From Parcubacteria group bacterium Greene0416_36 (GTDB lineage Bacteria > Patescibacteriota > Patescibacteriia > VMEV01), in NCBI GenBank assembly GCA_007375725.1, contig VMEV01000006.1:6929-70928 (forward strand): DNA of 64,000 nucleotides, given 5' to 3'. Position 1 is the first letter of the stretch. The number at the start of each line of letters is the position of its first letter. The notes under the pieces are model-generated. The model ran no database searches. It was not told the DNA's origin and saw only the letters and a program-made list of their open reading frames with translations. Position numbers and translations under genes: made by a program. Shown piece by piece: positions 1 through 64,000 of the stretch.

Positions 1-2
1 AA

Positions 3-944
3 AACGTCATCGAGACTGTTAAGGCGGCTTATGCGGCTGGCAAGAATGATGAAAATATGGATCCGATCGTGATGACTGACGGAAAGGGTAATGCAGTGGG
101 GAATATCAAGGACGGGGACGTGGTGATTTTCTTCAATTTCCGTCCAGACCGCGCCCGCCAGATTGCTCGAGCCTTTGTGGCTCCTGTTTTCGATGGATTT
201 CCACGATCTAAAAAATTGGATATCCATTTTGTCGGTATGATGCAGTATGAGGCCGCCCTTCACTTACCCGTTGTTTTCCCTCCTCAAGATATCTCTCTGC
301 CTGTCGGAAAGGTGATTTCGGAGGCGGGAAAGAAGCAGCTGCGCATCGCTGAAACCGAGAAATACGCCCATGTGACTTATTTTTATAACGGTGGGGTGGA
401 AAATCCTTTCGAGGGTGAAGAGCACATAATGGTTCCGTCTCCTAATGTCGAAAGTTATGATCAAGTTCCCAAGATGAGTTCGGGGGAGGTTACGGATAAG
501 CTGATTGACGCGATTCGCACTGGGGATCATGATTTCATTTTGCTCAATTACGCCAATCCCGATATGATTGGACATACTGGCAATTGGGACGCGTGTATCG
601 AGACGATTGAGGCCACGGATGGCCACCTCAAGCGGCTCTATGACGAGTTTGTGGTGGCGAAAAATGGGATCATGCTGATCCTGGCTGATCATGGGAATAT
701 CGAGGTGATGATCGATCCCATTACCGGAAGAATCCACAAAGAACATACCAGCAATCCAGTGGGCGTTTTTTTAGTCGACCGGACGCGAAAATATGATAAG
801 CCTGAAGATCTAATCGAGATTCAAAAGCTGGACATGACCGCCATTGGTATTTTGGCGGATATTGGCCCGACCATTCTGGATATGCTGGATATTCCCAAGC
901 CGCCTGAAATGACGGGCCGCAGTATCAAAAATGATTGTGTTTAA
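3..944 (+). CDS. gpmI: 2,3-bisphosphoglycerate-independent phosphoglycerate mutase (5' partial)
   Basis: Motifs FNFRPDRARQ, AETEKYAHVTYF, NPDMIGHTG, ADHGN, HTSNPV; frame stays open to the window start. Confidence 0.97.
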   Translation, partial: NVIETVKAAYAAGKNDENMDPIVMTDGKGNAVGNIKDGDVVIFFNFRPDRARQIARAFVAPVFDGFPRSKKLDIHFVGMMQYEAALHLPVVFPPQDISLPVGKVISEAGKKQLRIAETEKYAHVTYFYNGGVENPFEGEEHIMVPSPNVESYDQVPKMSSGEVTDKLIDAIRTGDHDFILLNYANPDMIGHTGNWDACIETIEATDGHLKRLYDEFVVAKNGIMLILADHGNIEVMIDPITGRIHKEHTSNPVGVFLVDRTRKYDKPEDLIEIQKLDMTAIGILADIGPTILDMLDIPKPPEMTGRSIKNDCV

Positions 945-948
945 ATAT

Positions 949-2250
949 ATGTCGGTCTCTTTTTTAGGGAGGGTGCGGGGAAGAATTGCATCTTGGATGC
1001 ATTTTTTGGAGGCTTTGGCAGCTCGAATCATTTTTTATTATCCCGGAGAGGTCAAAATCATTGGAGTCACCGGAACAGACGGAAAAACGACGACCACTTT
1101 TTTGATCGATGCGGTACTGCGCGGCGCAGGATATAAAACAGCTTTGTGCAATGGTCTGGTGTTTCGAATCGGGAGAGAAGAGTATCCCAATCCAACCGAT
1201 AATACGACGCCGAGAGCTTGGATTATTCATCAATTCATAAAAAAAGCCAAGCGGTCCGGATGCCAGTATATTATTATTGAATCGACTTCGTGGGCTATCC
1301 GCCAATGGCGCCTATGGGGAATTCCCTTTAGCACGGCGGTTTTTACGAATTTGACCCTAGAGCATCAGGATGTTCATGGATCCATGGATAAGTATAAGGA
1401 ATCCAAAGGCCTTTTATTCGCTACGGTGTCCCAGGCTAAAAATTCAACGAGTATTGTCAATAAAGATGATCCCGCTTCTGATTATTTTTTGTCTTTCCCT
1501 GTAGAAAAAAAGCTTTCCTACTCGATTAAGGATTCCTCGGCGGATCTTTGGGCTCATGATATCGTGCTGGAGCCCCATCGTTCTTTATTTAAAGTGTGTT
1601 ATTTGGGACAGGACTACCCTATTGAAATTAACTTGCCCGGAGACTATAATGTGGCTAATTCACTTGCCGCTATTTCGCTTGTTTTAGCGGAAAAAATAGA
1701 TTTTTCAATTCTCCAATCTTCTATTTTGGTGTTCACGGGTGCTCCTGGGCGTTTCGAATATGTCCAGACCGGAAAAGATTATCACGTGGTGGTTGATTTC
1801 GCGCATACACCGGGTGCCTTTCGGAATCTTTTTTCCAATGTCCGGCGCATCTATCCCAAGGCCCGCATCATCGCGGTGTTTGGCGCAGCGGGAGGGAGAG
1901 ATCCGATCAAACGCCCTTTTTTGGGAGAGGAAGCGGCAATGGGGGCGGATTTTTCAATATTGACTTCAGATGATCCACGCTTTGAAGATCCCGAGACTAT
2001 CGCACGTTCGATCATGGGAGGTTTTAGAAAAGCCGGAAAGCATGAAAATCAAGATTTTATATTTATCAAGGACCGTAAAGAGGCCATTCGGAAAGCACTC
2101 TCTATGGCCAGTGCTGGCGATGTGGTTTTGCTTCTGAGCATGGGCGCTTATGAGGCCATGTATGTGGGAGCGGGGAAAGTCCCCTGGAATGATAAAAAGG
2201 CGGTGGAAGAGATTGTGGGGCAGCAAATCCCTCCCCAACCCTCCCTTTGA
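949..2250 (+). CDS. murE: UDP-N-acetylmuramoyl-tripeptide synthetase (Mur ligase)
   Basis: GVTGTDGKTTT P-loop, FTNLTLEHQD, PGRFE, VDFAHTP, FGAAGGRD..KR, SDDPR; start placed at T-ATG 949. Confidence 0.88.
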   Translation: MSVSFLGRVRGRIASWMHFLEALAARIIFYYPGEVKIIGVTGTDGKTTTTFLIDAVLRGAGYKTALCNGLVFRIGREEYPNPTDNTTPRAWIIHQFIKKAKRSGCQYIIIESTSWAIRQWRLWGIPFSTAVFTNLTLEHQDVHGSMDKYKESKGLLFATVSQAKNSTSIVNKDDPASDYFLSFPVEKKLSYSIKDSSADLWAHDIVLEPHRSLFKVCYLGQDYPIEINLPGDYNVANSLAAISLVLAEKIDFSILQSSILVFTGAPGRFEYVQTGKDYHVVVDFAHTPGAFRNLFSNVRRIYPKARIIAVFGAAGGRDPIKRPFLGEEAAMGADFSILTSDDPRFEDPETIARSIMGGFRKAGKHENQDFIFIKDRKEAIRKALSMASAGDVVLLLSMGAYEAMYVGAGKVPWNDKKAVEEIVGQQIPPQPSL

Positions 2251-2309
2251 CAAGGGAGGGGGTAACTAGCCTCCCCCTTGTCAAAGGGGGACTGAGGGGG
2301 ATTTCTTGC
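2222..2309. repeat. Family A REP-doublet element (CCCTCCC-TTTGACAAGGGAGGG ... CCCCCTTGTCAAAGGGGG)
   Basis: Imperfect inverted repeat seen in 9 copies in the window; this copy supplies the murE C-terminus and TGA stop. Confidence 0.93.
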
Positions 2310-2324
2310 TTTAATTAAAAATGT

Positions 2325-4403
2325 ATTGTAATAACTAACCCAAAAAAATCGCGTTTTTTATTCTATGTCCTAATTCTCGCATTAGGCTTTTTGCCGTCAC
2401 GAGCATTTGCCATATATCCGAATGATCCGGGGATTGTGCATCAGTGGTATCTCCGTCAAATCGGGGCGCCTGGAGCGTGGGAATATGTCACGGGTAGCCG
2501 CAATGTGGTGGTGGCAGTGTTGGATTCAGGGGTGGATATCGATCATCCCGATCTGAAAGAAAATATTTGGAAAAATACCCGCGAGATTCCGGGCGATGGG
2601 TTTGATAATGATCTCAATGGATATGTGGATGATACCGTAGGATGGGATTTTATTTTGAATTCCTCCAACCCTAGACCCAAATATACGTCTGAAGATAAAG
2701 CGAATCTCATCGCGGTATCCCATGGGACCATAGTAGCCGGACTCATTGCCTCAAAAGGAGGCAATGGTATTGGGGTTTCAGGCGTGGTCTGGGATGCTCA
2801 AATCATGCCGCTGCGAATTTTGAATAATAAAGGGTTGGGCAGTGCCAGTTTGGTGGTCTCGGCGATCGACTATGCTGTCGCCAATCGCGCGGACATTATC
2901 AATTTGAGTTTGTTTGGCATTGGAAAAAGTTCCATTATTGATGAGGCTATTTTGCGGGCCTATCGGGCGGGCGTGATAGTAGTGGCGGCCAGCGGCAATG
3001 ACGGCAATGTCTTTTCTCATCAGACTCTTAATTTGGACAAGGATCCTGGTACTCCAGTGTGTTCGTCAGCTGATAATTTGGATCACCGGATTGTTATTGG
3101 AGTAGCGGCCACTGACCCTCTTGATCAAAAAGCTCCGTTCTCTAATTATGGAAAAAATTGTATCGATATCTCCGCGCCGGGATACAGTTTTTTCTCGACC
3201 GTGGTCAAAGATCTGGCAATTGGAACATCCAGTGAATATGGCGGGCTTTTTTCCGGATCGTCTCTTGCGGCTCCTTTGGTTTCGGGATCTGCGGCACTGC
3301 TCAAATCCATGGAATTCGCTCTGACCAACTATCAGGTGATCGATTTATTGATTTCCGAAGCGGATCCTATCGAAGTCAATTCAGATTGGAAAGGATTGGT
3401 AGGTCAGGGCCGTATTAATATCGAAAAATCGGTTAAAAAAGCTATTGCCCGCTATGGATCGATACCCTCGCCGATTGTGCCAAAAAACCGTCCTTATTTA
3501 CTTTTGTCTTCCGAGGATAGAGTCTCTTCTGGTTTCTGGGTTTATTCTTTGCAGAAAGAACGCGCGGTGGCGGAAAAAAGTGCCAGCGCGTACCCTTTCT
3601 TATTTTTAAATGGCATATCCTCCGTCATGGATCGGTCCGGAACGATATTCACCCTTCCTGGAAAAGGAGGAGGTCCTCAAATTCGGTATTTTGATTTACT
3701 TGGAAAGGTGAAGGGGCAGTTTTTTGTTGGTGATTCCGCGGCTCGTTTTGGGGGGAATTTGGCACTGGTCGAAAATCCCGAAGCGGAATTGTTTGCTGTC
3801 GGGTCCGGGATTGGCGAGAGCGGCAAGGTCTCGATCTACACAAAACAGGCGAAATTATTGCGTTCGTTCCAGGCATATCCTGGGGCGTATGTCGGCGGAG
3901 TTCGAGTTTCGGTAGGTGATGTCGGGGGCGGAAATGAACCAGAAATTGTGACATCGACTCAGAGCGGCGGCGGACCGCAGATTCGCATTTGGAGCCAAGA
4001 GGGAAAATTAGCGGGTCAGTTTTTTGCCTATGTTTCCGGACATCGCGCTGGCGTGAAAATCGCTTTGGGCGATATTTATAACCAGGATAAGAAAAAGGAG
4101 ATCCTAGCGGCTATTTGGGGCAGCCGCGAGTCCATCATCCGCATTTTTGACAGAAGCGGAAAATTGCTCCGAGAATTTGCTCCATTTGGGGTGCTGTACC
4201 GGGGTGATTTGGACGTGGCGTCCGTAGATGTCAATGGCGACGGAAATGATGAAATGATCGTGCTCAAAAACGAGCCCGGCAACGCGAGCATTGCTGTATT
4301 TAATGCCTTAGGTGGGTTATTATATGAATGGAATATCGGCCGAGATATTACGGATTATTTTGGCAGGCTGAAAATTTCGGCCCAGAGCGTGGTGGAACCC
4401 TAA
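2325..4403 (+). CDS. Secreted S8 subtilisin-like serine protease with C-terminal FG-GAP-like repeats
   Basis: VAVLDSG, HGT, GSSLAAP catalytic triad; GGGPQIR and GDV repeats; in-frame signal-peptide-like sequence upstream of TTG 2391, so the start is uncertain. Confidence 0.9.
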   Translation: MVITNPKKSRFLFYVLILALGFLPSRAFAIYPNDPGIVHQWYLRQIGAPGAWEYVTGSRNVVVAVLDSGVDIDHPDLKENIWKNTREIPGDGFDNDLNGYVDDTVGWDFILNSSNPRPKYTSEDKANLIAVSHGTIVAGLIASKGGNGIGVSGVVWDAQIMPLRILNNKGLGSASLVVSAIDYAVANRADIINLSLFGIGKSSIIDEAILRAYRAGVIVVAASGNDGNVFSHQTLNLDKDPGTPVCSSADNLDHRIVIGVAATDPLDQKAPFSNYGKNCIDISAPGYSFFSTVVKDLAIGTSSEYGGLFSGSSLAAPLVSGSAALLKSMEFALTNYQVIDLLISEADPIEVNSDWKGLVGQGRINIEKSVKKAIARYGSIPSPIVPKNRPYLLLSSEDRVSSGFWVYSLQKERAVAEKSASAYPFLFLNGISSVMDRSGTIFTLPGKGGGPQIRYFDLLGKVKGQFFVGDSAARFGGNLALVENPEAELFAVGSGIGESGKVSIYTKQAKLLRSFQAYPGAYVGGVRVSVGDVGGGNEPEIVTSTQSGGGPQIRIWSQEGKLAGQFFAYVSGHRAGVKIALGDIYNQDKKKEILAAIWGSRESIIRIFDRSGKLLREFAPFGVLYRGDLDVASVDVNGDGNDEMIVLKNEPGNASIAVFNALGGLLYEWNIGRDITDYFGRLKISAQSVVEP

Positions 4404-4428
4404 TATTTGAATAAATTTCAAAATCTAT

Positions 4429-5445
4429 ATGCCAAAGGCGATTTTTGATAAAAAAAATGTATTGGTTTTAGGGGGCGCCGGTTTTATTGGTTCCCATTTA
4501 TGCGAAGAATTGCTCCGAGAGAGCAAGGTTATTTGCGTGGATAATTTTATTTCCAGCACGCGCTCCAATATTGAGCATCTGCTCAAAAATCCTAATTTTA
4601 TTTTGCTCAAACACGATATTATCGAGCCTTTATTGCTTGAGAACCTTTCGGAACTTGATGCATTCAACTTAAAATTTCAAGGCATACAGGAAGTATATAA
4701 TTTGGCCATTCCCATGAATCCGAAAGATTTCGAGCAAGTTAAAATTCAGACATTACTGGCGAATTCTTATGGTACAAAAAATGCTTTAGACCTAGCTCTT
4801 AAATATAAGGCCAAACTATTTCATGCTTCCAGTGCGGTGGTTTATGGAGAACGAATCGACGAACACACCCTGTTCGCCGAGGATTATGTAGGAGCGCTCA
4901 ATCAATTCAGTCCCCGAAGTAATTATGATTTGGGCAAAAAATTTTCGGAGTCCATGGTCTATCATTACAACCAAGCCTATGGCGTGGATGGCCGCATCGG
5001 CAGAATTTTTAGGACCTATGGACCGAGGACTCCACTCGGAAAGGGCCACATGATACCGGATTTTATCGTCAGCGCGCTGCGGGGAGAGGATCTGGTGATT
5101 TACGGAAATGAAAATTTTACTACGACCCTTGTGTACGTGAGCGATGTTGTCGATGCCATTCTCCGGCAGATAAAGTTGGATCAGAATATCGGCGCGGTTA
5201 ATATTGGGACGGATGTATTGATACGGCTCGTGGATGTTTGCGGCCAGATCATCAGAAAAACGAATTCCAATTCTAAAATTCGTTTCGAACCCACCCTCTT
5301 ATTCATGTCCGAACTGGGGATTCCGGATATCACGCGCGCCCGAGAAAAATTGGGCTGGCTGCCGATCATGACCTTGGACAAGGGTCTGGACAAAGCTATT
5401 GAATATACCTTGGCCCATGAAGTTCTACTGGGTGTGAATCGCTAA
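4429..5445 (+). CDS. NAD-dependent epimerase/dehydratase, UDP-glucuronate decarboxylase-like SDR
   Basis: GGAGFIGSHL, YDLGK (YxxxK), RIFRTYGPR. Confidence 0.9.
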   Translation: MPKAIFDKKNVLVLGGAGFIGSHLCEELLRESKVICVDNFISSTRSNIEHLLKNPNFILLKHDIIEPLLLENLSELDAFNLKFQGIQEVYNLAIPMNPKDFEQVKIQTLLANSYGTKNALDLALKYKAKLFHASSAVVYGERIDEHTLFAEDYVGALNQFSPRSNYDLGKKFSESMVYHYNQAYGVDGRIGRIFRTYGPRTPLGKGHMIPDFIVSALRGEDLVIYGNENFTTTLVYVSDVVDAILRQIKLDQNIGAVNIGTDVLIRLVDVCGQIIRKTNSNSKIRFEPTLLFMSELGIPDITRAREKLGWLPIMTLDKGLDKAIEYTLAHEVLLGVNR

Positions 5446-5447
5446 AT

Positions 5448-6125
5448 ATGAAGATTTTCGTCGTCATTCCCGCTTACAATGAAGAGACGAGAATCCGAAC
5501 CGTGATTGCGTCTCTTTTGTCGTTTCCTTATGAAATTGTCGTGGTCAATGATGGATCGAAGGATCGTACTTTGGCAGAACTTCAAGGTTTGGGCGGGGTG
5601 CATGTACTCTCCCATAGTATCAATCGCGGACAGGGAGCGGCACTCTCAACCGGGACCGTTTATGCCCTCAGGAATGGAGCGGATATTATTGTCCATTTCG
5701 ATGCGGACGGCCAGCATCAGGGCCATGAAATAAGAGAAATGGTGGATCTGCTTTTCAGGGGAAATCAAGATATTGTTTTGGGGTCTCGTTTTCTGGGTAA
5801 AAAAGCAAATATGCCCTTGCACCGAAAAATCGTGCTCAAGGCCGGATTGATTTTTATTTATTTTGTTTCCGGACTCAAACTGACGGACTCTCAAAACGGG
5901 TTTCGTGTGATGACTCGGGAAGCAGCCCATAAAATCACGATTACACAAGATAGAATGGGTCATGCCAATGAAATTATGGATGAGATTGGAAGTCATCATC
6001 TGAAATATGCCGAAGCGCCAATTGAGGTTATTTATGATGAATATTCTCTCCGAAAAGGCCAGAGTTCTTGGAATTTCATCCGCCTCGGCTTCGGTACTCT
6101 GTGGATGAAATGGACTAAGAAATAA
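5448..6125 (+). CDS. GT2 glycosyltransferase (DPM1-like)
   Basis: IPAYNEE, VNDGSKD, NRGQGAA, DADGQH, DSQNGFR. Confidence 0.93.
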   Translation: MKIFVVIPAYNEETRIRTVIASLLSFPYEIVVVNDGSKDRTLAELQGLGGVHVLSHSINRGQGAALSTGTVYALRNGADIIVHFDADGQHQGHEIREMVDLLFRGNQDIVLGSRFLGKKANMPLHRKIVLKAGLIFIYFVSGLKLTDSQNGFRVMTREAAHKITITQDRMGHANEIMDEIGSHHLKYAEAPIEVIYDEYSLRKGQSSWNFIRLGFGTLWMKWTKK

Positions 6126-6132
6126 ATAAAGA

Positions 6133-6217
6133 GGCTTTAGGCATTAGGCCATTAGCTTATTAAAAACAACCGTGGCTGTTTTCTAAGAAGCTAATTCCTA
6201 ATAGCCTAATGCCTAAT
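6133..6217. repeat. Family F heptamer-based inverted-repeat element (TTAGGCA ... TGCCTAA)
   Basis: Closely related element at 13110-13199, half copy at 20616-20655. Confidence 0.75.
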
Positions 6218-6222
6218 TACAT

Positions 6223-6579
6223 ATGTTAGGTTTTCAACTCCTTGCTTTTATCGTAATATTGGCCATCGTCTCGAAAATTTTTGCCAGCTATCGAAAGAGA
6301 GAAATATCTTTTAGATTATTGCTGATCTGGATTGTATTTTGGTTCCTTGCTCTTTTATTTATTTGGCGACCGAATATCTCTTCAGAGATGGCGGTCCTCT
6401 TGGGAATTGGAAGAGGAACAGATTTGGTGGTTTATTTTTCAATTATATTTTTATTTTATTCTTTGTATCGGATCATGCTCCGTATGGATCGGCTGGACCG
6501 GAATGTCACGGATTTGGTGCGCCATATCGCGGTCCATAACCCTGTGGCAAAGCCCAAAGATGAAGATTCTCATAATTGA
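6223..6579 (+). CDS. DUF2304-like small membrane protein
   Basis: Three TM segments, LGIGRGTDL motif, directly after the GT2 gene as is typical. Confidence 0.85.
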   Translation: MLGFQLLAFIVILAIVSKIFASYRKREISFRLLLIWIVFWFLALLFIWRPNISSEMAVLLGIGRGTDLVVYFSIIFLFYSLYRIMLRMDRLDRNVTDLVRHIAVHNPVAKPKDEDSHN

Positions 6580-6584
6580 TCGCT

Positions 6585-7643
6585 ATGATTCGCGTCTTTG
6601 TCAGCATCGTGACGTACAAATCCAGGCAGTACATTGAGGCCTGTTTGGAAAGTCTTTTCAAGCAGGATTTTGGGCGCGATCAATATCGGGTAGTGATTTC
6701 GGATAATGCCACGACGGACGGGACACTGGAATTTGTCCGAGCTCGGTATCCTCAAGTCGAAATCATTGAGAATAAGGCGAATTTGGGATTTGCGGGAGGG
6801 AATAATGTGGTCTTTAGAAAGGCTAAACAAGAAAAAATTCCTTATGTGGTACTCGTGAATTATGATATCGTAGCTGATCCAGGGTGGCTCCGCGAATTGA
6901 TTGCCAAGGCCGACAGCGAGCCGCGTGCGGGCTCGGTTCAGTCCTTGATTCTTCTCCATGACAAGCCACGTCTGATCAACTCGTCCGGTAACCGGATTCA
7001 TTATCTGGGATTTGGCTATACAGGAGGGTATTTGCAGGATAAAGATTCGTTTGGTTGCTCGGATTCCGACGAAATGGCCAATGCTTCGGGCTGTGCCGTT
7101 CTCTATCGCATGGAGGTACTCGACAAAACCGGATACTTTAATCCGGCATTCGTGGCTTACCATGAAGATTTGGATCTCGGCTGGAGACTGCGTTTGGCCG
7201 GCTATACCAATATTTTGGCTAAAAAATCTATTATTTATCACAAATACGAGTTCGGGCGTAGTATTTCTAAATATTATTTGATGGAAAGAAATCGCTGGAT
7301 GGTTCTTCTGACGCACTATGATTGGAGGACTTTATGGGTTATTTTGCCTATGTTTTTGGCGGTGGAAGCCGGAATGATTTTTTTTTCCATTCGCAATGGA
7401 TTCTGGAGGCAAAAAGCGAAGGCTGTTTTTTATTTTTGGAATCCGAAAAATATTTTTAGTGTTTTGGCGGACCGGGAAAGAGTTCAGTCAATCAGAAAAG
7501 TGAAGGATCGTGAAATTGTCTCTATTTTTGACAGCGAGATTTTATTTCAGGGAGACATCGCTCAAAATAGTTGGGTGACTCATCTTGGCAATCCGGTGCT
7601 CCGCTTTTATTGGACATGGGCCAAGAGACTCATTATTTGGTAA
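6585..7643 (+). CDS. GT2 glycosyltransferase (rhamnosyltransferase-like)
   Basis: DNATTDGT, NLGFAGGNN, YHEDLDLGWR, ERNR. Confidence 0.92.
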   Translation: MIRVFVSIVTYKSRQYIEACLESLFKQDFGRDQYRVVISDNATTDGTLEFVRARYPQVEIIENKANLGFAGGNNVVFRKAKQEKIPYVVLVNYDIVADPGWLRELIAKADSEPRAGSVQSLILLHDKPRLINSSGNRIHYLGFGYTGGYLQDKDSFGCSDSDEMANASGCAVLYRMEVLDKTGYFNPAFVAYHEDLDLGWRLRLAGYTNILAKKSIIYHKYEFGRSISKYYLMERNRWMVLLTHYDWRTLWVILPMFLAVEAGMIFFSIRNGFWRQKAKAVFYFWNPKNIFSVLADRERVQSIRKVKDREIVSIFDSEILFQGDIAQNSWVTHLGNPVLRFYWTWAKRLIIW

Positions 7644-7675
7644 GGCATCGTGTTTACAATGATCGTGCGAATCAT

Positions 7676-8797
7676 ATGAAAATCGCTCAAATCGTTTCCA
7701 CCTTTTGGCCTTATTTGGGCGGCATGGGCAATGTCACTCGTTTTTTTTCTCAGTATTTATCCGCGAGGGGCCATGAAGTGACGGTCATTACTCCGGAATA
7801 CAGAAAGAAAAATACCGCCGAAGGGGAAGAATCTTTTCCATTTGAAATCCAGAGAATCGCTCCGGTGTTACAATACGGCAATGCTGCGTACTTGTGGGGA
7901 CTTGGCCAATATCTCTGTCAATACGATATTTTGCATCTCCACTATCCTTTTTTCGGCGGAGTGGAACCTTTATTTTTCTACAAACTGCGGCCCAATCAGA
8001 AATTAGTGATCACTTATCACATGGAATTTATTCCCTCGTCGTTTTTTTTATCTTTGGCTTCGAGGCCGGAGAGGCTGCTCCGGGGATCGGTATTTGATCG
8101 TGCCTCTCGGGTGACGGTGTCCAGTCTGGATTATATTGAGCATTCGGGAGACCGGGCTCTCTATACCCAGACTCCGTCGAAATGGATCGAATTACCCTTT
8201 GGTTTTGATCCGCAATTTGATAAAGCGTTATGGACGGGGGGGCAAAAAAATCGTTCACAGAATCCTTTTGTTTTATTCGTGGGCGCCCTGGATCGGGCGC
8301 ATCAATTCAAAGGACTGGGCGTGCTACTGGATGCGATGTGTCTTCTGCCACGGGAGGTTCACTTACGGATCGTGGGAGAGGGGGACTGCCGTGTACTTTA
8401 TGAGAAAGAAGTCCTGACTTTGGGTCTAGCCGAGCGCGTGCGGTTTTGCGGGAGGGTCTCGGATACCATTTTGGGAGAATCTTATCGCGACTGCTTGTGT
8501 CTGGTTCTTCCTTCCACTGGGAAAGGAGAGGCTTTCGGCCTGGTTGCGGTCAATGCCATGGCCGCGGGAAAGCCAGTTATCGCCTCCAATTTGCCGGGAG
8601 TACGAACCGTGGTGGACCCTGGAGTGACCGGTTTTCTGGCCACTCCCGGAGACCCTAAAGATCTTGCCCTGCGATTATCTCATCTGACGGACGATCCTAT
8701 ACTAGCTATTTCAATGGGGGAACAAGGCTACCGGCGGGCTAAAGAAAAATATGACTGGGCTCATTTGGCTCTAAAATTAGAGGGAGTTTATTTATGA
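7676..8797 (+). CDS. GT4 glycosyltransferase
   Basis: MKIAQIV start, FVGALD..HQFKG, EAFGLVAVNAMAAGKPVI. Confidence 0.92.
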   Translation: MKIAQIVSTFWPYLGGMGNVTRFFSQYLSARGHEVTVITPEYRKKNTAEGEESFPFEIQRIAPVLQYGNAAYLWGLGQYLCQYDILHLHYPFFGGVEPLFFYKLRPNQKLVITYHMEFIPSSFFLSLASRPERLLRGSVFDRASRVTVSSLDYIEHSGDRALYTQTPSKWIELPFGFDPQFDKALWTGGQKNRSQNPFVLFVGALDRAHQFKGLGVLLDAMCLLPREVHLRIVGEGDCRVLYEKEVLTLGLAERVRFCGRVSDTILGESYRDCLCLVLPSTGKGEAFGLVAVNAMAAGKPVIASNLPGVRTVVDPGVTGFLATPGDPKDLALRLSHLTDDPILAISMGEQGYRRAKEKYDWAHLALKLEGVYL

Positions 8798-10002
8798 AAA
8801 TATTACTCATTTCCAATTTGTATGACCCCTATATCCGGGGAGGGGCCGAGACGATTGCCAAAATTGCCGCCGACGGCCTCTCGAAAAAAGGGCATGAGGT
8901 TATTGTCTTTTCGAGCCGGCCTTACGATGGTATTACCCGCATGGGACTTCGCCAGGAGAGTGATACGATGTGGCGCCTGTGTCCGGTTAATTTATTTTCT
9001 TATTATTATATTGGGAAGTATCCGTATTGGATTCGGCTTCCTTGGCACGTAATCGACCTCTTATCTTTGTATCCTTATTTTGCGCTCCGGAATTTGATTC
9101 GCCAAATTCGTCCGGATGTAATTTTGACTCATAATCTCAAGGGATTAGGTTATCAAACGACGAAAGCGATCCATCAATCCGGCATACCCTGGATCCACAC
9201 CCTTCATGATATTCAGCTGGTGGAGCCTTCAGGCGTAAGGATTTTTGGACAGACTCCGGCCGAGAATCTATTCATCAAAGCGTATGTATCGTATTGCCGC
9301 TATTTATTCGGCAAGGCGGATATGATTGTATCGCCCTCCCAATTCCTCATTGATTTCTATCGGGAGCGAAAATTTTTTGCGGTCAGCGATGTGCGCCTTC
9401 TGCGCAATCCCGTGCCGGTATTTCCAAAAGAATCCAAAAAAACGAAAAGCGGCAAATGGAATGAGATTCATTTTCTCTATGTGGGACAAATCGAGAAGCA
9501 CAAAGGGGTAGAATTTATGTTACATGCTTTTTTTACTTATCTTTCTTTAGTTCCGGAATTCTGGAAGCCGGTCTTGCATGTGGTGGGGGATGGAAGTTTG
9601 CTCGAAGCTATGAAATTACAGTACGAGGGAGAAGGGCGCATTATTTTTTATGGCCGAATTCCACACGATTCTCTCGGGGTTTTTTTCAGCCAGAGCGATT
9701 TTCTTTTATTTCCATCATTGTGCTTCGAAAATGCTCCGGCTGTCATTCTCGAAGCTTTGGGCTCCGGCATTCCGGTTATTGCTTCAAAAATCGGAGGGAG
9801 TACGGAATTACTCGTTCACGGTGAAAATGGATTTATCTTCACTTCTAGTAACTTGAAGGAATTTTTGGACATTCTACTTTCGATTCCCAATTATTTAGAC
9901 CGTCTGGATGATCTGAAATCTGCCGCCCGAGAATCCGTGAGGCCTTATACAAAGGCGAATTATACCAAAACACTAGAAGGATTTATTGATGAATTATTAT
10001 AA
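8794..10002 (+). CDS. GT4 glycosyltransferase
   Basis: GGAE, HTLHD, YVGQIEKHKG, ENAPAVILEALGSGIPVI; ATGA overlap with the upstream gene. Confidence 0.92.
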   Translation: MKILLISNLYDPYIRGGAETIAKIAADGLSKKGHEVIVFSSRPYDGITRMGLRQESDTMWRLCPVNLFSYYYIGKYPYWIRLPWHVIDLLSLYPYFALRNLIRQIRPDVILTHNLKGLGYQTTKAIHQSGIPWIHTLHDIQLVEPSGVRIFGQTPAENLFIKAYVSYCRYLFGKADMIVSPSQFLIDFYRERKFFAVSDVRLLRNPVPVFPKESKKTKSGKWNEIHFLYVGQIEKHKGVEFMLHAFFTYLSLVPEFWKPVLHVVGDGSLLEAMKLQYEGEGRIIFYGRIPHDSLGVFFSQSDFLLFPSLCFENAPAVILEALGSGIPVIASKIGGSTELLVHGENGFIFTSSNLKEFLDILLSIPNYLDRLDDLKSAARESVRPYTKANYTKTLEGFIDELL

Positions 10003-10008
10003 TGATTT

Positions 10009-11157
10009 ATGAAGATTTTTGGATACAAAAAAATAGGGGGCATCATAATAATCCTTGTGTGTCTGGCCATTTGGAATGCGCGGGATTTCTTGAGAATTTC
10101 ATGGCATCAAGCAACTTATAAAGGCGGTTTCGAGCATATCAAAATTGGGGTGGAGAAAGATTTTGCCAATGTTGAATCTTTTTCAAAATTCGTGGCTGCC
10201 TCGGGTCTCGAGGGGGCGCGTTCGTTTATTTTTGGAGACCGCGGAGAAATATATGTTACGGATTCGGCCGCGGGGAAGATATGGGTCCTTCGGGATATGG
10301 ATCGGGATCTTATTTTTGAGTCGCGACAAGTATTTGCGGAGAATTTTGTGGCTCCGGAAGCGATAGTCTCCATTGATGGGAAAATTTATGTAGGGGATAA
10401 ATCTTCTGGAAAGACCTTGGTTTTTAAAATCACCGACGTCGACGGTGATTTTAAGGCTGATCAGGTTTTGCCTCTGGAGCTGGGTTTATCTCCTTTGGTG
10501 GAAGTTAGTTTTTTGTCGTGGCTCCCTTCTCGAAAAATATTTTATGTCGGGACCGTATCTCGAGCAAAGGATGATTCTCCTAAAATCGGACAAATTCTCC
10601 GCTTTGATCTGGATGGCCGTACCTTTGGACAAATCCTTACCACTCCGATTTTATTGGGATCCAATAACGGATTCAGTACCCCGGTAGCTATGGTCGAACA
10701 TCCACATACCGGAGACCTGATTGTCTTGGACCGTTCGTCAGGCCGAGAGGAAGAGCTTAATATGTTATTTGAGAATCGAGATTATGGTGCTCCGAAATGT
10801 TTTGGCCGGGATTGGGAGAATCTCTGTCCCGACAGTATCGGCAGTTTGTATGAATTCCCATTGGATATGGGTATTTCTTCCGCGGTGCTCTATACCGGAA
10901 CCCGTTTTCCGGAGGAGTTCGGAAATAATATTTTGATGGTGTCTATTGGGGTGAGTTCGGGTGATCCCAGCCTTTCTAAAAATATCATCCGTTTGAATCT
11001 AGTTCCCTTCAATGCCTCTTATGATGTGCGGCCATCCGTCTTTGCTACCGGATTCAGTCAGCCTACCGATATTGAGGTGGGGGGCGAGGGGGATATTTAT
11101 GTACTGGATGCCGAGGAAGGAGAAATTTATAGGATTGGGGTGAATTATAGGAAATAA
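10009..11157 (+). CDS. Membrane-anchored beta-propeller protein, glucose/sorbosone dehydrogenase (PQQ-dependent)-like
   Basis: N-terminal TM; EELN..DYG.P.C, YTGTRFPEEF, PTDIEVG.GDIYVLD.G.IYRI patterns. Confidence 0.7.
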   Translation: MKIFGYKKIGGIIIILVCLAIWNARDFLRISWHQATYKGGFEHIKIGVEKDFANVESFSKFVAASGLEGARSFIFGDRGEIYVTDSAAGKIWVLRDMDRDLIFESRQVFAENFVAPEAIVSIDGKIYVGDKSSGKTLVFKITDVDGDFKADQVLPLELGLSPLVEVSFLSWLPSRKIFYVGTVSRAKDDSPKIGQILRFDLDGRTFGQILTTPILLGSNNGFSTPVAMVEHPHTGDLIVLDRSSGREEELNMLFENRDYGAPKCFGRDWENLCPDSIGSLYEFPLDMGISSAVLYTGTRFPEEFGNNILMVSIGVSSGDPSLSKNIIRLNLVPFNASYDVRPSVFATGFSQPTDIEVGGEGDIYVLDAEEGEIYRIGVNYRK

Positions 11158-11174
11158 TGGAATCATGTTGAATG

Positions 11175-11224
11175 CAAAAAGTAACGTAGGGATGCAGCAT
11201 GCTACATCCCTACGTTACTTTTTG
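11175..11224. terminator. Long hairpin with a GTAG-type REP core; likely bidirectional terminator
   Basis: caaaaagtaacgtagggatg..catccctacgttactttttg between convergent genes; same core at 43620-43671. Confidence 0.75.
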
Positions 11225-11226
11225 TT

Positions 11227-11682
11227 CTACTCAATTTTCAACTCCGGATGTCGTGACTTAAAATCCATGAGATCCTGTCTTCCCAAAGCAATGATATCGA
11301 AAGCAACGATATGATCGGAGGGCCGGTAGTCGCTTTTGTTTTCGATTCTGCGGAGGGTCTTTCGAAACGGGCTGCCTTCGGTTTTGATCGTTACCGTTAC
11401 CATGGATTTGTCTATTTCTCTAAGAGCCTGCTCGAGCGTATCATTGACATCGATGAATCGTTTTTTTCCGTTTTCTTCAATATAATAAATGCGTCGAAGC
11501 TCGACCGGAGAATCAGAATTCTCGGCGAATATCTGCTCGATTTTATCTCCCGACACCTCGGTCTCGAAGGAAACTTGTGGAAGAAAAAAACGGTCGATGA
11601 ACATGTATAATGTTCCGGCGACAACGAAAATAGATAAAAATAAAAGGGTCAATAGTATTGGGATTTCTTTTTCTTCGGACAT
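11227..11682 (-). CDS. Hypothetical membrane-anchored orphan protein
   Basis: 151 aa ORF, N-terminal TM, AGGAGG upstream. Confidence 0.7.
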   Translation of the reverse strand: MSEEKEIPILLTLLFLSIFVVAGTLYMFIDRFFLPQVSFETEVSGDKIEQIFAENSDSPVELRRIYYIEENGKKRFIDVNDTLEQALREIDKSMVTVTIKTEGSPFRKTLRRIENKSDYRPSDHIVAFDIIALGRQDLMDFKSRHPELKIE

Positions 11683-11826
11683 ACCTCCTAATTAGATTTT
11701 TGATAAAAATGCATTCCCTTTATAATCTGTCTGCGGAAAAAAAACAAGGTGTTTTTTCCACACAATCATTTTGATACGATAAAATCTTACTGTTACAATG
11801 GTGAGGATATTAAAACTTAGTTCATT

Positions 11827-13125
11827 ATGAATTCCAAACAAAGAATTGTGATTGCCGGGGCGGGTTTTGGGGGGACTTATACCTATGCCCATCTCCATAA
11901 ATATTTTCATGGCCGCCGAGACGTGGAACTGGTGATTATCAACAAGAATAATTATTTTATTTTCACGCCCCTCCTTCACGAGGTTGCCACTGGAGGAGTG
12001 GAGCCTTCCAATATCGTTGAGCCTCTGCGAAAAGTCTGCGGATGCTGTCTCCATGAATTCCATCTGGGGCAAATTGATAAAATTGATTTGGCCGCTAAGG
12101 AAGTTTGGATGGCTAATGAATCTTGCCGCCGTATTCCTTATGATCAGCTTGTTTTAGCCTTAGGAGCCACGACGGCTTATTACGGAACTCCGGGGGTGCC
12201 GGAGTGTGTATTTACTCTCAAAGACCTGGATGATGCCATTCGTATCAAAAATAACCTGATTCATTCCATAGAAGAAGCATATCATTTTCATGACTCGACG
12301 AAAGCAAAAAACAGGCTTCGATTTGTCATTGTGGGCGGAGGGGCAACCGGGGTGGAACTGGCCGCAGAACTGGCGGACTTTTGTTATGAAACTTTCTCTG
12401 CCTACTATCCTCAAGATTTAATTTCCAAAATCGAAATCATTCTTCTGTCAAAAGCAGATAGCCTTTTGGCTTCTTTTTCTCCCCATTTTCGTGAAATAGC
12501 TCATAAAATGTTACTACAAAAAGGGGTCAAAGTGCGCTTGAATGCGGGCGTTGTCCGGGTAGATTCTGATTCGATCGAATTGGATAATGGAGAAAAAATA
12601 GAAACACGAACCGTTATATGGGTCGCGGGTATAGTACCCTCAAAGTGTGATTTTATTTCGAATAAAGAAGTTCTTTTGGATCGTTCGGGCCGCATTGAGG
12701 TCAATGAATATCTGCAGATGAAGGATTATGCTGAGGTTTATGTATTGGGTGATATGGCGTGTTTCAAAAATCCTGGGGACACAAAAGTCGTGCCGGCTTT
12801 GGCTCAGGTGGCCACCAAACAATCAAAAATTGTGGCTTCCAATATCATTGCTTCGATAGACAATAAAACATATCGGCCCTTTTATTATCGTTCCTCGGGT
12901 TCTCTCCTTTCTTTAGGGCGCTGGCTCGCGGTTGCAGAAATAGGTTCTTTCCGATGGGGGGGACATTTGGCGTGGTGGATGTGGAGAACGGTTTATTTAT
13001 CGAAATTATTGTCCTGGAGCAAAAAAATGTATGTGGCGGTGGATTGGACTCTCAATTTATTTTCCCATCGCGATATTTCAGAAATTGGAGGGGGTGGGGG
13101 GAAAAAAACAGGCATTAGGCGTTAG
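11827..13125 (+). CDS. ndh: Type II NADH dehydrogenase (NDH-2)-like FAD oxidoreductase
   Basis: GAGFGG, FTPLLHEVATG, VGGGATGVELAAEL, LGD, PALAQVA. Confidence 0.9.
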   Translation: MNSKQRIVIAGAGFGGTYTYAHLHKYFHGRRDVELVIINKNNYFIFTPLLHEVATGGVEPSNIVEPLRKVCGCCLHEFHLGQIDKIDLAAKEVWMANESCRRIPYDQLVLALGATTAYYGTPGVPECVFTLKDLDDAIRIKNNLIHSIEEAYHFHDSTKAKNRLRFVIVGGGATGVELAAELADFCYETFSAYYPQDLISKIEIILLSKADSLLASFSPHFREIAHKMLLQKGVKVRLNAGVVRVDSDSIELDNGEKIETRTVIWVAGIVPSKCDFISNKEVLLDRSGRIEVNEYLQMKDYAEVYVLGDMACFKNPGDTKVVPALAQVATKQSKIVASNIIASIDNKTYRPFYYRSSGSLLSLGRWLAVAEIGSFRWGGHLAWWMWRTVYLSKLLSWSKKMYVAVDWTLNLFSHRDISEIGGGGGKKTGIRR

Positions 13126-13199
13126 GTCATTAGCTTATTAGGAACAAGACCCAACTAGGGCTGTTCCCTAAAAAGCTAATGCCTAATAGCCTAATGCCT
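13110..13199. repeat. Family F heptamer-based inverted-repeat element
   Basis: ggcattaggcgttaggtcattagc ... gctaatgcctaatagcctaatgcc; overlaps the ndh stop codon. Confidence 0.75.
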
Positions 13200-13208
13200 C
13201 TTGTTTAG

Positions 13209-13484
13209 CTATTCTAACTGACACTTCTCTCTCTTTTTTCCGTTTTCTTCCGTGATCGAGACTATGGTTCCTTTGTTTTTTTCACATTCCGTGCGGGCGA
13301 AATCAGGCAGGACATAGACGGGATCAGATGCAGGTAGGGCGAGCTCAATTGAATCGGCGGCTGGATTGGCGGAAATGTTATCCTCGGGAGTCGGAGTGGC
13401 CATGCGGCTCCAGATGAGCCACCCTCCCAGTCCTAAAACCAAGACGCCCCCTAGGGTGGCCAGAATAAGTCGGGTTCGATCCAT
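13209..13484 (-). CDS. Small hypothetical membrane-anchored protein
   Basis: 91 aa, N-terminal TM, C-terminal Cys pair. Confidence 0.7.
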   Translation of the reverse strand: MDRTRLILATLGGVLVLGLGGWLIWSRMATPTPEDNISANPAADSIELALPASDPVYVLPDFARTECEKNKGTIVSITEENGKKREKCQLE

Positions 13485-13495
13485 ATATTTATGAA

Positions 13496-14332
13496 TTATT
13501 TAGTATTTAAAAGCTCTTTGCATTCTTTGATGGCCCGGATCACTTCGTCTTTTTTGGCTGGCAGATTTTGAGATAATGTCACGGGGTCCTGTCTGGCCAG
13601 CTGTGAACAGAGCATGATATTTTGTTCAGAAAGAGTCCGTATCGTATGAGTGGAGAGATTATCCAGAATAGTGACGGGATACATGAGCTGAAGATCGATC
13701 ATTTGAGCGAAGGTGCGCTCATGGGGGTGGTTCCATCCAATCATGACCATGTTTTTGCAGTGGCCATACTTGAGGGATTGTTCGGAGAATTTAGCATTGG
13801 TCACGATCCAAACTTCGTCGAAATGAGGGCAAAGGCCGATGCGGTTGCCGTCGATCAAATCCATGTATCGCGCCCAAGTGGACATAGTGTCCTTGATCCC
13901 GATGAAGTCTGATGGATTGTGGCGGAACTTCGCCTCGATCATGGCCGTCCGGCCGTCTTTCTCAACCGTGACATCCACTTCATGTGTCACGCAGGCCCCC
14001 TGCAGATCTCCCGGGAGATCTGCCTTGTATCCATAGGCTGTGAGCACCGCCGCGACATATTTTTCAAAATCAAATCCCGTGGGCCCGAGGCGCAAAATCG
14101 CACTGCGGAGATTATATTTTTTGGCCAGAATCGGATGTTCTCTCCGCAAAATATGATTGAGTTCTTGTGACAATTCCCACGAGAAAATTTTCCGCCCCAA
14201 GAATTTTTTCTCCAGCTGGGCGGATATATGATTAATCGTCTCGGTCGGCGCACCCAATTTGATTAGGATTTTGGACATTTTATCTTTGGAGAAATTTTCG
14301 ATTTGTCCGTTGTTTTTGATGATGGTAAACAT
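13496..14332 (-). CDS. ATP-cone-like domain plus Mrr-like PD-(D/E)XK restriction endonuclease-fold protein
   Basis: IIKNNGQIENFSKDK (ATP-cone-like), LGPTGFDFEKYVA, HEVDV...IEAK; start at T-ATG 14332. Confidence 0.8.
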   Translation of the reverse strand: MFTIIKNNGQIENFSKDKMSKILIKLGAPTETINHISAQLEKKFLGRKIFSWELSQELNHILRREHPILAKKYNLRSAILRLGPTGFDFEKYVAAVLTAYGYKADLPGDLQGACVTHEVDVTVEKDGRTAMIEAKFRHNPSDFIGIKDTMSTWARYMDLIDGNRIGLCPHFDEVWIVTNAKFSEQSLKYGHCKNMVMIGWNHPHERTFAQMIDLQLMYPVTILDNLSTHTIRTLSEQNIMLCSQLARQDPVTLSQNLPAKKDEVIRAIKECKELLNTK

Positions 14333-14395
14333 AGAGCTAGTTGAGTAGTGGGTAGGGAGTAGTGAGTAGGTAATAAGGAGGGCGATGGGGATGGC

Positions 14396-14422
14396 TGTCA
14401 TCCTGAGCCTGTCGAAGGATCT
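14396..14422 (+). repeat. Family D REP-like unit TGTCATCCTGAGCCTGTCGAAGGATCT
   Basis: Hairpin-forming; a 19-nt reverse-complement copy lies at 51356-51374 inside a CDS. Confidence 0.7.
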
Positions 14423-14539
14423 CATGTGAGAAATCAATATTACCCAATTCATTCATATTACCAAATTGAAGGGCTCTTTGAAAACAAAAAATTGCCTCCG
14501 TTCGGGCAATTTGAGAATAGTTTTTTGCGTGACCCATAT

Positions 14540-14728
14540 CTATTTATCATAGACCCAAGCCTTGGCTTTATTCATGGCGTCTTGTAAGTCTTTTCCTGTT
14601 AGGTCGAGTTTTGTGTTTCCGGAGGATGTGCCGACGTAAATATTTTTTGTACCCTTATCCCATTTTACGGTATATGTTTTGTGCGGGGATTTTCCACCTG
14701 TAACTTTGCCGATAACTTCAGCTGACAT
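14540..14728 (-). CDS. Small orphan hypothetical protein
   Basis: 62 aa ORF with AAAGGAG SD upstream. Confidence 0.7.
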   Translation of the reverse strand: MSAEVIGKVTGGKSPHKTYTVKWDKGTKNIYVGTSSGNTKLDLTGKDLQDAMNKAKAWVYDK

Positions 14729-14888
14729 GGTTTTCTCCTTTGTCAGAAATAGAAGGAAATATAAAAATCTGAATCGATCATATAGGAAATATCATTTTTG
14801 TCAATAGTTGCCAACCTTCGATCAATGATTTACCCTGAAATGGCGCATTCTTAAATTCTTGAAACTAAAAACTTGAAACTTATTTTCA

Positions 14889-14962
14889 GCACTCGTAGCT
14901 CAACTGGATAGAGCGCAGGCCTCCGAAGCCTGAGGTTACAAGTTCGACCCTTGTCGAGTGCA
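14889..14962 (+). tRNA. tRNA-Arg(CCG); CCA not encoded
   Basis: Acceptor GCACTCG/CGAGTGC, D-arm GCTC-aactggata-GAGC, anticodon arm CAGGC-ctCCGaa-GCCTG, T-arm ACAAG-TTCGACC-CTTGT. Confidence 0.96.
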
Positions 14963-14989
14963 CCCCACTTCGCTCTTTTGTCCGGAATT

Positions 14990-15036
14990 AAAACGCTGTC
15001 AATTAATTTGACAGCGTTTTTGACGCGCGATAAAAT
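14990..15036 (+). promoter_or_regulatory. Sigma70-type promoter overlapped by a 13-bp-arm palindrome (candidate operator and/or tRNA terminator)
   Basis: TTGACA 15008-15013, 17 nt, TAAAAT 15031-15036; arms aaaacgctgtcaa 14990-15002 and ttgacagcgtttt 15008-15020. Confidence 0.75.
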
Positions 15037-15060
15037 TGAGAAAATATTTTTAGAAAAACT

Positions 15061-15807
15061 ATGCACCTCATACAAAAACAAATCCTAAAAATCGCCCAGG
15101 AGCGGAATCTTCGGGAACTGAGTCTTCGCGCAATCGGCGAGCTTATTGGCGAGCCGAATAGCCCGCAGAAGATCAAGCATCATATGGAGAGTCTCATGGC
15201 CAAGGGATTGCTTGTGGCGTCTGAAGATGGTCAGTCGATCACTCCCATGTCCACGACCATTGATCCGAAGTATCGGCTGGCATCGATTCCTATCTATGGC
15301 GCGGCCAATTGCGGGCAGGCGCTCGTATTTGCCCAAGATCATATTGAAGGGTATTTGAAGTTATCTTTCGGTATTCTCGGGCCCAAGAATCTCAAGAAAG
15401 TGGGGGATCTATTCGTACTCAAGGCGGCGGGAACCTCCATGAACCGTGCGGATATAAAAGGGAAGAGTATCGATGACGGCGATTTTGTGATTATCGAGAA
15501 GACGAGCGTGCAACCGGAAGACGGGGCGTATGTGGTCTCGATCATCGACGGCTCCGCCAATATCAAGAAGTTTTTCCACAATAAAGACGAGGGGCAAATT
15601 ATTCTCCTGTCCGAATCCACGCAAAATCACCCGCCGATTTATATTCATGAAAGCGATTATTCGGATTATGTGGTGTGCGGGCGGGTGATCGATGTGATGA
15701 AAAAGCCAGATGAGCTGTGTTTCGTGCGCAACAAGGCGGCTGAGGATATTTTTCGTCAACTGGGGCCAATTTCGAGGGGCGAATATGATTATTATGAAAA
15801 TTTATGA
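15061..15807 (+). CDS. LexA-like repressor (wHTH plus S24 autopeptidase) with a C-terminal extension
   Basis: SLRAIGELIG helix-turn-helix, IPIYGAANCG cleavage loop, GTSM (Ser), NIKKF (Lys). Confidence 0.88.
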   Translation: MHLIQKQILKIAQERNLRELSLRAIGELIGEPNSPQKIKHHMESLMAKGLLVASEDGQSITPMSTTIDPKYRLASIPIYGAANCGQALVFAQDHIEGYLKLSFGILGPKNLKKVGDLFVLKAAGTSMNRADIKGKSIDDGDFVIIEKTSVQPEDGAYVVSIIDGSANIKKFFHNKDEGQIILLSESTQNHPPIYIHESDYSDYVVCGRVIDVMKKPDELCFVRNKAAEDIFRQLGPISRGEYDYYENL

Positions 15808-16157
15808 CAAATAAACTCGAACTCCAATTCGGCGATATTGTCTGGGCGGAGTTTGCTCCCAGCGTGGCGCACCGTTATCAGGATAAGAGGCTCGCGGTTG
15901 TGATTCAATCAGCCAAACCACTCGAAAAATCGCGCCTGGTGACCGTGATTCCGCTCTCATCTCTCGTCGAGGAAAAAGGCGAGGACGATATCATGATTTT
16001 CGCCGACCTAAAAAACAAACTCAAACAAGACGCCATCGCCAAGGTCTATTGCATCTCCTCCTTCGATCACTCCCGTTTCACCAAGAAAATCGGCTCGGTC
16101 AGCCCCAAGGTTTCAGCGGATATTAAAAAATATTTGGAGAGGCATTTTGGGATTTAG
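15804..16157 (+). CDS. MazF/PemK-family endoribonuclease toxin
   Basis: GDIVWAEF.P, KRLAVVIQS, VIPLSS, ISSFDHSRF.KKIG; ATGA overlap with the LexA-like gene. Confidence 0.85.
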   Translation: MTNKLELQFGDIVWAEFAPSVAHRYQDKRLAVVIQSAKPLEKSRLVTVIPLSSLVEEKGEDDIMIFADLKNKLKQDAIAKVYCISSFDHSRFTKKIGSVSPKVSADIKKYLERHFGI

Positions 16158-16179
16158 TTAAAAATTATTTTTTTGTTCT

Positions 16180-17193
16180 ATGATTAAAAATACTGAGCCG
16201 ACAAAAGGGGAAATTCTTATATATCAAACATCGCCCAATGAGCCCCAAATTGAAATCAAAATTGAAAGGGAAACTATTTGGTTAACCTTAAATCAGATTG
16301 CTGAATTGTTTGATGTAGATAAATCAGGTGTTTCTCGCCACATAAAGAATGTTTTTAAATCTAAGGAATTGCAAAAAGAGGCAACTGTTGCAAATTTTGC
16401 AACAGTTCAAAAAGAAGGGGGTAGGCTCCTGAATCGTACTATTGAATACTATAATTTGGATGCCATTGTTTCTGTTGGATACCGCATTAATTCGAAGAAA
16501 GGTACTCAATTCCGTATCTGGGCTAGTCAAATATTAAAGGATCATCTCGTAAAAGGCTTCACACTCAACCCAAAACGGCTTTCTCAAACCGGCCTTGGTG
16601 AATTTGAAAGAGCGCTTCGTCTTATTAAAAGCACGATTGATTCCAAAGACCTTACTGCCGGTGAGGCTAAAGGCATTTTAGATGTGATCACATCCTATGC
16701 GAATTCATGGGTTCTTCTTCAGAAATATGATGAGGGAAGTATTGGGGCTCCAAAGAAGAAAACAACTCCCTCATTCAAACTAGATTATGGAATAGCTAAA
16801 AAGGCAATCAAAAATCTCAAAGAAGATTTGTTGGATAAACAATCTGCTACTGAATTGTTTGGTGCTGAGCGAGATAAAATGCTTGAGGGCGTGTTGGGCA
16901 GTATTTACCAAACCTTTGCCAAAAAAGAGGTTTACCCTAGTATCGAAGAAAAAGCCGCGCATTTACTTTATTTCATTATAAAAGACCACCCCTTCTCTGA
17001 TGGAAACAAGCGCATCGGCGCCTTCCTCTTCATTTATTTTCTCCAGGAAAATAAATATCTCTACAACCAGCAATCCGAGCGAAAAATTAACGATAATGCC
17101 CTCGTCGCTTTGGCCCTCCTCATCGCCCAAAGTGATCCCAAGGAGAAAGAGGTGATGATCAAATTAGTTATGCATTTTTTGGGGAATAGATAA
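16180..17193 (+). CDS. RhuM-like N-terminal domain fused to a Fic/Doc domain
   Basis: ETIWLTLNQIAELF, YNLDAIVSVGYRINS, QFRIWA; Fic motif HPFSDGNKRIG. Confidence 0.92.
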   Translation: MIKNTEPTKGEILIYQTSPNEPQIEIKIERETIWLTLNQIAELFDVDKSGVSRHIKNVFKSKELQKEATVANFATVQKEGGRLLNRTIEYYNLDAIVSVGYRINSKKGTQFRIWASQILKDHLVKGFTLNPKRLSQTGLGEFERALRLIKSTIDSKDLTAGEAKGILDVITSYANSWVLLQKYDEGSIGAPKKKTTPSFKLDYGIAKKAIKNLKEDLLDKQSATELFGAERDKMLEGVLGSIYQTFAKKEVYPSIEEKAAHLLYFIIKDHPFSDGNKRIGAFLFIYFLQENKYLYNQQSERKINDNALVALALLIAQSDPKEKEVMIKLVMHFLGNR

Positions 17194-17222
17194 GAAAACA
17201 GGACGTGATTTATATTGTTATC

Positions 17223-17288
17223 GTAGGGGCGTACCTGTGTGTGCGCCCTCAACGTGTTGTGTGGGCAGGCCCACAGGCCTGCCCCTAC
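17223..17288. repeat. Family E GTAG-type REP doublet
   Basis: gtaggggcg..cgccc ... gggcaggc..gcctgcccctac. Confidence 0.75.
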
Positions 17289-17414
17289 ACAAAAACGAGC
17301 TATCCAGAATTTCCGGATAGCTCGAAAACCGCCCCTAGAACAACAACAACCTAATTGAATTAATCAAATTAGGTTGCGTTTTTTTGTTTGGGTTTCGGAA
17401 AAAAGTTGGGGGCT

Positions 17415-17933
17415 TTATTTTGATCCCTCATTTTTCGCCGCATTATCGGGGAAAATGTTTAAATAAGGGGACCTTAAAACGTAATTTGACATAATTACGT
17501 ATATGGTAAAACCCACCCCAATAATTCCCGCTACAAAATATAAAAGAAGTTTTCTCCATTTATATTTTTCTGTAAGTTCTGCCAGTTTGAACTTGTTTTC
17601 GAGCTGAATTTTTTCTTGTTCTGTTTTTTCTCGAGTTTGTTGCAACTCTATTCTTTTTTCCAGCTCGATTTGTTTCAGGCGAAGCTCCTGTTCGCGGCAT
17701 TTTTGGTAGGCCTCAATTGCCAATTTTTGTTCATTGGCTACGTGATTGAGGTAAGTATTGACGCCTACCGAATCTCCAAGAATGACTTTAAGCACCTCGG
17801 CTTCTATCTTAGGCAGACGAAGTGTATCTTCTCTATTTTCAGGGTCTTTCAGGGAAATCAGAGTCAAGTCCTGTTCTGTTTCCCTTGGGGCGACAGTCGT
17901 TTGTGGTTTTTCTGATTCTTTTTTTTCTTCCAT
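17415..17933 (-). CDS. Orphan coiled-coil protein with C-terminal TM
   Basis: GGGAGG SD before ATG 17933; own TTGACA-17-TATTAT promoter; E/K/Q-rich helix followed by a hydrophobic segment. Confidence 0.7.
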   Translation of the reverse strand: MEEKKESEKPQTTVAPRETEQDLTLISLKDPENREDTLRLPKIEAEVLKVILGDSVGVNTYLNHVANEQKLAIEAYQKCREQELRLKQIELEKRIELQQTREKTEQEKIQLENKFKLAELTEKYKWRKLLLYFVAGIIGVGFTIYVIMSNYVLRSPYLNIFPDNAAKNEGSK

Positions 17934-18052
17934 GGCTGGGTCCCTCCCATTTAACTTTTGAAAAAACAATATTCATTAGCAGTAATAATAGCACACCACC
18001 TTATTTTTGTCAAACAAACACGAAGTGTGTACAAGTTCCAGAGAGATCTTCA

Positions 18053-18733
18053 TTACCGGGGAGGGATGAGGTACTGGGTCCAGTTTTCTGTATTTAAATC
18101 CGCGATTTTGACGGCTTGGTCGAGTCGGATGCCCTTGGTTTCAGTGCGGATAAGGCCCGATAAATAGGCCCCGGCACCTAGTTTTTGTCCCAGATCATGG
18201 GCGATCGAACGGATGTAGGTGCCGGAGGAACAGCGGATGCGGAGCTGGGCGATAGGCCAAGTATAAGACAAGAGCTCAAGCTCCTTGATTTCAATGCCTA
18301 CGGGGGCGAGTTCCACGGGTTTATTCTGCCGGGCCAGATCATAGGCTTTTTGGCCTTTGATTTTTTTGGCCGAGAAAATAGGCGGCATTTGTTGCTGGGC
18401 GCCCAAAAATGTTTTGAGGGTTTCTTCGAGTTGGGTTTTTGAAAGGGGTTGTGGCAGAGGTTGAGTCGGCACAACTATACCCTCCGCATCATAAGTATTC
18501 GAAACCCCGCCGAAAATGATGCTGGCGATATACTCTTTGTCGGATGCCAGAAAGTCTCCCAGATGTTTGGTGGCCTCCCGTCCCACCCCCACGATCAAAA
18601 GACCCTCGGCAAGAGGGTCTAATGTGCCGGCATGTCCTATCTTCTTCGTCCCCGTGATCTTCTTGATCGCATGTATCACTCCATAGGACGTGGGGCCGGA
18701 GGGTTTGTGGATGAATAAAAATCCGCTTGGCAT
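18053..18733 (-). CDS. truB: tRNA pseudouridine(55) synthase
   Basis: KIGHAGTLDPLAEG, QMPPIFSAKK, CSSGTYIRS. Confidence 0.97.
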   Translation of the reverse strand: MPSGFLFIHKPSGPTSYGVIHAIKKITGTKKIGHAGTLDPLAEGLLIVGVGREATKHLGDFLASDKEYIASIIFGGVSNTYDAEGIVVPTQPLPQPLSKTQLEETLKTFLGAQQQMPPIFSAKKIKGQKAYDLARQNKPVELAPVGIEIKELELLSYTWPIAQLRIRCSSGTYIRSIAHDLGQKLGAGAYLSGLIRTETKGIRLDQAVKIADLNTENWTQYLIPPR

Positions 18734-18739
18734 ATTTAT

Positions 18740-18823
18740 AAACCCCCCTTAGTCCCCCCTTAACAGGGGGGAAACAACTGCCCCCTCCCTTGTTAAGGGG
18801 AGGGTTGGGGTGGGGTTTGTTGC
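18740..18823. repeat. Family A element (TTAAC variant, reverse orientation)
   Basis: ccccccttaacagggggg ... ccctcccttgttaagggagggttggggtgggg. Confidence 0.88.
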
Positions 18824-18830
18824 TTTGTTA

Positions 18831-20609
18831 TTATCTCTTAGATTTCTTCCGATCGATCTCCGTCAATCCCTTCTTTCTGAGGCGAATATTAAGCGGGGTG
18901 ATTTCGAGGTATTCGTCGTCGCCCATGATTTCCATGCCGGTTTCGATTTCGAGAATGAGGGGGGGCGCCAAGAGAATGTTTTCATCAGATCCGGCGGCGC
19001 GGATATTGGTCTGGTGTTTGGCCTTGGTGGGATTCACGACGAGCTGATCGCCTTTAGAGGTGTTCCCAATGACCATGCCCTCATAGACTTCGGTATTCTC
19101 AGGGATATAGAGCGCGCCTCGCTGCTGAATGGTATTCATGGAGTAGGCCATAGCTTTTCCGGTATTGCCGGAAATCATGGATCCGACTGAGCGCTTCTGG
19201 ATATCGCCTTTATGCGGCTGGTATTCCTTAAATCGGGAAGAAATAATGCCTTCACCGCGCGTGTCGAGCAAGAATTCGCTCTTGTATCCGAGCAGTCCTC
19301 GAGTCGGAATTTCGAATACCATGCGGCTCATTTTTCCTCGAGTTTCGAGGTTGACCATGAGGCCACGCCGCTTTCCCAATTTTTCGATGATCACACCGGA
19401 GAAGTTTTCGGGAGTATCAATAATGAGCTCTTCGATAGGCTCGCATTTCTCGCCATTGATGGTTTTGAAAATAACTTCGGGCTGAGAAACCTGGAGCTCA
19501 AAGCCCTCTCGGCGCATATTCTCAATGAGAATGCCCAAGTGTAATTCTCCTCGGCCGTAGACCTTGAGATAATCCATGCTGGAAAAGTCCACTCGGAGTC
19601 CCACATTGACTTCCAATTCTTTCTCGAGGCGTTCTCGGATCTGGCGGGAAGTGACATATTTGCCTTCGCGTCCAGCGAAAGGGGAGTTATTGACCAAAAA
19701 TTCCATGGAGATGGTCGGCTCTTCGATGGAAATGGCGGGCATGGCTTCCTGATCTTTGGACACGCAAACCGTATCTCCGATGTAAATATCCGGAAAACCA
19801 GCGATCATCACAATGTCTCCGGCAATGGCCGATGCAATCGGCACTCGTTCCATGCCGCGGAACGCAAATATCTTGGTGATTTTTCCATTGATCACAGTTC
19901 CGTCCGGTTTTTTGGCGATGAGTACATCGCCGTCCTTGATGGTCCCTTCATAAATGCGGCCCACAGCCATGCGTCCCAAGAAATTATCGTAGGCGAGGTT
20001 GAAAGACTGGAATCGGAGAGGAAGTTCGGGCTGTGATGGCGCTGGTTTGACATGTTTTAAAATCAGATCGAGCAGAGGATCCAGATTTCCATATTCATCC
20101 GCCAAATTGATCTTGGTTTTTCCTTCGCGCGCGATGGCATAGACGATCGGGAATTCCAGCTGAATGTCATTGGCACCCAAATCAATGAATAGGGAGTAGA
20201 CCTGCTCGAGCACCCACTCTGGCCGGGCCGATGCCTTATCCATCTTATTGATCACGAGAATCGGCTTGAGCCCCAATTCAAGGGATTTCTTGAGCACGAA
20301 TTTGGTCTGAGGCATGGGTCCTTCATCCGCGTCCACGAGCAAAACGACCGAATCAATGGAGCGCAAAACGCGTTCCACCTCGGATCCAAAATCCGCGTGT
20401 CCGGGAGTATCCACGATATTGACCTTCACCCCTTTATAATCAAAAGAGGCGTTTTTGGCATAAATCGTGATGCCTTTTTCCTTTTCGAGAGTATTGATAT
20501 TCATCGAAAAATCGGCATTTACCATTCCGGTTTGCTTGAGAATGGCGTCGGTCAGCGAGGTTTTCCCGTGGTTGACGTGCGCGATGATGGCGATATTACG
20601 AAATTCCAT
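18831..20609 (-). CDS. typA: Ribosome-associated GTPase TypA/BipA
   Basis: [49 protein letters not shown]. Confidence 0.96.
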
Positions 20610-20858
20610 AGGGGGTTAGGCTTTAGGCTGTTAGGCATTAGCTTATTAGGCTAAGGTTTTAGAAAATTTTGCCTCAACAATAAATAGCCGCTAAATTGAT
20701 TGAAATAAATAAAAAATATCTCGGTTACCGAGGTAATTTGTAGCTTTTTAGCTTAGATTAGTTGACAATATTTATCAATTGACTTTTATACTGAAATATT
20801 CTATACTAAATGCAGTTTTTTAGCAAATTAAGATTGTTTTTATTGAAAGGTAATAAAA

Positions 20859-21437
20859 ATGAGCCTAGAAAAGGCATTGCAGTCCTTAGTCGAAGCCAAA
20901 AATATCAAATATTTTGGTCGACTCATTACAAGATATGATAGTAGTTTCTATCTTATCTCTCGAGAAATCGAGAATTTTCGAGATCTTCTTTCTTGGTTTA
21001 TAGATCCTCGTGACCATTTTGATGGGCCAGAATGGATGATTTGGTCATCTAATTGTGAGGATATGGCAGATTTTCTTACTCGCATAAAAGGTTATCTTCC
21101 TATTAAATCTGTGGATACAGTAGTTCTAAATCAGCAAATCATTTTTTTTCAAGATGCAAAAGAAAAGTTTATTCAACTGGTTTGTGTTGATCAAGATTCT
21201 TATTTTGGGGATCGGGAAGAAGGAATAGATATCTTTTGGGGGGTAATAAAAGACATAGACAGAACTTTCTGTGAATTCCTATATGAGTGGTTACCGATTT
21301 TGTCAGATGATGACATTGACGAATTCAAAGAAGCCAAAACAAAAAGAGAAAAAAAGGAGATAATGGGCGCGATTCAATCCAATATAGAAGAGATTTTAAA
21401 GTACTGGAATATTTGGGGTTTTGTCGATAGCAACTAA
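20859..21437 (+). CDS. Orphan hypothetical protein
   Basis: 192 aa; TTGACT-17-TATACT promoter 20779-20807, GAAAGG SD, downstream hairpin. Confidence 0.7.
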   Translation: MSLEKALQSLVEAKNIKYFGRLITRYDSSFYLISREIENFRDLLSWFIDPRDHFDGPEWMIWSSNCEDMADFLTRIKGYLPIKSVDTVVLNQQIIFFQDAKEKFIQLVCVDQDSYFGDREEGIDIFWGVIKDIDRTFCEFLYEWLPILSDDDIDEFKEAKTKREKKEIMGAIQSNIEEILKYWNIWGFVDSN

Positions 21438-21484
21438 GCCTGAAAATATCGACATGACAATAAAGAAATAAGGGAAATCAACCT

Positions 21485-21561
21485 TATTTTTTTGATTTCT
21501 CCATCTTTGTCAGAAATTTCGCAATATGCTTAGTAAAATCATCGAAATCACTTGGGGTGTT
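21485..21561 (-). pseudogene. Possible C-terminal remnant of a HEPN (DUF86/HepT-like) toxin gene
   Basis: Reads NTPSDFDDFTKHIAKFLTKMEKSKK* right after the MNT stop codons, with no start codon. Confidence 0.45.
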
Positions 21562-21564
21562 TTA

Positions 21565-21972
21565 TTAAACACACATATACTCCATTTTAGCCACCCGGTC
21601 ATGATAAAATTTGAGAATATTAAATTCAAACTCCACCCGCGCGTCATCATCGTGATTATATAAAATATGACCATCTTTGAGGATTTCAAATTTAAATGAT
21701 AAAGGCAATTGATCGTCCAAGATAATAACTTCTACATCCTCGCGTCCCATCATCGTACTTAAAAGATCCATCAATTTTAAACGAATTTTTAAATAATCGG
21801 GAGATTTTTTCATCTTCTTGTCCAAAAGCACAGCAAAATCAACATCACTCCGCGCCTCAGCATCTCCCCTTGCCTGCGAGCTAAAAAGATAGACGACAAT
21901 AACTCCCAATCTCTTGAGGTCAGGCGAGAAAGTTTCTAGTTGCTTTTCTAATTTTTTCAGAAATTTCTGCAT
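21565..21972 (-). CDS. Minimal nucleotidyltransferase (MntA-like antitoxin), possibly degenerate
   Basis: VYLFSSQARG...SDVDFAV (canonical FGS), EILKDGHILY. Confidence 0.82.
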   Translation of the reverse strand: MQKFLKKLEKQLETFSPDLKRLGVIVVYLFSSQARGDAEARSDVDFAVLLDKKMKKSPDYLKIRLKLMDLLSTMMGREDVEVIILDDQLPLSFKFEILKDGHILYNHDDDARVEFEFNILKFYHDRVAKMEYMCV

Positions 21973-22081
21973 ATTTTTTCTCTAAAATAGCAGATTTTAA
22001 AGAAAAAATAAAATTTTACGGGCTTCTATTTTTTTGATTCCAAAAAATTCTGTTACAATGGAGAGAATATTATTCTCTCGA

Positions 22082-22127
22082 CACGAGATTGCTTCAGTCA
22101 CGCTAAAGCGCGTGACTTCGCAATGAC
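22082..22127. repeat. Family B REP-like unit (GAGATTGCTTC ... CGCAATGAC)
   Basis: Homologous to 23080-23125 and 24496-24612. Confidence 0.85.
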
Positions 22128-22171
22128 CGTTGTTCTCCTAGATCCTGAATCCTTATTCCTAAATCCTAGAT

Positions 22172-23017
22172 ATGTACACCATCGCCCAACTCCAACAAAA
22201 ATCCAACCGCCTCCGCGAGGATGTCATTGATATGCTCGTGCACGCGGGATCTGGCCACAGCGCGGGGCCGCTGGATCTCGCGGAGATTTTCACGGCGCTT
22301 TATTTTCGGATTATGGATCATGATCCGAAGAATCCTTCGTGGGAAGATCGCGACCGGCTGTATCTCTCCTGCGGCCACAATGCGCCGATTCGGTACGCGG
22401 CCATGATCGAGGCGGGGTATTTGCCTAAAAGCTATTTGAAAACTCTGCGAAAGCTTGGGTCGCCTCTCCAGGGCCACCCGAGCCGGCATGACTGGAAAGC
22501 CGTGGAAAGTTCGTCCGGTCCTTTGGGACAGGGTTCCTCGGTCGCGGTAGGAGCCGCTCTTTCCGCGCGGATGGACAAGAAGAGGCACTGGGTTTACTGC
22601 GTGGTCTCGGACGGCGAACAGAATGAGGGGCAGACATGGGAAGCGGCTATGCTTGCCGGAAAGATGAAACTGCACAATCTGATCTTCCTCATGGACCGCA
22701 ATAATATTCAGATCGATGGGTACACCGAGAATATCATGCCTCTGGAACCCATTGCCGACAAATACCGGGCCTTCAACTGGCATGTGATCGAAGTCGACGG
22801 CCACAATATCGAGGCCATCATCGACGCGGTCAATGAAGCCAAAGCCGTTTACGAGAAACCCACCATGATCATCTGCCACACCATCCCCGGCAAAGGCGTT
22901 TCCTTCATGGAGCGCGACTACCTCTGGCACGGCAAACCCCCGACCAAGGATGAGGCGAAGATTGCTTTGAGAGAGCTCCGAAGTATGAGGGGGAAGATTA
23001 TGACGGAATATGACTAG
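22172..23017 (+). CDS. Transketolase, N-terminal (TPP-binding) subunit
   Basis: GSGH, RDRLYLSCGH, LQGHP, SSGPLGQG, SDGEQNEGQTWEA, DGHN, GKG. Confidence 0.96.
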   Translation: MYTIAQLQQKSNRLREDVIDMLVHAGSGHSAGPLDLAEIFTALYFRIMDHDPKNPSWEDRDRLYLSCGHNAPIRYAAMIEAGYLPKSYLKTLRKLGSPLQGHPSRHDWKAVESSSGPLGQGSSVAVGAALSARMDKKRHWVYCVVSDGEQNEGQTWEAAMLAGKMKLHNLIFLMDRNNIQIDGYTENIMPLEPIADKYRAFNWHVIEVDGHNIEAIIDAVNEAKAVYEKPTMIICHTIPGKGVSFMERDYLWHGKPPTKDEAKIALRELRSMRGKIMTEYD

Positions 23018-23079
23018 GCAGCAAATGAAGAATGAAAAATTAAAAATTAAGAATGAAACAAAGGATAAGCTGAAAGAAA

Positions 23080-23125
23080 TGTCATTGCGAGAATATGCAT
23101 TTTAGCAGAAGCGAAGCAATCTCGT
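23080..23125. repeat. Family B REP-like unit
   Basis: tgtcattgcgag ... gaagcaatctcg. Confidence 0.85.
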
Positions 23126-23228
23126 ATCGAAGGGGAGGATTTTATGTATATTTTCTTGAAATAAAAAAGACCATCGCGATTTTGCTAGGTCCTATAAAAC
23201 CAATGAAAATGAGTTAATGTTCTGTTTT

Positions 23229-23402
23229 TCAATGGTTGGTTGTTTGTTTTTTTCCTTGTTCTTCTTCCTTTTCTTTTATCCTTGTGGCTTCTCTTTTATC
23301 AGCATCTTGTCCTATTATTATAAGTAGTCGTTGGATCTCTTCTAATTCCGTTATAAGAATTATTCCAATCGTTATAATTGCACACAAAATTGCTATTTCC
23401 AT
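23229..23402 (-). CDS. 57-aa orphan membrane-anchored peptide (not in the ORF track)
   Basis: MEIAILCAIITIGIILITELEEIQRLL...KKQTTNH*, with AAAGGA SD upstream. Confidence 0.55.
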   Translation of the reverse strand: MEIAILCAIITIGIILITELEEIQRLLIIIGQDADKREATRIKEKEEEQGKKQTTNH

Positions 23403-23474
23403 TAAATATTCCTTTAAAATATATAAAAATTAGAACCACATTATTACTATCATTTCAGAATATATTTGTCAAAT

Positions 23475-24488
23475 ATGTTGAATCTCAAGATGAATCTCGA
23501 CACTAACATTTTCAATCCCGAAAAACTCAAATGGATCCCGACGCGGAATGGTTTTGGAGAGGGTTTAGTGTTGGCTGGGGAAAAGAATCCGAATGTGGTG
23601 GCGCTAACGGCGGATCTGGAGGAGTCCACTCGTTTTTTGGCATTTCATAAGAAATTTCCGGAGCGGTTTATCGATGTGGGAGTCGCGGAGCAGAATCTGA
23701 TGGGGGTGGCGGCGGGGATGGCCCTCAATGGAAAGATCCCTTTTATCGGTTCTTATGCCACATTTAGTCCTGGGAGAAATTGGGACCAACTTCGAGTCTC
23801 CGTATGCTATAATAATCTGCCCGTCAAAATCGCGGGGGCACATGCGGGTCTTTCCGTAGGTCCCGATGGCGCGACGCATCAGGCGCTCGAAGATATTGCC
23901 ATCACTCGGGTACTTCCCAACATCACGGTGATTGTCCCGTGTGATTATCACGAGGCGCGAAAAGCGGCAATGGCCGCGGCGGAAATGCCAGGCCCGGTTT
24001 ATGTCCGTTTCGCGCGTCCCAATACCGCCGTCCTGACCACGGAGAATACGCCCTTCGAAGTGGGGAAGGCGACGCTTCTGTGGGACAGCGGGGATGACGT
24101 AGCCATTGTAGGCGCGGGTCCTCAATTGTACGAGGCTCTCTTGGCCGCGAAGACTTTGAGCGAGAAAAAGCCGGCCAAGGGTGATAAGAAACTGGGCGTA
24201 AAAGTTCTCAATTTACATACGATTAAACCCATCGACGAAAAAATGCTCTTCGCTCTGGGCAAGAAAACCGGTGCCTTTGTTGTGGTGGAAGAACATCAAA
24301 TCCACGGCGGCGTCTTCGGCGCAGTCGCTGAGACCATGGCTCAAATATGTCCCATCCCCATCGAATCCGTGTCTGTGGCCGACACTTTCGGCGAATCCGG
24401 AGAACATCAAGAACTGCTCGAGAAATATGGACTCTTGGCCGAGGATATTATTGAGGCGGTGGGGAGAGTGATGAAACGAAAAGTCTAA
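23475..24488 (+). CDS. Transketolase, C-terminal subunit
   Basis: GVAEQN, GPDGATHQALED, GPVYVR, TIKPID, EEHQ..GG. Confidence 0.96.
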   Translation: MLNLKMNLDTNIFNPEKLKWIPTRNGFGEGLVLAGEKNPNVVALTADLEESTRFLAFHKKFPERFIDVGVAEQNLMGVAAGMALNGKIPFIGSYATFSPGRNWDQLRVSVCYNNLPVKIAGAHAGLSVGPDGATHQALEDIAITRVLPNITVIVPCDYHEARKAAMAAAEMPGPVYVRFARPNTAVLTTENTPFEVGKATLLWDSGDDVAIVGAGPQLYEALLAAKTLSEKKPAKGDKKLGVKVLNLHTIKPIDEKMLFALGKKTGAFVVVEEHQIHGGVFGAVAETMAQICPIPIESVSVADTFGESGEHQELLEKYGLLAEDIIEAVGRVMKRKV

Positions 24489-24495
24489 AGAGTAT

Positions 24496-24612
24496 TGTCA
24501 TTGCGAAGCCCCGCGTTTTAGCGGGGATGAAGCAATCTCGTGTCGGGTCCCTCTCTCTATTTCAATACGAGATTGCTTCGCCTCCGCTAAGGCGCGGATT
24601 CTCGCAATGACA
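24496..24612. repeat. Family B doublet (inverted pair)
   Basis: tgtcattgcg..gaagcaatctcg ... cgagattgcttc..cgcaatgaca. Confidence 0.9.
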
Positions 24613-24648
24613 CGTATCTCCTGAATCCTGACTCCTAAATCTCAATCT

Positions 24649-25830
24649 ATGATCGGACCCCTTCTCACCTTCATGCGAATCCATTTCTCCCAGGCGACTC
24701 GGGTGGAACTTTTGGAATCGATCAAAGCATCACTCCGAAGCCCAAGAAGGCTTCCTTTGTTTATTACCACTCCTAATCCGGAAATCGTACTTTTGTCTCT
24801 GGCAAATTCGGAGTATCGAAAGGTCCTTAATTCTTCGGATTATTCGATCGCGGACGGGTTTGGGTTACAGCTGGCGGCGCGAGTATTTGGATTTCCTCTG
24901 GCTGCTCGTATTGCGGGAGTAGATTTGATGGCGGATCTTTGCAATCTCGCCTCTTCATCGGGCTACCGAGTTGCTCTACTGGGCGCAGGAAAGGGTGTGG
25001 CCGCCAGGGCCAAAGAGAAATTGGAGGCCAAGTTTCCAACCTTGGAAATCGTCTACGCTGACCCCGGAATGCCCGCGGAGTCTTTTAGTTTCGATTCGCC
25101 CGAATGCATACAAGCAATCAACCAAACCCAGGCTGATTTTTTATTTTGCGCGTTCGGCGCGCCCAAACAGGAGCTCTGGATCCACAAAAATTTGTCAAAA
25201 TTGAACGTGAAACTGGCCATGGGAGTGGGGGGATCGCTCGATTGTATTTCTGGACACAAAAAAAGAGCGCCTCTTCTTATGAGAAAGATGGGCTTTGAAT
25301 GGTTATTTCGTTTTTTTTATGAGCCCACACGCGCCTTGCGGATCTGGAATGCCGTAGTTGTTTTCCCTATGACTGTAATGCTATGGAAAGCGAGGATTTT
25401 ATTTCAGTATCGTAAAAATGTCGTGGCTCTGATTTTAGATCAAGATAATCGCATTCTGATGGTCAATGCCGCACGCAATCAGGATATCAAATGGCAGTTT
25501 CCTCAAGGGGGCATTGATAGAGGAGAGGATGCCACGGTCGCGGTGATGCGCGAGATGAGAGAGGAGTTGGGCATTGCTCAACTTGAAATCATTCGGCATG
25601 TCCCACACTATAGTTCTTATATCTGGCCCCCTCAATACCAGATTATTTATGGCTATAAAGGCCAGCTCCAAGATCTGTTTATCCTACGATTTACCGGACA
25701 GGATTCGGATTTTAATCTCGAATACGATCATGAGCTCTCCAGCTGGAAATGGATGACAAAATCGGACGTTCTTGTTAATGTAGACCCGCTGCGCCGCTCG
25801 AGCGTGGAGAAAGCGTTTAGTTTTTTATAA
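24649..25830 (+). CDS. WecB/TagA/CpsF glycosyltransferase fused to a C-terminal RppH-like Nudix hydrolase
   Basis: TPNPE, ADGFG, RIAGVDL, FGAPKQE, GVGGSLD, RAP..MRKMGFEW; then YRKNV, WQFPQGGIDRGE..AVMREMREELG, YKGQ. Confidence 0.9.
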   Translation: MIGPLLTFMRIHFSQATRVELLESIKASLRSPRRLPLFITTPNPEIVLLSLANSEYRKVLNSSDYSIADGFGLQLAARVFGFPLAARIAGVDLMADLCNLASSSGYRVALLGAGKGVAARAKEKLEAKFPTLEIVYADPGMPAESFSFDSPECIQAINQTQADFLFCAFGAPKQELWIHKNLSKLNVKLAMGVGGSLDCISGHKKRAPLLMRKMGFEWLFRFFYEPTRALRIWNAVVVFPMTVMLWKARILFQYRKNVVALILDQDNRILMVNAARNQDIKWQFPQGGIDRGEDATVAVMREMREELGIAQLEIIRHVPHYSSYIWPPQYQIIYGYKGQLQDLFILRFTGQDSDFNLEYDHELSSWKWMTKSDVLVNVDPLRRSSVEKAFSFL

Positions 25831-25833
25831 AAA

Positions 25834-25913
25834 AAATCCCTCCCCAACCCTCCCCTTGACAAGGGAGGGCGTTGCTTCCCCCTTGTCAAAGGGGGACTGA
25901 GGGGGATTTGTTG
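25834..25913. repeat. Family A element
   Basis: Near-identical to 2222-2309. Confidence 0.93.
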
Positions 25914-25937
25914 TTTCATTCCTAATGCCTAATTTCT

Positions 25938-27434
25938 ATGATTCGAACTCGTTCCGCACCCTCTCCCACTGGATTCATGCATGTGGGAAATCTCCGCACT
26001 TCTCTTTATTGCTATTTATTCGCAAAAAAAAATAAGGGCCAATATCTCCTGCGCATAGAAGATACGGATCAGACCCGTTTTATGCCGGGAGCGACCGAGG
26101 ATATTTACGCATCTCTGCGATGGGCCGGACTTCTCTATGATGAAGGACCGGATGTCGGAGGCCCCAATGGCCCGTATATACAATCACAAAGATCAGAAAT
26201 TTATAATGCTGAGGTTTCTAAACTGCTCAACGAGGGCAAGGCTTATCGTTGTTTTTGTTCTCCCCAGAGACTGGAAGCCATGAGAGAAGAGCAGCAGGCC
26301 AAGGGAGAGGCGTCGCGATATGATGGAAAGTGCCTGAGTTTATCAAAAGAGGAGCTAATTACTCTCGAGGCTTCCAAGGCTCCGCATGTCATTCGTTTCC
26401 GAATGTCGGAAAAAGAATACAAATACATGGATATTATGCGAGGTGAATTGGCCTTTCCAGTCGGGTCTGCGGATGATTTTGTGCTCATCAAAAGCGATGG
26501 GTTTCCGGTCTATCACTTCGCCAATATTGTCGATGATCACTACATGAAAATCAGCCATGTGATCCGAGGCGAAGAATGGCTTTCTTCATTGCCCAAACAT
26601 CTGGCTTTATATGAAGCTTTCGGATGGAATCATCCTGAGTTTATTCATTTGCCTCTCCTTTTATCCAAGACTAAGAAGAAGCTGTCCAAGCGCGACGGCG
26701 ATGTTTCGGTACGGGACTACATTGCCAAGGGATATTTGCCCGAAGCCCTTCTGAATTTTATTTTACTTTTGGGCTGGAATCCTGGAACGGACAAAGAATT
26801 ATTTACGAAAGAGGAGATGATCGAGGCTTTTTCGTTTGAACGCCTCAATAAATCCGGAGCCGTATTTGATTTGGAGAAACTGGACTGGATGAATAGCCAC
26901 TACATTCGGGGGAAAAATATTTCCGAATTATTTAGTTTGTCTTTGCCCTATTTTGAATCTGCTGGGCTGATTGTAAAAACCGAAGATCCCTCTCTTTGGA
27001 AAACCGCGGCCGGACGCAATATTTCAAGGAATTATTTGGAAAAGATCGTGGGCATTGAAAAAGAGCGCGTCAAAAAACTTTCAGATTTCGCCGATACTGA
27101 CAGGGTGGGGTTTTTCTTTGCCGACTCTTTGGTATACGAGAAGGATCTGTTATTCTGGAAGAAGATGGAGACGGCTCAGGTAGTTCAAAATCTCACACAG
27201 GCCAAAATTTTGCTCGAAAAAACTTTGGAAACGGAATTCACGAAAGAGCATCTCCGCGATACAATCATGCGCTGGACCGCCGAGACGGGCATCAAAAATG
27301 GCGAGATGCTTTGGCCGCTCCGTGTGGCTCTCACCGGCATGAAAGCGTCTCCCGACCCGTTCGAGGTCGCTGATGTATTAGATAAGCCGATGTGTCTGGC
27401 GAGACTGGATCAAGCATTGGAGAAATTGACATAA
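25938..27434 (+). CDS. gltX: Glutamate--tRNA ligase
   Basis: APSPTGFMHVG, LRIEDTD, HVIRGEEW, KLSKR. Confidence 0.97.
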   Translation: MIRTRSAPSPTGFMHVGNLRTSLYCYLFAKKNKGQYLLRIEDTDQTRFMPGATEDIYASLRWAGLLYDEGPDVGGPNGPYIQSQRSEIYNAEVSKLLNEGKAYRCFCSPQRLEAMREEQQAKGEASRYDGKCLSLSKEELITLEASKAPHVIRFRMSEKEYKYMDIMRGELAFPVGSADDFVLIKSDGFPVYHFANIVDDHYMKISHVIRGEEWLSSLPKHLALYEAFGWNHPEFIHLPLLLSKTKKKLSKRDGDVSVRDYIAKGYLPEALLNFILLLGWNPGTDKELFTKEEMIEAFSFERLNKSGAVFDLEKLDWMNSHYIRGKNISELFSLSLPYFESAGLIVKTEDPSLWKTAAGRNISRNYLEKIVGIEKERVKKLSDFADTDRVGFFFADSLVYEKDLLFWKKMETAQVVQNLTQAKILLEKTLETEFTKEHLRDTIMRWTAETGIKNGEMLWPLRVALTGMKASPDPFEVADVLDKPMCLARLDQALEKLT

Positions 27435-27452
27435 ATCCCTCCCTTACAAACT

Positions 27453-28727
27453 ATGCAGTTAAATTTTCAATTCTTTTTCTTAATTGTCCTGTCGATTGCC
27501 GTTCTCTTCGGCGCGGGACAGATCAATGCCCAGGTTTCTTCGGCTACGCTTTTTGATTATTATTATACGGAAAATGCCGCTGAAATCACCGCATTATCCA
27601 AAGAAATTAAACAAAAAGAATTGGAAATCAAAAAAGTAGAGGAGCAGTCCAATTCTTTTGAAGGAGAAATTAAGAAAAAGCAGGAGGAAAAGCTGACCAT
27701 CGAGAGCCAAATTGTTGATCTAGAAAATCAAATGGCTAAGAAAACATTGGAGCTCAGCCGCATCGGCAAACAAAAAGAATTGGTTAACCTGGAAACGAGA
27801 CAGGTCGAGAAACAACTGGAATCGACGCGGCGCCAGATCGATACCGGCAAATCCAGAATCTCAGAAGTCATCGGCAAAATCCATCAATTGGACAGCCGTT
27901 CCTATTTAGAAATCATGGTGTCCAACCCTGATTTTTCCTCTTTTTTTAATGATTTGGAAGCCATCGAGAGCGTGGAAAAAGGACTCTCCGTGAATATCGA
28001 AGCACAAAAAGTGCTTTATTCTCAGCAAAAATCTCAGTCTGAGGATGTGAAGGGAAAACTGCAGCGATTGGATTTGCTCAAACTGGAAGAAGAGCGGGGG
28101 AAGATCCTCTTGGAAAGCGAAAAAGAAGCAAAAATCCAACTAGTAGAAGCCACTGACAGAAACGAGAAGAAATTTCAAGAATTATTAGCTGGACTGCATC
28201 TCGAACAAAATAAGCTCGAGCAGGAAATCAAGCAAATTGAAGAAGATATACAAATTAAGTTGAAAGAGAAAAAATTAAATTTTAATTGGGACCCCGATAA
28301 TGTGCGTCTGATTTGGCCCGTACCCAATCAAGGCATTGTCACCTATTTTCATGATCCGGGGTATCCCTACAAGAGGCTAGTGGGGCCGCATTCAGGACTA
28401 GATTTGCGTACTCTCATCGGAGGTAAACCCTCCAATGGAGTACCGGTTCGGGCTGTTGCTCCGGGCGTGGTAGTCAAAGTGATCCGAGGCGGAAAATACG
28501 TGGGCAATGCGGTTTATATCGCCCACAGCGACAACTTCATGAGCATCTATTTACATCTTTCGAGAGTAAATGTGGCGGAAGATCAGGTGGTAGGGGTGGC
28601 CGAGGTGATTGCGGCCAGCGGCGGAATGCCTGGAACGGAAGGTGCTGGCCTCAGCTCCGGACCCCATCTCCATTTTGAAACCAGAGTGGACGGCGTACCG
28701 GCAGACCCTCTGCAGTATTTGCAGTAA
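27453..28727 (+). CDS. Coiled-coil M23 peptidase (EnvC-like)
   Basis: Signal peptide, long coiled coil, HSGLD, YLHL, GPHLHFE. Confidence 0.9.
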   Translation: MQLNFQFFFLIVLSIAVLFGAGQINAQVSSATLFDYYYTENAAEITALSKEIKQKELEIKKVEEQSNSFEGEIKKKQEEKLTIESQIVDLENQMAKKTLELSRIGKQKELVNLETRQVEKQLESTRRQIDTGKSRISEVIGKIHQLDSRSYLEIMVSNPDFSSFFNDLEAIESVEKGLSVNIEAQKVLYSQQKSQSEDVKGKLQRLDLLKLEEERGKILLESEKEAKIQLVEATDRNEKKFQELLAGLHLEQNKLEQEIKQIEEDIQIKLKEKKLNFNWDPDNVRLIWPVPNQGIVTYFHDPGYPYKRLVGPHSGLDLRTLIGGKPSNGVPVRAVAPGVVVKVIRGGKYVGNAVYIAHSDNFMSIYLHLSRVNVAEDQVVGVAEVIAASGGMPGTEGAGLSSGPHLHFETRVDGVPADPLQYLQ

Positions 28728-28757
28728 CCCATTTAATTTTGCTATATTATTCTTCAT

Positions 28758-28916
28758 ATGGAAGAATTCATCGTCAAAAATTCCGTGGTATTGGGACTGA
28801 CTCTCTTCTTTTCTCTTATTTTCTGGAGTTTGTCCCGTCTCGTGGGCCTTTTCTGGGCGCCTTGGATCGCCGTAATTTTTTATATCGGCATTTATTGGAT
28901 GCTGTCGGATGAATAA
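28758..28916 (+). CDS. 52-aa two-TM small protein (not in the ORF track)
   Basis: MEEFIVKNSVVLGLTLFFSLIFWSLSRLVGLFWAPWIAVIFYIGIYWMLSDE*; T-ATG start, hairpin directly after. Confidence 0.6.
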   Translation: MEEFIVKNSVVLGLTLFFSLIFWSLSRLVGLFWAPWIAVIFYIGIYWMLSDE

Positions 28917-28971
28917 AATAAAAAAATGTAGGGGGTCCCGCGTAACGTCCGACCCCCTACATTTTTTTATT
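28917..28971. terminator. Hairpin with GTAGGGG...CCCCTAC REP core and A/T arms
   Basis: aataaaaaaatgtagggggtc..gaccccctacatttttttatt. Confidence 0.7.
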
Positions 28972-29015
28972 TGTTTCTAATTTTCCCTCGTCAGTTGTAT
29001 AATTGAAAAAAACAT

Positions 29016-30317
29016 ATGTCTACAAAGATACAATCCATTCGAGCGCGCGAAATATTGGATTCGCGGGGAGATCCGACCGTGGAGGTAAGGCTGGAGTTAT
29101 CTAATGCTCAGGGTGTAAGAGCTTCCGTTCCCTCTGGGGCGTCCACTGGGGTGCATGAGGCCTTAGAACTTCGAGACGGCGACCGGGGCCGGTATGCTGG
29201 AAAAGGTGTTTTAAAAGCGTGCCACAATATCAATACCTTGATCGCACCGAAATTGGCTGGAAAAGACGTGCGTCATATCGAGGAAATCGACCGGTGGATG
29301 ATTGACCGCGACGGCACGCCCAACAAGAGCTATTTGGGTGCCAATGCCATTCTTGCGGTCTCGATGGCGGTCTGCCGCGGCGGAGCTTTGGCTGAAAATG
29401 TTGAGCTGTACCAATATATCAAAGAAAAATTTTCTTTTTCGTTTAAGAAATTTAGCCTCCCTACGCCGCTCATGAATATCCTCAATGGAGGCGCTCATGC
29501 GGACAATGACTTGTCTCTCCAAGAAATGATGATCGTGCCGCTCTCTCCCAAATTGCTCCGTGAAAAAGTGCGGGTGGGATCTGAAATTTTTCACATGCTT
29601 GGAAAAATTCTCAAATCCAAAAAAATGAATACGGCGGTAGGGAATGAAGGGGGATATGCTCCCAATGTCGGAAAATCTGAAAATGCTATCCGCTTAGTGA
29701 TCAAAGCCATAGAAGAAACCGGGTACCAAGCCGGAAAAGACGTCTCCATTGCTCTCGATGTGGCTGCGTCCGAATTTTATGATGAAAATAAAAGGCTCTA
29801 CCATATTGCGACCGATGGCTGGGACTTTAATTCTGGAGAAATGATTGATCTGTATGACAAGTGGGTGACTCAATATCCGATTATTTCGATTGAAGACGGC
29901 TTGTCTGAGGATGACTGGTCCGGATGGGAGCAATTGACCGCAGCTCTAGGGGAATCCACTATGCTGGTGGGCGATGATTTATTTGTTACTAATACGACAC
30001 GAATCCAGCGGGGTATAGAATCGAACGTGGCCAATTCGGTGCTCATCAAAATGAACCAAATCGGCTCTATTACCGAAACCATCGAGGCCATCCGACTGGC
30101 CCAAGAAAATAAGTATTCAGTGGTGATTTCCCACCGTTCCGGAGAAACCTGTGACAATACGATCGCCGATCTAGCCGTAGGCACTGGCGCCGAATATATC
30201 AAAACCGGCAGTCTCTCCCGTTCTGAACGTATTTCCAAATACAATCGCCTGATGGAAATCGAAGAGATTTTGGCAGGGAAGAAGAAATCAGGAGGGAATA
30301 CCTTTAATGTGTGTTAG
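29016..30317 (+). CDS. eno: Enolase
   Basis: REILDSRG.PTVE, VPSGASTG, NGGAHA, GDDLFVTN, SHRSGET, IKTGS. Confidence 0.98.
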   Translation: MSTKIQSIRAREILDSRGDPTVEVRLELSNAQGVRASVPSGASTGVHEALELRDGDRGRYAGKGVLKACHNINTLIAPKLAGKDVRHIEEIDRWMIDRDGTPNKSYLGANAILAVSMAVCRGGALAENVELYQYIKEKFSFSFKKFSLPTPLMNILNGGAHADNDLSLQEMMIVPLSPKLLREKVRVGSEIFHMLGKILKSKKMNTAVGNEGGYAPNVGKSENAIRLVIKAIEETGYQAGKDVSIALDVAASEFYDENKRLYHIATDGWDFNSGEMIDLYDKWVTQYPIISIEDGLSEDDWSGWEQLTAALGESTMLVGDDLFVTNTTRIQRGIESNVANSVLIKMNQIGSITETIEAIRLAQENKYSVVISHRSGETCDNTIADLAVGTGAEYIKTGSLSRSERISKYNRLMEIEEILAGKKKSGGNTFNVC

Positions 30318-30336
30318 AACAACAAAACAACTTTTT

Positions 30337-30747
30337 ATGAATGACTGTATTTTTTGTAAAATAATCAAAAAGGAAGTGGGGGCAGAGATAATAGCTGAAA
30401 ATGAGCATGCGTTTGCTTTTTTGGATATTTGTCCGATCAATAAAGGACATACTTTGGTGATTCCCAAGAAACATTTTGTGCTTTTGGACGAGGTTTCCAA
30501 GGAGTTATTAGGAGAATTGATGATCTTCACTCAAAAAATCGCCGGAGCCGTGTGCCGCTCTTTAGGAACCACAGACTATAATATTTTCCAGCGCAATGGC
30601 CCCTTGGCCGGGCAGGTGGTAAAACATGTGCATATCCATATCGTCCCTCGTTTCGGAGGCGACGGCCACCGCGAATGGCCCACGAAGATGTGTTACCGAG
30701 AAGGAGAAATAAAAGCCTGCGCAGATAAGATCAAGAGTTTCTTATGA
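30337..30747 (+). CDS. HIT family hydrolase
   Basis: DCIFCKI, GHTLVIPKKH, HVHIHIVPR. Confidence 0.93.
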   Translation: MNDCIFCKIIKKEVGAEIIAENEHAFAFLDICPINKGHTLVIPKKHFVLLDEVSKELLGELMIFTQKIAGAVCRSLGTTDYNIFQRNGPLAGQVVKHVHIHIVPRFGGDGHREWPTKMCYREGEIKACADKIKSFL

Positions 30748-31622
30748 AGAAAGTTTTAATTTTTGGATCAAAGGGATTATTGGGAACCGATTTAGCTCGA
30801 ATCGGGAAGGATTTGAATTATGACCTATCGGCTTTTTCTCGGCATGATCTGGATATCACCCATTATCGCATCCTGAAGGACGCGATTTTCTCTATTGAAC
30901 CTGATTTTGTGATCAATGCTGCGGCCATCACCAATCCTCTGAGATGTCAAGAGGAAAAAAATCTGGCTATGGAAGTCAATGCGACAGCCGTAAAACATAT
31001 GGCTGAGATTTGTTGGGATTTAGGATGCACCCTAGTGCACTTCAGCACGGAACAGGTATTTGATGGTTCGCAATCTTCTCCCTATGTCGAATCTCATGGG
31101 ATTTTAAAACCCGTAAATTTCTACGGCTACACGAAAGCAAAAGCAGAATCCTATATCGCGTTATTACAAAGGCTGGTGCATGCCGATCATCCCCTCCAAT
31201 ACTATTTGATTCGTTCATCTTGGCTTTTTGGTTCTGGCAGAAATAATTTTGTGGAAAATATATTTCGCGCCGTCTCTGATACGGGCCGAGCTGAGGCTTT
31301 ATATGATCAGTCTTCCATCCCGACTTTTTCTTCGGATCTGGCTAGGAGAACTTATGAAATTATTGCCTGGGAACTGCCATTTGGGATTTATCATGCGACC
31401 AATCAGGGAAGTGCCACCCAATTTGAAGTGGCAGAAGCGGTCATTAGTCTGGGGGGATTCCAAGAAGCTCAGATTCAGCCTCTGTATCGAAAAAATATCA
31501 CGGACAGAAGAGCACCTCTGGCTCCTTCGGTCATATTGGGCAATACAAAATTACCCCTCATGCGCCACTGGAAAGACGCCTTGATGGAGTATTTGACAGA
31601 TTTAAAAAATAAGGCGATATAA
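30744..31622 (+). CDS. rmlD: dTDP-4-dehydrorhamnose reductase-like SDR
   Basis: GSKGLLG, VINAAA, STEQVFDG, YGYTK, GIYH. Confidence 0.82.
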   Translation: MKKVLIFGSKGLLGTDLARIGKDLNYDLSAFSRHDLDITHYRILKDAIFSIEPDFVINAAAITNPLRCQEEKNLAMEVNATAVKHMAEICWDLGCTLVHFSTEQVFDGSQSSPYVESHGILKPVNFYGYTKAKAESYIALLQRLVHADHPLQYYLIRSSWLFGSGRNNFVENIFRAVSDTGRAEALYDQSSIPTFSSDLARRTYEIIAWELPFGIYHATNQGSATQFEVAEAVISLGGFQEAQIQPLYRKNITDRRAPLAPSVILGNTKLPLMRHWKDALMEYLTDLKNKAI

Positions 31623-32645
31623 TCCCTCTTTATCATTGATAATCCCATGGAAATACAGCCTGCGGTCTTGGTTATTTTGGATCGTGGAATAAATGATTCC
31701 CCCTTCTAAAAGCGTCCATTTATTATTGATCCCTCCGATGGGATAGATTTCAACCATAGAAATGGACTCGGCCGTGACTAAGGTCAGATAATTATCACTC
31801 TGGTCTAAATAAAATTCCAAAATATCCTTCTCGCTTTTGGTCAGTTCGATCATTTGCTTTTTTTCTTTATCTAAAAACACAATCGAATTTCCGTTTTGGC
31901 AGATAAAAGTGACGTCTTGGAGAGGAGAGAAACATTTTGTAAGAGGGGGGAACCAATTTTCCGGGCCTGCTACTGGCCAGGCTGATTCTATTAGAGAAAC
32001 CTCAGGTAATTCAGTTTTGATCGGATTGAGAAAAGTGACTCCATAAGGAGAAGACAGGCCCAAGAGGACAAATTGGAGAGCCTCTCCTTTTTTAATTTCA
32101 GCCAATACTTGACGATTTTGATAGAGCCACTCTATTTTATCCACTTTATATTCCGGCGGAATTTCTAAAATTTGCTTTTTGATGGAAAAAGGCTCAAGTT
32201 GTGTTAAAAGCAATTTGTTTCCAGACCAAATAATGGCCTCATTGGTTTCCGATGAGAAATAAATCCGGTTGATTTTGTCCGGAAAAAGCAAAACGGGCTC
32301 ATTTTTGGAAAACAATTGAATATACCGGAGCAATGTGGCAGAATTAGCCTGGACAAGAACATTTTTATTCCATTTCAAAAAACCTTCTCGGTTTACTTCT
32401 ACCGGATATATGCCCGGAGCCAGCGAGATCATCTGCAGATTTCGGCTTTTGGCATATGTTTTATTTTCAATGGCAATCGTGACTTCCTGCGGAAACGTTT
32501 TAAAAACAATGGCGCCATACTTTTCAATGCTGAGCGTCTCCCAATCAATACGGTGCCCCGTTGTATATAAAAGCAGTCCCGGAGCCGCGAGCGCGAAAAC
32601 TCCCACAAATACGAGGAAAATTAAAAATCTCTGTTTATAAGTCAT
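31602..32645 (-). CDS. Membrane-anchored PEGA-domain protein
   Basis: N-terminal TM, YTTGHRIDW, GAIVFKTFP, LAPGIYPVEVNREGF..W.K. Confidence 0.75.
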   Translation of the reverse strand: MTYKQRFLIFLVFVGVFALAAPGLLLYTTGHRIDWETLSIEKYGAIVFKTFPQEVTIAIENKTYAKSRNLQMISLAPGIYPVEVNREGFLKWNKNVLVQANSATLLRYIQLFSKNEPVLLFPDKINRIYFSSETNEAIIWSGNKLLLTQLEPFSIKKQILEIPPEYKVDKIEWLYQNRQVLAEIKKGEALQFVLLGLSSPYGVTFLNPIKTELPEVSLIESAWPVAGPENWFPPLTKCFSPLQDVTFICQNGNSIVFLDKEKKQMIELTKSEKDILEFYLDQSDNYLTLVTAESISMVEIYPIGGINNKWTLLEGGIIYSTIQNNQDRRLYFHGIINDKEGLYRLIF

Positions 32646-33896
32646 ATGGATTTGACAAGAAAAAAATATTCATTTTATTTTTTCAACCATTATTTCGTGA
32701 TAGTGGCCATTATCATCGCTTTTATCGGCGGTTATTTTTTAGGCACCGAGGCCCCAAGCGACCCTGACAAAGCAGTATCGGCAATTGACAATCCCTACGG
32801 GAAACTTAATTTGCGGCAGACTTTGCCGCCCTATTTGCTCGAGAATGTTGACTTTAACATCTTCTGGAGGGTTTGGAAAGACTTGCAGACGCAGTTTGTG
32901 GATATGCCGGTTGGAGACACCCAGCTCTTTTATGGCGCGCTCCGAGGCATGACGGATTCTTTGAAAGATCCCTATACGGTTTTTTTGGATCCGGAAGTCT
33001 ACGAAGAATTCTCCAGCGATTTGGCCGGCCAGTTTGAAGGGATCGGCGCGGAAATCGGCATCAAAGAAGGCGCTCTCACGGTCATTGCCCCGATCGGCGG
33101 ATCTCCTGCTGAACGTGCCGGCATTAAGGCCGGGGATTTGATTCTCGAAATCGACGGGCGCCAGACGGCAGGAATCACTTTAGATCTGGCAGTAAAATGG
33201 ATCCGCGGACCTAAAGATAGCTCAGTGGCGATCAAATTATTTAGGAAAGGAGAAGATAAGCCGCGCGACGAAAAAATAACCCGTGGGACTATTGATATTG
33301 ACAGTGTGGAGTGGGAAAGAAAAGCGGGAAATATCTTTTATATCAAAATAACTCATTTTAACGATGATACTCAAGCCTTGCTCGGAAAAGCTGTGGCTGA
33401 AATGAAAGCCGATCGCCCTAAATCTATTATAGTGGATTTTCGCAATAATCCCGGCGGCTATTTGGAATTAGCCATTTGGATGGCGGGACTATGGGTGGAT
33501 GAAGATACGGTCGTGGTTGAAAAATTTTCTGATGGCAAGGAGCGAAAACACCGGTCCACCAATGAGAATGTTTTGAGCGGCATCAAAACCGCGTTATTGG
33601 TCAATGGAGGCAGTGCTTCAGCCTCCGAAATCGTGGCAGGGGCCTTGCAAGAGTACCATCTAGCCCGATTGTTCGGCGAAAAAACCTTTGGCAAAGGCTC
33701 GGTCCAGACTTTGGAAGAACTGCCTGACGGTTCGGCTCTCAAAATAACGGTTGCTAAATGGCTGACCCCCAAAGGCCGAAGCATCAATGAACAAGGCGTC
33801 GAACCCGATGTTCAGGTGACCAATAAGCCCCCGGCCGAGGGAGAGGAAGAGAAGGATTTGCAGCTGGAGAAGGCGATGGAGTGGGTGAGGAAATAG
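32646..33896 (+). CDS. ctpA: S41 C-terminal processing protease (PDZ)
   Basis: DPYT, GIGAEI, DFRNNPGG, SASASEI, TFGKGSVQ. Confidence 0.95.
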   Translation: MDLTRKKYSFYFFNHYFVIVAIIIAFIGGYFLGTEAPSDPDKAVSAIDNPYGKLNLRQTLPPYLLENVDFNIFWRVWKDLQTQFVDMPVGDTQLFYGALRGMTDSLKDPYTVFLDPEVYEEFSSDLAGQFEGIGAEIGIKEGALTVIAPIGGSPAERAGIKAGDLILEIDGRQTAGITLDLAVKWIRGPKDSSVAIKLFRKGEDKPRDEKITRGTIDIDSVEWERKAGNIFYIKITHFNDDTQALLGKAVAEMKADRPKSIIVDFRNNPGGYLELAIWMAGLWVDEDTVVVEKFSDGKERKHRSTNENVLSGIKTALLVNGGSASASEIVAGALQEYHLARLFGEKTFGKGSVQTLEELPDGSALKITVAKWLTPKGRSINEQGVEPDVQVTNKPPAEGEEEKDLQLEKAMEWVRK

Positions 33897-33906
33897 GAGG
33901 GGGCGT

Positions 33907-34099
33907 TGTCATCCCCGCGAAAGCGGGGATCCAGGCCCTGCAGTAGTAAAATGCTACAAAAGTATTTTAGACTAATTGGGTATGTAGAGAATTTAAAATG
34001 TATTTCAATTACTACAGAATCTGTACGACCGATCATTTATTATTTACATGTTCTGTGGTCTGGATCCCCGATCCGCCCTACGGGGCTCTCGGGGATGAC
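33907..34099. repeat. Family C REP pair enclosing an AT-rich spacer of about 125 nt
   Basis: tgtcatccccgcgaaagcggggatccag (33907-33934) and ctggatccccga..tcggggatgac (34060-34099). Confidence 0.8.
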
Positions 34100-34109
34100 G
34101 TGATAATCT

Positions 34110-34487
34110 ATGACTCTCGAATTCACAAAACAACTCACACAAAATCCCGCTAATATTCTTCGAAAATGCGGGTATTTCGCGAATTTTGATCCGGTGACGG
34201 GCCACAATAGCTTTATCCGGAGACTCTCCGGCGGCCGTTATCCCCGGTTTCATATTTATATTCTGAAAGAAGGGGTCGGCTTTTTACAGCTCAATTTGCA
34301 TCTGGACATGAAAAAAGAAAGTTACGGCGATCAAACCGCCCATTCGGGAGAATATGATACCGAGGTTGTTGATACCGAGGCGACTCGCATTGGGAAAATG
34401 TTTACGTCACATTATGTGAGGCACTCTGATTCTGCCGTTCAAATTCCGCAAAAAAAGAGTTTTTGGAGGAGGATTTTTGGATTATAA
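34110..34487 (+). CDS. Conserved-looking hypothetical protein
   Basis: 125 aa with YPRFHIY, LHLDMKK, HSGEYD motifs. Confidence 0.75.
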   Translation: MTLEFTKQLTQNPANILRKCGYFANFDPVTGHNSFIRRLSGGRYPRFHIYILKEGVGFLQLNLHLDMKKESYGDQTAHSGEYDTEVVDTEATRIGKMFTSHYVRHSDSAVQIPQKKSFWRRIFGL

Positions 34488-34489
34488 AA

Positions 34490-34574
34490 CAGCAAATCCC
34501 ACCCCAGCCCTCCCTTTGACAAGGGAGGGAGCAGCTTCCCCCTTGTCAAAGGGGGATTGAGGGGGATTTGTTGC
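34490..34574. repeat. Family A element
   Basis: Near-identical to 2222-2309. Confidence 0.93.
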
Positions 34575-34581
34575 CAAATCT

Positions 34582-36204
34582 ATGAAAACAAAATTCATTT
34601 TCATCGTAGGCGGAGTGATGTCGGGGGTGGGGAAGGGCGTGACGGCGGCTTCGATTGGCAGGATTCTCACGAATAAGGGATATTCCGTGAGCGCGGTCAA
34701 AATCGATCCGTACATCAATGTGGACGCGGGGACCATGAACCCGGTCGAACATGGCGAGGTGTTTGTCACCCAAGACGGGGACGAAACCGACCAGGATATT
34801 GGAAACTATGAGCGATTTTTGGGGAAGGATATTCTTTCATCCAACTACATGACCACGGGTCGCGTGTATCTGTCCGTGATTGAGAAGGAGAGGAAACTCG
34901 CCTACCGAGGCAAATGCGTCGAGGTCGTGCCTCACATTCCGGAAGAAGTGATTCTGAGGATCAAAACCGCGGTCAAAGACAGCGGAGCGGAGATCATGAT
35001 CGTCGAAATCGGCGGGACGGTCGGCGAATACCAAAATATTCTCTTCCTCGAAGCCGCCCGCATGATGCATCTCCGCGCCAAAAAAGACGTGCAGTTCATC
35101 TTGGTAAGCTATTTGCCTATTCCGGGCAATCTCGGCGAGATGAAGACCAAGCCCACTCAATACGCCATCCGAACCCTGAACTCCGCCGGAATCCAGCCGG
35201 ATTTTGTGGTCTGCCGCGCGGAAAAAGACCTCGATATTCCGCGTCGCCACAAACTCGAACTTTTCGGCAATATGGCTTCGGGCAGTGTGATTTCTGCTCC
35301 AGATGTCGCCAGTATCTACGATGTCCCGGGGGTTCTGGAAGATCAGCATATGGGCAATAAACTCCTCCGTAATTTTGGCATTCGCCCGCGCAAAAATAAC
35401 TGGACCAGCTGGAAAAAACTCACTCACAATATTCATAATCCCGGCAAACCGGTCCGCATCGCCATGGTCGGGAAATATTTTGGGAGCGGCGATTTTGTCC
35501 TGCCAGATGCCTATATTTCCGTGATCGAATCGGTCAAACATGCAGCATGGAGCCAGAATTTGAAACCGGAATTGGCTTGGATCGATTCGGAAAAGTTTGA
35601 AAACGGCCAAGCACCTAAAGATATTTTGAAAGACTTCGACGGTGTCATTGTGCCTGGAGGATTCGGCAAGAGGGGAGTGGAAGGTAAAATCAAAGCCATC
35701 GAGTATTGCCGTACGCATAAAGTGCCGTATTTCGGCCTTTGCTACGGCATGCAGCTCGCCGCCGTAGAATTCGCCCGACATGTCCTAGGCCATAAAAAAG
35801 CCCATACCACGGAAATCGACCCCTCGACTCCCGACCCCCTCATCTACATCATCCCGAATAAGATATTCGAGGAAACAAAAAAATATGGCGGGACCATGAG
35901 GCTCGGCGCCTATCCCTGCCAAATAGATAAAAATTCTAAGGCCTTCGAGTATTACGGATCGGAAATGATCTCTGAACGACATCGCCACCGATACGAATTC
36001 AACAATGATTACAAAGACGCATTCAATAAAAAGGGATTTAAAACTGTAGGTATTTGTCCCGACAACGGTCTTGTTGAAATACTTGAGCTTGAGGGCCACC
36101 CGTTCTTCATCGGCACCCAATTTCATCCGGAGTTTAAGTCGCGGCCGCTGGATCCACATCCCTTGTTTGTGGGGTTTGTGAGGGCGGCGGCAACAGTCAA
36201 TTAA
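34582..36204 (+). CDS. pyrG: CTP synthase
   Basis: GGVMSGVGKG, KIDPYINVDAGTM, KTKPTQ, GLCYGMQ, ERHRHRYE, QFHPEF. Confidence 0.98.
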   Translation: MKTKFIFIVGGVMSGVGKGVTAASIGRILTNKGYSVSAVKIDPYINVDAGTMNPVEHGEVFVTQDGDETDQDIGNYERFLGKDILSSNYMTTGRVYLSVIEKERKLAYRGKCVEVVPHIPEEVILRIKTAVKDSGAEIMIVEIGGTVGEYQNILFLEAARMMHLRAKKDVQFILVSYLPIPGNLGEMKTKPTQYAIRTLNSAGIQPDFVVCRAEKDLDIPRRHKLELFGNMASGSVISAPDVASIYDVPGVLEDQHMGNKLLRNFGIRPRKNNWTSWKKLTHNIHNPGKPVRIAMVGKYFGSGDFVLPDAYISVIESVKHAAWSQNLKPELAWIDSEKFENGQAPKDILKDFDGVIVPGGFGKRGVEGKIKAIEYCRTHKVPYFGLCYGMQLAAVEFARHVLGHKKAHTTEIDPSTPDPLIYIIPNKIFEETKKYGGTMRLGAYPCQIDKNSKAFEYYGSEMISERHRHRYEFNNDYKDAFNKKGFKTVGICPDNGLVEILELEGHPFFIGTQFHPEFKSRPLDPHPLFVGFVRAAATVN

Positions 36205-36233
36205 AAATTAAGAATGAAGAATTAAAAATGAGC

Positions 36234-36271
36234 AACAAAAAACATGACTTTTCCAAGTCATGTTTTTTGTT
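36234..36271. terminator. Bidirectional intrinsic terminator between pyrG and rpmA
   Basis: aacaaaaaacatgactt-ttcc-aagtcatgttttttgtt. Confidence 0.8.
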
Positions 36272-36285
36272 TGAATTCAGAAGAT

Positions 36286-36573
36286 TTACTTCTTCACCTG
36301 CTCGTCTACATGGACGAACACACCTTCTTTCAAGGCGCCCGAGAATGATCGGACTTGTTTCTTGTTGAAGCGGACAACTCCGGGGACCAAGGCAAAAAGA
36401 GTATCGTCTTTGCCGATTCCCACGTTTTTGCCGGGTCGATATTTGGTTCCGCGCTGGCGGGCCAAGATATTGCCGGCGGCTGCGATTTCACCCGCGAATA
36501 ATTTGATTCCAAGGCGTTGGCCGGGCGAATTTCGGCCCAACTCGGTACTACCGCCTGACTTTTTAGTAGCCAT
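36286..36573 (-). CDS. rpmA: 50S ribosomal protein L27
   Basis: [34 protein letters not shown]. Confidence 0.97.
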
Positions 36574-36777
36574 AGGTTTGCTTTATAAAATTCTTGCGGC
36601 CCTGCCGTGTTTCTGGGGCAGAGAGGCTTATTCAGCCAAAGAATTTGATAGTGAGGTTAAAAAACAGTGTTATATTAGAAAATATTCGAGGGTTTGTCAA
36701 TTTTTTGGCATGCAACTGATTTTTTTGACATATATCAAAAAGATAGCTATTATATATCAATAATTATCCATTATCTT

Positions 36778-37053
36778 ATGACCACACAAGTTATCTTTAG
36801 AATCGATGAAAAGACAAAAGAACAGGCCATGAAAAAGGCACATCATTCTGGTTTGTCTTTTGCCACCGTGCTCAAACTCGCTACCTATGCTTTTGTAGAA
36901 GACAAATTCACGATCAGCCTCAATCAAGTAGAGCCCTTCAATTTACAAACACGGAAGAAACTCAATAAAATCCAAAAAGATCTTTCTTTGCGTAAAAATT
37001 TATCGCCACGGTTCAAATCTGCCAAAGATGCTATGGGATATCTCATGAAATAG
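36778..37053 (+). CDS. RelB/DinJ-like antitoxin
   Basis: RHH-like MTTQVIFRIDEKTKEQA, C-terminal SPRFKSAKDAMGYL; TTGACA-17-TATTAT promoter 36725-36753. Confidence 0.8.
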   Translation: MTTQVIFRIDEKTKEQAMKKAHHSGLSFATVLKLATYAFVEDKFTISLNQVEPFNLQTRKKLNKIQKDLSLRKNLSPRFKSAKDAMGYLMK

Positions 37054-37057
37054 ATTT

Positions 37058-37315
37058 ATGGATGTTATTTTTCATCGGGATTTTAAAAAACAATTCAAAA
37101 AATTGCCAGTGAAAATTCAAAAGAAATTTGAAGAACGTTTGAACTTATTTTTAAATGAACCTGATAATTCAACTCTCAATAACCATTCGGTGGAAAAAGC
37201 ATACCCGAAATCGAGGAGTATCAATATAACCGGAGATTATCGAGCTATTTATCAAAAAGACGAAGACCTGATTTGTTTTATGATCATCGGCACACACTCT
37301 GAATTATATTCATGA
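37058..37315 (+). CDS. RelE/YafQ-family mRNA interferase toxin
   Basis: FKKQFKKL, LNNH, RSINITGDYRAIY, IGTHSELY. Confidence 0.92.
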   Translation: MDVIFHRDFKKQFKKLPVKIQKKFEERLNLFLNEPDNSTLNNHSVEKAYPKSRSINITGDYRAIYQKDEDLICFMIIGTHSELYS

Positions 37316-37322
37316 AACGTGT

Positions 37323-38369
37323 TTATTTCCTCCCAATCTCCGTGATCAACTGTCCGCATGCCCCTGCGATGTCGTCGCCCATGGTCTTACGGACCGTGAC
37401 GGGGATGTCGGCGGATTCGAGGCGGTCGACCATTTTTTGGATGCGAACAGGCTCGGAGCGGCGGAAAGGGGAGTCGGTGAAGTTGTAGGGGATGAGGTTC
37501 ACACGGACACGACCGACGGACTGGACGAAGCGGAGGAGTTTCTCGATGTCGGCATCGCGGTCATTGTGGCCGGAGAGGAGGACGTATTCGAAGGTGAGAT
37601 GATGACTGCGGTTGCCGAGAATTTCGAGGTATCGGCGACCCCAGTCTTGGAGCTTATTTAGAAATTCTGTTCCTCCGGACGGCACGATTTCTCCGCGCAC
37701 ATCTTTGTCCGCGCTATGAAGAGAGACGGCGAGGCGGACATGGGGCCAGGTCGTGTCCGCGAGGAGCTTCTCGAGCGGGGCCATGAGTCCCACGGTCGAA
37801 ACCGTGATTTTGGTCTCGCCCAGATCCGTGTATTCGAGCCATGTTTTGATGGCAGACTTCACATTTTCGTAATTGGCCATGGGTTCGCCCATGCCCATGA
37901 ACACGACATTGCTGATTCTCTGGGGAAGAGCCGGATGTTCTCTTAGAAATTTTACCCAAAATCGATATTGATCCACAATTTCATCCTCCGATAGATTTCG
38001 GGAAAGCCCCATTTTCCCGGTGGCGCAAAAAGTGCATTTCATGGCGCATCCGATCTGCGAAGAAACACAGATAGTCCATTGATCTCGGGCGTTTTCCATG
38101 AGCACGCTCTCAATCAGGTGGCCGTCGAAGGTGCAAAGCGCCGCCTTATAAGTGTCTTTTTTCTTGCTTTCCATCACCTTTTTGCAGTCGAGGGATATCC
38201 ATGGGATTTTATCAGCTACCACCGCTCGGATCGGCGCCGGCAGTACCGTCACATCCTTCCACCCTCCATAAGCAACATTAAAAACCGCATCCTCCAATTG
38301 TTTGGCGCGGAAGGGTTTTTCGGTGGGGAAGAGGGAGGCGAATTGTTCGGCGCGGGTTGATGGGGTCAT
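37323..38369 (-). CDS. rlmN: 23S rRNA/tRNA m2A methyltransferase (radical SAM)
   Basis: CVSSQIGCAMKCTFCATG, FMGMGEP, SLHS, NLIPYN, DIAGACGQL. Confidence 0.96.
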   Translation of the reverse strand: MTPSTRAEQFASLFPTEKPFRAKQLEDAVFNVAYGGWKDVTVLPAPIRAVVADKIPWISLDCKKVMESKKKDTYKAALCTFDGHLIESVLMENARDQWTICVSSQIGCAMKCTFCATGKMGLSRNLSEDEIVDQYRFWVKFLREHPALPQRISNVVFMGMGEPMANYENVKSAIKTWLEYTDLGETKITVSTVGLMAPLEKLLADTTWPHVRLAVSLHSADKDVRGEIVPSGGTEFLNKLQDWGRRYLEILGNRSHHLTFEYVLLSGHNDRDADIEKLLRFVQSVGRVRVNLIPYNFTDSPFRRSEPVRIQKMVDRLESADIPVTVRKTMGDDIAGACGQLITEIGRK

Positions 38370-38611
38370 AATGATTCGAATATTTCAATATAATAGGGAA
38401 AATCGTACCCAAAAACAAGCCACTCTTAAATTTGACAATAGTCTTAATAATATGGTATATAGACTTCAGTTATTTCGACCGTCTAAACTATAGATAAAAC
38501 AGTTATAAATCCCGCATAAGTGCCATATAGAAATAGAATAAAAAAGGCTATTTTTGGGGAAATTATGCGTGGAATTTAACTGGTTTATCTATAAATAAGA
38601 AAGATAGAAAA

Positions 38612-38935
38612 ATGAAAAATTGGAAGACAACTGAAAAAAAAGCGTTCTTGAAAAAAATACAGACATTCGCAGAAAAAGCCCTATCCCAAGCTACGAAAGA
38701 GATGAGCTTCGAGGAGGCAATGAAGGCTTTGGAAAGCGGTGAGAAAAAAAAGGAGCAGACTTTTCTTGACTTGTTTTCTGCTTCTGCCGTAAACAAAATC
38801 TCCCCTCCCACAAAACCCGAGGACTCGGAATTTCTCCAAGTGGTCGGTAAAGATTTCTTGGTTCCCGCATGCGATGGCAAGGCAACGATCATCGGATCGA
38901 GCGGGGTGTTCCATTACATTGATCCCAATTTTTGA
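38612..38935 (+). pseudogene. Probably 3'-truncated hypothetical gene, paralog A of an inverted pair
   Basis: Homologous over its whole length to 38889-39257(-); ends at YIDPNF inside the central palindrome. Confidence 0.65.
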
Positions 38936-39257
38936 AATTGGGATCAATATATGAGAAAAACCCGTTCGATCCGGCAATGGTTGCTTTGCCATCGCATGCG
39001 GGGATGACAAGATCTTTTTGGATCACTCGAAGGAATTCTGAATTCTGGGGTTTTGGGGGAGGGACATTTGTCGAGCTTGTTTTTATGGTAGAAAACAAGT
39101 CAAACAAAACCTGTTCCATTTTTCTCTCGCCATTCTCCAAAGCCCCCATTGCCTCATCAAAACTGATCTCTTTCGTGGCTTGAGATACGACTTTTTTTGT
39201 AAGTTTTTCTATTTTTTTCAAGAACATTTTTTTTTGAGCAGTTTTCCAATTTTTCAT
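38889..39257 (-). pseudogene. Probably 3'-truncated hypothetical gene, paralog B of an inverted pair
   Basis: MKNWKT...PACDGKATI...YIDPNFKNWD, then runs into the antisense of paralog A. Confidence 0.65.
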
Positions 39258-39472
39258 TTTTGATCCTTTTTTTATTGCTTTTAACCAAAATCAGCCACAA
39301 ACAATATGGCAGAAATAATTTTGATTTTTTAAAAATGAAGCAGAGTATATTTACCACACTATTGCATATATTGTCAAGAATAAATTATAAATAAAGCCAA
39401 TCTTAGTATTTTTCTGTAAAATTCCAATAAAATGTTGACGAAATTTCGATTTCACCCTAGTATTTGCTCATA

Positions 39473-39546
39473 CCGTAGACAGCAGGCTTGGTGCGCCGAA
39501 ACCCGAAAGGGTGAAGGCGACGAGTACCATATAAGTCCTGCCGAGG
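39473..39546 (+). promoter_or_regulatory. L10 leader (ribosomal protein autoregulatory RNA)
   Basis: ccgtAGAcagcagg ... taagt-cctgccGAGG upstream of rplJ. Confidence 0.8.
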
Positions 39547-39649
39547 CATATTCATATCATTTTCGCATAATTGCGGGGAGAAATATGGATTTACCCCATT
39601 TTTTAAAAGTCGATTACGGTATGGTTATAAACCATATTTTTTTATTTCT

Positions 39650-40192
39650 ATGGCAAAAAGTAAACAAGCCAAAGCCCAAACCATGGAAACTTTAGTGACG
39701 GGATTTGCCAATTCCAAATCCGCGATTTTCGCTAATTTCATGGGACTCAAAGTCAAGGACATGATCAAATTGCGACGTACTTGCCGCAAGGAGAATGTTC
39801 AGTGCTTGGTTCTCAAAAAGAGCCTACTTCGAAAGAGTCTGGCTGATGCCAAACTGCATCCTGATTTCGACACCTCGGTTATTTCAAAAGGAGTTGCCGT
39901 ATTTTTGGGTGCGGATGAGGTAGGACCGGCCAAAATCATCAAGGAATTCGCCAAGGATCATCCCGTGGTCGAATTCTACGGCGGAGTGCTCAATGATCCC
40001 AATATGGCCGACAAAATGTTGTCCATTGAGGCGGTCAAAGCCTTGGCTTCCATCCCCAGCCGAGCCGAACTCTATGGCAAACTGGTCGGGACGCTCAATG
40101 CGCCGATGTCCGGTTTCGTCAATGTTCTCTCGGGCAATTTGCGCGGACTGGTCAATACGCTCAAGGCGGTAGCGGATAAGAAGACGGCTTAA
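39650..40192 (+). CDS. rplJ: 50S ribosomal protein L10
   Basis: FMGLKVKDMIKLR, VLKKSLL, ALASIPSRAEL; upstream of rplL. Confidence 0.95.
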   Translation: MAKSKQAKAQTMETLVTGFANSKSAIFANFMGLKVKDMIKLRRTCRKENVQCLVLKKSLLRKSLADAKLHPDFDTSVISKGVAVFLGADEVGPAKIIKEFAKDHPVVEFYGGVLNDPNMADKMLSIEAVKALASIPSRAELYGKLVGTLNAPMSGFVNVLSGNLRGLVNTLKAVADKKTA

Positions 40193-40198
40193 ATTCGA

Positions 40199-40285
40199 AA
40201 CAAATCCCACCCCAACCCTCCCTTTGACAAGGGAGGGAGCAGCAGCCTCCCCCTTGTCAAAGGGGGACTGAGGGGGATTTGTTGT
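40199..40285. repeat. Family A element between rplJ and rplL
   Basis: Near-identical to the other copies. Confidence 0.93.
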
Positions 40286-40325
40286 TATCATTCAACATCA
40301 CTTATAAATTTTTAATTTAAATTTT

Positions 40326-40724
40326 ATGGAAGAGAAAAAAGAAGTCGTAGTTCCCGAGAAGTTTAAATCTTTCGTGGAAACTGTAGAAAAAATGTCCGTT
40401 TTGGACTTGTCTGAATTGGTCAAAATTTTGGAAGAGAAGTTTGGCGTGTCTGCCGCTGCTCCCATGATGATGGCCGGCGCCGCTCCTGTAGCCGCTGCCG
40501 CCGCTGAAGAGAAGACCTCCTTCAATGTCGAGCTCACTGAATCCGGAGCCAATAAGATCAATGTGATCAAAGCCGTCCGAGAAGCCACGGGTCTTGGCCT
40601 CAAAGAAGCCAAGGACATGGTTGACGCCGCTCCCAAGATGATCAAAGAAGGCGTGAACAAAGAAGACGCCGAGAAGATGAAGAAAGCTTTCGAAGCCGCT
40701 GGGGCGAAGGTAACTCTCAAATAA
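40326..40724 (+). CDS. rplL: 50S ribosomal protein L7/L12
   Basis: [33 protein letters not shown]. Confidence 0.98.
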
Positions 40725-40739
40725 TAGCCAGATTTGCTA

Positions 40740-40775
40740 CTAAAACACACTGGATTTATACCTAGTGTGTTTTAG
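40740..40775 (+). terminator. Intrinsic terminator after rplL
   Basis: ctaaaacacact..agtgtgttttag followed by Ts. Confidence 0.7.
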
Positions 40776-40883
40776 TTTTATGCGAATCAGGCTATTATAA
40801 TTAAAAATTCAAAATTAAAAATTAATAATGTGACAGCCGGTTGCTTCATTTTTAATTTTTAATTTTTAATTATTAATTGTTGT

Positions 40884-41669
40884 ATGTCTACCACCTCTTG
40901 GTCCGAAGTCTCCGAATGGTATGATCAACTGCTCGAAGAAGACCCAAACTCATTTCAAAAAAAAGTGATACTGCCGAATTTAGAGAGGCTCACGGCGTGC
41001 AAAGCGGGGGACTCGGTGCTGGATCTCGCTTGCGGGCAGGGATTTTTTTCGTTCGCGCTTTCGGCTTCGGGCGCGAAATTCACGGGCATTGATTTGGGCG
41101 AGAATCTGATCGCCAAAGCCAACCAAAAACGGAAAACATTTCCCAAAAAGGAACTGGTGTCTTTTGCCGTGGGGAATGCCGAGGCTCTCCCTGAACTCAA
41201 GAACCAGTCCTTTAATAAAATTATTATCATTCTCGCCATCCAGAATATCGAAAAAGCGCATCAGGTCTTCGCTGAATGTGCGAGAGTCCTCCAGCCTGGA
41301 GGGAAGATGTGGCTTGTGATGAATCATCCCTCTTTTCGAGTGCCGCAGGGCTCGGACTGGGGTTTTGACGAAGCAAAAAAGCAGTATTATCGGAAGGTTG
41401 ACACCTACATGTCTGAGTCCAAAATCAAAATCGACATGACCCCAGGCAGCAAAATCAATAAGCAGTTCACGCTTACTTTTCATCGTCCTCTTCAATATTA
41501 CTTCAAGCTTTTGGGAAAGGCCGGGTTCAATATTACTCGCTTGGAAGAATGGATTTCCCACAAATCTCGCCAGCAAGATTCTAAGCACGAGGCTTGGGAG
41601 AAGGCGAGGCATGAGATTCCGATGTTTATGTGTTTGGAGGCGGCTAAGGGTGTGGTTGAAATTAAATAA
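40884..41669 (+). CDS. Class I SAM-dependent methyltransferase
   Basis: VLDLACGQG, GID, RVLQPGG, FHRPL. Confidence 0.9.
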   Translation: MSTTSWSEVSEWYDQLLEEDPNSFQKKVILPNLERLTACKAGDSVLDLACGQGFFSFALSASGAKFTGIDLGENLIAKANQKRKTFPKKELVSFAVGNAEALPELKNQSFNKIIIILAIQNIEKAHQVFAECARVLQPGGKMWLVMNHPSFRVPQGSDWGFDEAKKQYYRKVDTYMSESKIKIDMTPGSKINKQFTLTFHRPLQYYFKLLGKAGFNITRLEEWISHKSRQQDSKHEAWEKARHEIPMFMCLEAAKGVVEIK

Positions 41670-41705
41670 AAAATCCATCAGTTATTTTGACCAATGGAAT
41701 TTGCT

Positions 41706-41752
41706 AGCAACAAACCCATCCCCCGACCCCTTCCCTTAACAAGGAAGGGGGG
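41706..41752. repeat. Family A half element
   Basis: agcaacaaacccatcccccgaccccttcccttaacaaggaagggg. Confidence 0.75.
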
Positions 41753-41772
41753 AAACATCCATTGCTTTATTA

Positions 41773-42105
41773 TTACCTGATCCAAGTCAAAGCCTTTTTC
41801 CAGAGATCTCCACAGTAGGATAATTCCATCATTTCTTCGTCATCAATGCCATAGTGCCGGAGGGTATTATAGAGATGATCAGACAGTCGTTCATAGAGGA
41901 TGTATGGCGACGAAGATTGGGAAGATTCGTGATTTGAAACAATAAATTCCTTTTGCCGGAATAAATTGATCAAATCATAGATCCAGGGTGAACTTCCAAG
42001 GAACGAATAAATATCTTTTTTTTTCCACCCGTATTCCCATAAACTGTGATACAAATAATCCGCTTTGCCTTCTCGTCTTGCCCGTCGAGTCCAATTTTTT
42101 GCCAT
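41773..42105 (-). CDS. Orphan hypothetical protein
   Basis: About 110 aa ORF filling the gap; start uncertain. Confidence 0.55.
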   Translation of the reverse strand: MAKNWTRRARREGKADYLYHSLWEYGWKKKDIYSFLGSSPWIYDLINLFRQKEFIVSNHESSQSSSPYILYERLSDHLYNTLRHYGIDDEEMMELSYCGDLWKKALTWIR

Positions 42106-42183
42106 TTTTGTTTTCCATTTCGAATAAAAAAACCGGATATTTATATTTAAATTAGGGGGAATGGGGGGAAATTGCAAGATATT

Positions 42184-43365
42184 ATGAAATCAAAATCTCA
42201 AATTCACTCCCCCCTTATCGCCTGGTTCGCCCTCCACCAGCGCGTTTTGCCGTGGCGCGAAATCCGCACTCCTTACCGCTCTTGGATTTCCGAAATCATG
42301 CTTCAACAGACGCAGGTGGACACGGTGGTGCCTTATTTTTTGCGTTGGATGGAGAAGTATCCAGATGTGGAAACATTGTCGAGGGCTTCGGAAGAGGAAA
42401 TAGTGAAGATGTGGGAGGGGCTGGGATATTATTCGCGCGCGAAAAATATTCTAAGAAGCGCCAAAATGATTATGGAACGATGGGGCGGACGGTTTCCGGA
42501 AAATTATGACGATATATTGTCCCTGCCCGGAATAGGGGAGTATACCGCGGGCGCGATTCTGTCGATTGCCATGAAAAAGCCCTATCCGATTGTGGACGGC
42601 AATGTCATGCGCGTGTATTCACGTCTTCTCCGAGACGACACGGACATTTCTTCGACGGCTGGCAAAAAGCATTTCTGGAAAATTGCCGAAAAATACCTGG
42701 ATCGCGAAAAACCCCATTTGTACAATGAGGCTCTTATGGAATTAGGCGCCTTGGTCTGCACTCCGGCCAATCCCAAATGCGCCGTGTGTCCGTGGCACGA
42801 TATTTGCGTAGCTCGCCGTGACAAAAAACAGTCCCTGTATCCCGTCAAAAATAAAAAAAACGACTGTCAAAAACTGAATAAAATTGCGTGGATTATTAGA
42901 AAAGAGGATTTAAAAAAAGGATCCATGATTTGGATTCAAAAAACGCCTATGGGTCAGGCGAGGGGAGGGCTGTGGGAATTCCCGACGGAGGATGTAACGG
43001 GTCAGAGCACGGTTCGTAACCCCGATGCGCCTCGGGGCGGGTTTAAAACCCGCCCCTACCGAGGAGATGCCACATACCTCTGCCGTGTCCAGCATTCCTA
43101 CACGAAATATCGGGTGACCCTGGACGCGTATTGCGTTGAAATTCCAATGGATGGGTCTGATGGTGTAGCGGCGCAGCGCGCTGTGCCCCTACAGGCTTGC
43201 ATAGATAAACAAAACGGCAAATGGGTCGTTTTGGATGAGCTAAAAAACTACACCTTTTCTTCTGGCGCCCGAAAAGTGCTAAAGTACTTACAGAGAATAA
43301 ATCCCTCCCCAACCCTCCCTTTGACAAGGGAGGGAGCTGTTTCCCCCTTGTCAAAGGGGGACTAA
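42184..43365 (+). CDS. mutY: A/G-specific adenine glycosylase carrying REP-derived insertions
   Basis: WISEIMLQQTQV, WEGLGYYSRA, LPGIGEYTA, VDGNVMRV, C-x6-C-x2-C-x5-C, GLWEFP. Confidence 0.96.
   Translation: MKSKSQIHSPLIAWFALHQRVLPWREIRTPYRSWISEIMLQQTQVDTVVPYFLRWMEKYPDVETLSRASEEEIVKMWEGLGYYSRAKNILRSAKMIMERWGGRFPENYDDILSLPGIGEYTAGAILSIAMKKPYPIVDGNVMRVYSRLLRDDTDISSTAGKKHFWKIAEKYLDREKPHLYNEALMELGALVCTPANPKCAVCPWHDICVARRDKKQSLYPVKNKKNDCQKLNKIAWIIRKEDLKKGSMIWIQKTPMGQARGGLWEFPTEDVTGQSTVRNPDAPRGGFKTRPYRGDATYLCRVQHSYTKYRVTLDAYCVEIPMDGSDGVAAQRAVPLQACIDKQNGKWVVLDELKNYTFSSGARKVLKYLQRINPSPTLPLTREGAVSPLSKGD
43034..43059. repeat. Family E REP in frame inside mutY (RGGFKTRPY)
   Basis: ggggcgggtttaaaacccgcccctac. 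Confidence 0.85.
43164..43193. repeat. Family E REP in frame inside mutY (VAAQRAVPLQ)
   Basis: tgtagcggcgcagcgcgctgtgcccctaca, a 2-mismatch copy of 49803-49830. Confidence 0.85.
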
Positions 43366-43379
43366 GGGGGATTTGTTGT
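43299..43379. repeat. Family A element encoding the mutY C-terminal tail and stop
   Basis: NPSPTLPLTREGAVSPLSKGD* is translated from the repeat. Confidence 0.92.
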
Positions 43380-43407
43380 TTCATTTTTAATTCTTAATTA
43401 TTTATCT

Positions 43408-43617
43408 ATGCAGAATATTAATTACGATTTGATCAAAGTCCTTCACATGAATCAGCGCCTCTCCTGGTTCATCGAGCATCACGCTCTCCCTGACGCCAAT
43501 ACCGCCAAATGTCACAGTGTCCCCGCGCTCGAAAAAATGCTCGCGGATCTCAAAGGCCACGAAAAGGCCATTTCCGCGGAAATCGGCATGAGAGTGGGGG
43601 CGAAGGTGTGGGAGTAG
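43408..43617 (+). CDS. Small hypothetical protein
   Basis: 69 aa, T-ATG start, followed by a hairpin. Confidence 0.7.
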   Translation: MQNINYDLIKVLHMNQRLSWFIEHHALPDANTAKCHSVPALEKMLADLKGHEKAISAEIGMRVGAKVWE

Positions 43618-43619
43618 AT

Positions 43620-43671
43620 CTCAAAATAAATATAGGGATGTAGCATGCTACATCCCTATATTTATTTTGAG
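43620..43671. terminator. 52-bp perfect palindrome with REP core
   Basis: ctcaaaataaatatagggatgtagca|tgctacatccctatatttattttgag. Confidence 0.75.
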
Positions 43672-43733
43672 CATTTCTTTCACGAATCTCTCTAAAATGC
43701 TATATTCAGAAAATAAAAAACTCTATTTCTGCT

Positions 43734-45155
43734 ATGAAAAAATCCACCCTCATTGCCACCATCAGCCTCATCCCTCTTGATTTCGCCGCTCTTCTTGCGG
43801 CGGGAAGTGTGGCGTATTTGATTCGTTTCGCACAATTTTTCAAGGAGGCGCGTCCCATTATTTTCAATCTGCCTTTTGAGGCTTATTTGGCTTATTTACT
43901 ACCGGCAGCTGCTATCGGAGTTGGGATATTCTCACTGTTCGGCCTCTATTCCACAAAGAAAAAAAATAAGGCGGATTTTCGAATGATTTTCGCGGCTTCA
44001 TCGGTGCTTCTGACTCTCATTGTCTTTTTATTTTTCTTCTCCCGCGAATTATTTTCTTCCCGATTTATCGTGCTGGCCGGATGGATTCTGGCGATTTTTT
44101 TTGTATTTTTGGGGAGACTGGCATTCGTCTCCATACAAAAATCACTTTTCAAAAAAGGCATTGGCACACAAAAAGTCATATTATTCGGTTCCAATTCCAG
44201 CGCGCGTGATCTGGAAATGTTTATAAACGAAAACCCGGAAGAAGGCTATGAAATCATCGGAACTTTCGACAGCTACAAAAAAGACTGGGAAACTCGGCTA
44301 TCCGTTTTTATGGCTGAGCACCCGGCGGATTTGATTTTGCAAACCGATATTTCGCTCTCGAGAGAAGATTCGCTTAGACTCCTAGCCATCAGCCAACAAA
44401 CCCACACAGATTTTCAATATGTGGCGAACATGTTCGAGACTCTCGGAGGGCGCATGAATATCGATACTCTTTTCGGACTCCCTATTATTTCAATACAAAA
44501 AACCCCGCTGGAAGGGTGGGGGACGGTTTACAAGAGAATTTACGATATTATTGTTTCCCTGTTTGCCATGATTATTTTTTCGCCCATTTTTCTATTGCTG
44601 GCGGTCTTGGTGAAACTTGACTCCAAAGGCCCGATTATCTACAAAAATGAAAGGGTGGGACGAAAAGGAAACACCTTCACCACCTACAAATTCCGCACCA
44701 TGAGAATCGAATACTGCACGGGTTCGGGATACGACAAAACCGGAACCGCCCTCGAATACGAACAGGAACTGATCCGCGCGCAGAATATGCGAAAAGGCGG
44801 GATTTATAAAATCGAGGATGATCCCCGCCGGACAGGCTTGGGGAGATTTCTCGAGCGCACCAGCCTCGATGAGCTGCCTCAGTTTTTCAATGTGCTTCTC
44901 GGAAACATGAGCATAGTCGGACCCCGTCCCCACCAGCCCCGAGAAGTCGACCATTACGGCCGCATCTATCCCAAACTCTTCGACGTCAAACCCGGCATCA
45001 CGGGACTCCCTCAAATTTCCGGCCGGTCGGATCTGGATACCGAGGATGAGGTCAAACTGGATCTCTATTACATCGAAAATTGGTCTCTTTGGCAGGATAT
45101 TGCCATCTCGATCAAGACGCCATTTATAGCGGTGTTGGGGAAGCATAAGTCATAA
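43734..45155 (+). CDS. Polyprenyl-phosphate sugar phosphotransferase (WcaJ/WbaP family)
   Basis: KRIYDI, YKFRTM, DPR.T..GRFL..TSLDELPQFFNVL.G.MSIVGPRP, KPGITG. Confidence 0.95.
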   Translation: MKKSTLIATISLIPLDFAALLAAGSVAYLIRFAQFFKEARPIIFNLPFEAYLAYLLPAAAIGVGIFSLFGLYSTKKKNKADFRMIFAASSVLLTLIVFLFFFSRELFSSRFIVLAGWILAIFFVFLGRLAFVSIQKSLFKKGIGTQKVILFGSNSSARDLEMFINENPEEGYEIIGTFDSYKKDWETRLSVFMAEHPADLILQTDISLSREDSLRLLAISQQTHTDFQYVANMFETLGGRMNIDTLFGLPIISIQKTPLEGWGTVYKRIYDIIVSLFAMIIFSPIFLLLAVLVKLDSKGPIIYKNERVGRKGNTFTTYKFRTMRIEYCTGSGYDKTGTALEYEQELIRAQNMRKGGIYKIEDDPRRTGLGRFLERTSLDELPQFFNVLLGNMSIVGPRPHQPREVDHYGRIYPKLFDVKPGITGLPQISGRSDLDTEDEVKLDLYYIENWSLWQDIAISIKTPFIAVLGKHKS

Positions 45156-45184
45156 AGAGGCAAAGACAGACAAAAAAAACAGCC

Positions 45185-45303
45185 AGCAACAAACCCCATC
45201 CCAGCCTTCCCCTTAACAAGGGAAGGAGTAACAGCCATACCAATGAAATAGAGGGGCTGTTCCCTCCCTTGTTAAGGGGAGGGTTAAGGAGGGGTTTGTT
45301 GCT
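45185..45303. repeat. Family A element (TTAAC variant, longer spacer)
   Basis: agcaacaaacccc..ccttaacaaggg ... cccttgttaagggg..ggggtttgttgct. Confidence 0.88.
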
Positions 45304-45389
45304 ATCGTCTATTGTCCCTAATTGGAATAGGCGATTTTTAAATTGATTTTTAGCGAATTTTGGTGTAAATTAGGAACAAAATATTTCAT

Positions 45390-46330
45390 ATGAAGGTCGC
45401 TTTGGTCCATGATCACCTGGCTCAGGACGGGGGATCAGAACAAGTGCTGAAAGTTTTTCACGAGCTTTTCCCTGAAGCTCCGACCTTTGTTTTGGTTCAT
45501 GACCGGGCCAAGGCTTCGCCGCAATTCCTCAAAAAAGATATCCGTACTTCTTTCATTCAAGATATCCCCATGGGACTCCGAAAATACCAGTGGTTTTTGC
45601 CGCTCATGCCGCACGCAGTGGAGCGCTACGACCTCTCGGGATTTGATATCGTCCTGTCATCATCCGCAATATGAGCGCCCAGAGAGTTGACCATTTCATC
45701 GCCAATTCAGATACCGTGCGAGGCCGTATTGAAAAATATTATGATCGGGACAGTCATGTCATTTATCCGCCGGTGCAAACCGGAATTTTTCAAATTACGC
45801 CCAAAACAGACGATTATTTTTTGGCGGGAGGAAGACTGGTTTATTACAAACGCATTGATTTGGTAGTCAAAGCTTTCAATACTACTGGAATTAAGCTCAA
45901 AATTTTCGGCGATGGGCCGGAAAGGGAAAAATTAGAGAAGATGGCTAGAGGAAATATTGAATTTGTTGGGAAAGTCGATGATAGTGTCAAAGCTCAATTA
46001 TTCTCTGGCGCAAAGGCCTATATTCACCCTCAGGAAGAAGATTTTGGTATTTCTGCGGTTGAATCCATGGCCGCCGGCCGGCCGGTATTGGCTCTTGGTC
46101 AAGGCGGGGCCCTTGAAAGCGTGATCCCGGGCGTAACCGGTGAACTGTTTTATCACCAAGGCTGGGAAGAAATCGCCGATCTGTCCGTCCGATTTGACAC
46201 CCAAAAGTATAATCCGTACCGTATCCGTGAACACGCTGAAAAGTTTTCGGTAGAGAGGTTTAAGAGGGAGATAATGGAATTTGTGAATAATAAGTATCAA
46301 GAATTTAACAAAAAATATGACTCTCAGTGA
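45390..46330 (+). pseudogene. GT4 glycosyltransferase split by an internal deletion/frameshift
   Basis: N-part MKVALVHDHL..GGSEQVL ends at SSSAI*; C-part VDHFIANS..EDFGISAVESMAAGRPV starts in another frame at an ATGA overlap. Confidence 0.75.
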
Positions 46331-48086
46331 ACTCAAAAAAAAGTATCTCGATTTTTTCAAATCGAAAGAACACGCGATTGTGCCGTCAGCGTCTCTCATT
46401 CCCGACAATGATCCTACTGCTCTATTCATCAATTCCGGTATGCATCCGCTGGTTCCCTATCTCTTGGGCCAGCCTCATCCGGCAGGGAAGCGGTTGGCGG
46501 ACGTGCAGAAATGCATCCGGACCGGCGATATTGAAGATGTGGGGGACAATACCCATCTAACTTTCTTCGAAATGCTCGGCAACTGGTCGCTGGGGGACTA
46601 TTTCAAAAAAGAAGCCATTGAGTGGAGTTTTGAATTTTTGACCGGCAAAGAATGGCTCAATATTCCGATTTCGAAATTGGCAGTGACCGTATTTGAAGGC
46701 GAAGAAGGAATTCCTCGGGATGAATTTTCGGCCGGAGTGTGGGAAAAGCTGGGTATGCCCAAGGACAGTATTTTTTTCATGCCTCGCGAAGACAACTGGT
46801 GGGGACCTGCCGGACAAACCGGACCCTGCGGACCGGATTCGGAGATGTTTTTCGTATTCGACAAGCCGGACTGCTCGCCCAAATGCCGCCCGGGCTGTAA
46901 ATGCGGCAAATACGTGGAGATCTGGAATGACGTATTCATGGAATTCAACAAGAACGCGGAAGGGAAGTATGTGCCCTTGGTTCAGCAGAATATCGATACG
47001 GGAATGGGTGTCGAGCGCACGGTCGTGGTCTTATCCGGAAAAAACAATGTTTATGAAATTGACGAATTCCAGGCGATTTTCAGAAAAATCGAAGAGATTT
47101 CCGGCAAGAAATACGTGGACTTCCAGAAATCCTTCCGCATCATCGGTGATCATATCCGCAGTTCGACCTTTATTTTGGGCGATCAAAAAGGTATTAGTCC
47201 CTCCAACGTCGATCAGGGCTATATTCTCCGCCGTCTCATTCGCCGCGCTTCCCGCCACGGCAAACTTTTGGGCATTACCGAACCTTTCTTGGGCCGACTC
47301 GCGGTCATCGTGATTGATCTCTATAGCAATGATTACGCGGAATTAAAACAGAATAAGGACCGAGTGATTTTAGAATTAGAAAAAGAAGAACAGAAATTTT
47401 TGGAAACCCTTGAAAAAGGACTCAAAGAATTTGAAAAACTGCTCAAAACCGGACCAGAACATACTATTGACGGCAAAACCGCCTTTGATCTTTTTGGCAC
47501 TTACGGCTTTCCTCTAGAAATGACGCGCGAGCTCGCCATGGAAAAAGGCATGAATGTGGATGAAACCGCTTTTTGGGAAGCGTATAAAGCCCACCAAGAG
47601 CTCTCCCGCGCCGGAGCCGAGCAGAAATTTAAAGGGGGACTCGCCGATCATTCGGAAATTTCAACCAAGTATCACACTGCCACTCATCTTCTCCACAAAG
47701 CTCTGCGAATGACTCTCGGCAATCATGTGGAACAGCGGGGAAGCAATATCACCCAGGAACGCATGCGCTTTGATTTTTCGCATCCGACCAAAATGACTCC
47801 GGACGAGATCAAGAAAGTCGAAGACATCGTAAACGAGGCCATCAAACGCGATATGCCCGTTTCCTGGAAAGAAATGACCGTCCCCGAAGCCAAAGCCGAA
47901 GGAGCCATCGGCCTCTTTGAAGAGAAATACGGCAATCAGGTCAAAGTCTACACCATGGGCGACTTCTCCAAAGAAATCTGCGGCGGACCTCATGTGGAAC
48001 ACACGGGAACACTCGGAACCTTCAAGATCGCGAAGGAAGAGGCCTGTTCGGCGGGGGTGAGGAGAATAAAGGCTGTATTGACATAA
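46317..48086 (+). CDS. alaS: Alanine--tRNA ligase (short form without C-Ala domain)
   Basis: LFINSGM, HLTFFEMLGNWS.GDYFK, GPCGPDSE, IDTGMG.ER, HTATHLL, EICGGPHV, AGVRRI. Confidence 0.96.
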   Translation: MTLSELKKKYLDFFKSKEHAIVPSASLIPDNDPTALFINSGMHPLVPYLLGQPHPAGKRLADVQKCIRTGDIEDVGDNTHLTFFEMLGNWSLGDYFKKEAIEWSFEFLTGKEWLNIPISKLAVTVFEGEEGIPRDEFSAGVWEKLGMPKDSIFFMPREDNWWGPAGQTGPCGPDSEMFFVFDKPDCSPKCRPGCKCGKYVEIWNDVFMEFNKNAEGKYVPLVQQNIDTGMGVERTVVVLSGKNNVYEIDEFQAIFRKIEEISGKKYVDFQKSFRIIGDHIRSSTFILGDQKGISPSNVDQGYILRRLIRRASRHGKLLGITEPFLGRLAVIVIDLYSNDYAELKQNKDRVILELEKEEQKFLETLEKGLKEFEKLLKTGPEHTIDGKTAFDLFGTYGFPLEMTRELAMEKGMNVDETAFWEAYKAHQELSRAGAEQKFKGGLADHSEISTKYHTATHLLHKALRMTLGNHVEQRGSNITQERMRFDFSHPTKMTPDEIKKVEDIVNEAIKRDMPVSWKEMTVPEAKAEGAIGLFEEKYGNQVKVYTMGDFSKEICGGPHVEHTGTLGTFKIAKEEACSAGVRRIKAVLT

Positions 48087-48161
48087 ATATATTTTTGTGA
48101 TAAAAAGAACCCGCGTAAAAATGGGTTCTTTTTATTTTTTTACAAAAAAAGGATATAAATA

Positions 48162-48614
48162 ATGACAGAAAATGATTTCATAAAGAAATTAGAAAGTCTA
48201 ATTTCAATATGTCCCCCGCTCTCTGAAGATTTAATGGATCAAATTATTCAGATGGTTGATTCATATAGGTGGGAATGGATTAAAACTCACAATGAATCGC
48301 ATATAAACACCTTGGATTATATACAGGCTTTGGGGCTGTTATATAAAAATTATTCTTCTGTGGTTGGTAATAAACTTAGTTCCTTTGTGGAGGAGCTAAT
48401 AAAATCATGGTTACTTACTGCGTCTGATGTGTCAGTACTGTGTCTTATAAGAAACTACTGGTTTCCAGATAACCAAGGGTTAATCTACTGGATTTTGATG
48501 ACCCCTAGATTGAAAGGGCAAGAATTATTGTCGAAAATCAGATATCTAATTCTAGAAAAAGTAGGATTAATTAGTGGGGGAATGCTTCAATTATTTGATG
48601 CTAGAGTGAATTAA
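48162..48614 (+). CDS. Orphan hypothetical protein
   Basis: 150 aa, AT-rich, AAAGGA SD. Confidence 0.65.
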   Translation: MTENDFIKKLESLISICPPLSEDLMDQIIQMVDSYRWEWIKTHNESHINTLDYIQALGLLYKNYSSVVGNKLSSFVEELIKSWLLTASDVSVLCLIRNYWFPDNQGLIYWILMTPRLKGQELLSKIRYLILEKVGLISGGMLQLFDARVN

Positions 48615-48645
48615 ACAAAAATATACCCATATTCAGGAGAATATC

Positions 48646-48768
48646 ATGTTTATTGACGAAAAGATCCTAATCGGATTTTTGATCGTAATTATCTCGATTG
48701 TTGTTTTCCTAGCTGGGCGCGGTGGTTCAGACGGTGATGACAAATACGATTATCCTAATAATAGATAA
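48646..48768 (+). CDS. 40-aa single-TM peptide (not in the ORF track)
   Basis: MFIDEKILIGFLIVIISIVVFLAGRGGSDGDDKYDYPNNR*, AGGAG SD. Confidence 0.55.
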   Translation: MFIDEKILIGFLIVIISIVVFLAGRGGSDGDDKYDYPNNR

Positions 48769-48851
48769 AATCATTGCCAAATTCAATATCTTGTGATAAG
48801 AAGAGCCTGGTACAAAATCAGGTTCTTTTACTTTTTCATTTAGAAAAAAGG

Positions 48852-49388
48852 ATGAAAAAAATGAAATTTTTGATCATAAATGCCTCGCCGAACAAAAGGG
48901 GAATGACCTCCAAATTCTGCAGAACCTTCGCGAAGGCAGCTAAAAAAGTCGGAGAAGTGAAGCAGTTTGACCTGCACGATGCTCCGCCGTCGTTTTGCAA
49001 AGGCAGTAAACCCAGACCGAAGAAGCTCAGCCTCTATCAAAAAGAAACATTAGACTGTGACGCTTTATTTATCGGCACCCCTCCTTATTGGTTCTCGGCG
49101 CCGTCAATACTCAAGGCTTATATAGAAGATCTCGATCCAATCGAAAACGATTTGTGGAAAAGGCCAAGACCATTAGGAATGTGCATTTACGCACCAGAAG
49201 GTGGAGAATTAGGTGTTGCGGGGCCAATCGCTCTTGCCTTCAATCATTTGAAATTCTCGCTTGTTGAATGGGGATATATCTTCAATCGAGGAATCAAAAA
49301 AGACGATTCTTGGTCTTGGGATGATATCAAGGGCATGCCCAAGCGTATGGAAAGGATCAGCCGCGCCTATAAGATGTACCCTGATTGA
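48852..49388 (+). CDS. Flavodoxin-fold NAD(P)H-dependent FMN reductase family protein
   Basis: LIINASPNKRGMT, DALFIGTPPYWFS.P.ILKAYIE. Confidence 0.8.
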   Translation: MKKMKFLIINASPNKRGMTSKFCRTFAKAAKKVGEVKQFDLHDAPPSFCKGSKPRPKKLSLYQKETLDCDALFIGTPPYWFSAPSILKAYIEDLDPIENDLWKRPRPLGMCIYAPEGGELGVAGPIALAFNHLKFSLVEWGYIFNRGIKKDDSWSWDDIKGMPKRMERISRAYKMYPD

Positions 49389-49459
49389 AATTGCAAAACC
49401 TAACAACACAAAAATCAAAGTTTCCTTCTATGCAAGGAAACTTTAATTTTTCTAAAATA

Positions 49460-51541
49460 TTACAAATCCCAAAACTCAAACACCCACACCTTCCCGCCGT
49501 CGATTGGATAAACACTATCCGCGACGGCTTTTGTATTTTGGAGGATACTCTCGAAGTGGGTCCAGTAGGGATGGAGGACGAAATAGGCTTGGTGGACGCC
49601 AGCGATGGCAGCAGCCTGTTTCATAGTCTCGCGCGAGGGCTGCTCGTAAACCATGTCGAGATATTTCTGGTAAAGAGGGGCGCCAGTGGGAATGGAGTAG
49701 AAGAAATTATCACCATAATATTTGCGGAAACCAAATTCACGGAGCGCGGCCGCGCCGAGATTTTGATTGCCGAGGACGATGTATTCTTGGCCATCACTAG
49801 ATGTAGGGGCACAGCGCGCTGTGCCCCTACATCGCGACAATTCTTCAATCTTATGAACCGCCTTGATATCCGACAGAGACACGCTGTACCCGCGTCCGGT
49901 TTCGAAAATATGATGGCGGGGGTAGGAGAAATAGAAAGAGTTAGCGAGGAGAAATACGAGAAAAAGACTTAAAAATAAATGAAACACCCGATTTTTGAGG
50001 CTTTTCTGATAAATGAAATAAAGTCCCGCTAAGAAGAAGGGGAACAGGAAATAGAAGCTCAATTGAATAAGGCGATTGGCATAATCAAGCCGCTCGTATT
50101 CGATGAGATTGCTAAAATTAATGAAGGAGGCGAGAAGGAAGGCGTTGGAGAGGAGGATGAGGAAGGAGGTGAGGAAGAGCGAACGGACCTTTTCAAGTAA
50201 GGGCGTATTGCAATACGCCCTTACGGATAGAGCTACCCCCAATACAACAACGGCCCCATAAATCCAATACACCCCCACCTTCCAAAAATACGCCAAGTCA
50301 TAAAACAGACTGAAATTTTGATTCCATGCCGACCAGTTGAGAAAAGAAAATAGGCTGGAAATAGGGGTAAATCCCTGCCAAGAAAAATTCTCAAAAGGCG
50401 CGCCGGAGAGAATGCCTTGTAGTAAAAATACTGCGGGAACAGCAAAGCAAAGCAGAATTATGGCTGATATTTGAATGAATCGAGGAAAATACTGCTTGAG
50501 TAAAATAAGTATCGGCAAAATAAGCGCGGGAATGCCGACCAGAGGGTGGATGGCGAGAGTGGCGAGGGCGAAAATCCACAGAAGTAAGGGCGTATGGCCA
50601 TACGCCCTTACGAGTAAAGCAGGCTCTATCTTCTGCAAATAAATCCATGCCTCGCACAAAACAAACACCAAAAAGACAGTCGCCAAATTATAAGGCGTGG
50701 GCATGATCCAGTAGGAGAAGGGGAGGATGAGGAGGGTGAAAGGTAATAACAACCATGTCGTGCCTTGTAGGGGCACAGCGCGCTGTGCCCCTAGACCTAG
50801 GGGCGTCGATACAAGCGCCCTCCACACAAAATACGGCACTGCAAAAATACACATCGCCAAGAGTATCTTTTCGATCCAAAAAGGAGATATCGACAAAATT
50901 TTTGCAAAAAACACGACCAAACTATACTGACCGATATAATAAAAAGGTTTGGGCGTAATCGTCCCATGATCCAGAATATATTGCTCGGTCGCTTGGTGAA
51001 TAAACGGATCAAAACCAAATCCGACCGGATAAATAATGAGAGCCGCGGAAACGGAAAAAAGAAAATGGCACGCAATCGCGAAGAGAGCCAAACGCGCCTG
51101 TACACCTTTCTTGATCAAGAGCATCAAAATCCCCGTACAGGCGAAATAGAGGGCGAAGAATTCGGAGCCGACTTGCTCCCAGGGAGAACGGATACTATCC
51201 CAGGTTCGGTGGAGATAGAGATAGTAGGTGAGACAGGCGAGGAGGGTGGCTACCCAAAACCAAGAGCATCCCCGAGGTAAGGGCGTATTGCAATACGCCC
51301 TTACCGACATGGGTAGGGCTGGTGGAAGTAAGGGTACAGCCGCGGCTTGGTGGAGCGACAGGCTCAGGATGACAAGGGTGTGGGATATTAAGGACAATAT
51401 AACAACAATAGCGAGCATCGGCGTGCTCAAATCAACAATATAAAACAGCGCCGTGCCCCAAATAGCGACTAGGGCGAAAAAAAGCATGAGGCTTCTCATC
51501 AGGCCAAATTTGCTGTATGTTTTTAATAAAGTTTTAATCAT
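49460..51541 (-). CDS. Polytopic membrane protein (possible GT-C fold) with many in-frame REP insertions
   Basis: Many TM segments; GFGFDPFIHQA, YERLDY, YFSYPR, YSIPTG; palindrome-derived peptides in loops. Confidence 0.8.
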   Translation of the reverse strand: MIKTLLKTYSKFGLMRSLMLFFALVAIWGTALFYIVDLSTPMLAIVVILSLISHTLVILSLSLHQAAAVPLLPPALPMSVRAYCNTPLPRGCSWFWVATLLACLTYYLYLHRTWDSIRSPWEQVGSEFFALYFACTGILMLLIKKGVQARLALFAIACHFLFSVSAALIIYPVGFGFDPFIHQATEQYILDHGTITPKPFYYIGQYSLVVFFAKILSISPFWIEKILLAMCIFAVPYFVWRALVSTPLGLGAQRAVPLQGTTWLLLPFTLLILPFSYWIMPTPYNLATVFLVFVLCEAWIYLQKIEPALLVRAYGHTPLLLWIFALATLAIHPLVGIPALILPILILLKQYFPRFIQISAIILLCFAVPAVFLLQGILSGAPFENFSWQGFTPISSLFSFLNWSAWNQNFSLFYDLAYFWKVGVYWIYGAVVVLGVALSVRAYCNTPLLEKVRSLFLTSFLILLSNAFLLASFINFSNLIEYERLDYANRLIQLSFYFLFPFFLAGLYFIYQKSLKNRVFHLFLSLFLVFLLANSFYFSYPRHHIFETGRGYSVSLSDIKAVHKIEELSRCRGTARCAPTSSDGQEYIVLGNQNLGAAALREFGFRKYYGDNFFYSIPTGAPLYQKYLDMVYEQPSRETMKQAAAIAGVHQAYFVLHPYWTHFESILQNTKAVADSVYPIDGGKVWVFEFWDL
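49800..49833. repeat. 34-bp perfect palindrome (GTAG REP) in CDS
   Basis: gatgtaggggcacagcg|cgctgtgcccctacatc encodes CRGTARCAPT. Confidence 0.92.
50197..50224. repeat. 28-bp perfect palindrome in CDS
   Basis: gtaagggcgtattg|caatacgcccttac encodes VRAYCNTPL. Confidence 0.92.
50584..50611. repeat. 28-bp perfect palindrome in CDS
   Basis: gtaagggcgtatgg|ccatacgcccttac encodes VRAYGHTPL. Confidence 0.92.
50767..50825. repeat. REP palindrome plus adjacent degenerate copy in CDS
   Basis: gtaggggcacagcgcgctgtgcccctag (LGAQRAVPLQ) followed by ctaggggcgtcgatacaagcgccctccac. Confidence 0.88.
51276..51374. repeat. Stack of REP units in CDS (perfect 30-bp palindrome, degenerate GTAAGGG unit, Family D fragment)
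   Basis: ggtaagggcgtattg|caatacgcccttacc 51276-51305; gtaagggtacagccgcggct from 51328; cgacaggctcaggatgaca 51356-51374. Confidence 0.88.
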
Positions 51542-53269
51542 ATGCAAGAGTCAATGCAAGCATTTATAGCTAAATTTCGTAATTTTTTAAATAGGCCGAA
51601 GGTACGAGAATACGCTCCTTTCTTTATTTTAGCGTGTTTTCTGTTTCCGCTATACTCTTACCTCTATTGGACCACGGGTAATCTATTCAATTCTCCGGAT
51701 GAGACGGCCGCTTCTTTCTTTTCACGACTTTATATTGAAACCGGGACTTTTTCATACACCGAACCTTTTAATTCACTGCTTCCCGGGTGGATCCACCCAC
51801 GAAGCATGGTGATTGAAAATGGAACCGTTCTGCCTATCTCTTTTCTGGGGATTTTATTGTTTTTAGGAACTCTTGGCGGAATAGTAGGACCGTGGAGCAT
51901 TCCCTATATCATCCCGCTCCTGTCGGCGATTATTCCTCTATTTTTCTACGGATTTGCCAAACATATTTTCTCATCAAAAACTGCTTTTTGGAGTGCGATT
52001 TTATTGGCCATACATCCGGCTATTATCTACTATAACGAAAGGAATTTTCTGCCAAATGCCTTATTTCTCGATATTTTCATTTTATTCCTCTTCTTTTTTT
52101 TCGCCTGGATATCATGGAAACAGAAGCAAAAATGGATTTTCGCGGTATCGAGTTCGTCTCTCTTGGCACTGCTTATTTCTATTCGACTCTTTGAGGCCAT
52201 ATGGCTGGGGCCGCTGGTACTGATCTTATGCATTCTGTTTTGGAAGAAGAATTCGATGAAAGAATGGCTGATGTGGGGAATATTATGCTCGCTCTTCATG
52301 ACACCTCTCTTGGCGGGTCAATGGATCACATACGGATCTCCCTTTAAAACAGGATATGGCATCACTGGGGATATTATTCCGCCGCCGGAACCATCCGAGG
52401 TAATTGGAGAGCCTGCGATACCCCCCGAACCACCGATTCCAGAACCCCCCGCATGCAAAAGCGTCGAGTGCCTGCCCGGATTCAACAAGGTCTTTCCTTT
52501 TGGCCTAGACCGATATAATATCACTCATAATTTCCAGGCTATTGGCGTGAACCTCTTGGGCATAATTTTCCTGCCTTGTCTTGTTGGGCTTCTTTTATTT
52601 TTCTGGAAAGAAAAGGCCTTTCCTCAAAGAGTTTACAGTGTTTTGGCGCTAGGCATTGCTTTGTATCTCATTGCGGTTTATGGAAGCTGGGGAGTCCGGG
52701 ATAATATCAATCCAAATATTACGACTATTGGACTATCCCATGTGCGCTATTGGCTGCCGATCTGGGCTTTCTTCCTGCCTTTTAGCGCGTACCTTTATCT
52801 CAAAATTACCCGGGGAAACAAAATAGCCATGAGCATAATTATTCTAGGACTATCCATTTACTCAGGAAAAGTCGTCTTGGGATCTTCTGAAGACAGCATT
52901 CATCATGTGTTAGCCAGCATCCGCCACTATCAGCAAGTCCAGAATGATTTTTCCGCTTTGGCTCCCGAGGACTCCATCATCATTTCCGAACGCAGCGACA
53001 AAATTTTCTTTCCCAAGTATCGCGTGATTTCAGTTCCCGATAAGAATTACGTGCATGTGTTTTCTCATATCCAAAAACTTTTAGAACAAGCTCCGATTTA
53101 TTTTTATACCCAAATGCCCGATTCCGATATCCAATACCTCCAGTCCCGGCATTTAGAATTTCAGGGGCTTTATTTTAAAGAAGTAAAGAAGTGGGAGGAT
53201 GGGTTTAGGATGCACGTCATCCGCGATCAACAAATCCCCCTTAATCCCCCTTTGACAAGGGGGACATAG
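51542..53269 (+). CDS. GT-C (ArnT/PMT-like) membrane glycosyltransferase
   Basis: NSPDE motif after TM1, many TMs, YGSPFKTGY, HVRYWLP; Pro-rich loop. Confidence 0.75.
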   Translation: MQESMQAFIAKFRNFLNRPKVREYAPFFILACFLFPLYSYLYWTTGNLFNSPDETAASFFSRLYIETGTFSYTEPFNSLLPGWIHPRSMVIENGTVLPISFLGILLFLGTLGGIVGPWSIPYIIPLLSAIIPLFFYGFAKHIFSSKTAFWSAILLAIHPAIIYYNERNFLPNALFLDIFILFLFFFFAWISWKQKQKWIFAVSSSSLLALLISIRLFEAIWLGPLVLILCILFWKKNSMKEWLMWGILCSLFMTPLLAGQWITYGSPFKTGYGITGDIIPPPEPSEVIGEPAIPPEPPIPEPPACKSVECLPGFNKVFPFGLDRYNITHNFQAIGVNLLGIIFLPCLVGLLLFFWKEKAFPQRVYSVLALGIALYLIAVYGSWGVRDNINPNITTIGLSHVRYWLPIWAFFLPFSAYLYLKITRGNKIAMSIIILGLSIYSGKVVLGSSEDSIHHVLASIRHYQQVQNDFSALAPEDSIIISERSDKIFFPKYRVISVPDKNYVHVFSHIQKLLEQAPIYFYTQMPDSDIQYLQSRHLEFQGLYFKEVKKWEDGFRMHVIRDQQIPLNPPLTRGT

Positions 53270-53311
53270 CGCCCTCCCTTGTCAAAGGGAGGGTTGGGGA
53301 GGGATTTGTTG
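53228..53311. repeat. Family A element (reverse orientation) supplying the C-terminus QQIPLNPPLTRGT*
   Basis: caacaaatcccccttaatccccctttgacaagggg ... ccctcccttgtcaaagggagggttggggagggatttgttg. Confidence 0.92.
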
Positions 53312-53376
53312 TTTAGGATTCTTTCAAATTCGATATAACAGCCCAAATAGAAATAAACAACAAACAGCAACCTAAT

Positions 53377-54795
53377 ATGCGCCTAGCCTATCTCATTATT
53401 CTAATCATCATCCCTTTAATCGGTCTATATATATTGGCCGACCGTTATTTTATTTGGGAAGGAGAAATCACTTACCAGACAGATTTTCAAGACAAAAAAG
53501 CGGTATTATCTCGATTATTGCCGGAAGGACGAGTCCAGATCCAAGAAAATCGAGTGCGAATTCTGCAAGAACCTGTGTATGTCGATGTACGCATGCGGGA
53601 AAAATTCAAAAACGCGTCAGTGGATATGGCCTTTAGTCCCGAAAATACCCCAAATATCATCAAATTAGGCCCGCAGATAGGACCGGATTTTCAGTATGAT
53701 TTGAAGCCAGTTTACAGCCGAACCCTCGAAGAAACTCTTGTGAATCCAGAATGGGGAAATATACAGGAAGACGGAGAGATATTATTTTTTAGAAAAAAAT
53801 CGGATAACGCGAATATAAATATTACTGATTTTAAGAAAAATCTGCCGGATCAAAATAAACTAGCTGTTTTTAATATAAAATTAGAGAATCCTTTTAAAAT
53901 AGAGGCTTATCGAGCTGAAAAAGATATAAAAAAGACCTCTCTTGAACTACGAGGAAGCCATGAAATCGAGTTTTATGCAAAAAACGAAATGGTTTCAATA
54001 ACTTTCGATTATCAAGATATCAATAGACTGGAAGGGGAGGATCCTGTGAATTTGCTTCTCTTTAAAGGATCCAACCTGCTCTCCAATCAACAATCTGAGG
54101 ATGATGGTATTTCCAGTGTTATTAATAAAGCCAGTCCGATAAAAACCGTCTCACTCGAACGATTTTTCGAGGAGGGGATCTATACGCTCAAAATCAGCAC
54201 AACCGAGGATATTATTATTCGAAATATCAAAACGAATCTGTCTAGGTGGGGGATTAAGAGCCGTATTTACTTAGCCAATAATAGCGAATATAAAAATTTA
54301 TTGCCGGATTTGAATCTCTCCGCCACCCAACTATGGACCAATGGCAAATTTTTTCGAGCCAGAACCACACATGCGTCAGGCATTCAGGAGGTTCAAATAC
54401 ATAATCAAACTTTTCCAATTTCCCAAACCCATCAATTTCTGAGCCATGAGTATTTGGGCAAAGATGATTGGATCCCTATCACTATTCCTAAAAATGATCT
54501 ATATCTTGAAACCAATGGCCTTTATTTTTTTGATCCTCTGGTTGCATTTAATCCTAACCCTCTAGAAATTAATGAATTCGTGGAAACGATTCCTGATTCA
54601 GTGGATTATATCTTGGCAAAATATACCCCGGCCCAGCGGACCAACGAATCCACATGGCATTTGAATGCCGAATTTGCAGTCAAAAACGCTTGGGTTCAAG
54701 ACCAGAAATTACGATTTTTATTCTCTATTCCGCGGATAGAGGAGCAAAAGGCGGCTTTTGGCATATCCAATTTCAAGATTCGATTATCTCAATAA
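53377..54795 (+). CDS. Membrane-anchored hypothetical protein
   Basis: 472 aa, N-terminal TM, beta-rich ectodomain. Confidence 0.8.
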   Translation: MRLAYLIILIIIPLIGLYILADRYFIWEGEITYQTDFQDKKAVLSRLLPEGRVQIQENRVRILQEPVYVDVRMREKFKNASVDMAFSPENTPNIIKLGPQIGPDFQYDLKPVYSRTLEETLVNPEWGNIQEDGEILFFRKKSDNANINITDFKKNLPDQNKLAVFNIKLENPFKIEAYRAEKDIKKTSLELRGSHEIEFYAKNEMVSITFDYQDINRLEGEDPVNLLLFKGSNLLSNQQSEDDGISSVINKASPIKTVSLERFFEEGIYTLKISTTEDIIIRNIKTNLSRWGIKSRIYLANNSEYKNLLPDLNLSATQLWTNGKFFRARTTHASGIQEVQIHNQTFPISQTHQFLSHEYLGKDDWIPITIPKNDLYLETNGLYFFDPLVAFNPNPLEINEFVETIPDSVDYILAKYTPAQRTNESTWHLNAEFAVKNAWVQDQKLRFLFSIPRIEEQKAAFGISNFKIRLSQ

Positions 54796-54798
54796 AAT

Positions 54799-54984
54799 AT
54801 GAGGCCTCAATTACAAATATTAGCCAAAGATTGTTTTTATATCGCCTTGGCGACATATATTCTCTATTTCATCGCAGAACTAGTATATCCGGGGATAATT
54901 CTCGATTATTTTGATTTGAATATCTTGTTGGTTGCGGTGGTGATTTTGGGAGCATTATCGATTGTAGAGGCTTATAAATATTAA
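54799..54984 (+). CDS. Small two-TM membrane protein
   Basis: 61 aa, ELVYPG..YFDLNILL; 3 nt after the upstream stop. Confidence 0.75.
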   Translation: MRPQLQILAKDCFYIALATYILYFIAELVYPGIILDYFDLNILLVAVVILGALSIVEAYKY

Positions 54985-55127
54985 AAAACGCGCACGATTG
55001 ACTTTATTCGTTTTTTATGTTAATATTGCAGTAGTTGTTTAAAAATTATCATTTTTGAGGCATTTCTAAAGAAGAAACCTCACCTAGTTACATATCTAGG
55101 GTCTTTTTATTTAAAAAGGAGAAAAAT

Positions 55128-56249
55128 ATGGATAATATATTCGAAAAATACGGGCAATCTTGCACTTACGGCAAGAAGAAAGCGGAGGCAGAAGAGATCA
55201 TCAGTAAAATTGATCTAATGACTTTGCCAGCCCTTAAAAATGGACAGACAAAGTTTTTCGCGGCGGAAATCAACCACGAATTAAGTGGAAAGGGGAGGTT
55301 CATCGTTAATTCGACAGAGTATAGCCCCAAAGTAGGTTCGACGAAAATTCTCGGGTCAGATAGACACATTCCAAAAGACATCACGAAAATATTTCCAGAA
55401 CTTTGCAACGAAAAATTTTTCGTGGCAACAGAAGTGTTGAGGCACCATGTAAGCCAACCCACGGAAAGCCTAATCGTAGAATTTCTGGGAGATAATAAAC
55501 TCAGAGAGTGGAAAGTGACTGCAGTAGTTGATCTCTCTACAAGAGAGATTATCGACCTATTTGAATTCCTAGAGTCGAACTTAGCCTGGAGACATTCTTT
55601 GTCTGAACCTGAATTCTGCGTGGAGGGAGTCCGATTTGGTGGCAGAGGATCTCATTTTAAAGATGATGCTTTAAATGAGCTCATCACAAGATCTCTGAAG
55701 CAAAGTGGTTCAGAGTTATCAACTCGTTATCTTGTGAAAAATTTCGACAAAGAAAATTGCCTCTATGTTGAGTGGCTTAAAAAATGGGGGCTTCTGCCGA
55801 ATGGGGAAAAGAATTTTCGAAAAATTACGGGATTAAAGGGGTTAAAAGAAAACTTTAACTCCACTAAAGCCGGAAAATTTTTCAACGAACCCATCACCGG
55901 ACTTCCAGATCAATGGAATTGGTTGTCCGCAATTCCAAAAGAACGTAGAACGATCATTGTTCAGGACGGACAAGCCACATTACCCACTGGTGAAACATTT
56001 CTAGTAAAAAACGTTCGTGGTCCAGACGGCAGTTCAAGGGGATATATTCACACCAGAGAAGATGGGAGTGTGGATGTCTTCCTACGACGAGGAAGTCGTG
56101 AACTGGGTTTTTGCGGATGGTTATGGGCGCAAAAAAAAGTGGGAGAGATCATTGCCGCAATCGATCCCTTGGATAACTATGAAGGACTGAGTCAAGGCAA
56201 TGCTCCCATTGCTGGAAGAATCAACGAGTGCATTGATTTTTCCTTCTAA
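55128..56249 (+). CDS. Orphan hypothetical protein
   Basis: 373 aa; TTGACT-17-TAATAT promoter 54998-55026, AAAGGAG SD, terminator 56274-56305. Confidence 0.75.
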   Translation: MDNIFEKYGQSCTYGKKKAEAEEIISKIDLMTLPALKNGQTKFFAAEINHELSGKGRFIVNSTEYSPKVGSTKILGSDRHIPKDITKIFPELCNEKFFVATEVLRHHVSQPTESLIVEFLGDNKLREWKVTAVVDLSTREIIDLFEFLESNLAWRHSLSEPEFCVEGVRFGGRGSHFKDDALNELITRSLKQSGSELSTRYLVKNFDKENCLYVEWLKKWGLLPNGEKNFRKITGLKGLKENFNSTKAGKFFNEPITGLPDQWNWLSAIPKERRTIIVQDGQATLPTGETFLVKNVRGPDGSSRGYIHTREDGSVDVFLRRGSRELGFCGWLWAQKKVGEIIAAIDPLDNYEGLSQGNAPIAGRINECIDFSF

Positions 56250-56273
56250 GTTTTTTTTCGGTCAACTTGCACT

Positions 56274-56305
56274 AAAAAAGGTGAAGTAATAAACTTCACC
56301 TTTTT
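56274..56305. terminator. Bidirectional intrinsic terminator
   Basis: aaaaaaggtgaagt-aataa-acttcaccttttt between convergent genes. Confidence 0.75.
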
Positions 56306-56337
56306 CATTTTGTCCAAAAAAAGAGATTTTTTGTATT

Positions 56338-56898
56338 CTACACATCCATCGCCGACTTCACATTCGCATTTGTATTATCATCGAGCTGTTCGATGCGTTT
56401 CTCTCGGGCTTGGAGTATCAAATTTTCGAGGTATTGAGGTGATTTGACGCCTTCGATATCAAGCACCAAGGTCGGACCAGCCGTGCGCAGCTGAATTGTC
56501 GCATAATCAAATAGAGTTTCCATCACTCCATATTTGCGGTAGGTAATATCCTGCACGCGCTCAAGATTGGCTTCCGACATAATAATATGGAAAAATCCCT
56601 GCTGATCTTGGTCAATGATGCGCAGATTAGTCACGAAAAAAAGGGTGTGTGACCAGATATAGAGGAACCGGATAATGGCTATAAACAAAATCAGATAAAA
56701 TACAGCGAGTCCGGCCACCCCCCAAAAGGCCCATCCCCACTGAGATAAAAAGCCAATCAGAAAAGGGGAAAGGGCACCGGGCAAAACAAGAAACAAAAAT
56801 AAAAAACACAGCGGGCCAAATTGGCTCATCCAATACCAGCGATGCGCTGCGAGTACTACCTCGCCTTTCTGAAGAGGGACATTTTTGGGTTTAAGCAT
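56338..56898 (-). CDS. Membrane protein with bacterial PH (bPH_2-like) domain
   Basis: LQKGEVVL..HR.W, two TMs, VTNLRIIDQDQQGFF, VQDIT, TLFDYATIQLRTAG. Confidence 0.82.
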   Translation of the reverse strand: MLKPKNVPLQKGEVVLAAHRWYWMSQFGPLCFLFLFLVLPGALSPFLIGFLSQWGWAFWGVAGLAVFYLILFIAIIRFLYIWSHTLFFVTNLRIIDQDQQGFFHIIMSEANLERVQDITYRKYGVMETLFDYATIQLRTAGPTLVLDIEGVKSPQYLENLILQAREKRIEQLDDNTNANVKSAMDV

Positions 56899-57346
56899 AA
56901 AAAATAAGTCACCAACCTTCGCCCCGCAAAAAGGCAGGGCTACGGCCTGGCAAAGAAAGTTAGAAATCAAAAGTCAAATTTATCCTAAACCAAAAAACTG
57001 AATTTGACAAACAATTTTATGTATGGTTAGATTTTGCGGTAGCGACATAATTTGTTGTTTGTTTGAATATAATAAACAAAAAAGGGGATGCTCAACCGAG
57101 ACACCCCTTTTTTGTTTATATTGGGTCTTAAAATGTATCTTTTACGACACATTAACCAAAACAACTTGATTTTCCAAAATAAACTGATAAGATCAACTCA
57201 TCATTCGCTTTTATCTTTAGCAAAAGATTAACCGATCAACCGATCGGTTTTTATTATTTTTATAGTAATATTGGTAATTTTCATGGCCTTAACATAAAAT
57301 TATTACGAATTCTTTAGAGTAGCTTAGGAAATTTTTTTTTATTTTT

Positions 57347-58516
57347 ATGAGGAGGCATTATCACACCTACGGCTTTTACGGGATATTCTTTTTAGCGTCT
57401 CTTTTGTCATTTGGGTCCATCCATAGCCAAACCCAATCCCTCGACCGAGACCTCTCCTCTATCCACCTGTCTCATTTATATAACAATGTTTTACGACACA
57501 ATAGAATCGTCGATGTAAAAACTGAGTATGTAAATAGGGAGAATTTTATAAAAGGACTGTACCTCACTGCGCAGACGGCGGGATCGAAGCGCCTTGCCGA
57601 CTTCATTGAACTTGCCAATAAAACCGAGATCAATGCCTTTGTGATCGATGGCAAGAATCCGAATGGCAGTCTGCCATTTATCCCGGAAGATGAATCTCTC
57701 AAGGATTATAGTGAAAAGAATAAAATGCCACTCAAAAATCTGAATGAAATTTTGAAAGACCTCAAGAAAAATAATATTTATAGCATAGCCAGAATCATCA
57801 TTTTTTTGGATCCTTTTTATGCGTCTAAGCATCCGGATCTGATTTTTTATAATAAAAATAAGCAGCCTTGGAAAGATTTTAACGGCAATAAGTGGCTCAA
57901 TCCAGTCAATCAGCAGATGTGGGACTATAACGTACGTGTCGCAAAAGAATTACACGAGAGAGGGTTCGACGAGATTCAATTCGACTATATCCGATTCCCT
58001 TCCGATGGCGTGATTCGGGATCTTACGTGGACGCACAAAGGAACCAAGGAAGAAACCATGCGAGATTTTTTCAAATACTTGCATGCAGAATTGCGCGAGA
58101 AAGAAAATATAAAAATTTCCGCAGATTTATTCGGTCTGACCTTCAATATGACCGAATTCGACCTCAATATCGGCCAGCGCCTCGAATACGCCGCCCCTTA
58201 TTTCGACGCGATCTCGCCCATGGTCTACCCGTCGCACTACCCCACCGGCTACATGGGTTTCAAAAATCCGGCCAATTATCCTTATGAAGTCATTTATCAG
58301 GCCATGGAAAAAGGAAAACCCATTTATAAAAAATTAGGACTCCCATTCACCGCCCGCCCATGGATACAGGCCTTTGATATGGGCGCCCTCTACAATCGAG
58401 AGCGAACCCGGCTTCAAATGCAGGCTATCGAGGATGCCGAAGGCGCGGGATGGATCCTATGGAATGCGCGGAATGAGTATAAAAGTGAGATATTAGATGA
58501 GGAAATACAAAAATAA
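57347..58516 (+). CDS. Putative glycoside hydrolase (DUF4015-like)
   Basis: IKGLYLT, INAFVID.K, IARII.F.D, GFDEIQFDYIRFPSDG, SPMVYPSHY, RPWIQAF, WNARN.Y. Confidence 0.85.
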   Translation: MRRHYHTYGFYGIFFLASLLSFGSIHSQTQSLDRDLSSIHLSHLYNNVLRHNRIVDVKTEYVNRENFIKGLYLTAQTAGSKRLADFIELANKTEINAFVIDGKNPNGSLPFIPEDESLKDYSEKNKMPLKNLNEILKDLKKNNIYSIARIIIFLDPFYASKHPDLIFYNKNKQPWKDFNGNKWLNPVNQQMWDYNVRVAKELHERGFDEIQFDYIRFPSDGVIRDLTWTHKGTKEETMRDFFKYLHAELREKENIKISADLFGLTFNMTEFDLNIGQRLEYAAPYFDAISPMVYPSHYPTGYMGFKNPANYPYEVIYQAMEKGKPIYKKLGLPFTARPWIQAFDMGALYNRERTRLQMQAIEDAEGAGWILWNARNEYKSEILDEEIQK

Positions 58517-58567
58517 AAATCTCCAACTAGGGTCGGAGGTTTTTAAATGTTATGATGATCAAAATAT

Positions 58568-59758
58568 ATGCCCGCAAAAACAAATGAAAAAACTCCCATC
58601 AAAAAATCTAGCCTACGCCCCATCAAAAATTTCTTTATTCCACATGAGAGCAACAATTTTAAGGCGCACGCCCTGCACCCCAGCCATTTGATGTTCCATG
58701 CTCTGGCCGCATTTTTTTTAAAAATGTTCGTTTTTGTAGCGGTATCTTTTCTCCCTTTTTCCGCCTTGGTCGCTCCCGACTTATTGCTGAGGCAAGAACA
58801 AAAGATTATTGAACTCACCAACAATATAAGGGAGTCTCTCAATATTCCGCCCCTTAAAACAAACCCTCAACTTGCCCGGGCGGCGGCTAATAAGGCCAAG
58901 GACATGTCGGGGCTCGAGTACTTTTCCCATACCAGTCCCGATGGAAAAACCGTAGCCGATTGGATTGTAGCGGAAGGCTATGATTTCGCGGTATCCGGAG
59001 AAAATTTAGCGGTTGGTTTTTCTCTTCCTCAAAATATCATCGCCGGATGGAGAAAAAGCCAAACCCACTACGCGAATCTTATTGACGAAAATTTTAGCGA
59101 AATCGGGGTCGGCATCGCTTTGGGACGTTATAAAGAAAAAGAAACCGTCTATGTGGCGGAGTTTTTTGCCACCCCCAACCAAATTGCCTCCAGCGCTCCG
59201 GTTGCAAAAACGAAACCTGCCGTCACAAAACCCGCTCTCACTAATCTCATAGTGGAGAATAAAACCTCGCTCAAATCCGTACCCACCCGGTCCGGAAACC
59301 TGCTTGAAGCCACCGCGACTCTAAACAAGCCAGCTGAATCAGCTACAATATTCTTTGCGGATTATAAAATACCTTTACAGCCCTCGCCAACGGATTCCAA
59401 CACATGGACCGGGACCCTCGTGACGGATGCGGAAAAAAAACAAGAGTATGATCCCATAGTCCTAGCAGCCGTGGCCGTAAAAGATTCCGATGGAAAGATC
59501 TTGATGCAAGACATACCGGTCGAAAATATCAGTGTAGCCCAGCCTGGATTCATTGATATTTATAATTTCTACAAAAAAAATCCAAGTTTTTTAACCCAAT
59601 TATTTAAATTCAATAATATTTATTATGCCCTAGTTATTTCCATTATTTTTATCGCTCTATTGGGGGGAGTATTTGTAGAAATAAAACACAAACATAAAGA
59701 GGCACTCTTCCCCGCCTTTGGGTTAATGGCTTTTCTACTCATTCTCATTAGATTTTAA
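58568..59758 (+). CDS. CAP (SCP) domain membrane protein
   Basis: FIPHESNN, IIELTN..R, KAKDM..YFSHTSPDG, GENLA, W.KS.TH.AN, EIGVG; C-terminal TMs. Confidence 0.88.
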   Translation: MPAKTNEKTPIKKSSLRPIKNFFIPHESNNFKAHALHPSHLMFHALAAFFLKMFVFVAVSFLPFSALVAPDLLLRQEQKIIELTNNIRESLNIPPLKTNPQLARAAANKAKDMSGLEYFSHTSPDGKTVADWIVAEGYDFAVSGENLAVGFSLPQNIIAGWRKSQTHYANLIDENFSEIGVGIALGRYKEKETVYVAEFFATPNQIASSAPVAKTKPAVTKPALTNLIVENKTSLKSVPTRSGNLLEATATLNKPAESATIFFADYKIPLQPSPTDSNTWTGTLVTDAEKKQEYDPIVLAAVAVKDSDGKILMQDIPVENISVAQPGFIDIYNFYKKNPSFLTQLFKFNNIYYALVISIIFIALLGGVFVEIKHKHKEALFPAFGLMAFLLILIRF

Positions 59759-59829
59759 CTTGACCGGAGGCAATAAAAGGACTAAAATTGAAAGATATAA
59801 TCAATTTTAGCTAATAAAGAAATTATTTT

Positions 59830-62800
59830 ATGATTGTAAATCAATCATTTTCAATAAAGCAGAGTATCGTCCTCCCTGCTTTATTTTTATTTGCGACTTT
59901 ATTGCCCCAGACTGTACTTGGAGCAGTTCCAAGTACACTGACCGCTACCAATGTAGAACCCGCTAGCTTGCTCGTTGGTTCTACCAATACCGTAACTGTT
60001 AATTTCACAACAGTTGGAGGCATCAACAAAAAAGATGCTATCAAAATTACATTCGGAGCTGGATTTAATATAGCCGCAGCTTCCGGAGGTGCTTGTGCTA
60101 CCTTCGATGACGCTGGCACGGTTGTGACATCCGTCGCTGGCCAAGTTGTCACCCTTACAAGACAGAACGATGGGTCCATTCAGACCGCGGCCGCCGAAAC
60201 TTGTACCATTAACAATATCGTGAACCCGGTGACTATCGGTTCTACAGGAACCTACTCTATTCAAATCGTCAATCCCAGCAATAATGTCGTGCAAGAAGAA
60301 GATCTTGCTGTCACGGCCGATACCATAGTAGCCGACACCGTAGCTCCAACCATCACAATCACGGCTCCCACGAAAACATCCGGCGCGGTGGTCACAGACA
60401 CGACGATTTTAGTGACTGATAATGCGGCGGTCACGGCAGCCAATGTGATTATCGATCCCTCATCGACCGCTACGGCAACCCTCTCGTGCATCCAAACTGA
60501 TTCAAAAACAGTAAACTGCACAACCACAATTTCTTCTTCCGGTGATCTGGTCATCAAAGCGACTGATAGTTCCACAAATATATCCACATCTACGTCGGCT
60601 GGATACACCATCACGCTTCCGGACACAACCGTTCCAATTGTAACTATCACCGCCCCTACAAAAATCTCAACTGCAGCTATTACCGATACGACCATTTTAA
60701 TTACTGATAATAAAGCTATCACTGCGACCAATATCTTAGTGGACGGGACTTCGACTGCTACAGCCACCCTCAACTGCACCCAGACGAATGCTACTACGGT
60801 TAACTGTACAACTAACATTTCCACTTCTGGAAATTTGGTTATCAAAGCCACAGACGATGCTGCAAATATTACAACTGCCACGGAAACCGGTTATTCCATC
60901 AATCTTCCTGATACAACTGCTCCAACAATCGCGATTACAGCTCCTACAAAAAATGATGTCGCTATTATTACTAATACAACTATTGCCGTTACTGACAACA
61001 AAGCTATCACAGCTGCGAATGTTGTAGTAGATGGAACCTCAACGGCTACAGCAACCATCACCTGCACTCAAACGAATGCAACTACGGTAAACTGCACCTC
61101 TACGGTCTTCACCTCAGGGAATTTAGTTATCAAAGCAACCGATGATGCAGCCAATGTAACCACCAAAACCGAGGCGGGTTATGTTATCACCATTCCAGTT
61201 GTCGACACCACTGCCCCCACAGTTGCGATCACCGCACCTACGAAGACATCGGCCGCGACTATTACCGATACAACCATTGCAGTTACCGATAATACAGCCA
61301 TCACGGCTACCAGCGTCGTCGTGGATCCCACTTCGACAGCTACAGCTACCCTCAACTGCGTCCAAACCAATGCGACAACAGTGAATTGCACCAGCAGTAT
61401 CTCTACTTCGGGCAATTTAGTGATCAAAGCAGTAGATAATGCAGCGAACGCTACAACAACTGCTGAAAACAATTATACGATCAATTTACCCGATACAACG
61501 GCCCCAGTCGCGACTATTACAGCCCCAACAAAAATAGCGGCAGCCGCGATAACCGATACCACTATTTCTATTACAGACAATAAAGGAATTACAGCCATCA
61601 ATATAACAGTTGATGTTTCCTCTACAGCTACAGCCGTTCTCAACTGTGTACAAACCAATGCCACTAAGGTTGACTGTACTACTAATATTTCTACTTCTGG
61701 AGACTTGATCATCAAATCCGCGGATGATGCTGGCAACTCCAACCTGACAACTGAAGCAGGCTATACGGTCAATCTGCCTGATACTACGGCTCCAGTTATA
61801 GTATTCAATGCCCCAACCAAGGCTTCGACTTCCAACATTACCAATACCACCATCACTATTACAGATAATAAAGCAATTACAGCAGCTAATGTCATTATTG
61901 ACCCATCCTCCACGGCCACAGCCACGATCGCCTGTACTCAAACCAATGCCACTACAGTGGACTGCACCAGCAATATCACCACCTCCGGCAATTTGACGAT
62001 CAAGGCTACGGATAACGCAGTTAATGTCAGCACGGTGAGTGAAAATGGTTATTCAATTACTCCTCCACCCATTCAGATACAAAACCAGACCTTTGGGGGT
62101 TCCCAGATTTGCCGAACTGGTGAAGGAAGCATTATAATTAATGGAAATGCTATCAGTTCCTCTTCTCGGGAAGTCATGATCTCAGTTATATTGAGTGCTA
62201 ATAATACGCCAGTTGAACTGATCGCGAGCGAATCCGCCACATTTGAAGGAGCCAATTATCGGCCTTATTCCGGACAATTCTCCTTCATCCTCAGCCCGGC
62301 CTCAGGAGAGAAAAAAGTCTATGCCATTGTCCGAACCACCTGCTTTGAAACCCCGGTTCTGTTCGATACGATCAACTTAGAAGCAGGCGCGACTGAAACG
62401 ATCTTGCCCCCCACCCCGCCAACCGAAAATACAAATATCCCCCCCGCTCCAACGGAAAACAATACCAATGTCACTCCAACCCCTACTCCCACTCCCACTG
62501 AAAATAATGCCAATCTGAATCCTAATTCCAATGCAGGATCCAATGGATCTGGAACGGAATCTGGAACAGGTGCAGGCGCTGGAATCGACAATATCCCCGG
62601 ATCAGGTACTTTGCCGGAAAATAGCGTGGTAGATAATACCCAAGCCGACGGCGAAATCTTAGGTATCAAGCTCTACGCCCCCGGACAATTGATTCGAGCG
62701 CTCGTGGACAGAAAAGTCTATATTATCAATAAGAATGGAACCAAACACCATATCTTGAATCTCAAAGAACTCGCAAAATCTTATCGGGGCAAAACAATAT

Positions 62801-62847
62801 TTAATACAACGATTGCGATGATAAAATTGTATGCCAATGAAAAATAA
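59830..62847 (+). CDS. Large Thr-rich cell-surface protein with six Ig-like repeats
   Basis: Signal peptide; 6 x DT..P...TAPTK units of about 96-98 aa; Pro/Thr/Asn linker; GEILG..Y..G.LIR C-terminal domain. Confidence 0.88.
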   Translation: MIVNQSFSIKQSIVLPALFLFATLLPQTVLGAVPSTLTATNVEPASLLVGSTNTVTVNFTTVGGINKKDAIKITFGAGFNIAAASGGACATFDDAGTVVTSVAGQVVTLTRQNDGSIQTAAAETCTINNIVNPVTIGSTGTYSIQIVNPSNNVVQEEDLAVTADTIVADTVAPTITITAPTKTSGAVVTDTTILVTDNAAVTAANVIIDPSSTATATLSCIQTDSKTVNCTTTISSSGDLVIKATDSSTNISTSTSAGYTITLPDTTVPIVTITAPTKISTAAITDTTILITDNKAITATNILVDGTSTATATLNCTQTNATTVNCTTNISTSGNLVIKATDDAANITTATETGYSINLPDTTAPTIAITAPTKNDVAIITNTTIAVTDNKAITAANVVVDGTSTATATITCTQTNATTVNCTSTVFTSGNLVIKATDDAANVTTKTEAGYVITIPVVDTTAPTVAITAPTKTSAATITDTTIAVTDNTAITATSVVVDPTSTATATLNCVQTNATTVNCTSSISTSGNLVIKAVDNAANATTTAENNYTINLPDTTAPVATITAPTKIAAAAITDTTISITDNKGITAINITVDVSSTATAVLNCVQTNATKVDCTTNISTSGDLIIKSADDAGNSNLTTEAGYTVNLPDTTAPVIVFNAPTKASTSNITNTTITITDNKAITAANVIIDPSSTATATIACTQTNATTVDCTSNITTSGNLTIKATDNAVNVSTVSENGYSITPPPIQIQNQTFGGSQICRTGEGSIIINGNAISSSSREVMISVILSANNTPVELIASESATFEGANYRPYSGQFSFILSPASGEKKVYAIVRTTCFETPVLFDTINLEAGATETILPPTPPTENTNIPPAPTENNTNVTPTPTPTPTENNANLNPNSNAGSNGSGTESGTGAGAGIDNIPGSGTLPENSVVDNTQADGEILGIKLYAPGQLIRALVDRKVYIINKNGTKHHILNLKELAKSYRGKTIFNTTIAMIKLYANEK
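60334..62060 (+). repeat. Six diverged intragenic tandem repeats (about 290 nt each)
   Basis: Each unit has TDN.AITA, STATAT..C.QT....V.CT, SG.L.IKA.D. Confidence 0.9.
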
Positions 62848-62875
62848 ATCATCCCGATGATGATTTGATAAGAAG

Positions 62876-62908
62876 AAAACGGTCCGAAGCAATATCGGAC
62901 CGTTTTTT
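62876..62908 (+). terminator. Intrinsic terminator
   Basis: aaaacggtccga-agcaata-tcggaccgtttttt. Confidence 0.8.
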
Positions 62909-63187
62909 GTTCCGAATATAAAAACCCCTCGATGTTAAATCGGGGGTCAATCTTTGTTACGGGGGTGTTCGCCCCTTAAAATTAAAATCATTTCATGGCT
63001 AGACAGCCCTCTATAAAAACACACCTGAATCAAAAAATCAATAGACGAATACACTCGCTCGCATTTTTTTACTTCATATTAGCGATTTTTTAAAATTACT
63101 ATTGACTTTTTAATGCAAACAGAGTATAAAAAAATCAGTTTTCGATACTTTGACAATTTTTTACACCTTTTAAAAAAGGAATTTTCA

Positions 63188-64000
63188 ATGAAAATTCATA
63201 TCGCACTACAAAATCCGCTTCAAACAGCACTTGTTCAAGTGCTGAATCTAATTGATGGTCAAGAATTTGTCGATTTTCTATCAGCAAAACTCGTGATAGT
63301 AGAAGATAAATCGGCGCTGATTAAACTTCACTCACTGGATAAATATTTCATTGTATTTTCAGTGAAAAATCCAGGGGTATTACCCGCAAATGCAGAGTGG
63401 ATCAATCTATTGGGAGGTATAGTAACTCGACTAATGCCTTTAATTGCCGATCCAAAAGAAATCGAAAATCGAATTGCGAAGGCGACTAGTCATGTAGGGG
63501 TGCCAAGCACAAGAGACCCTATAGAGTCCGTGACCAAAGTTCGAGGTTTTGGTCCAGAAGTGAATATACTAGTCGTGGACGATCGAGAAAAAAATCGAGA
63601 AAGGGCAAAAACGGAGTTGGCTAGTCAGTATAATCTGACTATCGCCTCTACTTATATTGAGGCTATGGAGGTGCTAAACTGGGACGAACACTATGAATAT
63701 GTGTTGAGCGACCTGTATCTACCTCCGAACGACAAGAATAAAACCCTCTCACCTGAAGCTATAGAGATCGGCGCACAAATCCCGTATGGATTCCTCATTG
63801 CCCTCGAAGCGGCACGTAAAGGCAGTCACGTAGCAATCGTGACAGACGCCAACCATCATCAAGACTGCTTGTCTGCCGAACTAGACTCGCTCCGAAAAGG
63901 CTATTTGGTGAACGGTAAAAAGCTCATGCTCATCAATTATTGCGGAAAAAATTGGGCAGAAGCTTTGCAAATACTGAAGGGAGAACAAAAAGAACCAAAC
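63188..64000 (+). CDS. Orphan protein with a receiver (REC)-like domain, 3' partial (not in the ORF track)
   Basis: Open from ATG 63188 (AAAGGA SD; TTGACT-17-TATAAA promoter 63102-63130) to the window end; NILVVDD, YVLSDLYLP, IVTDANHH. Confidence 0.7.
   Translation, partial: MKIHIALQNPLQTALVQVLNLIDGQEFVDFLSAKLVIVEDKSALIKLHSLDKYFIVFSVKNPGVLPANAEWINLLGGIVTRLMPLIADPKEIENRIAKATSHVGVPSTRDPIESVTKVRGFGPEVNILVVDDREKNRERAKTELASQYNLTIASTYIEAMEVLNWDEHYEYVLSDLYLPPNDKNKTLSPEAIEIGAQIPYGFLIALEAARKGSHVAIVTDANHHQDCLSAELDSLRKGYLVNGKKLMLINYCGKNWAEALQILKGEQKEPN

Follow-up and report, generated by a model that had tools for sequence, protein, structure and literature searches.

Five in-frame double-foot-type REP palindromes in one membrane-protein gene of a Patescibacteria genome

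A gene for a polytopic membrane protein conserved in Patescibacteria, found in the genome of Parcubacteria group bacterium Greene0416_36 (assembly GCA_007375725.1), carries double-foot-type REP palindromes in frame at five separate places. We favor, at a probability of roughly 0.6, the reading that this host gene is a passive sink, in which REPs spread by a REP-associated tyrosine transposase (RAYT) entered the reading frame and were kept where the loops of the protein tolerate extra length. The case is an unusually dense instance of a phenomenon already described, with no new kind of element and no new function. It lies in the window analyzed here, a stretch of 64,000 nucleotides from contig VMEV01000006.1, whose numbering is used below unless another contig is named.

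The host gene occupies 49460..51547 on the reverse strand and is open for 695 codons from a TTG start, or for 693 from the ATG at 51541; the protein database calls its product (P0001) at 679 aa. The firm repeat units within it are 28-bp GTAR..YTAC palindromes, four of them perfect and the fifth with a single mismatch. Following the protein from its N-terminus, site 1 (51277..51304) is perfect and read as VRAYCNTPL (aa 82-90); site 2 (50767..50794) bears the mismatch and gives LGAQRAVPL (aa 252-260); site 3 (50584..50611), a perfect variant with two compensating changes, gives VRAYGHTPL (aa 313-321); site 4 (50197..50224), again perfect, repeats VRAYCNTPL (aa 442-450); and site 5 (49803..49830, or 34 bp at 49800-49833 with its paired flanks), also perfect, contributes CRGTARCAPT (aa 573-582) to the C-terminal soluble domain. 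The original prediction had placed five palindromes in one uninterrupted open reading frame (ORF) and had listed these peptides, and translation bears it out on both counts. The feet of the hairpins are GT[AG]G..C[TC]AC at site 5 and, with one mismatch, at site 2, and GTAA..TTAC at sites 1, 3, and 4. At the mRNA level, the in-gene REPs fold at -18 to -28 kcal/mol.

Two likely units and one doubtful one accompany the five firm units. A probable REP half-site remnant at 51328..51343, read as AAVPL (about aa 69-74), reaches a matrix score of 15.0 bits; chance alone would put 0.034 such matches in a gene this long. The "Family D" fragment at 51356..51374 on the reverse strand, also reported beforehand, is real and belongs to a second repeat family: its 19 nt are identical to the first 19 nt of five other copies in the genome, one of them at position 14396, and are translated as VILSLS, where a predicted helix ends. 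Of the two degenerate units proposed earlier, that at 51328 is thus probably genuine, but its counterpart beside site 2, at 50797..50826, is weak because 0.19 such units are expected by chance and because loop 2 is just one REP longer than in homologs; it folds at -11 kcal/mol, and it aligns in part with the consensus of the family. At 49565, a candidate half-site proved to be the conserved SIPT motif and was rejected as a repeat. The presence of perfect copies alongside remnants suggests several rounds over time.

The host protein comprises about 15 predicted helices followed by the soluble domain. It has 229 homologs in the database, the top ones 33-41% identical, and its family is present in 173 of 301 genomes of the class. 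The protein itself has no Pfam or NCBIfam match, and a PDB sequence search with the family profile returned 0 matches. DUF6541 was found in 3 of 62 family members, and among the language-model neighbors of the protein, PMT_2 is annotated in 17% of members, DUF2206 in 10%, and DUF6541 in 11%. The family profile also matches that of the adjacent gene family (hhalign probability 93%, E 3e-7, 316 columns). These profile similarities make the protein likely to be GT-C-fold glycosyltransferase-like. The adjacent gene, at 51542..53269 on the forward strand, encodes a PMT_2-like (GT-C) membrane protein by a below-cut-off match (PF13231, E 0.0015); it is divergently oriented, distantly related to the host gene, and found nearby in 65 of 80 relative loci, and no GTAR palindromes were found in it. 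We derived the topology of the host protein from alignment hydropathy and K/R counts, adding by eye a helix of the aa 322-349 hairpin that the helix picker overlooked. Sites 1-4 are predicted to lie in cytoplasm-facing loops, those of sites 1, 2, and 4 being K/R-rich and that of site 3 being assigned to the inside by alternation. No insert touches the conserved outer motifs GFDPFIH, EYER, and YPR.

Comparison with homologs identifies the palindromes as insertions into coding sequence. The REP peptides are absent from all 119 aligned homologs, as expected of the lineage-specific loop insertions that had been predicted; the homologs are collinear with the host protein on both sides of all five sites, the frame is kept across each insert, and the gain is about 5-13 residues per site, while four control intervals in the same protein are unchanged or shorter. 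Loop 1 exceeds the homolog median by 5 aa and is variable (15 of 118 homologs are as long). The excess is 9 aa at site 2 (3/119 as long), 9 aa at site 3 (2/119), and 6 aa at site 4 (3/119). At site 5 it is 13 aa, with a spacing of 33 here versus 19-21 in all 119 database homologs; of 79 class homologs, one carries a different insert here. A close relative with an empty site was not found in our searches, in which the taxonomic family consisted of this genome alone.

The same loops take up inserts elsewhere in the class. Among the 79 class homologs, 44 of 68 inserts of at least 6 aa fall in these five loops, which make up 13% of the core, and one relative (G153) carries an independent double-foot REP in its site-3 loop. 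Insertions reach 12.9 per 10,000 aa in the host family, next to 9.4, 10.0, and 11.0 in neighboring glycan genes and 0-3.8 in seven other neighbor families. In 160 kb of the host family, eight repeat-motif events were counted (1.8 after codon shuffling), two of which are probably chance hits; the remaining genes of these loci gave 25 in 847 kb (13.2 shuffled). With a binomial p of 0.14, the host family does not clearly stand out from its neighbors in repeat content. Repeat-like peptides in the database homologs are putative, being recognized in the protein sequence; those in the relative loci were seen as DNA. A "double-foot" match in G076 was treated as chance, the loose pattern in G153, G188, and G076 falling below the reversed control, and a library of intergenic 14-mers built from the 80 relative loci was dropped because it contained just three words.

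A likely mobilizing enzyme is encoded in the same genome (G000), outside the window as had been anticipated. An intact RAYT gene at C12:86916-87518, on another contig, encodes about 200 aa with the motifs NHVH and YIKNNP. An identical copy of the palindrome of sites 1 and 4 sits in frame within this gene, between HuH and Y, and the sequence recurs 41 bp downstream of it, which upholds the earlier claim that the units are REPs of the RAYT-linked kind; the same arrangement of a REP in or beside tnpA-REP recurs in three relatives (L054, L061, and L067). In PMC6006769, TnpA-REP proteins of subclass 2.4 have NH[IFV]H, WQ, and YIxNNP, a median length of 194, and a variable insert between HuH and Y. 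The C12 protein fits Table 1 of that source with WH in place of WQ, one residue off, and its motifs, length, and insert place it in subclass 2.4 as a sequence-based assignment. Its match to NF047646, at 64.8 bits, is under the cut-off of 80. A Pfam Y1_Tnp search of the genome had returned nothing, a false negative overturned by a custom RAYT profile together with NF047646. Two further RAYT pieces lie at the ends of contigs C16 and C19, and no RAYT carrying the REP type of sites 2 and 5 was found in the assembly. The exact 28-mer also occurs in 18 stretches of other genomes from several phyla; a search of the 1.5 kb around each with the RAYT profile found a Y1 transposase at none of the 18.

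Genome-wide, the GTAR..YTAC REPs form a dispersed family of 102 copies, 73 of them outside called coding sequence and 29 in coding DNA (36.5 versus 3.5 per 100 kb). The intergenic relatives listed in the original prediction, at 17223, 11175, 28917, 43620, and 14396, are all present. About a quarter of all copies lie in frame within ordinary genes, including those for ArgRS, MurC, a second Mur ligase, UvrC, UvrD, MutY, Tgt, RmlD, O-antigen ligases, and GT2/GT4 proteins. Many of these hosts are envelope or glycan genes. In-frame REPs are not confined to the host gene in the window either: a MutY-like gene (42247..43365, forward strand) has two more, both degenerate, at 43031-43059 and 43165-43192. 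The host gene nevertheless holds 5 of the 27 non-RAYT coding copies versus 0.07 expected by its length, and the probability that any gene has at least five is 2e-5 (100,000 simulations), so the insertion hotspot that had been proposed exists in the statistical sense within this genome. The 29 coding copies are divided 16/13/0 among the three reading frames. The frame that would yield a stop is indeed never used, as had been pointed out, but this is circular, since ORFs are open, and is no separate evidence. A fixed, frame-keeping insert size was rejected, as units of 28, 29, and 30 bp all occur in coding DNA and the net gains are unequal.

We infer the following course of events. The 28-bp hairpins were likely spread by the subclass-2.4 RAYT, an HUH tyrosine transposase, which would nick single-stranded DNA; REP DNA would then be joined or copied in, with flanking bases variably gained or lost (net +5, +9, +9, +6, and +13 aa). 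Events that shift the frame or bring an in-frame TAG or TAA would be purged, and those in tolerant loops would drift to fixation. The REP peptides are likely without a function themselves, and the five inserts likely persist because the loops of a multi-pass protein tolerate extra length. Loop tolerance may account for only part of the excess: against the 0.07 copies expected, a rough 5- to 10-fold weight for tolerance still predicts fewer than one. Site 5, moreover, sits where the database homologs hold their spacing.

A self-reinforcing hotspot, in which a first REP recruits the RAYT, which cuts nearby single-stranded DNA and seeds more copies while tolerance merely filters them, is possible, if unlikely. 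Coding copies cluster even without the host gene (four genes with at least two among 22 copies, P 2.5e-4), and neighboring ones stand 117-510 bp apart; because they are mostly of different subtypes, they do not represent local duplications. According to PMC8266576, E. coli TnpA-REP makes most of its cuts in vitro near a REP; the same source still calls the spread of REPs poorly understood and its RAYT-driven form in cells unproven even in model systems. This biochemistry, however, stems from other RAYT subclasses. Non-coding copies are, moreover, unclustered (10 of 67 within 1 kb versus 11.8 expected), coding copies show no random-exceeding proximity to non-coding copies (p 0.68), and local hopping over kilobases was not seen as a general driver. 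As part of this hotspot account, the head-on orientation of the host gene near a likely replication terminus would leave more single-stranded DNA exposed. Of the 18 REP-bearing genes, the host gene alone is on the lagging strand as inferred from skew, it lies 5-7 kb from the sole terminus-like skew peak in the assembly, and 74 of 79 homologs run against their neighbors. Yet no other lagging-strand gene has a copy, though 19% of coding DNA is lagging, and outside the host gene the 35 kb around the skew peak hold three copies, about the genome average; neither lagging-strand preference nor terminus enrichment appeared as a general driver. A search with a dif consensus found no dif-like site.

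Slightly more doubtful is a bolder version in which REPs beget REPs: a resident hairpin would make its gene a preferred RAYT target, most of all in a head-on gene near the terminus, and the envelope-glycan family would be a recurrent trap where unrelated repeats rebuild the same five loops. If true, the host gene would preserve a natural record of how REPs spread and offer a ready-made substrate for testing a mechanism unsettled in cells.

It is improbable that the ORF is a decaying one, dispensable or untranslated and gathering inserts under relaxed selection. The family went undetected in 128 of the 301 class genomes, and the multi-copy hosts RmlD, Tgt, and MutY may be dispensable. Conserved residues in the database set (61 of 69 kept, only 7 of 119 homologs as low) hint at weaker constraint, but the class-wide set did not repeat this: 57 of 62 are kept there, 24 of 79 homologs are as low, and retention resembles that of other genes of the same genome. 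The 695-codon frame, furthermore, is open despite at least five inserts of non-triplet length, and all 13 invariant columns are retained.

About as improbable is adaptive diversification, in which the inserts would be selected for varying an envelope glycosyltransferase, in its substrate or in phage or host recognition, or for hairpin-paced translation. The original prediction had offered a diversifying envelope protein, and the envelope and glycan genes among the in-frame hosts, the repeat-like inserts gained in the same loops by homologs in other families, the strength of the mRNA hairpins, and the compensating changes at site 3 could be cited for it. However, four of the five sites are predicted to face the cytoplasm, in-frame copies occur in ordinary genes, repeat-motif density is not significantly raised over other genes of the same loci, and hairpin-like inserts number 1.1 per 10,000 aa versus 0.9, 2.2, and 1.7 in three neighbor families. 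The core variant of site 3 is also present in another genome (G022) and may have arrived ready-made. For the presence/absence polymorphism that had been suggested as a check, we used Logan contigs, from which rare variants are dropped, of four runs of one study, three possibly the source of the assembly. They list no other letters in the host gene, no alternative allele, and, among the 15 joints listed (8 more are unlisted), none that skips one palindrome.

That repeat copies were mis-joined into the host gene during assembly is scarcely credible, for although contigs end unbridged in the palindromes of sites 1, 4, and 5 and the window lacks 172 letters at 45670 that three of the four runs have, sites 2 and 3 share one 1106-nt contig in all four runs, the adjoining contigs overlap within the palindromes at even depth, and the protein is collinear with its homologs around each site.

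With the passive sink as our preferred reading, the number of sites, a likely enzyme at hand in the streamlined genome of a tiny groundwater bacterium, and repeat inserts acquired independently by relatives in these loops together make this a case well suited to teaching and testing how tiny repeats reshape the loops of proteins. It is also a warning that REP peptides confuse alignments of Patescibacteria proteins.

The host protein resembles GT-C-fold glycosyltransferases (PMT_2, DUF6541, and DUF2206) in its numerous helices, a large outer loop with an acidic motif, a C-terminal soluble domain, a location in a glycan gene cluster, and its profile match to the PMT_2-like neighbor; it differs in having no sequence match of its own in Pfam, NCBIfam, or the PDB. 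Among mobile repeats, the cyanobacterial SDRs of Elhai et al. 2008 (cited in PMC4390886) are reportedly very small, and SDR5 is said to enter HIP1 sites precisely. The likeness is that very short mobile repeats enter existing sequence, whereas the REPs here have no fixed target or insert size.

The original prediction described coding insertion as best known from Rickettsia, an emphasis not supported in view of in-frame GTAG REPs in many species (PMC3733652, 2013) and in-frame double-foot REPs (PMC6006769). Rickettsia palindromic elements, treated in PMC3733652, are likewise in-frame palindromic repeats within functional genes of a bacterium that has a small genome and probably depends on a host; RPE-1 is much longer than the REPs here, RPE-4 and RPE-6 are CGTC-tagged, and the accessible part of that source links no HUH enzyme to them. 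Also close are the double-foot REPs of subclass 2.4 / RAYT group 4 (Quentin et al. 2018, PMC6006769), also hairpins footed at both ends, with a RAYT of NHVH + YIxNNP type, about 200 aa, and a REP in frame between HuH and Y. The feet given there are GT[AG]G..C[TC]AC, in contrast to GTAA..TTAC in three of the five copies here, and the accessible part treats inserts within the RAYT gene, merely cites those in other genes, and does not name Patescibacteria. Our literature search found no report of REPs inside Patescibacteria genes or of a gene with five sites, and the supplement of PMC6006769 (Fig. S6, S10) may show more. Intragenic GTAG/CGTC REPs yielding in-frame peptides of 7-10 residues from single REPs, and their interpretation as neutral loop inserts, were already put forward in PMC3733652, with hosts that likewise include UvrC, UvrD, tRNA synthetases, and tRNA-modifying enzymes. 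The host here differs in being a polytopic membrane protein in a 1-Mb genome, and its five sites, plus a second-family piece, within 695 codons exceed those of any ORF in that 2013 catalogue, where separate sites number two at most.

The host gene is a polytopic membrane-protein ORF of 695 codons on the reverse strand (49460-51547), open throughout, and contains in frame five 28-bp REP palindromes, four perfect and one with a single mismatch (site 1, 51277-51304; site 2, 50767-50794; site 3, 50584-50611; site 4, 50197-50224; site 5, 49803-49830), which bears out the original prediction of several palindromes inside one uninterrupted ORF. A claimed fragment of a second repeat family is likewise real, being identical over 19 nt to five other copies of that family; of two degenerate units reported nearby, the half-site at 51328 is probable, whereas the unit at 50797 is doubtful. 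Orthologs had been expected to lack the palindrome peptides, and none of the 119 homologs aligned (of 120 among the matches listed, 229 in total; those named are from Patescibacteria) carries them. Measured between conserved anchors, the protein exceeds the homolog median by 5, 9, 9, 6 and 13 residues (sites 1 to 5, in order), against 0, -5, -1 and -2 residues in four control intervals: the five units are insertions. Because the net gains vary and coding units measure 28, 29 or 30 bp, some flanking bases were likely gained or lost in each event; no genome of the same family occurs among the 40 relatives.

A genome-wide scan, which the original prediction had suggested, places 29 of 102 copies of the GTAR..YTAC family in coding DNA (by our own gene caller: 878 genes, 81% coding), two of them inside genes for RAYTs, the REP-associated HUH tyrosine transposases. 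Pfam names among 20 scanned proteins include ArgRS, MurC, a second Mur ligase, UvrC, UvrD, MutY, Tgt, RmlD, two O-antigen ligases and GT2/GT4 enzymes, with six of the 20 giving no hit. The RmlD gene (C19:21122-22180, locus L029) comes second in density: its three REPs, all in frame, belong to three subtypes and add about 14, 15 and 12 residues net. Palindrome arms extend beyond the REP by a mean of 7.9 bp (maximum 18) in non-coding copies and 2.9 bp in coding copies (as much as 10 in some), and by 0-3 bp in the five of the host gene. Non-coding copies, such as those at 11175-11224, 28917-28970 and 43620-43670, are embedded in longer perfect palindromes with site-specific arms, perhaps produced by template switching; these non-coding copies look like two-way terminators.

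A Pfam Y1_Tnp search of the genome missed the RAYT, and a profile built from relatives recovered an intact gene on another contig (C12:86916-87518), in keeping with the claim that the mobilising enzyme lies outside the window, together with two pieces at the ends of contigs C16 and C19; the match to NF047646 is under its cut-off. In the intact RAYT gene, the site-1/4 palindrome lies in frame in the stretch separating the HuH and Y motifs, and it recurs just downstream; a pair of degenerate 30-bp units bearing REP half-sites (C12:87199-87258, locus L021) comes before the in-frame copy. The pieces (C16:57397-57638 and C19:46295-46636) are the two halves of a second RAYT; each adjoins the same repeated end sequence, and an insertion sequence likely separated them. 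In the C19 half, a REP of another type is present in frame. REPs are unusually abundant in this genome, since a related pattern gives 34 matches here and 1-7 each in only 10 of 300 class genomes.

Within this genome the host gene is a REP hotspot: copies per gene run 5, 3, 2, 2 and 2, followed by thirteen single copies, with a probability of 2e-5 for a maximum of 5 or more, and clustering persists without the host gene (P 2.5e-4). The best reading, to which we give a probability of about 0.6, is a RAYT-driven rain of REPs, in which RAYT activity would drive insertions genome-wide, and reading frame and loop tolerance would filter those that persist. That the RAYT leads to insertion is suggested by co-occurrence and by in vitro work on other subclasses, as described in the accessible part of PMC8266576. 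Tolerance alone may be insufficient for the 70-fold excess in the host gene, and a self-reinforcing hotspot is a possible but doubtful explanation: different REP subtypes cluster by gene and the host gene runs head-on 5-7 kb away from a terminus-like skew peak, but non-coding copies are unclustered, coding copies do not lie near them, and no REP copy occurs in any other gene on the lagging strand. Gene decay, adaptive diversification and assembly artefact are each less likely than these two readings. The terminus-like peak of cumulative GC skew, the sole one of its kind in the assembly, is at window ~56700 (C17:63605), with an origin-like trough at C15:68634; no dif-like site was found.

The host family occurs in 173 of 301 class genomes, with a PMT_2-like gene beside it in 65 of 80 loci; it aligns by profile to that neighbour family at a probability of 93%, and language-model neighbours point in the same direction at minority shares, so that the protein is likely a GT-C-type glycosyltransferase. 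In 74 of 79 loci (among L127-L206, the relative loci) the gene is opposed to most neighbours, and in the window it is divergent from the PMT_2-like gene. Hydropathy and K/R counts predict inside positions for the site-1, site-2 and site-4 loops (5.7, 2.3 and 3.5 K+R); site 3 (1.2 K+R) is placed inside by alternation, with one helix added by eye, and site 5 falls in the C-terminal domain, predicted to be outside. That the gene is decaying is improbable: it retains 57 of 62 conserved residues, and 24 of 79 class homologs are as low, although in the database set it fares worse, with 61 of 69 kept and only 7 of 119 homologs no higher.

The original prediction offered a hotspot or a diversifying envelope protein, and the second half fares poorly, an adaptive diversifier being slightly less probable still than decay. 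The family was compared over 80 relative loci of ~16 kb each, from the upper part of the ranked class genomes, 79 with a full homolog. Of 68 inserts of at least 6 residues, 44 are in the five loops that bear REPs in the host gene, which make up 13% of the core; kin share inserts, so that not all of these are independent. In genome G153, which belongs to another family, the site-3 loop contains an in-frame double-foot REP of 29 bp, and fragments of other palindromic families occur in further homologs. Three neighbouring glycan families have insertion rates (9.4-11.0 per 10,000 aa) comparable to that of the host family (12.9), and its repeat-motif density is not significantly higher than that of other genes of these loci (8 in 160 kb versus 25 in 847 kb, p 0.14); the family is therefore tolerant of inserts, not clearly targeted. 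The G106 homolog (L156) has seven inserts, none folding as a hairpin, and G100 (L161) has hairpin inserts both in the host-family gene and in the PMT_2-like gene next to it. Within the class, glycan genes seem commonly to carry repeat inserts in frame.

An assembly artefact is very unlikely, as collinearity with homologs across all five sites argues against a mis-join, and contigs of four runs (groundwater metagenomes of a single study) show no variant in the gene and bridge sites 2 and 3, although they stop inside sites 1, 4 and 5. The assembly (1.03 Mb, 25 contigs, window at C17:6929-70928) is rated 100% complete. At 45670/45671, contigs of three of the four runs have 172 letters more than the window, and the glycosyltransferase ORFs 45390-45674 and 45671-46330 probably represent a single gene interrupted by a gap in the assembly. 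The window also holds a larger nested palindromic family (2224-2331, 25831-25936, 34491-34596, 40201-40307, 43296-43401, 45190-45303 and 53267-53313), the commonest repeat genome-wide (its top 16-mer has a count of 103), with a few copies matching inside coding DNA; six diverged copies of a 288-bp (96-residue) unit (60318-62063) within a 1005-aa ORF (59830-62847); and an inverted-repeat family starting GTCATTGCGA (23080-24610 and ~33 sites genome-wide), often in facing pairs ~100 bp apart.

The open literature searched gave no report of five REP sites in one gene or of in-frame REPs in Patescibacteria. As far as the accessible text of PMC6006769 goes, double-foot REPs and TnpA-REP subclass 2.4 are defined by features seen here, except that the feet of sites 1, 3 and 4 are GTAA, a variant. 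In-frame GTAG and CGTC REPs are described, in the part of PMC3733652 available, from many species and the same kinds of host gene, with at most two sites per ORF. The REPs of the host gene are real, and the densest case found of an already known phenomenon; the novelty lies in how many sites a single gene carries, in the group of bacteria concerned, and in the way repeat inserts recur in these loops throughout the class.
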